The notes beneath the pieces were generated by a model that saw nothing but the letters and a program-made list of their open reading frames with translations, made no database searches and was not told where the DNA came from. A stretch of 36,195 nucleotides of DNA, from the IMG/VR virus record IMGVR_UViG_3300029686_000222, positions 1 to 36,195 of that record; one strand, 5' to 3'. The stretch comes from a virus. Its lineage: Duplodnaviria; Heunggongvirae; Uroviricota; Caudoviricetes. The position numbers and the translations under genes are program-made. Positions within the stretch are counted from its first letter, which is position 1; every line of letters starts with the position of its first letter. Of the stretch, positions 1-36,195 are shown in pieces.

Positions 1-1206
1 ATGTTTGATCCCCAAAAGGTAAATGAAAATAAAGAGGCATTTTTTCTGTATGTGAATGCCAGTGGTGAACTTTCTGCACAAAGTGTTATCAGGGTTGTAG
101 AGAGAGAAGGATTTGTTCAAGGGTATTCTTTGAGTCGTCGTGGTTTTAGGACTTTTCGTAAAGATAGAATCTTGCGAATGTTTGATTCAGAAGCTGCCCT
201 TAATGAGGCTTTTAATGCATGGAATGATGAACCGCCTCTGACTTCCAGTGATTATATTCCTCCCAAGCAATCCACGTCGAAAAACAAATTCTCTATTTGC
301 TTTACTGGGTTTAAACAATCAGATAGGGCGCGGTTAACAGAAATAGCCGTTAATAATAATTTTGATGTGAAAATGGATGTTTCAAAATCGTTATTCATTC
401 TTTGTGTTGGCGATAATAAGGGATGGAGAAAGGTTCAAAAGGCTAACGATTACGGTGCACTTATTCTGAGCGAAGGACAATTCCTGAGTTTTATAGATAC
501 TGGAGAAATACCTTATAAATCTGAAGATATTGGTGATGCTTATCAACAAAATATAGAAAAGGATGTTGAAGCTTGGCAACGTATGGTTGAAGAGTTTTCT
601 TTAACTGTTCGTACGGTGCGGGAACCAAGGCGAAGCACTGCGCTTATAGCAAATTTTTCTGATGGTTTTGCTGTTGGTTGGCGTTTCGCTGTGAAGGAGG
701 TCTTTAAAGAGGCGCTTGATATAAGGCTGACAAAGGTTACTTATGGTGATTACATTTATGAGGTTTGGACGCAAGGTTCCTCTTACCAGTTTCACCAAGG
801 AGATGTATTTTATAGTGACCGTAGTGGTTATGGTTCTTACTCTGAATTTCTACAAAGAGATGATGCAGTTGTCTTACAGGTAAAATATGAATGTTTTTCT
901 GGTTACGATACTGTTTCCTTGTTTGATGGTTCCTTTAGCGGTGAGCTTTCAGTTAATGGGCGCATAGAACCTCGCATTGTTGAGCGTCTTCCTGTTTTAG
1001 TTGAAAGTCAAACCTATGACCCCGGAAAAATTATTGTGGATGTTTTTATCCCCAATGAAAAAAGAAATAAATTAAAATTGTTTGGTGAGTTGTCGATGAA
1101 CCAAGATGATTTTATTTATCTTTTGCAATCCGGATGTTATTGGCAAAAGAAAAAAGGGGAGCGTCCAGAATTGATAAATATTTTCGATGCTATAAAGAAT
1201 ATGTGA
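1..1206 (+). CDS. WYL-domain + BRCT-domain protein with an uncharacterised ~200-aa C-terminal domain (401 aa); possibly N-terminally truncated by the window edge
   Basis: ORF starts at base 1. N-terminus has a WYL-like signature (GFVQGYSLSRRGFRTFRKDRI, resembling the WYL...R-x-FRldRI core). Residues ~95-165 (FSICFTGFKQSDRARLTEIAVNNNFDVKMDVSKSLFILCVGDNKGWRKVQKANDYGALILSEGQF) match the BRCT fold pattern seen in LigA-type BRCT domains. Markedly AT-rich compared with the prophage. Followed by an intrinsic terminator. Confidence 0.6.
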   Translation: MFDPQKVNENKEAFFLYVNASGELSAQSVIRVVEREGFVQGYSLSRRGFRTFRKDRILRMFDSEAALNEAFNAWNDEPPLTSSDYIPPKQSTSKNKFSICFTGFKQSDRARLTEIAVNNNFDVKMDVSKSLFILCVGDNKGWRKVQKANDYGALILSEGQFLSFIDTGEIPYKSEDIGDAYQQNIEKDVEAWQRMVEEFSLTVRTVREPRRSTALIANFSDGFAVGWRFAVKEVFKEALDIRLTKVTYGDYIYEVWTQGSSYQFHQGDVFYSDRSGYGSYSEFLQRDDAVVLQVKYECFSGYDTVSLFDGSFSGELSVNGRIEPRIVERLPVLVESQTYDPGKIIVDVFIPNEKRNKLKLFGELSMNQDDFIYLLQSGCYWQKKKGERPELINIFDAIKNM

Positions 1207-1239
1207 ATTACATCATTGTGAGTGGTCCCAAAAAGAAAA

Positions 1240-1271
1240 CTCGCAGTTTTTACGCTGCGAGTTTCTGCTTT
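1240..1271 (+). terminator. Rho-independent terminator downstream of the WYL-BRCT gene
   Basis: Perfect 7-bp stem CTCGCAG / CTGCGAG with 8-nt loop, followed by TTTCTGCTTT. Confidence 0.6.
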
Positions 1272-1316
1272 GGGATGTGTATAGGGTGCCTTATCAGTCT
1301 TGCCCTGACAACCGAT

Positions 1317-1338
1317 TGACGGGGGATTGCTCCCCCGT
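1317..1338 (-). other. Stem-loop immediately 3' of the hok-like ORF (candidate hok mRNA 3'-terminal hairpin)
   Basis: GACGGGGG-attgct-CCCCCGTC, 8-bp GC-rich perfect stem, 12 nt downstream of the hok-like stop on the minus strand. Confidence 0.3.
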
Positions 1339-1349
1339 CGCGGTTTCCT

Positions 1350-1490
1350 TACTGCTTACACTGTAAGAACGCCGCAAACTCCGCTCCCCAGAAACTCATC
1401 CGTATCTCACACAGCGAACCGTGCAGCATCCAGATGATGAGGATTGCCGTTACGCAGAACGTAATGGCCGTAAGCGATTTTTGCGACATA
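1350..1490 (-). CDS. Hok/Gef-family type I toxin (46 aa): MSQKSLTAITFCVTAILIIWMLHGSLCEIRMSFWGAEFAAFLQCKQ
   Basis: Hand-translated from the minus strand; not in the ORF track because it is shorter than 60 aa. Single N-terminal TM helix, conserved SLCEIR and AAFLxCK motifs shared with HokA/HokB/Gef. AAGGAG Shine-Dalgarno 9 nt upstream of the ATG. Confidence 0.8.
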
Positions 1491-1699
1491 GCGCTTGCTC
1501 CTTTTTCAGGGAGGCGCTAACCTATCACTTGTCTAGGGTAGATGGTTAGGGCCTCGGTTAAACAAAAATGTTTTCCGGGGCCTTTCCACATCCGGCCTTC
1601 AGGTATTCCCTCCAGCCATCAGCCGAAAGGCACCCGCGCGAATTCTAGCCTGGTTTTTTCCCTTGTTTCAATCCGTTGAGGCCTGTCAGCCTTTTGATA

Positions 1700-1777
1700 T
1701 AAAATTCCCGACCGCAGACATTATTCAGTCACGCATTTGATACATGCTTCCGCCGGCGTTCGCGCCGGTTTTTTTTG
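1700..1777 (+). ncRNA. Candidate Sok-like antisense RNA, opposite the hok mRNA leader; 5' end undefined
   Basis: Inferred from hok/sok architecture: a plus-strand intrinsic terminator at 1751-1777 sits upstream (in minus-strand sense) of the hok ORF, where the antisense RNA normally lies. Promoter not confidently identified. Confidence 0.3.
1751..1777 (+). terminator. Rho-independent terminator (plus strand), likely 3' end of the antisense RNA of the hok-like locus
   Basis: CCGGCG-ttcg-CGCCGG stem-loop followed by an 8-T run. Confidence 0.55.
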
Positions 1778-2007
1778 TCCTGTTGCTGCGTAGATCGTCA
1801 TGTGCGATCGATGCGCTGTATTGATCCTTTTTTCAGTTTAATTTTGACTCTTAATTTTACGCAGGCCGCGCCGCGTCTGGCTTCGTTGTTTGACGATTTT
1901 TTGATGCGATCCTTTCGTGATCGTGTCTCATCTCACGTAAAGCATGAAAACTCTTTTAATATCATACAGTTTTATTGCTCCTGCCATTTATGGGATCGTA
2001 AAAACCT

Positions 2008-2200
2008 CTCTGAAAACTGAAAAAAATTTCAAAGCGTGAAATTTCAGATCTTCGCTTTTCCCTCAGTTGCTGCGCGGGCTGGCGGTCATTTTTGCACGGC
2101 AGAAAACTGAAAAAGTGTTTCGACACGAAACCCGCGGGTTGGAGGGGGTAGCGCGGTTTACGTCACCTCACGCTTTACGTCACTCCGTTTACGCGGTGTG
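2008..2200. repeat. Cluster of short direct and inverted repeats in the non-coding gap between the hok-like locus and the prophage tail operon
   Basis: Two copies of GAAAACTGAAAAA, each followed by a small inverted repeat (AAATTTCA..TGAAATTT; GTTTCG..CGAAAC); then three direct copies of TTTACG(T/C) within GCGGTTTACGTCACCTCACGCTTTACGTCACTCCGTTTACGCGG. Confidence 0.3.
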
Positions 2201-2250
2201 TGCATACAGCGCCAGAATGGCACGCAGAACGCATTAATCAGGTGGTGGAT

Positions 2251-2279
2251 AGGAAAACGCACGGCCGGGACCGTGCGTT
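2251..2279 (-). terminator. Candidate terminator of the tail operon (minus strand)
   Basis: ACGCACGG-ccggga-CCGTGCGT hairpin about 40 bp beyond the spike-gene stop, followed on the minus strand by TTTCCT. Confidence 0.4.
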
Positions 2280-2317
2280 GCGTGATGGGGCGTTTATGTG
2301 GCTTTTATGTCTGGTGT

Positions 2318-4015
2318 TCAGGCGATAATGTCGCCGTATTTTTCGCGCAGACTCGTCGCCTGCAGGGCATCTGCGGCAAGTTCGCCGCTGTTCATTGGCG
2401 TGCCTGTGTTGCTATGGGTGTGGTTTGCTGTATGTGTGGCCAGCAATTGAATCAGATCCAGAATATCGATCAGCAACGTCAGCAGGTTAAGCCCGGACTT
2501 TTCCCGCGAGCCGCCGCGACCAATAAATACTGTCGGGGAGGTAAACTCCAGACCGCCGTCCGCCCTGCATGTTCTGCGGCCTCCCACGTTTTCGGTGAGG
2601 TCATGCTCAATGGTGGATATCGCCCCTTTGAGTTGAGTCAGCAAATCCTGCGCTACCATCTGGATATGCTCACCGGCTGCGATCGCATAATTGCCGGTAG
2701 TAAGGTGTTCTGTCTGGCCTGTCATCAGCTTACTGGTGCCAAGAACACTGGTTATGTCGTTTGCCTGGACTGTTGTTGTTCTGGTTGTTGTTGTGCGTTC
2801 TTCCTGATCGCTGTTAATGGTTCGCCTGGCTGAATGCTCCCTGATTTGCTGGTCAGTTTCTCTGTGCCAGCTTCCGTCAGTCGTGACGCGCTGAAACACT
2901 TCTGCGCGCTGTTGCTGCAGTTGTTCGCCGGGCTTTACATCAGGCAGGTTATGGCCCGCGGGTAAGATTTGCCTGATGACAGGTTTATCCGGTCGCCCTT
3001 CAATGTTGGATATTTCCACGATGGTGCCTGCCGGCGGGTAGGCAAAACATCCCGCCTCGCTACCTGCCATCGGGACGGGGAGTGGTACTGCCGGATAAAC
3101 AGGCGTATCGCTTTTATCGTTGCCGTTCTCATCAAGCAGTTGCACATCGACGGCGTAGCGTGGGCGGAAGCTGTCGGCAATATCGCCTAGGGTGACGGAT
3201 TCCGTTGGGGCAATGACGCGCGCCAGCCGGGTATGCAGAGTGCCGCTGGCCAGTTCCGGGAACTGTGTTTCCATCTGTCTGCGTAATGGTGATTTGGAAA
3301 CAGGGCTACCCGTGGCGGTAAGGCGTTCCCATGTCAGGGTCATTTTCTCGTTGTTGAGGGCTACACGGGTAATGCGCCCGGCCGGAAGGTTCACGCCCGG
3401 CCGCACAGTTTCCATAAACATGATGTCGATGCTGTTTCCGCCGCTTTGCCCGAGTGTGTACTGTTGCGGAATATCCGGCATGGTAATACTGGCAAACCGT
3501 GAATCCGGTGCGCTTCCCACAAATACGGAACCGTCCGGCATTGGATGCCAGACGTAATCGCTGATACTGAATGCTCGCCCCAGCTGGCTGAGCAGTTGTG
3601 CTCCGCTGCCGCTGTGGGTGATGTAAGGTGTCGGTGTGCTGACGTAATCCGCATCTGGCGTGATGAAAACGATGCCGCTTTGTTTACCCAGATTATCGAG
3701 TACATCCCGTAACGTTGGATGTTGCATGGAGCAGGGGAAATCAAAATCCAGCACGGCAGCTGCTTCACGGATAAAAAGGCGGCGTGAGCCATTTTCGGCG
3801 GGTTGATCGCGCTCAATGTAGCCGGAGAAATAGCGCCATGCCTCACCATTACGGCCGAGATCAATTTGTATCATTGCGCCGGCAAGGCTTTTTTCCGGTG
3901 ACAGATTATTAACAGAAATGAAGCCGCGACCGGCAGCATTCAGGGTAAGGACAAGGCTGATATCGGCAATTTCCGCCAGCTCGCCATTAATCATGCAACG
4001 TTGGATTAATTTCAT
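2318..4015 (-). CDS. Large central tail spike / hub-spike protein (gpV/VgrG-like), 565 aa
   Basis: Last gene of the tail operon, ATGA-coupled to the upstream gene, AGAGGAAGGG RBS. Internal motif PPAGTIVEISNIEGRPDKPVIRQ resembles the gpV/gp5 OB-fold signature; C-terminal HTANHTHSNTGTPMNSGEL resembles the HxH apex of P2 gpV. The ~320-aa N-terminal domain is of unknown type. Confidence 0.6.
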   Translation of the reverse strand: MKLIQRCMINGELAEIADISLVLTLNAAGRGFISVNNLSPEKSLAGAMIQIDLGRNGEAWRYFSGYIERDQPAENGSRRLFIREAAAVLDFDFPCSMQHPTLRDVLDNLGKQSGIVFITPDADYVSTPTPYITHSGSGAQLLSQLGRAFSISDYVWHPMPDGSVFVGSAPDSRFASITMPDIPQQYTLGQSGGNSIDIMFMETVRPGVNLPAGRITRVALNNEKMTLTWERLTATGSPVSKSPLRRQMETQFPELASGTLHTRLARVIAPTESVTLGDIADSFRPRYAVDVQLLDENGNDKSDTPVYPAVPLPVPMAGSEAGCFAYPPAGTIVEISNIEGRPDKPVIRQILPAGHNLPDVKPGEQLQQQRAEVFQRVTTDGSWHRETDQQIREHSARRTINSDQEERTTTTRTTTVQANDITSVLGTSKLMTGQTEHLTTGNYAIAAGEHIQMVAQDLLTQLKGAISTIEHDLTENVGGRRTCRADGGLEFTSPTVFIGRGGSREKSGLNLLTLLIDILDLIQLLATHTANHTHSNTGTPMNSGELAADALQATSLREKYGDIIA

Positions 4016-4587
4016 GTTTTCCCTTCCTCTTTCACGCTCCCGATGCCAATCCAGTCCAGCCCGGAGCCAATACCATCATTGATGTTTTTCCAGAAAGTCT
4101 CCTGGGTATTCATTCCTTTATCCGGTGCCTGCTCACTGCCGTTCTGTGTCTGCTGCTTTGCGATTGTTTTCTGTGAGCCACTGCGTGCCGATGCTTTTTC
4201 CGGCACGCTTAATTTTTCCCTGAGAGTAAAGGTGACCTGCCAGTGCATCTTGCCCTGTTGTTCCGTTGCATCAATACCGCCCGAAAAAACACCCTGTCGC
4301 ATATTAATCGCCTTAGCAGTAGCGTTGGCGATGCGGTATGTTTTTTTAGCCCCGTTGCTTTCTGTGGCTTCTGCAAGCTGAAATATACGGGTCAGAACAG
4401 CTTCATCATTAAAATCAATGACGCCTGATACACGCAGCTCTTTAGCCTTGCTTCCCTGCTGGGCACTGGTGGTGCTGGTTGACTGTCCGGACATATCTTT
4501 ATCCGGTAGTTGCATGGTGGCGCTGACGATGATGTTGCGTAACAGAATGGCTTCCCCGTCAAGTGCAAGAACGATCATCTGGGTCAT
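4012..4587 (-). CDS. Hypothetical tail-operon protein (191 aa), function unknown
   Basis: ORF overlapping both neighbours in the tail operon; no motif recognised. Start could be the ATG at 4587 or at 4578. Confidence 0.5.
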   Translation of the reverse strand: MTQMIVLALDGEAILLRNIIVSATMQLPDKDMSGQSTSTTSAQQGSKAKELRVSGVIDFNDEAVLTRIFQLAEATESNGAKKTYRIANATAKAINMRQGVFSGGIDATEQQGKMHWQVTFTLREKLSVPEKASARSGSQKTIAKQQTQNGSEQAPDKGMNTQETFWKNINDGIGSGLDWIGIGSVKEEGKT

Positions 4588-5281
4588 GTAGTGATTCTCT
4601 TAGTGATGAAAGATCATTACCGACAAACAGCATCACAGCTGTAAAAACCCATTCCGGATGTGGAATATTTTTTTTTATCAGTGCTGCAACCTGATTTAGC
4701 GTGCCCGTATAAAAAAAACGCCACACCGGACATGTGTTTTTCTGAATTGCGGCCTGCTGGTCGGTGATTTCCTGTAGTGCCTTATCTCTCGCGATTCTGA
4801 ATTGATTCAGAGACGAGGATAATGTTTCCGGAGATACAGCGGTCGGGATCGCAGCCTGCGCAATAGTCGCTGCCCGCGTCATGCTGCGGGTGGTTTGTGT
4901 GGACAGCGTGACTTCTGCAGGAAGTGTGGTTGCCGGTTTTGCAGGGAGCTGCATTTTACTCACGGCCAGCGAAAGCTGGCTGGAGATCATGCGGGACATT
5001 CTTCCCACTTCCGGCAATGGAAGTGCACCTGAAAACTGTCTGGCCAGTGATAAAAACTCGCCAGCAGACGGGGCGCAAAATAACAGCGCCACAACATCTT
5101 TTTCAGTGCTTTCTGTCAGATAAGGTAAAAGCGCGGATACAGCATTATCCGGGCTGAGGTAACGCCCTGATGGTGTAATGTTTCCCGTATTTTCTGACCA
5201 TGGATGGAGACAAACCATTGAACAGGTGATGGCCATGGGGGCCGGGCGCAGAATGGCGTGCTCCCATACAGAATATTTCAT
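4559..5281 (-). CDS. Hypothetical tail-operon protein (~240 aa), directly downstream of the second tail-fiber gene
   Basis: ORF 4559-5302 in the track; the first ATG with an AGGA RBS is at 5281 (the 5302 codon is TTG). No recognised motif. Confidence 0.5.
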   Translation of the reverse strand: MKYSVWEHAILRPAPMAITCSMVCLHPWSENTGNITPSGRYLSPDNAVSALLPYLTESTEKDVVALLFCAPSAGEFLSLARQFSGALPLPEVGRMSRMISSQLSLAVSKMQLPAKPATTLPAEVTLSTQTTRSMTRAATIAQAAIPTAVSPETLSSSLNQFRIARDKALQEITDQQAAIQKNTCPVWRFFYTGTLNQVAALIKKNIPHPEWVFTAVMLFVGNDLSSLRESLHDPDDRSCT

Positions 5282-5305
5282 CTCATTTTCCTGTACGTTC
5301 AAATG

Positions 5306-7834
5306 TTACCCCATTCCGTTCTGACGCAACGTTGTCCCTGCAAGTGTTTTTATAACCACAACACAGGGGAGCAGCCCATTATCTGCGCCGGCAACTTCTT
5401 CCAGTGTTGACATATCCAGTGCATAGTGAGGTTTATCAGGCATCACCACCTGTATTCCGATAGTGATTGTTCCCGCATTTGCAGAGACAGAGCTGACAAA
5501 ATACTGCGCTGAAATGTACTGTCGGTTCTGGTTCTGATAGAGATAACGCGGCTCAATCTGCGCTGAAACAGCGATTCCGATATCGCCAACCGAGGATTGC
5601 CCGATGGGGTTTGATACATCCAGCTTCAGGGGATAAACACGCGAACCATCGGGCAGGCTTTTAAATGAATCCAGACTGGAGTTCAGGGTGCTTACGAGCA
5701 TTTTTGGGATGATCGGGTGAGCGCCATCAACAAACAGAGATTCTGATTGTTTTTTTAATAAATTTGTAGCAGCAGAAGAAACTGCAGGTACAAAGTTTCT
5801 GTACCATGTTTGCGTGGTTGCATTGTACGTAAATGTAACGCTTTTCCCTGCAAATAACGCTTCCGGAGCATCTGAAACCTGTGCATCCTGTGTAAGAAAT
5901 GATGTTCGCGTCACGTCCCTCTTCGCCGTGACTGACAGGTGACAACCATCAACCAGCCCTGGTGCTATCCTGAACTGGAGATATGAAAGTGCAGAGTCAT
6001 TATCAATAAACAATACGGTGTCATTGGTGAGTTTATCCACAACCACCTGGGCGTTATTGACGGGGGTAATGTGTCTGATCTCTCTTTCCGGAAAGACAAT
6101 ATCTTCACCTCCAACAACGGAGCGACCATTAATTCGCATAAAGTCGCGTGTACTCATGCAGGGGACTGCACCCCACGCTGAAACAGACATTGCTGATGCA
6201 ATATCTGAAATTGTTACGGCGGCCGTTTTTCGGATCTGCAGACGACGAAGGGCTGTTGTTGCGGCAGTCTGTGAGGCCGTAACTTTTGCCACGAATGCAA
6301 AAAAGTCGCTCATGGCGAAAGTATCAATGCCTGCGTAATCCGATGTAAATAAATCAGGATAATCTTTCTGGATGGCATCCAGAACGGATAGTCCATATTG
6401 TACCTGTTCAGCAGGTGTATCCAGCACACCAAAACGCCACGGAGCAACAGAGAAACGGTCTTTTTGCACAAAACGAGCATCGCCCGGGGTATCGGGGTAA
6501 TCAGCTTCATTGTAATACGTCTTGAATCTGTTCTGGCCCGGAACAAATAATGCCAGCAACCCTGTTTTAATTGTTTTCATTGCGTTGGAATATTGCGAGG
6601 CGGCATCAGAGTCATTAACCAGTCCGGCCAGAAAGACCAGGGCCCGTAAACCGGCATACACTTCGGCATTATCCTGACAAAAACATTGCGCGTAATGAGT
6701 ATTACCGGGAGCAACGTTTCCCTGAAAGACGTTTACCAGATTTGCACCAGTATTTAGCTGACGCAAAATATTATTTTCCGCTACCAGTCTGATAATTTCC
6801 CATCTGGAATGATTGCCGAGCCCTGAAGGGGCCTGTAACCACGAAGCGTCTGCGATTTCAGCAATACAGGCAAACCAGAGGGATGGGTAACTGTCTGTAG
6901 AATCAGGGGCAACCGGTGAATATAAATCAGCGGCCACATCGGTAAAGAACCATGACCATGATGACGGGATCTCTTTGCTGGTCTTCCCGAGACATTCAAG
7001 AACAGCAGAGCCTGTATAAATAAACTCACCTTGTGAGATGCTACTGATATCAGGTGTGGTTTCTCCGGAAATGCCGGCGATATTTACAAAAAAGAGCGTG
7101 CTGTTAATCATCACGCGCTGTCCGGCTTCATAACGGAAATTCGTCATGAATGGCGCTGTTATACCGAGACGAAAGGCTTTTTCACAAATAACGATTCTGT
7201 CCCTGAGAGAAAAGGCCTTGCCTTCGCTTTCATACATTGCAAGAAACAAAAAATACCAGTTAATACCCCCGGTTGAATTAAGATAACGCCAGAGCCCTGA
7301 ATAACGCCCGTGGGTTATTTGCATGGACAAAAACTGCTTATTAGCTTCGGTGACCGCATAACGGGTTGATACTGCTATGTGATCGCTGATAAAGCCCTGA
7401 ATTGTTTTCATCTCCTGCGAGATGTCTGTTTGCCAGCTTTCAGGAGGAACAGTAATGTGTGCAGCCTGAGCCAGGCCGCTGTAAATGACAGCAAAATTGC
7501 GGATGAGTGTTTCGCCGGCCAGTTTGTGGCGAACCGGGGTTTTAATTACACCGCACAGTGTGTTGCTGGGTTGATGGACCAGGCAAATCCAGTCATAAGT
7601 GAATGTCTCGTTATCAGCAACAACGGCACTACAGACAATGCTGTTTGGATCCAGTTTTCCATAGTGCAGATTATTTACCGTGTGTGTGATTTTTTCTGGA
7701 GGGACAACTTCATCATCTCTGGATGGTTCCCTTTCCATCAGTGCAAAAACAATGGAGTCAGGTCGCGCCGGTAAATTACTGGCGGCGCATTCAGCAACCC
7801 ATTTCTCAAATGCTTTCGTCAACAGCGCGCTCAT
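5306..7834 (-). CDS. Second tail fiber / tailspike protein (842 aa), N-terminal anchor domain paralogous to the upstream fiber
   Basis: N-terminal ~150 aa align with the 567-aa fiber (shared motifs PARPD, LIRNFA/LIRTFA, W-Q spacing); large divergent C-terminal region. TAATG overlap with the assembly gene. Confidence 0.7.
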   Translation of the reverse strand: MSALLTKAFEKWVAECAASNLPARPDSIVFALMEREPSRDDEVVPPEKITHTVNNLHYGKLDPNSIVCSAVVADNETFTYDWICLVHQPSNTLCGVIKTPVRHKLAGETLIRNFAVIYSGLAQAAHITVPPESWQTDISQEMKTIQGFISDHIAVSTRYAVTEANKQFLSMQITHGRYSGLWRYLNSTGGINWYFLFLAMYESEGKAFSLRDRIVICEKAFRLGITAPFMTNFRYEAGQRVMINSTLFFVNIAGISGETTPDISSISQGEFIYTGSAVLECLGKTSKEIPSSWSWFFTDVAADLYSPVAPDSTDSYPSLWFACIAEIADASWLQAPSGLGNHSRWEIIRLVAENNILRQLNTGANLVNVFQGNVAPGNTHYAQCFCQDNAEVYAGLRALVFLAGLVNDSDAASQYSNAMKTIKTGLLALFVPGQNRFKTYYNEADYPDTPGDARFVQKDRFSVAPWRFGVLDTPAEQVQYGLSVLDAIQKDYPDLFTSDYAGIDTFAMSDFFAFVAKVTASQTAATTALRRLQIRKTAAVTISDIASAMSVSAWGAVPCMSTRDFMRINGRSVVGGEDIVFPEREIRHITPVNNAQVVVDKLTNDTVLFIDNDSALSYLQFRIAPGLVDGCHLSVTAKRDVTRTSFLTQDAQVSDAPEALFAGKSVTFTYNATTQTWYRNFVPAVSSAATNLLKKQSESLFVDGAHPIIPKMLVSTLNSSLDSFKSLPDGSRVYPLKLDVSNPIGQSSVGDIGIAVSAQIEPRYLYQNQNRQYISAQYFVSSVSANAGTITIGIQVVMPDKPHYALDMSTLEEVAGADNGLLPCVVVIKTLAGTTLRQNGMG

Positions 7835-8391
7835 TATTTTTTATTCCCGTTAATATCCTGCAGTAATTCCGGCCATGCAATTGTGGCATACGATGATTTA
7901 TCGGTAATCTGGCTGAAATCCATCGCCTGCAGCGATTTCGCGTAAATGCGCCAGGCTTTTAGGTTTTCCCGGTCTCCGTCACTGATTAACCCCAGCAGCA
8001 GGTCTTTTTCCCACTCACTGGACATAATGCTGGCCTGTTTTAGCAGAACATCACGCTCGTCTTCTGCTTTTAATTTGTAGTCGAAGACAAATTCATCATT
8101 GCGGTAAAACCAGTAACCCGGCGCAGTGATGCGGCGGTTAGCGGTAATATCAGGAACTTCAATAACGCTGGCATTGCGAGGCTCAATACCTGTCACATCC
8201 TTACCGACCCACACCACGCGCCCATCCCCGGTGTAAACTATTTTTATTGTGTCACTGGCGAAATTCTTCAGTTCTTCATACCAGTTTTTACCGTCTTCCG
8301 AAAAAAGCCAGGTGACGGCATATTGTTTTGTCATCTGATATTGTTCAGCTGTTTTCGGATCTCCCGGAGTAATGTTTTTTAAATGAAGCAT
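7834..8391 (-). CDS. Tail fiber assembly protein (P2 gpG / Mu U-like), 185 aa
   Basis: Size and position immediately after a gpH-like fiber gene; typical tail-fiber-assembly family features. Confidence 0.65.
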   Translation of the reverse strand: MLHLKNITPGDPKTAEQYQMTKQYAVTWLFSEDGKNWYEELKNFASDTIKIVYTGDGRVVWVGKDVTGIEPRNASVIEVPDITANRRITAPGYWFYRNDEFVFDYKLKAEDERDVLLKQASIMSSEWEKDLLLGLISDGDRENLKAWRIYAKSLQAMDFSQITDKSSYATIAWPELLQDINGNKK

Positions 8392-8393
8392 TG

Positions 8394-10097
8394 TTATACA
8401 CTCGCTACGTTATACCAGGTGCCATTAATCAGTTTCTGAAGAGGGCGGTAATACACGCCGCTGATGTTATCTGCCGAGTTGCTTCCGGTTTCCTGCACGT
8501 TAATACCGGATAATCCGTGGCCTGAAGGTGAGCGAAATGTCCAGGATATCTGGTTACCTCCTGGGTTATAAAACATTTCGGAGCCATAGCGGATATCCTG
8601 CACTCCTGTTCTGCCCAGGTAACCGGCTAATGAACCGCCCCAGATACTTCCATGCACATCGCCATTTGATGCGAGGCGGGCAGAGCCACTTCCTGACTGC
8701 ACTTCACCGGATGCAACACAGTTACCATTTACGCCATTTCCCAGAGATACTTTGCCGGTGGATAAGTCGATCGTAAACGGTCTCAATCCGTTAAACCCCC
8801 CGTATGGGGTGCCCCTGTCGGTCATCATCAGATACAGGTAAGTGCCGTTCTGGTGCCAGAATGATCCGATATTTCCGTATACCATTCTGTAGCTGTTTGG
8901 AGATGCTGTTTGTATCTCTCCTGCGCTTTTTACCATGCCAGTTGTCTGTAGTTGTGGGAGTGTCAGGGGGCCTGTCATTGTGTCGCCACTGCGCTGAACT
9001 GCACCGTCAGCTTTATCGACAGTGGGTTTTAATCCGACATTTTCGATAAACAGTGGTTTGTTGGGGATGTCGCTACCGTTGCGATTTTTAGCAAGACGAT
9101 CATTAGCGTTATTCATTGCGATTTTTACCGCTTTTGACGTGGCGGCGCGGTCTTCTGCGTCGCTGTCGGTGGCGTTGCTGTACTGCGCAAAGCCTTTCTC
9201 ATTCAGTGTTGCGTCCGGGTGTCTGCGGGATTTCTCGTGCTCTGCCAGTGCATTGCTTTGTTCCTCGTCGGGTGTCTCCGGGCGCAGGTCCTGCGGGCCG
9301 TCTGCTGTCATTTTTGCAAGTGGCGCGACAAAGTGTCGGAAGCCGTTACCGTCTGTATAGGACGCATGTTCCTTGCTGGCGCAGAACGTAAAAACGGTAT
9401 TCCATTCGCCGGTAACAAATCCCTGCCAGCTTGCATCAATCCAGAGGGTATCCCCGACCGCAGCCGGCAGGCTGTAAGGTTCGCGCAGACTGACGCGCAG
9501 GCCTCCCACATAACCCACGCCGGCGGCAACAGTGGCGGTACCGTCCTGATAGCTGACCTGAAAACCGTCCCCCAGAAAGGCAGCTTCACCGTAGTGATCA
9601 AATGCCAACAGGCGACGTGATTCATCCATTCCCGCGAGTCGGGCAGTAAAATCAATCTGCCAGACATCAGCACTGACATCGATATGCATTGCCGCAGCCG
9701 CACCGTCAAACTCCATGGCAAAGGTGCGAATAAGGTTATTTCCCTGCACGCCGTTTGCTGTTTTAATTTTTTGCTGGCGCGGTGTGTGTGCAATCATGCA
9801 GAGCACGCCGCTTTCTTCGTTCATGAGGCCAATCCAGTTATATTCGAAGTCACCGATAGTGGTGTCCAGAATAATGGAAAATGCGGCAGCATTCGGGGAC
9901 AGCAGTCCATACTGAGTGACCGGCGCGCGGTACTGAATCATGGATTCATCGGGCAAAGCCTCGTCACGGGGAATTTCGGCAGACTCATCCTGTCCCGGGA
10001 TATACGCAAAAACAAACATGTCCGGGCGTGCGGGTTTATCGCTGATAATCTGATCTGCGCACCAGTTTTCATATTGTTCAGTAATAATTGTGCTCAT
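8394..10097 (-). CDS. Tail fiber protein (P2 gpH-like C-terminal region), 567 aa
   Basis: EHEKSRRHPDATLNEKGFAQYSNATDSDAEDRAATSKAVK matches the conserved P2 H / Mu S block (EHEQSRRHPDA..KGFTQLSSATNSTSE..AATPKAVK); C-terminal KLINGTWYNVASV matches the P2 H terminus (KYINGTWYNVAQV). Confidence 0.85.
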   Translation of the reverse strand: MSTIITEQYENWCADQIISDKPARPDMFVFAYIPGQDESAEIPRDEALPDESMIQYRAPVTQYGLLSPNAAAFSIILDTTIGDFEYNWIGLMNEESGVLCMIAHTPRQQKIKTANGVQGNNLIRTFAMEFDGAAAAMHIDVSADVWQIDFTARLAGMDESRRLLAFDHYGEAAFLGDGFQVSYQDGTATVAAGVGYVGGLRVSLREPYSLPAAVGDTLWIDASWQGFVTGEWNTVFTFCASKEHASYTDGNGFRHFVAPLAKMTADGPQDLRPETPDEEQSNALAEHEKSRRHPDATLNEKGFAQYSNATDSDAEDRAATSKAVKIAMNNANDRLAKNRNGSDIPNKPLFIENVGLKPTVDKADGAVQRSGDTMTGPLTLPQLQTTGMVKSAGEIQTASPNSYRMVYGNIGSFWHQNGTYLYLMMTDRGTPYGGFNGLRPFTIDLSTGKVSLGNGVNGNCVASGEVQSGSGSARLASNGDVHGSIWGGSLAGYLGRTGVQDIRYGSEMFYNPGGNQISWTFRSPSGHGLSGINVQETGSNSADNISGVYYRPLQKLINGTWYNVASV

Positions 10098-10729
10098 GCG
10101 TTACCTGCCTGTAATGTGTAATGCTCCACGGATAATCCGTAATGCCCTGCCTGTAATGATGCGTTTAATCTGATTGTGCCTGGACGTATCGTCGCTTTTG
10201 CCACGTAATACCGGTAATCACCGCTAAATGTGCCGGCTGTCAGGTGAGCGGTGGTTGTATTAATCACCTGAAAGAAATAGCGCCTGCAGGTACGGCCATA
10301 CTGGCGCACGAGCTGCATCATCAGGGCGTTGTTTTCGCTTAACTGGGTGTCATTGATACGCAGTAAAATAACGTCCCAGTCATGCTGCAGCTGTCGTTCC
10401 AGGGTTTTTACCTCTCCCACCCCAAGACGCTTAAAGATGCGTTCGAAGCCTGCGCGTTCGCCCGAGTCCTGAGCGTTGATAAACGCGTGTTTTACCCTTA
10501 AGCGAAATAATGAAACTGGCTCCCCACTGAAGCGGGTGATGTTGCGCTGATAGGCCAGCAGGTTAAGCAGAGGCTCTGCGCAGGTATCAACATCAATTTG
10601 CTGTAGTGGCCATGTCAGCCAGCTGTAGACCTTCTCCCAGTAACGACGTGAAGAATGTGCCAGTGTTAATGGCTCTCCCTTGTTCATCCAGGTTGGGAGA
10701 GGGAATTCGGGCATCTCCGGAATATTCAT
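10094..10729 (-). CDS. Baseplate/tail protein gpI-like (212 aa)
   Basis: Position between gpJ-like and gpH-like genes; ATGA overlaps at both ends. Start taken at the internal ATG (MNIPEMPEF...) that overlaps the J stop. Confidence 0.65.
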   Translation of the reverse strand: MNIPEMPEFPLPTWMNKGEPLTLAHSSRRYWEKVYSWLTWPLQQIDVDTCAEPLLNLLAYQRNITRFSGEPVSLFRLRVKHAFINAQDSGERAGFERIFKRLGVGEVKTLERQLQHDWDVILLRINDTQLSENNALMMQLVRQYGRTCRRYFFQVINTTTAHLTAGTFSGDYRYYVAKATIRPGTIRLNASLQAGHYGLSVEHYTLQAGNA

Positions 10730-11910
10730 GACCCCACCTCCACGATAAGGGATTCCAGGCGAGGCACAGCCAGGTCGCTGAGAATATCCGGAAGGGAAAA
10801 CGTGACCGATTCCACCTGCGGAAATACCTGGTGGATCTCTTCGCCCAGTCGGGACATGCTGAAACGGCTGTACGGCCATGTTTTCTGAACGTCATAATCG
10901 CTGTTTTCGCGAAACGCACAGCGGACCAGATTCTCTACGTTGCGTAATAAAGCCTGTATCTCTTCAGCGTTGAGGTTCAGTGTTGCATACAGCCAGAGTG
11001 TCACGGTCAGGGCATGGCGCGTTTCAGGCATGGAAAAACAGCGCAAATCATCGCCGTGTCCGTGATGACCTTCATCGTTAATAAATGCGTTTACTGCATC
11101 AACGAACGGTCCGGATGCGATGCCGGTATCCAGCAGAATGTAAGCGTTTGCTGTGCCGGGGCCGCGTGGTGCGTCATGCAAAAAATAGATGCGGTCGGCA
11201 CTGATGCCGGCAACACCGGCAATTAATCCCCGGTAAACAGCGTCGGTGTGATAAGCACCGGCAAGATTAAACTGATTGCGAACGCGATCACGCAGTTCGT
11301 CGTCGCTTTCTTCGTTGGCCCCCGGCGTGGTCAGCCAGTTTTCGTCGTTCTCAACGCCGGCGATACCATTAATCGCCACCGGAAGAATGCGGTAATACCC
11401 CGGCGCGAGGTTAAACCCGGCTCCGGCCTGTTCAGCAGAAACATCGATGTTCATGCTGAGTGTTCCTGCCGGAATAATGGTATCCCTGACAACGGTCAGC
11501 GTATAAATCACGCCGTTAATGCGTTCTGTCTGAATCTGCGTACCAGCCGGTACGGTGACCGCGTGATCAATGTCGTCTTTTGTGAAACGAATCACGCCAG
11601 CTGCGTGCGTGGCAGCCTTGCGCTGCAGGTTTACCGCCCATGCGAAAACATCCACAAATACACCGCTGGCACTTACCAGAAACAGGTTTTTCATTACCAC
11701 ATTAACCAGTGCATCTTTCAGCCACATCACGGGCTTTGTGGTAATGGCTGTAATCAACCGCCAGAACGGCGACATGCGGGATGTGTTAGTGATAAGCCCT
11801 TCGTCTTTAACGATGGCCTCAAATTCAGTGCGCGCCTGTTCTTCGGTTACCGGCATGCCGTTATCAGCCAGAATGCGCTCGTAATCTGCGGTTGGTTTGC
11901 CGTTAATCAT
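10726..11910 (-). CDS. Baseplate J-like protein (P2 gpJ / Mu gp47 family)
   Basis: 394-aa ORF with baseplate-J family character; directly upstream of the gpI-like and fiber genes. Confidence 0.75.
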   Translation of the reverse strand: MINGKPTADYERILADNGMPVTEEQARTEFEAIVKDEGLITNTSRMSPFWRLITAITTKPVMWLKDALVNVVMKNLFLVSASGVFVDVFAWAVNLQRKAATHAAGVIRFTKDDIDHAVTVPAGTQIQTERINGVIYTLTVVRDTIIPAGTLSMNIDVSAEQAGAGFNLAPGYYRILPVAINGIAGVENDENWLTTPGANEESDDELRDRVRNQFNLAGAYHTDAVYRGLIAGVAGISADRIYFLHDAPRGPGTANAYILLDTGIASGPFVDAVNAFINDEGHHGHGDDLRCFSMPETRHALTVTLWLYATLNLNAEEIQALLRNVENLVRCAFRENSDYDVQKTWPYSRFSMSRLGEEIHQVFPQVESVTFSLPDILSDLAVPRLESLIVEVGS

Positions 11911-12253
11911 CAAGAGATACCGTAAAAGTCAGGGGATCAAAAAAATCTTCGGTGTGGGCGCTAATCAGCAGGCGGCCGGAAAGCGGGGTTTCCTCTGTCA
12001 CACTGACCGTGCCGGGTGTGATGCGCTTATCATCTTCAATCAGCAGTGTCATCTGCATCATAATGTCGGCGCGAAGCGTCGGGCTTTTTTCAGCCAGCAG
12101 GCGCGTTGCCAGTCCGCTTTCAATGATGGCGTGCTGGCAGTCCTGGGCAATGCTTTCCCTGTTGTTGCACAGCACCGGTTCGGCGGCGCTGTTCAGCGTG
12201 AAATTGCGACCGGTGATAAGCAAATCAATGTAAAGCGGTTTATCAGTATGCAT
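11903..12253 (-). CDS. Small baseplate protein, gpW/gp25-like (116 aa)
   Basis: Size and position (after the tape measure, before J) match gpW/gp25-type wedge proteins. Start taken at the ATG giving MHTDKPLYIDLL...; overlaps the tape-measure stop. Confidence 0.45.
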   Translation of the reverse strand: MHTDKPLYIDLLITGRNFTLNSAAEPVLCNNRESIAQDCQHAIIESGLATRLLAEKSPTLRADIMMQMTLLIEDDKRITPGTVSVTEETPLSGRLLISAHTEDFFDPLTFTVSLDD

Positions 12254-14339
12254 GCAGCTCCATCCATTCATTAAGGTGGGCCGGGGATGCATCCTGCACA
12301 TTGACATTGACCACGCGACGGGAGTTATCAATTGTGGTCTGGCTGTCGCTGTTATTTTGCATTTTTGCCGCAATGCCACCTGGCCCGGCGCTAATAACTT
12401 TTCCACCGGTTAATACAGAACCCTCACTGTTATCTGTAATTTCTGGTACATCAATATTTATACCCGGGAGCATATTCAGCTTGTCAGCAATCCATCTGAA
12501 TGCTGAGCTGAACATACCGATAATTGTGCGCCATAGTCCTGAAAATAATTTATTAATCAGACGAACATAATCCTGAAATATTTCCAGCGGTGAGCGGGTG
12601 GAAAAATAATTAATAACGGCATCCCAGCCGCTTTTAATGCCTTTCCAGGTATTGCCGAACCATACAGCTATATTTTTTATGACACTGGTTACCCACTGAA
12701 AAGCGGCTGTATCCATCAGTGCCGCTTTGATCTCATCCCAGCGGGTAATCAGAAAATAAATGCCCACGCCCAGCGCAGCCAGTGCCAGGATGATTAACGT
12801 TATCGGGCTGAAAAGTAGCTGAGTGGCAACGGCTGCGCCACCGGTAACAGCGGTATAAATTTTCATGGCCACAGCTGCAGCGCCCAGTGCGGCAGAATAA
12901 AGCCACATACCGATGCGTTGCAGTTTCAGCAGTGCAATCTGAATTTTGGCCCTGACATTGTGCGCCCCCATGGCGATACTCATCGCCAGATATAATGCCC
13001 TGACCATGCGGGCAGTAGCACAGAACGCCAGCATAACCACTTTCAGGGCACGATACAGAAAGATGATTAATTTCAGTGGTGCGATTGCGGCCATCCAGAC
13101 CATGCGTAATCCCACCCAGATAAATTTCGCCACCCCCATTACGATATTGACCGTTGCGCCAACCGCCGCAACACCAATAAGTGCCGCGCTTAATAAGCCG
13201 ATTGCACGTGTGATGTTTGGATACAGACGCAACCAGGCAACAAAGGATTTACCGCCTTCGTTGCTTTTCTGGATGAATGGATACAGAACGGGTAACAGTT
13301 GTGTGCCAATTTCAATGCGAATGCCGTTAATAATCGCAGCGGCCTGTTCCCACGGATCGGCCATGGCTTGTGCCATTTCGACAGCCTTATCCATACCTTT
13401 GATATTGCCCAGCGTGGCGATGTTCTTTTCCAGTCCGCCAATGTCTGCATTGAGCAATTTAATCATGGCCACAGCCTCATCGGAGCCAAAAGCGCTTTTC
13501 AGCAAATCAGAGTCAGCCACTTTTGACAGATCACCAAATTTGCCCCTGATAAGTTTCATGATCTCGACAACACTTTTCATCGTGCCGTCTTTATTCACGA
13601 AATTAAGCCCCAGCTTTTTCTGTGCTTTACCAACGGATGCCAGGAAGGATTTATATTTTGTACCAGCCTCGCTGCCACTCATGGTTGCCTGCAGTTGCCC
13701 CAGTACGGCGAACTGCTCGGCCGCATCAATACCGGCTGCTTTTGCGCTGGCACCCAGTGTGGTGAATGCCGCTGACATGTTATCGCCGGTTGTTTTAAAC
13801 ATTTGCACGGCAGTGGCGGTTTGTCCGGCGATCTGCTCCACCCATTTACTTTTTCCCATGGCATCAGCCTGGTCTTTAAAGATGCCGTACATGGTGCCCA
13901 TGTAGGCGGTAATGGTCTGGCTGCTGGATTTGGTTGCTGCTGCCACTGTTGCTGATGCGGTGGTGAAGCGGGACAGCTCATCGTCAGTTAACCCGGCAAT
14001 GGCTGACTGGATGTCGTAAGAAGCACGCACAAAATCCTGCGCAGCTCCGCCGTATTCCATAGTGAAATCAACGGCGGCGCGGCTGAGTTTACGCAGTCCG
14101 GACTCTGCGACGCCCAGTGATTTCACCTCACCGAGCGCCCTGTCCATTTCAATGGCTGGCATCAGTGCGCCCTGAATGGCTGCACCCACTCCCCAGAGCG
14201 CAGCGCCTCCGGTAGCAATGTCCCGAAAAGCTCCCCGACTTGTTGCAGCAAATCCCTGAACCTGTCGCCCGGCTGCGCGTAACGGCCTTGTCAGGCGGTC
14301 TGTCAGTTCAAGAAGTAATTCAAGGCGCTGTTGTGACAT
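12243..14339 (-). CDS. Tail tape measure protein (698 aa)
   Basis: Long Ala/Gly-rich helical protein with hydrophobic central segments, directly downstream of the frameshifted chaperone pair. Confidence 0.85.
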   Translation of the reverse strand: MSQQRLELLLELTDRLTRPLRAAGRQVQGFAATSRGAFRDIATGGAALWGVGAAIQGALMPAIEMDRALGEVKSLGVAESGLRKLSRAAVDFTMEYGGAAQDFVRASYDIQSAIAGLTDDELSRFTTASATVAAATKSSSQTITAYMGTMYGIFKDQADAMGKSKWVEQIAGQTATAVQMFKTTGDNMSAAFTTLGASAKAAGIDAAEQFAVLGQLQATMSGSEAGTKYKSFLASVGKAQKKLGLNFVNKDGTMKSVVEIMKLIRGKFGDLSKVADSDLLKSAFGSDEAVAMIKLLNADIGGLEKNIATLGNIKGMDKAVEMAQAMADPWEQAAAIINGIRIEIGTQLLPVLYPFIQKSNEGGKSFVAWLRLYPNITRAIGLLSAALIGVAAVGATVNIVMGVAKFIWVGLRMVWMAAIAPLKLIIFLYRALKVVMLAFCATARMVRALYLAMSIAMGAHNVRAKIQIALLKLQRIGMWLYSAALGAAAVAMKIYTAVTGGAAVATQLLFSPITLIILALAALGVGIYFLITRWDEIKAALMDTAAFQWVTSVIKNIAVWFGNTWKGIKSGWDAVINYFSTRSPLEIFQDYVRLINKLFSGLWRTIIGMFSSAFRWIADKLNMLPGINIDVPEITDNSEGSVLTGGKVISAGPGGIAAKMQNNSDSQTTIDNSRRVVNVNVQDASPAHLNEWMELHAY

Positions 14340-14526
14340 TACGTTCCCTTAAAGGCGCGGATAATGCCGTTATTGACGGCGATACCCATATTTTCCCAGT
14401 AGTGGTTATCCAGCCAGACGGCAGCAGCCAGTGACTGTGGTGAATCACCTTCACCGGGCAGCCAGTGGCGGCGCAGGATCAGCATCCTGGTAAGGTCATT
14501 GCGATCAATGGCCCCCAGATGGCTTT

Positions 14527-14820
14527 TTATTTTTTTACGGTGATTTCCACTTCCGGCACAAACTCGTTATTCACGGCAGTTGCCAGACTGGCCGGCATTC
14601 CCGGTTTTTCCAGCAACTGGTTCAGCAGATCGCGGTGCTCTTTAATCACGATGCGGCGCAGGTAGTTTTTCAGCGGTGCAATTTTATTGTCCGGCATGAA
14701 GTCGTTCTGCAGGTCGTTGTAGTCTTTCACCGTCGGGATAAACGTCAGTTCATGCTCGCCGACCTGTAAAGTGATGGCGTTCTCTGCGGTGGTTTGGGTG
14801 TTTTTATCGTTCATCATCAT
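14527..14820 (-). CDS. Tail assembly chaperone (97 aa), upstream partner of the frameshift pair
   Basis: Small acidic protein immediately upstream of the tape measure gene, ending in a slippery A-run; AGGA RBS. Confidence 0.7.
   Translation of the reverse strand: MMMNDKNTQTTAENAITLQVGEHELTFIPTVKDYNDLQNDFMPDNKIAPLKNYLRRIVIKEHRDLLNQLLEKPGMPASLATAVNNEFVPEVEITVKK
14530..14536 (-). other. Candidate programmed -1 ribosomal frameshift site (A AAA AAA) giving a tail-chaperone fusion product
   Basis: Seven-A run at the last codons of the 97-aa chaperone ORF; the -1 frame is open from here for ~62 codons (IKSHLGAIDRNDLTRMLILRRHW...RAFKGT) and ends in TAATG overlapping the tape-measure start, as in lambda G/GT and P2 E/E'. 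Confidence 0.6.
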
Positions 14821-14829
14821 GTCCTGTTA

Positions 14830-14878
14830 ATGTCAAGAATAAGAGGGCTTAATAAGCCTGCAGGAAGGCTTATTAAGC
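14830..14878 (-). terminator. Strong hairpin between endolysin and tail chaperone (attenuator or partial terminator)
   Basis: Perfect 12-bp stem GCTTAATAAGCC / GGCTTATTAAGC with 8-nt loop, followed on the minus strand by CCTCTTATTCTT. Confidence 0.4.
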
Positions 14879-14884
14879 GTAAAA

Positions 14885-15226
14885 TCAGCGCACACCGTCG
14901 TGCTCAAGGCTGAAATGATTGCCATCCGGGCGGTTTTTAAAACGACCGCCCCATGTGCCGCCGAGGGATTCCCAGTACTCGCCCAGTTCGCGGTAAGCCT
15001 CTGTGCGGGTCTGGTATTCACCGTTAATAAACAGATTAAAATCCACCGCCAGTCGCTGGCAGTGCAGACTGTTGGTGATGCCTGATCCCTTTTGTGCGTT
15101 GAGTTTTGCCTGCTCTGGCGTGCGGTACGCCTCACCGAACGTCAGGCCATAACCGCGCTGATGGGCAAACTGGATGAGTTTTCCGATCATGACGGTAAAT
15201 TGTTGTTGCTTATCGGAGAGTTTCAT
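14885..15226 (-). CDS. Endolysin, peptidase M15 family (L-Ala-D-Glu peptidase type), 113 aa
   Basis: Motifs HCQRLAVD...GGRF...DGNHFS are typical of zinc-dependent M15 phage endolysins; AAGGAG RBS. Confidence 0.8.
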   Translation of the reverse strand: MKLSDKQQQFTVMIGKLIQFAHQRGYGLTFGEAYRTPEQAKLNAQKGSGITNSLHCQRLAVDFNLFINGEYQTRTEAYRELGEYWESLGGTWGGRFKNRPDGNHFSLEHDGVR

Positions 15227-15330
15227 TTTTGCTCCTTACGGGGTTGTTGAGGTTTACGCAACCAGCGCCACAACGCCCGGATAATTTTCCAGACAATGGC
15301 AGCGGCTTTCTGATCCCTGCGGGACTGCAT
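15223..15330 (-). CDS. Small cationic amphipathic peptide (35 aa): MQSRRDQKAAAIVWKIIRALWRWLRKPQQPRKEQK; candidate lysis accessory peptide
   Basis: Hand-translated; not in the ORF track. GAGGAG RBS 8 nt upstream; its TGA overlaps the endolysin ATG. Sits between holin and endolysin. Confidence 0.4.
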   Translation of the reverse strand: MQSRRDQKAAAIVWKIIRALWRWLRKPQQPRKEQK

Positions 15331-15335
15331 TGCGG

Positions 15336-15632
15336 TTACTCCTCTTTGTTCTCTTTTTCGTCCAGCTTCCGGCGCATGTGGCGCAGGAAGATTTCCACAA
15401 TCTGGTAACCGGCAACGCCCATTGCGGTACCTGCGCCGGCAATGGCCAGTGGGTCAAGGTTCGGGTAGCGAACCAGCAGGGCGGCGGCAGAAACACCCAG
15501 CGCGCTCCCCAGCAGGGTTCGGCCCACAAACAACCGCAACGTAATCGGTTCTGCGCCAGCCAGCACCCGACTTGCGGCAGCGATTCCGCCCAGAATGCCC
15601 AGGGTGATGATGGTGCGTTCATGCTCCTGCAT
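15336..15632 (-). CDS. Holin (98 aa, three predicted TM helices, charged C-terminus)
   Basis: Three hydrophobic segments (IITLGILGGIAAASRVLAG; LFVGRTLLGSALGVSAAALLV; LAIAGAGTAMGVAGYQIVEIF) and a KLDEKENKEE tail; adjacent to the endolysin. Confidence 0.7.
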   Translation of the reverse strand: MQEHERTIITLGILGGIAAASRVLAGAEPITLRLFVGRTLLGSALGVSAAALLVRYPNLDPLAIAGAGTAMGVAGYQIVEIFLRHMRRKLDEKENKEE

Positions 15633-15635
15633 GGT

Positions 15636-16091
15636 TTACCCCATCAGCCCGCGCACGTCGTTCTCTGAGAGAACGGGCACGCCGTTGATACGCACAAAGT
15701 CAGGGCTTGCCACCACGTACTTGATTTTGTGCGTGGTCAGATCCGCGCTCTCGGTGTCAATGCTTAACAGGTTCGAAAGCATCAGCTCGCAACCGAAGGC
15801 TTCAACGCGGATTTCTTCGGTGCCCGTGTTGGCGTAAAACACAAAATCCATTGGCGGCAGGTCACGCCACGATCCCGCCTGAGCCGCCACTTCCCCGAGC
15901 TGGTTAAAGCTGCGGGTACTCATTTCGATTTCACCTTCGGCACTGACAGGGCCGCGCAGTTTGCCGTCAGGGATGCCACGGGTTTTGGCCACGGCGCTTT
16001 CGTCGCTGATATCCAGCGAAATGTTTTTTACGCGGATATCCGTTCCGCCAACATAAACATCAAAGGCCATGCCGTTAATGCGGGTTGTCAT
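15636..16091 (-). CDS. Tail tube protein (151 aa)
   Basis: Size and position immediately downstream of the sheath gene; GGAGGAG RBS. Confidence 0.7.
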   Translation of the reverse strand: MTTRINGMAFDVYVGGTDIRVKNISLDISDESAVAKTRGIPDGKLRGPVSAEGEIEMSTRSFNQLGEVAAQAGSWRDLPPMDFVFYANTGTEEIRVEAFGCELMLSNLLSIDTESADLTTHKIKYVVASPDFVRINGVPVLSENDVRGLMG

Positions 16092-17236
16092 GCGTTCTCC
16101 TCCAGAGATTTGTCCAGCTGAATGCCCACTTTGATGGTTTTGGGGCAGGCGTAAGGGCGGACAACAATGCTGATGCTGACCGTCTTTTCGTCCTGCCAGG
16201 TGATGGCCACATCGCCTTTTTGTGGCGATTTCACTTCGCCCGGAAAGGTGACACCGTTAATCTGCGTGGATTTCGCCATGGTACGCAGCGGGCGGGCAAA
16301 CAGCGTTTCATGTGCGGCAATGCTGCCCGGTGTGCTGTTCAGTGAGCGATCGGCAATTTTGGGGATGGCCATCAGCCGTACGCGGCGCGCCACCTTATCA
16401 GCAATGCGGACATGTTCGATGACGTTGTAGTCCCCGCCTTCCACCTCAAGTGTCACGCCGTCGGCCCAGTAAAGGCCGTCATAGTCGGCATACCACATGG
16501 GCACGCTGTAGCGGGCGGTTGCCAGCGCCTGCAGGGTGGCGAGATCAATTGCCTGTCCCGCGCTGTCCTTCGGGCGCTCTGTGGTTTTCAGTGCGGACAG
16601 CGCCCCGGTTGCCACACGTGCCGGACTGTCAGCAATGGTGACGGCGCTGTTACACAGGCGACCAGCAAGAACGCCCGGTTCAAATCCAAAAATCTCCGGA
16701 ACCAGCATGACCTGCGGGGCTGCAATGCCTTTCTGTAGTGCGGTCAGTTCGGCAACGTATTCCGCCCAGGTTTTGCTGTGGTTGTTGGCGGCGATGGTCA
16801 GGATGAACCAGATGCGGCGCTGATATTTATTGATGATGGTCTGACGTAACGCCTGTATGGCGTTGATATCATCCTTCGTGCTGACCGGCTCGGTGATCAC
16901 CACGCCTTCAACTGAAACAGTTTCCTGAGCCGCCAGTACGGCGTTCTGCCATGCCTGGCAGGCTGGCGTCGCTTCTTTGCCCCTGCCTGCTTCCGGCAGA
17001 ACGGCAACATAGAAAAAGGCATTCTGTCCGGCATTGGTCAGTGCTGACTGAAGGAAATTCTTCAGCGGGCTGGCGTTCGTTCCCAGCAATTCATCCAGAT
17101 CACTGTTGGCATTGACCGGCAGAACCTTACCTTTGTTGTTTTGTGCATTGCCCACAAACAGCAGCGTATTTTCCACGCCGTCCGGCGAGCTACTGAACGT
17201 GTTGTACTGTTCAATCGTGACAGATGGCCAGGTCAT
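16088..17236 (-). CDS. Contractile tail sheath protein (~382 aa)
   Basis: Track ORF 16088-17368; start taken at the ATG with AGGAGA RBS (MTWPSVTIEQ...). Size and position upstream of the tube gene. Confidence 0.75.
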   Translation of the reverse strand: MTWPSVTIEQYNTFSSSPDGVENTLLFVGNAQNNKGKVLPVNANSDLDELLGTNASPLKNFLQSALTNAGQNAFFYVAVLPEAGRGKEATPACQAWQNAVLAAQETVSVEGVVITEPVSTKDDINAIQALRQTIINKYQRRIWFILTIAANNHSKTWAEYVAELTALQKGIAAPQVMLVPEIFGFEPGVLAGRLCNSAVTIADSPARVATGALSALKTTERPKDSAGQAIDLATLQALATARYSVPMWYADYDGLYWADGVTLEVEGGDYNVIEHVRIADKVARRVRLMAIPKIADRSLNSTPGSIAAHETLFARPLRTMAKSTQINGVTFPGEVKSPQKGDVAITWQDEKTVSISIVVRPYACPKTIKVGIQLDKSLEENA

Positions 17237-17255
17237 AATTTGTCTCCTGATTTTG

Positions 17256-17969
17256 TTATCTCGTGCCGCCGTAATGCAGGCTGCGCAACTGCGCTTCCAG
17301 AATGCGGGTAAATTCAGCATCGCTGGCGCCCAGAAATGCGCGGGAGGGGATTTTGATTTCCCATACACGCTTTTTCTGCTCGCCTTTCAGAATGCTGATC
17401 ACCAGCCCGGCCTGCGCCATACTCATGTTTTCCATAATCCATTTCAGGGAGGGCTTTCTGCGTCCCCTGCGTCCGGTTTTTTTGCTGACCGCTCCGATGG
17501 GTGCCCGAAACCCCAGAGAAAGAAGCCGCTCCGCCTGCCGTCGTGTGGCGGGGCGGGTGCGCATGGCTTCGTTGTCCCGGCGCTTTGTGGCGCGGCCTTT
17601 GATGATTGCGCCATGCTGTTGTACCCATGCGACCGCCCCACCATGAGAGCCGGTGTTGTAATTCCCTTTTTTAAAGAAAAGGCGGACACTTTTCCCGTTG
17701 CCGTCAATCCTGATGGCCAGCAGTTTCGGCAGTCCCAGCAGCATTTTGTTTTTATACCTGCCGCTGGCTTTATCCGGTCTTTTTCGTGGTGCCCAGGCTG
17801 CCCCCTCCGGTGTTCGCTGTGCTTTCACATTGCGTCGAGCAGCCGGTATCAGGCCGTATTTCGCAATGCGAACCAGCAGCTTTCTGGCCTTTGCCGGTGG
17901 AAGTTCTGCCTCTCTGATGGCGCGACGAACCTGCCGGAGTTGTGACTCGTTAATCACGGGGCGCGTCAT
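17256..17969 (-). CDS. Virion morphogenesis / tail completion protein (P2 gpS-like), 237 aa
   Basis: Highly basic protein between the gpR-like and sheath genes; resembles the phage virion-morphogenesis (gpS) family. Confidence 0.55.
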   Translation of the reverse strand: MTRPVINESQLRQVRRAIREAELPPAKARKLLVRIAKYGLIPAARRNVKAQRTPEGAAWAPRKRPDKASGRYKNKMLLGLPKLLAIRIDGNGKSVRLFFKKGNYNTGSHGGAVAWVQQHGAIIKGRATKRRDNEAMRTRPATRRQAERLLSLGFRAPIGAVSKKTGRRGRRKPSLKWIMENMSMAQAGLVISILKGEQKKRVWEIKIPSRAFLGASDAEFTRILEAQLRSLHYGGTR

Positions 17970-18439
17970 GGCATCACCTGACAGTGAAGCTGATGCGCCT
18001 GAGCCACCCAGATTTCAGGTTTTTCCAGCCGGTAACGTTTCCCGCCTCTGGGGATGGGGCCGTTTTCGTCCTCAACCAGCGTGATGGGATCAACCAGCGG
18101 CAGACTGATTTCCAGCCATGCCACTTCATTTTCATCATCCGCTTCGACGTCAACGGCTGGCGCATCCGGTGCCAGGCGCTGGCGCAGGTCGCCGCCGTTA
18201 TCTGCCAGCCAGGCTTCAACCAGAGAAAACACCAAATCCGGATTGAGCTGACGATAGGGCCATGCGTCCCATCGCAGAAAGGCCGTATATTTTCGGACCT
18301 GCGTACATAACTGCCCGTGCCCCAGCGACTTCGTAAACGGAACGAGCGTGATATCATCCATGTCACTGGTGAACGGAATGCGTGCGCGTGCCGGCAGATT
18401 GTTTTCAATGAATGCCGTCAGGCTGGCGAGTTGCGTCAT
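17966..18439 (-). CDS. Tail completion protein (P2 gpR-like), 157 aa
   Basis: Local resemblance to P2 R (VEAWLADN versus P2 VLAWLREN); position directly after the head-completion gene. Confidence 0.5.
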   Translation of the reverse strand: MTQLASLTAFIENNLPARARIPFTSDMDDITLVPFTKSLGHGQLCTQVRKYTAFLRWDAWPYRQLNPDLVFSLVEAWLADNGGDLRQRLAPDAPAVDVEADDENEVAWLEISLPLVDPITLVEDENGPIPRGGKRYRLEKPEIWVAQAHQLHCQVMP

Positions 18440-18448
18440 ACCATTTCC

Positions 18449-18943
18449 TTAATCAATCAGTGCAATGGAGGCGCGCGGTCGGCCCAGCAGCGCCCGCACC
18501 GCCATGGCTGCTTCAGCCAGCAACGTCCGGCGGCTCTCGCTGGCTTCTGTTGATGACTGCGCCTCGCGCCGCCCCACGCTGGCAGATTCCGGCAAAAGAT
18601 CGGCCTTTGCGCGTGCATACACAGCCTTGGTGTACAGTGCTGTAATGTGGTTCTGCATCCGTTGAGGTTGTGCATCCGTGTTGCGCGGCTCTGGTTGCAA
18701 CACGGTGTAACCCGGAATATCAGTGGCCCGGATGTAGCCCTGTTCCTGCCAGTATTCACGGCGTGCAGCCAGTTCAGTGTTAATCTCTGTCACCGCGCAA
18801 AGCAGCGCCGTCAGCACCGTTTCGTGTGACGTGACGGCGGGGATACTGCGGCTCTTTTCAAAATCACCGGCATCAATATCCGGCCAGAATCCATCGTTCT
18901 GAATAATGGCCTGCTGATAGTGAATGCTTTTCCCGTCAAACAT
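18449..18943 (-). CDS. L: Capsid completion protein (P2 gpL-like), ~164 aa
   Basis: Synteny (follows the small terminase gene M); start taken at the ATG with GGAG RBS (MFDGKSIHY...). Confidence 0.6.
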   Translation of the reverse strand: MFDGKSIHYQQAIIQNDGFWPDIDAGDFEKSRSIPAVTSHETVLTALLCAVTEINTELAARREYWQEQGYIRATDIPGYTVLQPEPRNTDAQPQRMQNHITALYTKAVYARAKADLLPESASVGRREAQSSTEASESRRTLLAEAAMAVRALLGRPRASIALID

Positions 18944-19041
18944 GCTCACTCCGTGGAAAGGCGGACTGACCGGTTTCCGCAGTGTGCTGATGGCTTTTGC
19001 CGGCACACCTCCACCGCGCCCGCCCGGTTGTTGGGAGTCGT

Positions 19042-19752
19042 TTACGTGCCCTGCAACGCGCGCAGTCTTGCAGCAATGCGCTGGCGCAGGGTTTTCACCT
19101 GAATTTTTGGATGCAGCCAGGCAGCCCGCTCCAGATACTGATCAGCCTGTTGCAGTATCCCCGTATCATTAATTGCACTGGCCAGTGGTTTGCCGTCATC
19201 GCCGCGCAGCAGCTGGACGCCTGCAAAGCGCCAGTAGCGGGCAGCAAGATGTTCATTCACACGCCATTTGTCGCGGATTTTTTCAAACACCTGCTGAAAA
19301 TATGGCGCGATACTGTTCCCGCGTTCAGCTTCGGTTTCTGCCCATTCAAGAATGAAATGGGCCACAAACGTTGGCAGCTCGCTTTTGAAGTTCTCCGGCG
19401 TCTTCTGTCCCTGCTCAATGGCAATGTCAGTCCACCGCAGCGCCAGCTCAAACTGCCCGGTATCGAACAGCCAGATGATGCAGTACACCAGAATGGGATT
19501 CTGATAGACGCGTTCCCCCTCCAGATAAGCCTGTGCGTGTGGCAGCCAGCGGGGCAGCAGCGTGTTCCGCTTGAATTCCAGCTTGTCAGACAGCAGCTCC
19601 ATGTTGTGCAGTTGTCTGATGTCGTTATTCAGTGCCAGCAGCTTAATGTGCTGGCTCTCTGTACTGACAGCGCTCCCGTCCGTTCTGGTCATGAGTGCTG
19701 CACGGCGCTCATCCATCTGTCGGGCACGTTGTCGCTGCATTGGCGTTGGCAT
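19042..19752 (-). CDS. M: Terminase small (endonuclease) subunit, P2 gpM-like, 236 aa
   Basis: Synteny between N and L; family-level resemblance to P2 M. Confidence 0.75.
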   Translation of the reverse strand: MPTPMQRQRARQMDERRAALMTRTDGSAVSTESQHIKLLALNNDIRQLHNMELLSDKLEFKRNTLLPRWLPHAQAYLEGERVYQNPILVYCIIWLFDTGQFELALRWTDIAIEQGQKTPENFKSELPTFVAHFILEWAETEAERGNSIAPYFQQVFEKIRDKWRVNEHLAARYWRFAGVQLLRGDDGKPLASAINDTGILQQADQYLERAAWLHPKIQVKTLRQRIAARLRALQGT

Positions 19753-19769
19753 ACCGTGCGCTCCGTTTA

Positions 19770-20783
19770 TCAGGCGATGGTGACCGCAGACTCATCTACG
19801 GCAGCATATAAATCCGGATCGCCCAGGGCGTACCCCTCGTAACGCCAGTATGAGTTTTCGAACTGTTTGCGATCGCCCACATCTTCTGCTTTACGACGGC
19901 GGGAACCCTTCAGCGTCAGGATCTGCAGATTTGGCAGCATGGTCACCACCATACGCTTGCCCGGCATAAACGGTGGAATGATGGCCTTGCGGCCCGCAAT
20001 GTTCTTCGTCAGCAGCTGTGCGGCCACTTTTTCGGTAGGCTTGTCTTCTTTGTTGTAGAGGCGCAGCTCTTCGGCAGCCACAAGGTCAGCACCAACCAGC
20101 ACGGTAAGTCGCGGGTCGTTGTGATACTGCGCCGGGATGTAAGTGCGGATCAGATCTGACGCCATGGCGTCAAGGCCGACATAATCACCGCCTTCACCCA
20201 GGGTAACGGCATCCGTCAGGATGCGGGAGGTATTGCCGGGCTGTTTTCCCCACTTTTTGGCGATTTCATGCCAGCCGATGTTGACGTCTTCGCCGTTCGG
20301 GTGACTTTCCGGGTCAGAGTTTTCAGCAGCCTCTTTACCGTTAAAGCCAATGCGCAGCATGTCCAGCGCAAAGTTGGTGACGGCGGCGGAGTTCATCAGA
20401 TTGAAAAATTCCTGCGGGCTGCCGGCATTCGCCCAGATGGCGAGTTGTTCCCAGGTGATCACACAGCAGGAATCAGTTTCAACGAGTTTGAATTCGTTGC
20501 CTTTGATGCCAGAACCTTTGGCGAAACGACCACTTTTCACGCGACCGGTGCGCAGCGTGGATTCGCCCACGGTGACGACCTGCCCCTGCGGGTGCGGAAC
20601 ATCCATGCAGGTGGTGAAATTCAGAAATTCCGTGCTTTCCAGCAGGGCTTTACGCAGGGCAATGCTGCGTGGTTCGGTCAGGGAAAAAGTGCGATCGCCT
20701 GAGACAGCGCAGTCACTGAATGTTTTTTGCAGTTCGCTGAGGTACTGGTTAACCAGCTTTTGTGCTTCTGGTGTCATGTTCAT
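19770..20783 (-). CDS. N: Major capsid protein, P2 gpN-like, 337 aa
   Basis: Conserved blocks shared with P2 N (IGFNGKEAAENSDP.., GWHEIAKKW, GGDYVGLDAMASD); GGAGAG RBS. Confidence 0.9.
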   Translation of the reverse strand: MNMTPEAQKLVNQYLSELQKTFSDCAVSGDRTFSLTEPRSIALRKALLESTEFLNFTTCMDVPHPQGQVVTVGESTLRTGRVKSGRFAKGSGIKGNEFKLVETDSCCVITWEQLAIWANAGSPQEFFNLMNSAAVTNFALDMLRIGFNGKEAAENSDPESHPNGEDVNIGWHEIAKKWGKQPGNTSRILTDAVTLGEGGDYVGLDAMASDLIRTYIPAQYHNDPRLTVLVGADLVAAEELRLYNKEDKPTEKVAAQLLTKNIAGRKAIIPPFMPGKRMVVTMLPNLQILTLKGSRRRKAEDVGDRKQFENSYWRYEGYALGDPDLYAAVDESAVTIA

Positions 20784-20797
20784 TGCGTTCTCTCCGG

Positions 20798-21688
20798 TTA
20801 CACCAGGTTAAAAGTTTCGCCACCGGCCGGATTGTTACCCGGCAGCTTCGTGGCATCCTTGCTGAGTTCAGCAAATGCGGTTTCCATACTGGTGACCTTC
20901 TCCGCGATGGCGTTCACCGTGGAGAACAGCTTTTCGCCCTGCTCAGTAGTCAGCATGAAGGTTTTCTCGTCCTTGTTGTTCTGTTCTGCGTTGTCCTGCC
21001 CCTGATCGCCGGCGCTGCCTTCCGGCTTGTTATCACCGGTATCTTTCGTGGCATCCTTCGCGCTGAACTGCGCGACGTTTTCTTCCAGTTTGTCCAGACG
21101 TTCGCCGGTTTTGTTGATGGCGTCCATCAACTGACCGAACTGCTTTTCGTTCATATCGTTTTCCTGTTTGTCGCGTCCCATGGAGAAAAGACCGGAAAAG
21201 AAACTGCGTTTGGCCTGCTCGTCGTCAGATTGCAGCGTGAAATTCAGTTCTTCCGCATTCCCCATGTGAATGGAATCTCCCTGCGAAAATTGCAGGCGGG
21301 TGGTGTTGATGCTGGCCGGTGTGTCAGTCACGGCGATGCCGGATACAAAGAATTTGCCTGTCCCCAGGTAGTTTTCCTTTACCTCTATGGAGGTGAAAAG
21401 TTTTTGTCCGGCCTCGTTGGCTTCGGTCAGAAAGCGGTTGGGTATCAGGCGGGCTTTCAGTTGCACTTTATCACCGGCTTTTTCTGCCTTCAGTGCATCA
21501 ACAAGACCATAGTTATTGGTGAAAGCACGCCAGCCGGCGCTGGCATGAAACGGCCAGAGCATGGCAGTGTGTTCGTCCGGGTTATAAACCTCGGCGGCAT
21601 CCGTCAGCCACTTTGGATCAATTTCCCGACCGTCGATAGTGGGGCCTGAAGTGGCTACGACCACCCAGTCTGTTTTCAGTTTCGACAT
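20798..21688 (-). CDS. O: Capsid scaffolding protein, P2 gpO-like, 296 aa
   Basis: N-terminal protease-like region and acidic coiled-coil C-terminus; synteny upstream of N and divergent from P. Confidence 0.85.
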   Translation of the reverse strand: MSKLKTDWVVVATSGPTIDGREIDPKWLTDAAEVYNPDEHTAMLWPFHASAGWRAFTNNYGLVDALKAEKAGDKVQLKARLIPNRFLTEANEAGQKLFTSIEVKENYLGTGKFFVSGIAVTDTPASINTTRLQFSQGDSIHMGNAEELNFTLQSDDEQAKRSFFSGLFSMGRDKQENDMNEKQFGQLMDAINKTGERLDKLEENVAQFSAKDATKDTGDNKPEGSAGDQGQDNAEQNNKDEKTFMLTTEQGEKLFSTVNAIAEKVTSMETAFAELSKDATKLPGNNPAGGETFNLV

Positions 21689-21770
21689 CTGAATTAACCC
21701 GCTGATAAAAATTAACTGAGCGTTATTTAAGTGGGAAATAAAAAAGCCGTCACCTGATTAATTTCCGGTG

Positions 21771-21798
21771 TTTTCGGATATACGCATATATCCGAAAA
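21771..21798. promoter_or_regulatory. Perfect 12-bp inverted repeat in the divergent late-promoter region between O and P
   Basis: TTTTCGGATATA-cgca-TATATCCGAAAA, centred in the 194-bp O/P intergenic region. Confidence 0.4.
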
Positions 21799-21882
21799 AT
21801 ACCGAAACGCGATATTCGTTTTTAAAAAGGCCTTTACTGAAAATGCATAAATTAAAATGGCATCAGCAGAGATTGATTATTT

Positions 21883-23670
21883 ATGGCGTACTCTGATGAA
21901 GTGATTGCTGCAGCAAAATCACTCTACCTGAAAAGGCACACCCCAAAAGAAATACAAAAGAAGCTCGGACTGAACAGCCCGCGAATTGTTTATTACTGGG
22001 CGACAAAGTTTGAGTGGTACACGCAGCTCAATACGGAAGGCGTGGAAGATGTTATCGCCCGGCGTCTCGCTGTACTGGCGGAACGTGACCATAAGACCCA
22101 GGAAGAACACGATGAGCTTGATCGCCTGATTGGTCATCACGTCAAACTGATGTCGGTCAGAAACAAGCACACGGAACGAATGGCTGAGATTGCGCGAATG
22201 GGAGTGGACATTCCCCAGCCTGGCTGTTATGGAAAAGAAGAACGCGGAGAAAAAGGTGCAGGCAAGAAAGAGCGTCCCCGCAAAACTAATGACGTTTCCG
22301 GATTGACTGCTGAAAGTTTTGAGCCGTTTACCAAAAAACTGTTCGCTTATCAGTTGCATCTGCGTAAAAACAAATCCCACCGTGTACGCAACCTGCTTAA
22401 ATCCCGTCAGATTGGGGCAACGTATTACTTTGCGTTTGAGGCGTTTGAAGATGCGGTATTAACCGGCGACACACAGATATTTTTATCGGCATCAAAACGT
22501 CAGGCCGAAGTGTTCCGTACTTATATTGTAAAAATTGCACAAACAGAGTTTGGCATTCCCATTAAAGGCAATCCGGTTAAGTTAAGTAATCTGGCTGAAC
22601 TGTATTTTCTGGCGACCAACAGCAACACGGCACAGTCAAACAGCGGCCACCTGTACATTGACGAATACCTGTGGATCCCCGGTTTTCGCCGTCTCAATGA
22701 AGTGGCGTCAGGGATGGCCACCCATAAACACTGGCGCATTACCTATTTCTCCACGCCGTCATCCAAAACACACCAGGGCTACCCGTTCTGGTCTGGCGAT
22801 GAATGGCGCAAAGGCGACCCGAAACGAAAAGGGGTTGAGTTTCCGTCTTTTGATGAACTGCGCGATGGCGGGCGTGAATGCCCGGATGGCCAGTGGCGCT
22901 ATGTGGTGACAATGGAAGATGCTATTGCCGGCGGCTTTAACCTTGCTGACATCAACGAGCTGCGCGAGCGGTACAACGAAACAGCGTTCAATATGCTGTA
23001 TATGTGCGTGTTTGTGGATGACAAAGAGAGCGTCTTTAAATTCGATGACCTCGTGCGCTGTGGCGTTGATGTCAGTACGTGGGAGGATTTTCACCCGGAA
23101 GATGCCATGCCATTTGGAAACCGTGAAGTGTGGGGAGGCTTTGACCCTGCGCGCTCCGGCGATAACGCCACGTTTGTGGTGCTGGCACCGCCGCTGGTTG
23201 CGGCAGAACGATTCCGCGTGCTGGAAAAACACCACTGGCGCAGCATGTCATTTCAGTTTATGGCAGAGCGTATCCGCAGCATTAAGGCGCGCTATAACAT
23301 GACGTTTATCGGCATTGATGTTACCGGGCTTGGCTATGGTGTCTTTGAGCTGGTTCAGGGATTTGCCCGCCGTGAAACAGTGGCCATTCATTACAGCGTT
23401 GAATCCAAAAACCGCCTGGTGATGAAGATGCTGGATCTGATTTACGCCAACCGTATTGAGTGGGATGAGGAAGCCACAGATATTCCGGCATCGTTCCTGG
23501 CCATTCGTCAGGAGTCCACCAACAGTGGTAATAAAGTCACCTTCACCGCCGAACGTAGCGAAGAAACCGGGCACGCTGACATCTTCTTTGCCATAGCTCA
23601 TGCCGCAAGTAATGAACCCCTGAACTATAGGCACAAGCGCAAATCAACATGGATCCTGCCAGATGAGTAA
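21883..23670 (+). CDS. P: Terminase large (ATPase) subunit, P2 gpP-like, 595 aa
   Basis: Length, ATPase-like region and synteny with Q; family-level similarity to P2 P. Confidence 0.9.
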   Translation: MAYSDEVIAAAKSLYLKRHTPKEIQKKLGLNSPRIVYYWATKFEWYTQLNTEGVEDVIARRLAVLAERDHKTQEEHDELDRLIGHHVKLMSVRNKHTERMAEIARMGVDIPQPGCYGKEERGEKGAGKKERPRKTNDVSGLTAESFEPFTKKLFAYQLHLRKNKSHRVRNLLKSRQIGATYYFAFEAFEDAVLTGDTQIFLSASKRQAEVFRTYIVKIAQTEFGIPIKGNPVKLSNLAELYFLATNSNTAQSNSGHLYIDEYLWIPGFRRLNEVASGMATHKHWRITYFSTPSSKTHQGYPFWSGDEWRKGDPKRKGVEFPSFDELRDGGRECPDGQWRYVVTMEDAIAGGFNLADINELRERYNETAFNMLYMCVFVDDKESVFKFDDLVRCGVDVSTWEDFHPEDAMPFGNREVWGGFDPARSGDNATFVVLAPPLVAAERFRVLEKHHWRSMSFQFMAERIRSIKARYNMTFIGIDVTGLGYGVFELVQGFARRETVAIHYSVESKNRLVMKMLDLIYANRIEWDEEATDIPASFLAIRQESTNSGNKVTFTAERSEETGHADIFFAIAHAASNEPLNYRHKRKSTWILPDE

Positions 23671-24697
23671 AAAGAAGAAATATTCTGTGACACACGATGC
23701 CGGAGCAAAAAAAACGGCCGGCAAAATGACGTTTATTGAATTTGGTGACCCCGAACCGGTTGCTGCATGGGGCTGTTATTACGGCTCGCTGTGGGATGGT
23801 TATAACGGCTGGTACACGCCGCCCATTGAGCGCATGGATCTCGCCATGTTGTCCAATATCGCGCCGTATCACGGCGCAGTATTGCGTGCCCGCGTGAATA
23901 TGATTATGCAGGGTTTTCGGGGCGGTGGGGGTATGACACACGCCGCCATGGCGGCAGCAGTGACCAATCTGCTGATATTCGGGGATATGGGGCTGCTTAA
24001 AATACGTAACGGCTTCGGTCGGGTGGTGCGTCTGCATACGTTGCCTTCTCTGTATCTGCGGCGTAACAACGAGGGAGGCACGGTGATTGTGCAGGCGGCA
24101 CTGGAAGATCTCGTGTATCCGCCAGGCGAAGTGGTGTTCGTGGCAATTTATGACCCGCAACAGCAGGTTTACGGTGTCCCGGATTATATCCACGGGATGG
24201 AATCCGCCATGCTGAATGTGGATGCCACCCGCTTTCGTCGCAAGTATTACAAGAACGGCGCACATCTCGGTTATATCCTGTATTCCACTGACCCGGATAT
24301 GACTCCCGAGCTCGAGGCGGAATTCCGTAAAAAGATAGAGGGGTCAAAAGGGGCGGGCAATTTTAAATCCATGTTCATCAATATACCGGGCGGAGACAAA
24401 GAAGGCGTTAAGGTGATCCCTATCGGGGATTCAGGTACAAAAGATGAGTTCCTGAATATAAAAACCATCAGTGCCCAGGATCAGCTCGTGGCACACCGTT
24501 TTCCACCCGGACTTGCCGGCATCATTCCCGCAAATACGGCCGGGCTTGGTGACCCACTGAAATCCCGCGAGGCATATTACAGGGATGAGGTTATCCCGAT
24601 GCGCCGCCTGATTATGGAGGGGATCAACAGCGACCCGGATATCAGACGACTGGGGGAGGTAAAATTTATTCTTGATTTTGATGAACCCATGGAGTGA
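23663..24697 (+). CDS. Q: Portal protein, P2 gpQ-like, 344 aa
   Basis: Overlaps the P stop by 8 nt; P2 Q-family resemblance and synteny. Confidence 0.9.
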   Translation: MSKKKKYSVTHDAGAKKTAGKMTFIEFGDPEPVAAWGCYYGSLWDGYNGWYTPPIERMDLAMLSNIAPYHGAVLRARVNMIMQGFRGGGGMTHAAMAAAVTNLLIFGDMGLLKIRNGFGRVVRLHTLPSLYLRRNNEGGTVIVQAALEDLVYPPGEVVFVAIYDPQQQVYGVPDYIHGMESAMLNVDATRFRRKYYKNGAHLGYILYSTDPDMTPELEAEFRKKIEGSKGAGNFKSMFINIPGGDKEGVKVIPIGDSGTKDEFLNIKTISAQDQLVAHRFPPGLAGIIPANTAGLGDPLKSREAYYRDEVIPMRRLIMEGINSDPDIRRLGEVKFILDFDEPME

Positions 24698-24762
24698 TGT
24701 GCGGTATGGGGAAAGAGCGGGTAAAATCGGCGGCAGTAAAACGCTGTTCCGGGAGGTGGAAA

Positions 24763-25020
24763 ATGCGCAGACAGAAAGCGCGATGTCATTGCTGCGGTGC
24801 ACATGCAGTGATTGAGAAAACAGCCTGGAAAACCGATCAGTTTGCTGATGTGTATTACCGTTGCACCCGTCTCGAGTGCGGACATACCTGGGTGATGAAT
24901 CTGACCTACTCGCACACACTGGTGCCCAGCGGGCTGGATAACGGCGTGTTAAAGCTGTTGATTGAACGGATGCGCCCGGAAGAAAAACAAATGGCGCTGG
25001 AGTTGTTGCAGGCGGGTTAG
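24763..25020 (+). CDS. Ogr/Delta-family zinc-finger late-gene activator-like protein (85 aa)
   Basis: Start at the ATG with GGGAGGTGG RBS. Cys pattern C-x2-C ... C-x4-C with HA-x-H spacing (ARCHCCGAHAV...YYRCTRLECGHTW) parallels P2 Ogr (CPLCQHAAHA...YHQCQNVNC). Confidence 0.6.
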   Translation: MRRQKARCHCCGAHAVIEKTAWKTDQFADVYYRCTRLECGHTWVMNLTYSHTLVPSGLDNGVLKLLIERMRPEEKQMALELLQAG

Positions 25021-25260
25021 TGGGTTTTTTGGGAGAAGATTGTGCCAACCTCTCAGCTGGCGTGGTTGGAGTCCCAGTCTGACGACGAAGTGACCAACTA
25101 GGCGGTATCAGCTTTTTTGGGAGCCGCCTCTGAATCCCCAAAATCTTAAATACAGTCTGCGAGCGAAAAATAACGTTTGATGCACTTAAATTCAACGATA
25201 AACGTATTTGCGATGTGGGTTCACCCTGGCTACGGCGACTGACGCGCTTCGCTTGTCCAA

Positions 25261-25308
25261 CCCGGAACGGGCGCACAAAGAATTTGCGCACCCGTTCCGG
25301 GTTTTCTT
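25261..25308 (+). terminator. Large inverted repeat with T-run downstream of the P-Q-ogr-like operon
   Basis: CCCGGAACGG ... CCGTTCCGGG 10-bp perfect stem around a 21-nt loop, followed by TTTTCTT; lies in the presumed cos region. Confidence 0.4.
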
Positions 25309-25359
25309 ATTCAACGGCAGACAACTGATAATCTGCGTCTTCCTGTGGGCTGGGCAGCT

Positions 25360-25566
25360 CTAAATACGCTTCACAATACCCACAAGATTACTAGGGGACA
25401 GTTCTGCTGTGCGTTTAATATCGTCCACTATGTACGATGCATGTTCACGGTTAATCGCATAGATATAAAATGAGTACTTCCGTTCATCTGCCATAAAGTC
25501 GACAGAAAATAATTTCCATGTACGCCCCTCGACTTCAACCTGTAACGGCATATTTATTCCGCTCAC
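25360..25566 (-). CDS. Hypothetical small protein (68 aa) in the tin/old-equivalent hotspot
   Basis: GTG start with AAGGAG RBS 8 nt upstream; no recognised motif. Confidence 0.5.
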   Translation of the reverse strand: MSGINMPLQVEVEGRTWKLFSVDFMADERKYSFYIYAINREHASYIVDDIKRTAELSPSNLVGIVKRI

Positions 25567-25592
25567 GCATAGTCTCCTTTTGAAAATTCTAA

Positions 25593-25970
25593 TTAAATAT
25601 TTTCGTTACGAAGCATGGCTGCGCGGCAGGCGTTCCAGCCTGTAGCGTATGCAGCCGCTTTGCTGCTGCCTTCAACTGGCGCATCCTGCCAATACATTTC
25701 ATCCGGCACTACCGGTGCTGGCAGCTCGCGATACAGCGGGATTACACGACGCGAGTCTGCGTATTTATCTGGCGGACACTGAAATATCTCACCAAAACCA
25801 TACTCCCTGACATCTTGCAGTTCCTCGTCATCAGTCCATGCCACCGGTTCTGCTTCCAGCGAGGCTAACGCTATTTCATAAGCCCGGCGCTCAATATTGT
25901 CTCGCACGTCCAGGCTGCCTATGCGCTCTTTGATTTCTTTAATCAGTTCTTTGTCGGTGAAAGTTGTCAT
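25593..25970 (-). CDS. Hypothetical acidic protein (125 aa) in the tin/old-equivalent hotspot
   Basis: ATG with RBS; C-terminal AYATGWNACRAAML block seems familiar from phage accessory proteins, but no family could be assigned from memory. Confidence 0.55.
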   Translation of the reverse strand: MTTFTDKELIKEIKERIGSLDVRDNIERRAYEIALASLEAEPVAWTDDEELQDVREYGFGEIFQCPPDKYADSRRVIPLYRELPAPVVPDEMYWQDAPVEGSSKAAAYATGWNACRAAMLRNENI

Positions 25971-26064
25971 GTGTTAGTCCTTATTCTGCTGTGCTTTCAA
26001 CTGATGAGGGGAACAAAATCGTTTCAGTGCGTTGGCATCAGGGCGGATGCGCCCTGATGTTGTG

Positions 26065-26376
26065 TTATTCGGGAAATAACGCCCGGATATTCCCGGCCAT
26101 CTGGCTGGTTATCTGTGTGGTTGGCGTTGGAGGTGTCGCAGGGCGTTCTGCTCTGGTTTGTGTCACTGATAACGCTTCATCATCAGCCCATGCAGCCAGT
26201 CGGTAAGCCTCTGCCGGATTCATTTTCAGAAGTGCCAGCCCGGCCAGAAAAGCCACGCGTTGGCCGCTTTTGCGGGCTTCTGGTGTAAGGCTGTCCAGCC
26301 AGGCGCATGCTTCGCCTTCGTTCTTGACGGCGGCGGGCTTCAGATAGAAACTTATCCGTCTGGTTGGTGTCGTCAT
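26065..26376 (-). CDS. parR: ParR-like plasmid partition adaptor (DNA-binding), ~103 aa
   Basis: RRISFYLKPAAVKNEGEACAWLDSLTPEARKSGQRVAFLAGLALL aligns with plasmid R1 ParR (RRTIAFKLNPDVNQTDKIVCDTLDSIPQGERSRLNRAALTAGLAL); AAGGAG RBS; 4 bp after the parM stop. Confidence 0.8.
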   Translation of the reverse strand: MTTPTRRISFYLKPAAVKNEGEACAWLDSLTPEARKSGQRVAFLAGLALLKMNPAEAYRLAAWADDEALSVTQTRAERPATPPTPTTQITSQMAGNIRALFPE

Positions 26377-26380
26377 TGGT

Positions 26381-27340
26381 TTACTCCTTGTCCATTGCGT
26401 ACAGCCCATTAACCAGAGCAAACTGTGGCACCCTGTCCGCGATGAAAGTCGCATTAACTCCGCAGGCTTCGCGGATAGCGGGTGCCACAATCTCCGCCCC
26501 GCCACCGACAACCATCACCCGCCCGTAACCCGAAAAACCCGCCAGCGCGCGGATCACGCGTTGTTTCAGTGTTTCTTCCTTTTCACGAATAACCGCCATC
26601 AGGCCGGCGTAATGCGCGTCATTGTGGATGTGCTGGCGCAGCCAGGCTTCATCGTGGCGATGTTCGATAATGGTATTGGCGATATGGTGACTGGTACGCA
26701 TACCGTTGGTGGCCATCACTGACAGTACGGCATCGGCTATCAGGGAAACGCCTACGTGTGGATCGCAAAATACCTGGCTGATACCTGCCAGTTGTCCCTG
26801 AACCTTTGCCACATCCAGCGTGGTTCCGCCCAAATCCACAATCAGCAGGGATTCAAACGGACTCATGTCAGCCAGTGCCTTAAAGCCAGCCGGAATGGAT
26901 TCAGGCATAACCCGCACGTTACGGATAGTGAATGCCTCACCGTTCTGGTACTCCACCGGGCGCATGACGTTCGCTTTTTTGCGGTTGATGTTGGCCATGT
27001 CCGGCTGTGCGTTTGTGTCGAAATACTCGCTCAGTGGCAGGGTGACAACCACATCCACCTCCTGTGGCGTGATGCCTGATTTGACCAGCGCATGATGAAT
27101 GGCAATGACATTCACATCGCTGTACTGGTATTGCGTGTCGGTCGTCTGGACAAAGCGATCGCTGACCGGATCAAAACCATAGCGCACGCCATCAAGCATG
27201 TAGTTCGCGGGCTGCGTGCCACCGAACGGCGCAGACCATTCCGACTTGAAGCTGTTCGGGCTGATGGCGTTGCGGCGTTCGCCGTTCTCAGTCCATGCCA
27301 GCTTGATGTTGGTGGAGCCGTCGTCGATACAAATTTTCAT
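26381..27340 (-). CDS. parM: ParM/StbA-like actin-type partition ATPase, 319 aa
   Basis: N-terminal phosphate-1 motif MKICIDDGSTNIKLAW (R1 ParM: FIDDGSTNIKLQW); later LIVDLGGTTLDV and VVGGGA motifs typical of the actin/ParM fold. Confidence 0.85.
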   Translation of the reverse strand: MKICIDDGSTNIKLAWTENGERRNAISPNSFKSEWSAPFGGTQPANYMLDGVRYGFDPVSDRFVQTTDTQYQYSDVNVIAIHHALVKSGITPQEVDVVVTLPLSEYFDTNAQPDMANINRKKANVMRPVEYQNGEAFTIRNVRVMPESIPAGFKALADMSPFESLLIVDLGGTTLDVAKVQGQLAGISQVFCDPHVGVSLIADAVLSVMATNGMRTSHHIANTIIEHRHDEAWLRQHIHNDAHYAGLMAVIREKEETLKQRVIRALAGFSGYGRVMVVGGGAEIVAPAIREACGVNATFIADRVPQFALVNGLYAMDKE

Positions 27341-27371
27341 GTAGCTTTTCCTTATGTTGATTAATTAATCG

Positions 27372-27470
27372 TTTACGGGATTCTGAAATCCCGTTTTCGC
27401 CTGTTTTGTGCGCGCTTCATATATCGCGGCGCGTTTTTTGCTCATTTACGGGATTTGTGAATCCCGTTTC
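27372..27470. repeat. Two near-identical imperfect palindromes (~26 bp) flanking the parM upstream region; candidate parC-like centromere or operator
   Basis: TTTACGGGATTCTGAAATCCCGTTTT (27372-27397) and TTTACGGGATTTGTGAATCCCGTTTC (27445-27470); the second lies inside the last codons of gene A. Confidence 0.4.
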
Positions 27471-30239
27471 TGTCTGCTTTTTGTTTCCACTGGTCAGGCC
27501 ACCCCGCAGCAGGTCTGCTTTGCGGCGGGCGCGTTCAGTGGTTTCACTGATTCTCTGTGCGTGCTCTGCGTCACGGATGGCGCGCAGCATGTCAGAAAGC
27601 ACGGTAACGGGGGTTTTCATGGTGTTCTGGTCCTGCTGAAGTGTGGATGCCAGGCGTGCGGCGGCTTCGGGGTCTGATGCCCCCAGCTGTTCCAGATAGC
27701 TGGCAACCGGGTTATGGCGGATCTCCGTGCTGCTTACGCCGTGATTACGGCTCAGGCGCTGCCAGAGCTGCGTGATTCGGCTGTCCGGGCGGGTATCCGG
27801 TTTGCGTACAATTTCAAATCCCTGCGGTGCAATGATGCTGCCGTCAACGTACAGGCTGCCGCCCCGTAACAGGTGCTGCATCTGATGTTCACCGATATGC
27901 AGGCCGAGAGATTCAGCAGACTCCCGCCATTCTTTAGCGAGTAATTCGTGGTTATCAGGCAAAGGCCGCTGCTGTTTGCGGCTCTGTGTCCAGCTCTGCA
28001 TTTCATCACTGCTGTTTTTTGCCTGTTTGTCACGCAGCGAACGCATCAGCGCCCGGCGTTCGTGCCGTTTCAGTGAGCGCATCCATTCGTTCACTTCAAT
28101 GCCGTCAGGGAACTGCGGCCACGGTGTTGGCCGTTCTTCCGGCTGTTCTGTCCCGCTGTTGTCCGTTTCCTGTACACGGGGACAGTTATTGCCACGAGTC
28201 CAAGGGGCGGCAGGGCCGCCCTGAAGGTCAAAACCATTTTCGCGGGTGCTGTCTTCCGCTTCCGGTTTGCGTCTTACCAGCTTCCAGTTATCCGGATGCG
28301 TGCACACACGGGAGGATTCCCCGATGAGTGGTGACCAGATCCCGTAAATCTGTACGCTCTGTTCGCCGTAATCGTTCAGCTCATCTGCGAGGTCGTAGGC
28401 GGTGCGAATCAGGTAGTCTTTGCGTGGAACAAGTACGCCGCCCTGTTTCTCTATGTAGGTGGCAAAACATCCGGCATCAGCGGCAGCAAGAACCGCGTCC
28501 ATTGCGTCATCCTTCAGCCGTTGCGGTCCTTCCGGGTTGCGAGCCATCTGGCTGGCAAGGCGACGCAGTTCACGCCACACCTGACGGGAGGGGATACCAA
28601 AGAACTGGAACTGGCGGACCCGGTGAAGGCGCGCCCAGCCGATGGCACGCTCCACGCTCTCGGCCATTGATTTTCCGGTTTCGTGGTCAACGCGTGGCTT
28701 GCCCGTTTTCGGGTCGATGCCATCCACGGCGCGGTTGTCCAGGTTCTTTCCGATGTAGGTGGCGATGTAGCTGGTTGGTGTGCCTTTTGAGCCGTCGACA
28801 TACTCCACCTTAAAGCGCGGAGTAATATCATTGCCCAGCTCGTGGCGGTCTTCCTGAATGGCAATATCGCGGGTGTGGGACACAATGGTGTCGATTTCTT
28901 CCGGATGAGCAAAGACCATCATATGCCAGTGCACGGTGCCGTCATGGTGAGGCTCCACCGTGCGGATGCCATACCAGCGCAGGCCGTCGCGGTTCAGTTT
29001 CTTGCGGACCGCCGCAAAAAACGTGTTAACCAGGTAATCGCTGGAGTCGCGCATGGTGGCCCCGTTCCATTTGGGATTCGGATGACCGTTCTCTGTTGTG
29101 GCGTGGTATTTTGACGGGCAGGTGACAGTCAGAAACACCGCTTTGTCGCCACGGGCTTCGGCCAGAAGTTCCAGTCCCTTCATGGTGGCCATCATTTCTG
29201 CCTTACGGTGAACCGGGTTACTTACTCCCGCGTAATACACTGTCTCGAGATCAATCGTGAACCCGTCTTCGTTTTCCAGCATGAAACTTTTCAGGAAATC
29301 GCGTGTTTTCTCGCGCTGTGCGCGAAACTCGCTTAACGCGTCCTGGCTCAGATAGGGCGATGTTTTTCTGGAAACCAGACAGGCGGCGCGGAGTTGTTCT
29401 TCCCGCCACTCGCAACGTAACAGCCACAGTTTGCGTTTCCACCATTCCGCACAGGTCAGGCGAAGGATTGCGCCCGGCAGCAGCTCCGTGTCCGGTTCGT
29501 TCCTCCGGTCTTTATCTGTTGTCAGTGCGTCATAATGTGGAGGCATGGCGTGCAGGTGTAACGCCATGCGGGCCAGCATCTGATACGCCTTCAGCGTTAC
29601 GTCCATGGTCAGCTCGCCATCGGTCGCGCCAAAGCCATCACAGAGTTTTTCGAAGGTGCTGCTGAACATCGCCGCCGTCATGGTAGCCAGCGTCTGTATC
29701 TGGTGCTTGTTGAGCTGCGGCAGGTAAAGCAAATCGTCCAGGCGTTCGCGTCCGGCAAGAGAGCGATAACCCGGTGTCAGCCAGCGGTGGTCGGTGCGGT
29801 CCAGACGTTCGAATATTTTGCGCAGGGTTCCGCGCGCGTAGCGTTCAGCCTGCCAGCTCTTTTTGCCTTTCCGGCGATCGGCTTCCTGTTTTTTGCGCAG
29901 GAAGGAGAGGTGGCGAATAAGCGTATCGCGCAGATAGGACGGCAGCAGGCGCAGCGAGGCCATGGCTTCATCCACCGCACCGCGTGCCTGTTTTCTGGCT
30001 TCTCTGGCCAGTGTGATGGTTTTGTCCTGCTTTTCCTGTGCGTCCAGGCTTTTATTAATCAGGTTGCCCAGCGGTGTGGCGGAGAACGCCGCGTCAGCCA
30101 TTTCCTGGCGGCGCTCGTTCTCTGCCCGGTAGGCATCCAGCCAGGAGGAAAGTGCGGATTCAGGTGCGGGGATCCCCGTTCCTTCACGTCCTACTGTGTG
30201 GCGCGGTTGTTGCCAGTCCCTGATGTACTCTGTCGTCAT
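27417..30239 (-). CDS. A: Replication initiation endonuclease, P2 gpA-like (rolling-circle HUH-type), 940 aa
   Basis: HUH-like motif VHWHMMVF and paired catalytic tyrosines in YIATYIGK, as in P2 A / phiX174 A-type initiators. Confidence 0.85.
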   Translation of the reverse strand: MTTEYIRDWQQPRHTVGREGTGIPAPESALSSWLDAYRAENERRQEMADAAFSATPLGNLINKSLDAQEKQDKTITLAREARKQARGAVDEAMASLRLLPSYLRDTLIRHLSFLRKKQEADRRKGKKSWQAERYARGTLRKIFERLDRTDHRWLTPGYRSLAGRERLDDLLYLPQLNKHQIQTLATMTAAMFSSTFEKLCDGFGATDGELTMDVTLKAYQMLARMALHLHAMPPHYDALTTDKDRRNEPDTELLPGAILRLTCAEWWKRKLWLLRCEWREEQLRAACLVSRKTSPYLSQDALSEFRAQREKTRDFLKSFMLENEDGFTIDLETVYYAGVSNPVHRKAEMMATMKGLELLAEARGDKAVFLTVTCPSKYHATTENGHPNPKWNGATMRDSSDYLVNTFFAAVRKKLNRDGLRWYGIRTVEPHHDGTVHWHMMVFAHPEEIDTIVSHTRDIAIQEDRHELGNDITPRFKVEYVDGSKGTPTSYIATYIGKNLDNRAVDGIDPKTGKPRVDHETGKSMAESVERAIGWARLHRVRQFQFFGIPSRQVWRELRRLASQMARNPEGPQRLKDDAMDAVLAAADAGCFATYIEKQGGVLVPRKDYLIRTAYDLADELNDYGEQSVQIYGIWSPLIGESSRVCTHPDNWKLVRRKPEAEDSTRENGFDLQGGPAAPWTRGNNCPRVQETDNSGTEQPEERPTPWPQFPDGIEVNEWMRSLKRHERRALMRSLRDKQAKNSSDEMQSWTQSRKQQRPLPDNHELLAKEWRESAESLGLHIGEHQMQHLLRGGSLYVDGSIIAPQGFEIVRKPDTRPDSRITQLWQRLSRNHGVSSTEIRHNPVASYLEQLGASDPEAAARLASTLQQDQNTMKTPVTVLSDMLRAIRDAEHAQRISETTERARRKADLLRGGLTSGNKKQTETGFTNPVNEQKTRRDI

Positions 30240-30245
30240 ACTGAT

Positions 30246-30611
30246 TTACTTCGTCATACCGTCCAGAGTGTCACGGCAAACGGTAGCCAGCCGCTGAATT
30301 TCCAGCACGGTGTCTTCTGTGTCGGCATAGCGATGTGTGATGCGGATGCTGTCTGCAATCACATCGACGATCGCAGAGGATGGGCACTGGTAAATGCCAA
30401 TAACGGACGGGGTGCCGCCTTCAATGCGGTAAAGCCTGTAATTTCCCTCGTGGCTGTCAATCATGTAGCGGCCATCAATAACAATCTTTCCGTCAGCGAG
30501 CTGCGGTACAGGCAGGGATTTCAGGTACATGTCATAACGGTCACGCACGCGAACGGCAAGATCGCGCTCTGTGTTCATCAGCCAGTCAATAAAGTTTTCT
30601 GCGAGAATCAT
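30246..30611 (-). CDS. Hypothetical early protein (121 aa), translationally coupled to gene A
   Basis: AAGAGG RBS; its stop overlaps the A start. Confidence 0.5.
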   Translation of the reverse strand: MILAENFIDWLMNTERDLAVRVRDRYDMYLKSLPVPQLADGKIVIDGRYMIDSHEGNYRLYRIEGGTPSVIGIYQCPSSAIVDVIADSIRITHRYADTEDTVLEIQRLATVCRDTLDGMTK

Positions 30612-30683
30612 TGCGGCAATCCTCTTGTTACAGATGTGCGAAGGCCTCCCGCCGCAAGGTGCAGGAAAGGCCCGGAACCAGAA

Positions 30684-30914
30684 TTAATGGAGTTTGTTTT
30701 GCTGCTGGATGAGCTGTTGAAGCTCGTACAAATCATCCGCCAGATAGCTAAAAACAGAGGCGGAATAAGTGTTTGATAGCGCATGACTGCGTTCATGCAG
30801 CATATTGATGTGCATGATTTGCGCGACGCGTGATGCGCGGAAAAGTCTGCGGTTGATTTCAGTCTGGATGTGACGACGCTCCGCGATAGCGCGGTGCTGT
30901 TTGCGGTTTGCCAT
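30684..30914 (-). CDS. Hypothetical small basic protein (76 aa)
   Basis: ATG with AGAGAGG RBS; overlapped by a longer low-complexity ORF in another frame that was rejected. Confidence 0.45.
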   Translation of the reverse strand: MANRKQHRAIAERRHIQTEINRRLFRASRVAQIMHINMLHERSHALSNTYSASVFSYLADDLYELQQLIQQQNKLH

Positions 30915-31093
30915 GGTGTGGCCTCTCTGTTAGTCAGTTTTGAAAACTCACCATCCAGAGGTTCCAAGCTCGGGGTGGTGAGACGCACAGGGTTGGAACT
31001 ACCGGCTAACAGAGGACCCGGCCCAGCTGATGCTGGCCCTGTACGCCCCACCATAATTCGTGTGCGAAAAAGACATGGCGATACGGTACGCAC

Positions 31094-31114
31094 AAAAAAA
31101 CCGCTGGCGCGGTT
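31094..31114 (-). terminator. Weak candidate intrinsic terminator within the early-region intergenic gap
   Basis: Minus-strand AACCGC-gcca-GCGGTT followed by TTTTT; 6-bp stem only. Confidence 0.3.
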
Positions 31115-31234
31115 GTGCGCTCTGTTAGTCTGCGGGGTTCCAATCCCGGCACCCGTTTTATGAGATGCAGCGGAAATGTAACCTGACTGATTGCGGCATG
31201 GCAAGCGGTTTTTTTGTGTGTGCATGATGATTAC

Positions 31235-31795
31235 TCAGTTTGGTAATAGCTCGTACAGCACGGCGTCAGCGGCGGTGCGGCGACCGTAAAGAAAACGTGC
31301 TGTGCGAGTGGTGACTTTTATTTGCAGTGTGTGATTAATGTGTTTTGCTATCATGGCGAACGTCATGTGCTGCTCATCATGTAGTTCAGTCACCAGTTCC
31401 ACCAGGTGATCGCTGTATCTGGTCAGGTGGTGGAGTCCTCCGCATTTTCGCAGGCTGTAACCACGTTTTTTCAGGTGCACTTGTACGGTGCGAATGGTGC
31501 ATCCCACCTCGGCGGCCAGTTCCCGTGCCGTTCTGGTGCGGCGGTTTTCAATGAGAAAGGCGATCTCCTTTGCACTCAGAGTCTTTTTTTTGCGACCAAT
31601 CAATCCACGATCACGTAAAAAACTTAGTCGGTGCATAACTGCGTCATGGGTTCGTTGAATTTGTTCGGTTATCTGGCGTGTGTTGCACTCCGGATAAAGC
31701 GAGATAAGCATTTCATCTTCCTGTTGTGTCCATGGCTTTACATGTGCCGGAGCCACGCCAGGTGTACTCATTGGTTTGAGTTTGAAGTTATGCAT
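31235..31795 (-). CDS. HTH-containing early protein (186 aa); possible P2 B-like replication accessory protein
   Basis: GAGGT RBS; two helix-turn-helix-like segments (TRQITEQIQRTHDAVMHRL; TARELAAEVGCTIRTVQVHLKKRG). Assignment to B is by position only. Confidence 0.45.
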   Translation of the reverse strand: MHNFKLKPMSTPGVAPAHVKPWTQQEDEMLISLYPECNTRQITEQIQRTHDAVMHRLSFLRDRGLIGRKKKTLSAKEIAFLIENRRTRTARELAAEVGCTIRTVQVHLKKRGYSLRKCGGLHHLTRYSDHLVELVTELHDEQHMTFAMIAKHINHTLQIKVTTRTARFLYGRRTAADAVLYELLPN

Positions 31796-31823
31796 ATTTT
31801 TTTACCTCGTTAGTGGTGGTGCT

Positions 31824-31970
31824 TTACACGGCGTATAAACCGCGGTGGTGGCACCACACTTCAAACATTCGTTTCACAATTTCGCGGCAGTAGTAGCCAT
31901 CGATATCTCTTGTCAGGTCGTAGCGGTTGCCGTAACGCTGATGCATCCATCGTTCAAAGGCTTTGTGCAT
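31824..31970 (-). CDS. Hypothetical small protein (48 aa): MHKAFERWMHQRYGNRYDLTRDIDGYYCREIVKRMFEVWCHHRGLYAV
   Basis: Hand-translated; not in the ORF track. AAGGGA RBS 9 nt upstream; fills the gap between two early genes. Confidence 0.4.
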   Translation of the reverse strand: MHKAFERWMHQRYGNRYDLTRDIDGYYCREIVKRMFEVWCHHRGLYAV

Positions 31971-31981
31971 GCTCTGGTCCC

Positions 31982-32281
31982 TTACTGGTTAAGGAAAAAA
32001 TCAAAAACCTTGTCGATGCGTTGCAGCAGCTCTCGCTGCATTGCTTCCGGTGTTTCCGGTTCGCCAGGTGAACCCAGTGGTGCACAGAAATCAGCGATTT
32101 CATGATGGAGCGTCAGGCGAATGGCTGGAGCCATGGTTCTGGCGTGCTCCAGCTCATCCAGCAGTGCCAGCACAGCAGACGGCGAGAGCATTGCGCGAAA
32201 CGCCAGTAATTTTTGATGCGTTGCCATTCGTTGCAGGTCAGTCGCCAGTTCGCGTAGTTCCTGGTGGTTGATGGTGCTCAT
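31982..32281 (-). CDS. Hypothetical early protein (99 aa)
   Basis: ATG start overlapping the upstream gene's stop (operon coupling). Confidence 0.5.
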   Translation of the reverse strand: MSTINHQELRELATDLQRMATHQKLLAFRAMLSPSAVLALLDELEHARTMAPAIRLTLHHEIADFCAPLGSPGEPETPEAMQRELLQRIDKVFDFFLNQ

Positions 32282-32523
32282 GCTCTGGCTTCCTTCAGTA
32301 GCTGGTTAAACATGTGAGTAAGTGGGTTGCCACACCCGAACGGCATCGGGTTTACCTGGTAAGAGAACCGACCGCCTGTTTTGCGTTCTTCTCTGATGAC
32401 TAAGCCGTCGCGCCAGAGTTGGCGTAACTCCGCATTAATGGCTGTGGTTGGGGTATTCAGTGCTGCGGCGATTTCTCCACCGCTACAACCCGGATTGGCG
32501 GCGATGTAGTCCAGAATGGTCAT
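32278..32523 (-). CDS. Small winged-helix DNA-binding protein (81 aa)
   Basis: MTILDYIAANPGCSGGEIAAALNTPTTAINAELRQLWRDGLV resembles a MarR/ArsR-type wHTH; ATGA coupling to the upstream gene. Confidence 0.5.
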   Translation of the reverse strand: MTILDYIAANPGCSGGEIAAALNTPTTAINAELRQLWRDGLVIREERKTGGRFSYQVNPMPFGCGNPLTHMFNQLLKEARA

Positions 32524-32723
32524 CTGCGTGACTCCTGTACCTGTCGGATAAGGTTCACCCGCGCCACATTCGTGGCGCAGAAGTAAGTGCCGTCAGTGAG
32601 ATAGATGTGATGTGCATCTTTTTCTGAACGGTGTTTGTCGATAGTGGTAATCAGGCGTTCGTCGACCTCGTATTCGCGCCCTCTGGAGGTAAAGCGAACG
32701 ACGGGAAAATGCTTAATTGCCAT
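32520..32723 (-). CDS. Hypothetical early protein (~67 aa)
   Basis: Start taken at the internal ATG (MAIKHF...) because the first track codon is TTG. Confidence 0.45.
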   Translation of the reverse strand: MAIKHFPVVRFTSRGREYEVDERLITTIDKHRSEKDAHHIYLTDGTYFCATNVARVNLIRQVQESRR

Positions 32724-32746
32724 TACGCTCTCTTTGTCCAATAGCC

Positions 32747-33157
32747 CTATGCGTTAAATACGGCACGTTGCGTGCCATCAATGAATGCGGCCTGAGTGCG
32801 TTCTATCAGGCGGAGATTTGTCAGAACTTCTGACTCTCTTATGGGGTAAGGGGTAATCAGGTATTTGTCCTGCAATTCGGCGATAATGATGTATTGCTGT
32901 AGCTCCGAGCCAATAATATGAATAAGGTGTCCAATGTCAGATAAATTCAGTCTGGTGGTTGGTTGTGTTTTGAGAACCGTTAGTTCAGCATCCTGTTTTT
33001 CGATGATTTCGGCTGCTTCGGCGGTTATTCTTGTTATCATCATGGCCGTGGTGGCAGGCCCAATCATTCCTGCATTTGTTGCATCCTGAATGGCTCTGTT
33101 TGCGGTCTTCGATATATTTTTTAGCGCAGTTACAATGCCTTTTTCTTTTGCGTTCAT
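32747..33157 (-). CDS. Hypothetical early protein (136 aa)
   Basis: ATG with GGAG RBS. Confidence 0.5.
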   Translation of the reverse strand: MNAKEKGIVTALKNISKTANRAIQDATNAGMIGPATTAMMITRITAEAAEIIEKQDAELTVLKTQPTTRLNLSDIGHLIHIIGSELQQYIIIAELQDKYLITPYPIRESEVLTNLRLIERTQAAFIDGTQRAVFNA

Positions 33158-33250
33158 TTTTCTATCTCCATTATTTACGTGTGTGAATGCCTCCGCTAAT
33201 TCGGATGGTTTTCACGTTTTCTTATTTAATCTGGTGTTTTATTTGTGCTG

Positions 33251-33364
33251 TTATTCGTCAGAGAAAAAATTCTCAATCTTTTTCACTGAATGAATAATTC
33301 GCATAATCCCGATTGCGCAGGCCACCGAAATAATCAGAACAAGCCATGACATAAATATGCTCAT
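33251..33364 (-). CDS. Small hydrophobic peptide (37 aa): MSIFMSWLVLIISVACAIGIMRIIHSVKKIENFFSDE; single predicted TM helix
   Basis: Hand-translated; ATGA-coupled to the upstream gene's stop and preceded by GGGGAA. The 67-aa track ORF 33273-33476 in another frame was rejected in its favour. Confidence 0.35.
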   Translation of the reverse strand: MSIFMSWLVLIISVACAIGIMRIIHSVKKIENFFSDE

Positions 33365-33603
33365 ACGATATTCCCCAGTTTATACGGTTCAATGCGTTCA
33401 CCGCATTCTGCAGCGCAGACGAGTTCGGAGAGTTCGTTAATTGCATCCAAATCGTCAGCGTAAAAAGCCACGTCATAAAGGCTTCTGATTGCCCTTGCTA
33501 ATGAATCATGGGCTGCGTGTTCTGCCTGGGCCCCTGATGTGTTTAGGCGAAAATAAAAACGCTCAAGTGCTTTGTTGACAAGAGCTTTATATTCTTTGTC
33601 CAT
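33361..33603 (-). CDS. Hypothetical early protein (~80 aa)
   Basis: Start at the internal ATG (MDKEYKALVNK...) with AAGGG RBS. Confidence 0.45.
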   Translation of the reverse strand: MDKEYKALVNKALERFYFRLNTSGAQAEHAAHDSLARAIRSLYDVAFYADDLDAINELSELVCAAECGERIEPYKLGNIV

Positions 33604-33613
33604 CGCACACCCT

Positions 33614-33901
33614 TTAATCTGCCTTCTGGATTTCTGCTTCTGAATCCATACAAATAATTTCGATATAGGGTTTATCGCCATTAACCTGACGAGCCTTTTC
33701 AGCTTCGCTAATGATTTCGCGTACGGTCTGGTACGGAAGTTCCACGATCAGTCGCGTGCCGTTCAGATAAACGTAAGTGGCTTCATCGGTTCCGTTTTTC
33801 CCCGCCGGAGCCACTCCATCAATAGCGGATGCGCGTAATAACAGTTCACCGCGAAAATCAATAAAGCGGATAAATACACCTTGAGTATGGTCTTTAGTCA
33901 T
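33614..33901 (-). CDS. Hypothetical early protein (~95 aa)
   Basis: Start at the internal ATG (MTKDHTQGVFIRF...) with AGGTG RBS. Confidence 0.5.
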   Translation of the reverse strand: MTKDHTQGVFIRFIDFRGELLLRASAIDGVAPAGKNGTDEATYVYLNGTRLIVELPYQTVREIISEAEKARQVNGDKPYIEIICMDSEAEIQKAD

Positions 33902-33911
33902 AAAGCACCTG

Positions 33912-34262
33912 TTATAAATCAGCCTGTTTAATAAAACTCTGTCCACGCAGCAGGCGATCAACCGTGCGTAGTGCTTCGTACAATGTGAAATCCTGTCCGA
34001 ACTGATTGTCGCCGCTGCTTAGTGCAAAAATGCGGTTTCCGGTAAACGGATTGCGCGGGCATTTGTGGACCACGATTCCAGCTTTCTCAATCAGCCAGGT
34101 ATGCTCGCCGATTTGTTTTACAGCGTGTCCGTCTGGTGTTGCGTGTGTTTCGCTCAGGCTGTAGCGAGAGCCGCTGCGTGATGCACTGGTGGCGAAACGG
34201 TTAGCATGGCGTTCCGCACCGTTGCGGAAGCGCTGCTGTGAAGAATTGCACCGTTCCTTCAT
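33912..34262 (-). CDS. Hypothetical early protein (116 aa)
   Basis: ATG with GGCGGAG RBS; first gene after the cox-like gene. Confidence 0.5.
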   Translation of the reverse strand: MKERCNSSQQRFRNGAERHANRFATSASRSGSRYSLSETHATPDGHAVKQIGEHTWLIEKAGIVVHKCPRNPFTGNRIFALSSGDNQFGQDFTLYEALRTVDRLLRGQSFIKQADL

Positions 34263-34299
34263 ATCAAAATACTCCGCCTAAAATGAATTATGGTTTGAG

Positions 34300-34764
34300 T
34301 TATGCTGCTTTACCGTTGATGTTTCTGTTTCGTCTGCCACTTGTTGGCTTAAACAAAAACAGACGGTTTTCCCAGTCGTGCCATTCCTGAGGTGCGTTTT
34401 CGATGAGGCGATCGCATGCTTCATCCCACGCTTTTCTGTTGATGTAGAGTTCAGCGTTTCCGCCTGGCTTGAGAGGGTCCGCCATATACACCGCAGGTAG
34501 CTTTCCTGCTTTTGCCATGCTTACGATGGCATCAACGGTCTTTCCGATATACATCGCAAACCCTTCTTTTGACAGGAGATGCGAGGGATTTTCTGAAAGT
34601 CGAATTTCTTCACGTTCACGTGCTTTGCGTCCTGTTTTTTGATGCTCACCTTCTGGCATTTCTGACAGGTGATCGCATCGTGTTCCGCAAAGTGACTCAG
34701 GCGCGTTTTGAGTGCTTTCTTGCATCTGATATCCTCCGCCATTGGTGCTCTTTCTAATTGGCAC
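34300..34764 (-). CDS. Cox-like excisionase / early-promoter regulator; start uncertain
   Basis: C-terminal ~85 aa (GFAMYIGKTVDAIVSMAKAGKLPAVYMADPL...) parallels P2 Cox (EFAKLIGKSTGAVRRMIDKGKLPVIDMTDP...). Divergent from C. The GTG at 34764 gives 154 aa; internal ATGs at codons 14, 36 and 71 are alternatives. Confidence 0.6.
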   Translation of the reverse strand: MPIRKSTNGGGYQMQESTQNAPESLCGTRCDHLSEMPEGEHQKTGRKAREREEIRLSENPSHLLSKEGFAMYIGKTVDAIVSMAKAGKLPAVYMADPLKPGGNAELYINRKAWDEACDRLIENAPQEWHDWENRLFLFKPTSGRRNRNINGKAA

Positions 34765-34839
34765 TAGTTGGAACCACTTAGAACATTTGTTTGCTGTTCA
34801 TATGTGGTGTTAATCTACACATATGTAGGAGTTTGTCAA
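34765..34839. promoter_or_regulatory. Divergent C / cox-like promoter-operator region with inverted repeats
   Basis: 75-bp gap between divergent repressor and cox-like genes; CATATGTG ... CACATATG inverted repeat and GAACA..TGTTC dyad. Confidence 0.5.
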
Positions 34840-35133
34840 ATGGACATTCCTCAAAAAATTCGCGTCATGCGCAAATCTGAAGATCTCACTCAGCGGGAAT
34901 TCGCTGATATGATTGGAATTTCTTATTCTGCTCTGACCAGTTATGAGTATGGTCGTAACCTTCCTGGCCTTGAGATCACTATCAAGCTTTTCAAGCACCC
35001 GAGATTTTCTAAATACCGCGACTGGTTTCTGTTTGATGAAGTTGAACCCAAGGCCGGGCAGGTTGTACCGGCTCTCGCACACATTGGGCAAGGCGAAGCG
35101 GAATCATCCCGCTCCGGCAAGAAGACTGGTTAA
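34840..35133 (+). CDS. C: Immunity repressor, P2 C-like (98 aa)
   Basis: Start at the ATG with AGGAG RBS. KIRVMRKSEDLTQREFADMIGISYSALTSYEYGRN and the VPALAHIGQGE...SGKKTG terminus match P2 C (KIVLMRKSEYLSRQQLADLTGVPYGTLSYYESGRS ... APALAHFGQNE...SGQKTG). Confidence 0.85.
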   Translation: MDIPQKIRVMRKSEDLTQREFADMIGISYSALTSYEYGRNLPGLEITIKLFKHPRFSKYRDWFLFDEVEPKAGQVVPALAHIGQGEAESSRSGKKTG

Positions 35134-35199
35134 CGGTTCACCAGGCATTTATTTCCCAGAGCTGTGATCAAGATGATGTTTTCATTGGAGGGCTTCCTT

Positions 35200-36195
35200 A
35201 TGTCGATTAAGAAGCTCGCTAATGGCAAATTTTGTGTGGACGTGCGGCCAGCTGGATCAGAAGGAAAAAGATTCAGGCGGCGATTTGATACTCGTGGTGA
35301 GGCTGTTTTGTATGAGCGTCATGTATTGCAGCATTACCACGACAAAGACTGGGTTGATAAGCCAACAGAACGGCGCTCGCTGAGGGAGTTGCTGGATTGT
35401 TGGTGGCTATACCACGGGAAAAATCATCCTTACGGTGCGATGGAGCGAGTGCGTATTTCTGCGGTCATTAGTGATCTTGAAAGTATTAATGTTACACGCA
35501 GCGACCAACTTACTCGTAAGAACATAATTAATTATCGGTTATTGTTGCTTAACCGCGGAATAAAACAATCCACGGTTAATCGTTATTGCGCAATGATGAG
35601 TGGTTTCTTCACAAAACTAATTGACGCAGAGGAATATTCTGGGGCTAATCCGTTTCATGATGTGAAAAAACTTAATATCAAACAGCCTGAAATGGCTTAT
35701 TTGTATCATGAAGATATTCCACGATTACTGGAGTTGTTATCTGGTGATGAATTAAAAGCTGTCTTGTTGTGTCTGGCAACAGGTGGAAGATGGAGTGAGG
35801 TTGCAAATATCAAGGGGGAGCATGTTATTAGCGGCAAAGTCATTTTTATGGAAACCAAAAATGGGAAGCGTCGCGTTATACCTATATCGTCAGAACTGGA
35901 GTGCATGATTAAAACAAAGGCCACTGGTCGTTTAATTTATCCAAGTTATGCAGCTGTCAGAGCTGCTATCAGAAAGGTGAGGCCCGATCTTCCTGAAGGG
36001 CAGTCGATACATGTTTTACGGCATACCTTTGCCACTCACTTCATGATTAATGGTGGGAATATCATCACTTTGCAGAGAATACTTGGACATAGCACTATTC
36101 AGCAGACGATGACTTATGCCCATTTTGCACCGGATTATCTACAGGATGCTGTGCGCTTTAATCCTGTGGCTGAGTTGTCCAGATATTGCCCATAA
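35200..36195 (+). CDS. int: Tyrosine integrase, P2 Int family (331 aa)
   Basis: Start at the ATG with GGAG RBS (MSIKKLANGKFCVDVRPAG...). C-terminal catalytic block HVLRHTFATHFMINGGNIITLQRILGHSTIQQTMTYAHFAPDYLQDAV is near-identical in pattern to P2 Int. The stop is the last base of the window. Confidence 0.9.
   Translation: MSIKKLANGKFCVDVRPAGSEGKRFRRRFDTRGEAVLYERHVLQHYHDKDWVDKPTERRSLRELLDCWWLYHGKNHPYGAMERVRISAVISDLESINVTRSDQLTRKNIINYRLLLLNRGIKQSTVNRYCAMMSGFFTKLIDAEEYSGANPFHDVKKLNIKQPEMAYLYHEDIPRLLELLSGDELKAVLLCLATGGRWSEVANIKGEHVISGKVIFMETKNGKRRVIPISSELECMIKTKATGRLIYPSYAAVRAAIRKVRPDLPEGQSIHVLRHTFATHFMINGGNIITLQRILGHSTIQQTMTYAHFAPDYLQDAVRFNPVAELSRYCP

Follow-up and report, generated by a model that had tools for sequence, protein, structure and literature searches.

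The early region of the viral DNA considered here holds a 320-bp island (positions 30915–31234), situated between a 76-aa gene and an upstream 186-aa gene and marked by a repeated motif, and the question that it raises is what function such an apparently non-coding stretch serves. A preliminary description of the window, by which is meant the whole stretch of 36,195 nucleotides that was analysed, suggested three possibilities: an sRNA, an element involved in replication or regulation, or an internal promoter that would serve the A operon. In the present analysis, the island is identified with high confidence (a probability of roughly 0.88) as an IsrK–C4 module, an RNA system of the P1 immI/P4 immunity type that would control immunity and the anti-repressor. 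An intergenic island is thereby given a precise annotation as a regulatory module, down to base pairs that can be tested. The module sits within the early operon of its host element, a P2-like prophage (Xuanwuvirus, P88-like). This kind of module is already understood from phages P1 and P4; what is new here is a clear further example. The identification is based directly on family membership, structure, six complementary elements and the three-way covariation among them, together with the gene neighbourhood and the homology found for the first regulated gene.

Two RNAs and their signals on the minus strand

The features of the island all fall into place when they are read on the minus strand, which is the strand of the flanking genes. 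The covariance search against Rfam that the preliminary description had proposed as a check returned two full-length RNAs of curated families above the gathering score, so the sRNA option is borne out, and the two RNAs together form a regulatory element, as the same description had also allowed. The units of the module are listed below; its promoter is predicted, as are the ends of the transcripts and the sites of processing.

31175–31204, minus strand: predicted sigma-70 promoter P_isrK (-35 TTGCCA at 31204–31199, 18-nt spacer, -10 TACATT at 31180–31175)
31094–31168, minus strand: IsrK-type leader RNA (two 5' hairpins, a single-stranded tract and an intrinsic terminator)
31094–31114, minus strand: intrinsic terminator of IsrK (AACCGCGCCAGCGGUU, then a U-run)
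30971–31058, minus strand: C4 antisense RNA gene (Rfam boundaries)

The C4 RNA matches Rfam RF01695 with 76.4 bits (gathering score, GA, 45; E = 2e-13) over model positions 1–87 of 87, and its minimum-free-energy structure (MFE -47 kcal/mol, z = -5.2) is the family structure, in which a long closing stem encloses two hairpins. The ends of C4, an acceptor-like stem followed by ACC, are analogous in sequence to those processed by RNase P in P1, and the mature RNA would extend from about 31052 to 30974 if the annotated P1 c4 is taken as the guide. The leader matches RF01394 (isrK) with 70.2 bits (GA 50) over model positions 1–77 of 77 and is the equivalent of the a1b1 leader of P1 and the seqA leader of P4; the same model also matches the PLE leader of P4, and the P1 a1b1 leader stays below the threshold (35 bits). 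Taken alone, IsrK folds no better than shuffled sequence (z = -0.75). The spacer between isrK and C4 varies by phage, being 21, 24, 25, 35 or 107 nt long.

P_isrK is the sole promoter-like site that was found in a scan of positions 30500–31900; an A7 tract lies just upstream of it, the end of its -10 lies 7 nt upstream of where IsrK begins (31168), and it is conserved in the P88-like relatives. In P1, the annotated promoter P1c4/P51b occupies the corresponding position, with identical spacing to the a1b1 leader. A predicted sigma-70-like promoter directed toward gene A agrees with the earlier suggestion of an internal promoter for the A operon. With regard to SOS input, matches to a LexA box (CTGT-N8-ACAG) occur at chance level, with none around 31.2 kb.

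The minus-strand terminator at 31094–31114, recognized in the preliminary description, is called independently by a terminator scan (a 6-bp stem at 31114–31099 followed by a U-run) and by the isrK model, in which it makes up the 3' hairpin; none of the 6 stem pairs varies among 14 aligned relatives. The terminator is presumably leaky, by analogy with Gifsy-1 IsrK, for which terminator read-through is known (PMC4825925). A second terminator, proposed earlier as a plus-strand GC hairpin with a T-run near 31195–31215, was rejected: the fold is weak (-8.8 kcal/mol) and absent from the terminator scan, part of the T-run is consumed by G.U pairs, and no plus-strand gene leads into the hairpin. The stretch consists instead of the A-tract and -35 region (promoter/UP) of the minus-strand promoter.

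Complementary elements

The motif CTCTGTTAG occurs three times in the whole window, all within the island (0.10 copies expected; none of 100 shuffles reaches three), which matches the earlier count of two direct copies and one inverted copy. Both direct copies extend to the longer match CTCTGTTAGTC, and the inverted copy extends to CTCTGTTAGCC. Alongside this b set stands a second trio, a'/a1/a2 (GUUCCAA/UUGGAAC).

30925–30933 and 31120–31128, plus strand: direct copies of CTCTGTTAG
31006–31014, minus strand: inverted copy of CTCTGTTAG
31137–31143 and 30961–30967, minus strand: TTGGAAC, with its complement at 30993–30999

In the 320 bp lie all three copies of CTCTGTTAG and three of the four window copies of TTGGAAC, each oriented as RNA pairing requires. 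The strand logic, the second (a) repeat set and the known RNA family had escaped the preliminary description. In the order of transcription, the six elements are the following.

31137–31143, minus strand: target a1, UUGGAAC, in the loop of IsrK hairpin 2; complement of C4 a'
31120–31128, minus strand: target b1, CUAACAGAG, in the single-stranded tract of IsrK; complement of C4 b'
31006–31014, minus strand: b', CUCUGUUAG, in the loop of C4 hairpin 2
30993–30999, minus strand: a', GUUCCAA, in the single-stranded junction 3' of C4 hairpin 2
30961–30967, minus strand: target a2, UUGGAAC, beginning 4 nt past the 3' boundary of the Rfam C4 match
30925–30933, minus strand: target b2, CUAACAGAG, whose 3' end overlaps the Shine-Dalgarno sequence of the 76-aa gene

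Just downstream of C4, as in P1, b2 and a2 are perfect 9-nt and 7-nt complements of b' and a', and the second target copies, a1 and b1, lie in the leader upstream of C4. The Shine-Dalgarno sequence GAGAGG of the 76-aa gene lies at 30927–30922 and its ATG at 30914–30912, and the b'–b2 duplex reaches just the 5' part of the former. The preliminary description had envisaged a long-range stem of about 10 bp; the pairing is real, as pairing between an antisense RNA and its targets, but a static fold is not what it represents. The isolated 9-nt and 7-nt duplexes gain only modestly in energy over shuffled loops. The case is therefore built on covariation and homology and not on thermodynamics.

Covariation among related prophages

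Conservation among related prophages, the other check proposed at the outset, was examined with 14 aligned modules of P88-like prophages for covariation and with 19 relatives for codon and frame analyses; further diversity was supplied by a phage collection and by scanning viral contigs for a DNA pattern, the contigs giving 41 distinct modules. The module is kept in the P88-like relatives, and its variation is concentrated in six islands (a', a1, a2, b', b1 and b2), which change jointly: pairwise identity in the 14 modules is 92% outside these islands and 64% inside. When the C4 and IsrK helices are considered together with a'–a2 and b'–b2, 99.5% of cells are paired, compared with 39–50% when the partners are slid. 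Within C4, helices 4–6 are 99.6–100% paired in the 14 relatives, with 4 pairs changed on both sides, and the compensatory changes fall in helices 4 and 5.

The helices formed by C4 with the leader are paired in 99.6% of cells, with compensatory changes in 11 of 16 pairs and a score that none of 500 shuffles reaches; a1–a' is paired in 99% of cells with both-side changes in 4 of 7 pairs, and b1–b' in 100% with both-side changes in 7 of 9. Similarly, the helices with the downstream targets have 10 compensatory pairs out of 16, a'–a2 being 100% paired (4 of 7 pairs compensatory) and b'–b2 97.6% paired (6 of 9). Among the 41 viral-contig modules, a perfect match of at least 7 nt is found for 66–98% of cognate loops, in comparison with 2–3% of non-cognate combinations.

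Repeats of this kind could also be DNA sites, for instance replication-origin iterons or operators for a protein such as the upstream 186-aa helix-turn-helix protein. Three 9-mers and three 7-mers do lie within 320 bp, beside the gene of an annotated DNA-binding protein and upstream of gene A, and copies of one DNA site would co-vary too. However, the inverted copies occupy the loop and the junction of a high-scoring structured RNA, and the pair types include several G.U wobbles, as expected of paired RNA but not of repeated copies of a single DNA site. Furthermore, the P1 annotation describes the equivalent elements as binding sites for C4 RNA, and P4 carries both RNA models. The replication option, in particular, is not supported: the ori nick site is annotated within gene A in P2 and is placed there by similarity in 186. 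The DNA-site explanation is given hardly any credence. As for the 186-aa protein itself, its earlier label as B-like does not hold, since BLASTP against P2 gpB gives no alignment; it has weak, sub-threshold matches to helix-turn-helix Pfam families.

The genes probably regulated

Downstream of the module, three genes follow on the same strand with short gaps.

30684–30914, minus strand: 76-aa gene, the first regulated gene, a homologue of the P4 epsilon (E) anti-repressor (derepression protein)
30246–30611, minus strand: orf121
27417–30239, minus strand: gene A, rolling-circle replication initiator (Pfam Phage_GPA, 437 bits)

The 76-aa protein belongs to Pfam PF25738, the P4 epsilon family (30 bits, GA 27), and aligns with P4 epsilon by BLASTP at 29% identity over 66 aa (E = 4e-8); its gene is annotated as encoding a derepression protein in P88 and in RefSeq and varies in a coding manner, with 33, 27 and 61 variable columns at the three codon positions. 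Three close loci among genome contigs carry relatives of this protein, and sequence searches of the PDB with orf121 and the 76-aa protein gave no significant match. Epsilon is an anti-repressor that binds the P2 C repressor (PMC2995052), and the 76-aa protein is, judged by its sequence, a putative anti-repressor of the phage's own C repressor, whose gene lies at 34841–35133 on the plus strand. By the precedents of P1 and P4, orf121 and gene A (27417–30611) are likely to be under polar control by C4.

Since many prophages are defective, the module might be an inactive remnant in a decaying element. This is very improbable: all six complementary elements are perfect, both RNAs are full length, promoter and terminator are intact, and so are int, C, cox, A and parM around them; moreover, P88, with the same layout, was recovered after mitomycin C and forms plaques (PMC5285337).

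The open frame through C4 and the Ash family

An open reading frame also runs through the island.

30608–31054, minus strand: ORF from the C4 AUG (AUG at 31054–31052 in the C4 5' strand), 149 codons

This frame crosses a2 and b2, passes through the 76-aa gene in its +1 frame and reaches the orf121 start codon, which it overlaps as ATGA; it is open to that start codon in 17 of 19 relatives and continues beyond the ATGA in the other two. It is the frame of Pfam Phage_ASH and of Gifsy-1 orf45 (PMC4825925), and it stays open while its amino-acid sequence is not conserved. The possibility that the island encodes a protein, namely an Ash family protein from the 205-aa ORF at 30608–31225 on the minus strand, with the repeats being incidental, draws on a match of residues 16–105 of this ORF (window positions about 30911–31180) to PF10554 Phage_ASH at 27.4 bits, just past the GA of 26. 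It also draws on matches to the N-termini of several PHROG transcriptional-regulator families, on an "ash family protein" pseudogene annotated at the same place in RefSeq, on a frame that is open in all 19 relatives, and on Gifsy-1 orf45, which has the same start codon and is reportedly translated (PMC4825925).

The substitutions argue against such a protein. The RNA region has no codon periodicity and lacks a third-position excess (16, 17 and 20 variable columns per codon position in the 19 relatives, versus 33, 27 and 61 in the neighbouring gene), which agrees with the earlier judgement that the island holds no credible ORF; its variation falls in the six islands by RNA-compensatory substitutions. 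Relatives carry 1-nt and 2-nt indels, with an isrK–C4 spacer ranging from 21 to 107 nt. Where the frame overlaps the 76-aa gene, its second positions coincide with the third positions of that gene, and these vary freely. In P4, PF10554 falls on the discarded "cI ORF137" over the CI RNA, and in lambdoid "Rha" CDSs it likewise coincides with the RNA module. A protein-coding island is thus very unlikely.

PF10554 has served as a marker for P4 epsilon (PMC8628076), but the real P4 epsilon is PF25738, and PF10554 here tracks the RNA module rather than epsilon. In the phage and RefSeq records inspected, the RNA genes are without annotation, and the module surfaces in them as "ash family protein" pseudogenes and as over-extended Rha/anti-repressor CDSs, which is the practical consequence for annotation.

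Comparison with P1 and P4

In the immI region of P1/P7, the c4 antisense RNA controls icd-ant, as Citron and Schuster reportedly described in 1990. When the annotation of P1 (NC_005856) is compared with the window, the order of parts is common to both: promoter (predicted in the window, P51b in P1), a1, b1, a terminator-like hairpin, C4, a2, b2 and the first ORF (icd in P1). In both, a1 lies in a hairpin loop and a2 starts 4 nt after the C4 3' end; b2 of P1 ends 10 nt before the icd start codon, and the spacing to the first ORF in the window is about the same. The Rfam C4 model gives P1 68.8 bits versus 76.4 for the window, the regulated function is an anti-repressor in both (from sequence in the window), and specificity would reside in a few loop bases, as in P1/P7 heteroimmunity. 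The differences lie in the host, a P2-like myovirus versus the P1-like plasmid prophage, and in the genes: the first ORF encodes a P4-epsilon-like protein in the window and Icd in P1, and what follows in the window is orf121 and the rolling-circle initiator A, with no Ant1/2 homologue. The window leader scores 70 bits with isrK as against 18 bits with c4-a1b1. Unlike in P1, no C1-type operator is known at the window promoter.

The immunity of P4, in which the CI RNA with seqA and seqC controls the left operon (kil, eta, epsilon, orf151 and alpha), provides the second precedent. Both Rfam models match P4 too, C4 over the CI RNA at 8420–8507 and isrK over the PLE leader, and a three-way complementarity is likewise found (UUCACAGG/CCUGUGAA and GUGAGAA/UUCUCAC). 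In both elements the module stands upstream of epsilon-family and replication genes, so placed as to gate replication and derepression together. The leader is separated from CI/C4 by 107 nt in P4 and by 35 nt in the window; kil and eta intervene between seqC and epsilon in P4, whereas the epsilon homologue is the first ORF in the window; and the replication proteins, the P4 alpha primase-helicase and the gpA-type nickase, are not homologous. P4 is without a protein repressor, whereas the window phage also has a P2-type C/Cox switch, so that the RNA would be a second layer and not the sole immunity. P88-like (Xuanwuvirus) prophages would accordingly combine a P1/P4-type RNA immunity layer with a P2-type C/Cox protein switch, the RNA layer guarding the epsilon-like anti-repressor and the replication gene.

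Proposed mechanism and the Gifsy-1 precedent

On the models of P1, P4 and Gifsy-1, from which C4 processing, translational block, polarity and the decoy role are drawn, the following sequence of events is proposed. Transcription from the promoter at 31204–31175 would start at about 31168, and the majority of transcripts would end at the intrinsic terminator (31114–31094), yielding an IsrK-type RNA of about 75 nt with a1 and b1. Read-through transcripts would carry C4 (30971–31058), presumably excised with RNase P acting at the 5' end as in P1, and the released RNA would display b' in a hairpin loop and a' in the adjacent single-stranded junction, both available to pair with a2/b2 on every transcript extending as far as the 76-aa gene, be it from this promoter or from the upstream early promoter Pe. 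With the b'–b2 duplex lying against the Shine-Dalgarno sequence, the epsilon-like anti-repressor would not be translated, and polarity would terminate the untranslated RNA before orf121 and the replication gene A. The a1/b1 copies in IsrK may act as competing decoy sites for C4, so that the block would ease as IsrK or leader transcripts become more abundant.

Experiments on Gifsy-1 have demonstrated read-through, the processed STnc1160 RNA and trans-activation by the short form of IsrK (Hershko-Shalev et al. 2016, PMC4825925); binding of Hfq, too, is known only there. Like the window (by prediction), Gifsy-1 has a short terminated RNA of the Rfam isrK family and a read-through mRNA, with a stable processed RNA downstream (STnc1160) whose predicted counterpart is C4; in both, an ORF begins with an AUG located in the C4-like 5' strand, and the gene under control codes for an anti-repressor, a putative one in the window. 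Gifsy-1 is lambdoid and the window phage P2-like, AnrP is of another family than the 76-aa protein, orf45 stops after 45 codons at the anrP start whereas the window frame runs for 149 codons through the 76-aa gene, and nothing seen in the window corresponds to the downstream effect on AntQ. The genetics of Gifsy-1 have been read mainly as cis structural switching plus IsrK activation and not as C4-type repression, and toxicity persisted when the STnc1160 region was over-expressed (PMC4825925); elements may therefore differ in how repression and activation are balanced.

With the same parts, the dominant logic could accordingly be activation of the Gifsy-1 type, transcription termination of the P4 type, or both, in place of a simple P1-type translational block: the read-through RNA would fold inactive, the short IsrK would open it in trans, and translation from the C4 AUG would be coupled to the downstream genes. 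Besides the IsrK–orf45–anrP experiments (PMC4825925), the window retains the orf45-type AUG at 31054–31052, and the frame is open to the orf121 ATGA in the window and in 17 of 19 P88-like modules, where synonymous resampling gives a probability of openness of 0.004–0.27 per sequence. Leucine before an A-initial codon uses CTG in 0 of 7 cases versus 21 of 35 elsewhere (p = 0.009), and a conserved GGAUGGUGAG lies downstream, with the C4 3' strand as a possible pairing partner. The close kinship of the relatives, however, means that frame openness is not independent evidence; 2 of the 19 extend past the ATGA, RNase P cleavage as in P1 would remove the AUG, and the perfect complementarity of a2/b2, placed as they are at the epsilon-like gene's ribosome-binding site, is what a repressor model would predict. 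Activation or termination as the dominant logic is thus a possible but somewhat unlikely alternative to the P1-type block.

A more specific suggestion, put forward tentatively and regarded as rather improbable, is that selection keeps the C4-AUG frame free of stops and that ribosomes on unprocessed read-through RNA tunnel across the anti-repressor gene, coupling the RNA switch to orf121/A. Such tunnelling would be a long-range extension of the orf45–anrP coupling of Gifsy-1, and it would explain a spurious Ash protein family wherever the RNA module occurs.

Diversity and distribution

Returning to the P1/P4-type module, its specificity loops are hypervariable and mosaic among phages that are otherwise about 92% identical, and such variability predicts that heteroimmune types are numerous and that cross-talk may occur with P4-like satellites, in which the same system operates. 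The variants seen number 28 for b' and 16 for a'; the C4 of P88, for example, has a different specificity (CUGUAGUUG versus CUCUGUUAG for b' of the window). An Rfam scan of the P2 and 186 early regions at E <= 0.01 found neither C4 nor isrK, so the module is not a general feature of the Peduoviridae. Within complete E. coli genomes, this 700-bp region is present over at least 80% of its length in 1102 of 5426, or about one fifth, and any match to it is found in 1316.

Prophage setting and the intergenic island

The window is a prophage of P2-like type and falls within the Xuanwuvirus (P88-like) group; its right end carries an integrase, a C-type repressor (HTH_3) and Cox. Its early operon on the minus strand runs through DUF4761, DUF4754, MarR-like, Ead/Ea22-like and 186-aa genes into an RNA module, which is followed by the 76-aa gene, orf121, gene A (Phage_GPA, 437 bits) and ParM. 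The 186-aa gene (31235-31795, minus), previously labelled 'B-like', gave no alignment with P2 gpB; its helix-turn-helix Pfam matches are sub-threshold only, its PHROG match is 'transcriptional regulator, D5-like', and related records call it 'DNA-binding protein'. The ParM actin-like segregation gene downstream of gene A is complete (StbA_N and ParM C-terminal domain; 26381-27340, minus), and the gene after it in P88 encodes a partition protein. It is unusual for an integrating P2-like prophage to carry partition genes of plasmid type. By Pfam, the 76-aa protein is a member of PF25738 ('Derepression'), the P4 epsilon family, and its alignment with P4 epsilon shows 29% identity (E = 4e-8); epsilon (E), the anti-repressor, binds the C repressor of P2 (PMC2995052).

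The island (30915-31234) lies between the minus-strand 186-aa and 76-aa (30684-30914) genes. The preliminary description reported three copies of CTCTGTTAG in the island. They are the only ones in the 36-kb window, at 30925-30933 (plus), 31120-31128 (plus) and 31006-31014 (minus), against 0.10 copies expected by chance; none of 100 shuffles reached three. A second trio had been overlooked, namely TTGGAAC at 31137-31143 and 30961-30967 (both minus) with its complement at 30993-30999.

Two RNA elements in the island

The covariance search proposed in that description, run with Rfam over the whole window at gathering thresholds, returned exactly two matches, each of them full-length and to the minus strand of the island, and the same two at higher sensitivity. 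The repeats fall on defined parts of these elements:

31204..31175, minus: predicted promoter, TTGCCA-18-TACATT
31094-31168, minus: isrK (RF01394, 70.2 bits, threshold 50)
31137-31143, minus: a1, UUGGAAC, loop of the second IsrK hairpin
31120-31128, minus: b1, CUAACAGAG target in a single-stranded tract of IsrK
30971-31058, minus: C4 antisense RNA (RF01695, 76.4 bits, threshold 45)
31006-31014, minus: b', inverted CTCTGTTAG copy in the loop of the second C4 hairpin
30993-30999, minus: a', GUUCCAA, single-stranded junction beside that hairpin
30961-30967, minus: a2, UUGGAAC, 4 nt past C4
30925-30933, minus: b2, CUAACAGAG target directly 5' of GAGAGG, the Shine-Dalgarno sequence of the 76-aa gene, with which it overlaps

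The computed fold of C4 is that of its family (-47 kcal/mol, z = -5.2), and the predicted promoter, the sole promoter-like site in the area, ends 7 nt upstream of the IsrK 5' end. The minus-strand terminator at 31114-31094 was called separately by a terminator scan; the 'GC hairpin with T-run' described on the plus strand folds weakly (-8.8 kcal/mol including G.U pairs) and drew no call. We assign the element, with a probability of about 0.88 for its identification and general logic, to the C4/CI antisense-RNA immunity systems with an IsrK/a1b1 leader, a well-known kind to which the window adds another member; only two side findings, concerning the Ash family annotation and a persistently open frame, go beyond existing knowledge. 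Among the earlier suggestions, a small RNA, a regulator and an internal promoter (predicted) are retained, and a replication element and a plus-strand terminator are dropped.

Just 3' of a2 (about 30945-30954, minus), all side-by-side loci conserve GGAUGGUGAG (GGUGGUGAG in other phages), a repeat of the 5' strand of the C4 closing stem. It could pair with the C4 3' strand (CUCACCACC) to give an alternative fold of the unprocessed transcript, comparable to structures A and B of Gifsy-1.

Known systems and proposed mechanism

The annotated order in P1 is promoter P1c4 (P51b), a1 (48255-48261), b1 (48269-48276), c4 RNA (48343-48419), a2 (48423-48429), b2 (48452-48459), icd from 48470 and then ant1/ant2, with spacings nearly equal to those of the window; at corresponding places P1 is matched by the Rfam models for C4 and c4-a1b1 and, with a sub-threshold score, by that for isrK. 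In P4 this cassette likewise precedes epsilon and the replication gene, with the C4 model over the CI RNA and the isrK model over the PLE leader. In Gifsy-1, experiments have demonstrated that transcription reads through the IsrK terminator, that a processed RNA (STnc1160) lies downstream, that short IsrK activates in trans and that orf45, which starts within the C4-like region, is translated; the authors pointed out the likeness of the locus to P4 SeqA/CI (PMC4825925).

The analysis establishes the parts of the window module, their structure, and the complementarity with its upkeep in evolution; from P1, P4 and Gifsy-1 we infer how the module would work, from promoter firing through decoy switching. 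The promoter would be active in the lysogen and most transcripts would terminate as IsrK, while C4 would arise by read-through and be trimmed out. Its a' and b' would then bind a2 and b2 on every transcript reaching the 76-aa gene, those begun at the early promoter Pe among them; since there is no terminator between the 186-aa gene and the IsrK promoter, early-operon transcripts should read into the module. For the epsilon-like gene, such pairing would block the ribosome-binding site, and polarity would keep orf121 and A from being expressed; IsrK and leader transcripts bearing a1/b1 would compete for C4, so that the system could turn on. That activation and coupling as in Gifsy-1, or termination as in P4, is instead the dominant mode here seems somewhat unlikely.

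Conservation and covariation

The conservation among relatives that had been proposed as a check was found: the isrK and C4 pair is present in all 19 related loci examined, which include P88, Citrobacter phage Shae_phiSM, Salmonella and E. albertii prophages, lambdoid Stx/Rha-type phages, Yersinia and Klebsiella phages and satellite P4. C4 and isrK are both absent from the early regions of P2 and 186; hence the P88-like lineage is the only one, among the P2-like phages examined, in which the module was seen. Of 5426 complete E. coli genomes, 1102 (about a fifth) carry at least 80% of the 700-bp region, and 1316 match it at least in part.

The complementarity of the parts is maintained in evolution, as loop and both targets vary jointly between phages:

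P88: b' CUGUAGUUG, targets CAACUACAG; a' GUGGAAA, targets UUUCCAC
Related locus L004: b' CUUCGUUAG, targets CUAACGAAG; a' GUUGAGAA, targets UUCUCAAC
P4: b' CCUGUGAA, targets UUCACAGG; a' UUCUCAC, targets GUGAGAA

A DNA-pattern scan of viral contigs yielded 41 distinct modules with 28 b' and 16 a' variants, in which perfect loop/target matches of at least 7 nt occurred in 66-98% of cognate and 2-3% of non-cognate sets. Across 14 aligned P88-like modules, pairwise identity is 64% within the six islands (a', b', a1, b1, a2, b2) versus 92% outside. The C4 and IsrK helices together with b'-b2 and a'-a2 are 99.5% paired, versus 39-50% with partners slid by 1-3 columns, and both sides have changed in 6 of 9 b'-b2 and 4 of 7 a'-a2 pairs. 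The a1-a' and b1-b' pairings reach 99.6% (compensatory pairs 11/16), with a covariation score of 0.71 versus 0.15 when shuffled (0/500 shuffles as high). Several pair types are G.U wobbles, which favours RNA pairing over repeated DNA sites.

In the same alignment, the a and b specificities assort independently among otherwise ~92% identical prophages, a' GUUCCAA being combined with three different b' loops, and in at least one locus (L033) a1 (UUCUCAC) is mismatched to its own a' (GUGGAAA) while a2 still matches; together these suggest recombination between modules. Two further Rfam matches were noted in relatives: sRNA-Xcc1 (79.6 bits) directly 5' of an anti-repressor gene of phage phi191 (L013, 2523-2606, plus), and ryfA (134.6 bits) near the related module of Yersinia phage vB_YpM_39 (L014, 149-447, minus).

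The Phage_ASH family

Alternatively, the 205-aa ORF over the island could encode a Phage_ASH protein, as its Pfam score, barely over threshold, and a RefSeq 'ash family protein' pseudogene at the island would suggest. However, four points stand against it. Substitutions in the RNA region lack codon periodicity (16/17/20, versus 33/27/61 in the 76-aa gene), in keeping with the earlier remark that the island holds no credible ORF; relatives differ by indels of 1 and 2 nt; IsrK-C4 spacer lengths differ across phages by other than multiples of three; and PF10554 coincides with the obsolete, long-dropped P4 'cI ORF137' over the CI RNA (true epsilon being PF25738), as well as with residues 117-213 of over-extended 'Rha' CDSs, exactly the isrK-C4-a2b2 module.

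PF10554 ('Phage_ASH') appears to be a conceptual translation of this RNA module. It matches the window at 30911-31180 (minus) in the 205-aa ORF, P4 at 8330-8521 (minus; L020) and two related loci (L002, 5052-5306; L007, 1494-1784); N-terminal extensions of annotated 383-aa 'Rha/antirepressor' CDSs are among the sequences it covers. The family leads to 'ash family protein' pseudogenes in RefSeq PGAP annotation, and a survey of P4 satellites took it as the epsilon marker (PMC8628076).

An open frame from the AUG in C4

One further feature overlaps the module:

30608-31054, minus: open frame from an AUG at C4 position 5, corresponding to the Gifsy-1 orf45 start and the Ash frame

This frame has no stop across the whole 76-aa gene, of which it is the +1 frame, in 19/19 P88-like relatives (including L001-L006, L033, L047, L106 and L107), and in 17 of them its stop overlaps the start codon of the following gene as ATGA, despite four different downstream N-termini. 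Under synonymous codon resampling, the +1 frame is open with a probability of 0.004-0.27 per sequence, the +2 frame holds 1-5 stops, and CTG is never used for Leu ahead of A-initial codons (p = 0.009); by the resampling and the Leu-codon context, openness may have been selected. Since the frame shows no amino-acid conservation among the P88-like relatives and the sequences compared are closely related, such selection is an unproven possibility and, with translational coupling to orf121-A as its conceivable basis, is judged quite unlikely.

Between the 76-aa gene and orf121, a spacer of 72 nt contains a G+C-rich stem-loop (GGCCUUUCC...GGGAGGCC; about 30625-30665, minus) without a U-run, kept in most P88-like relatives, which might be a processing or pause site.
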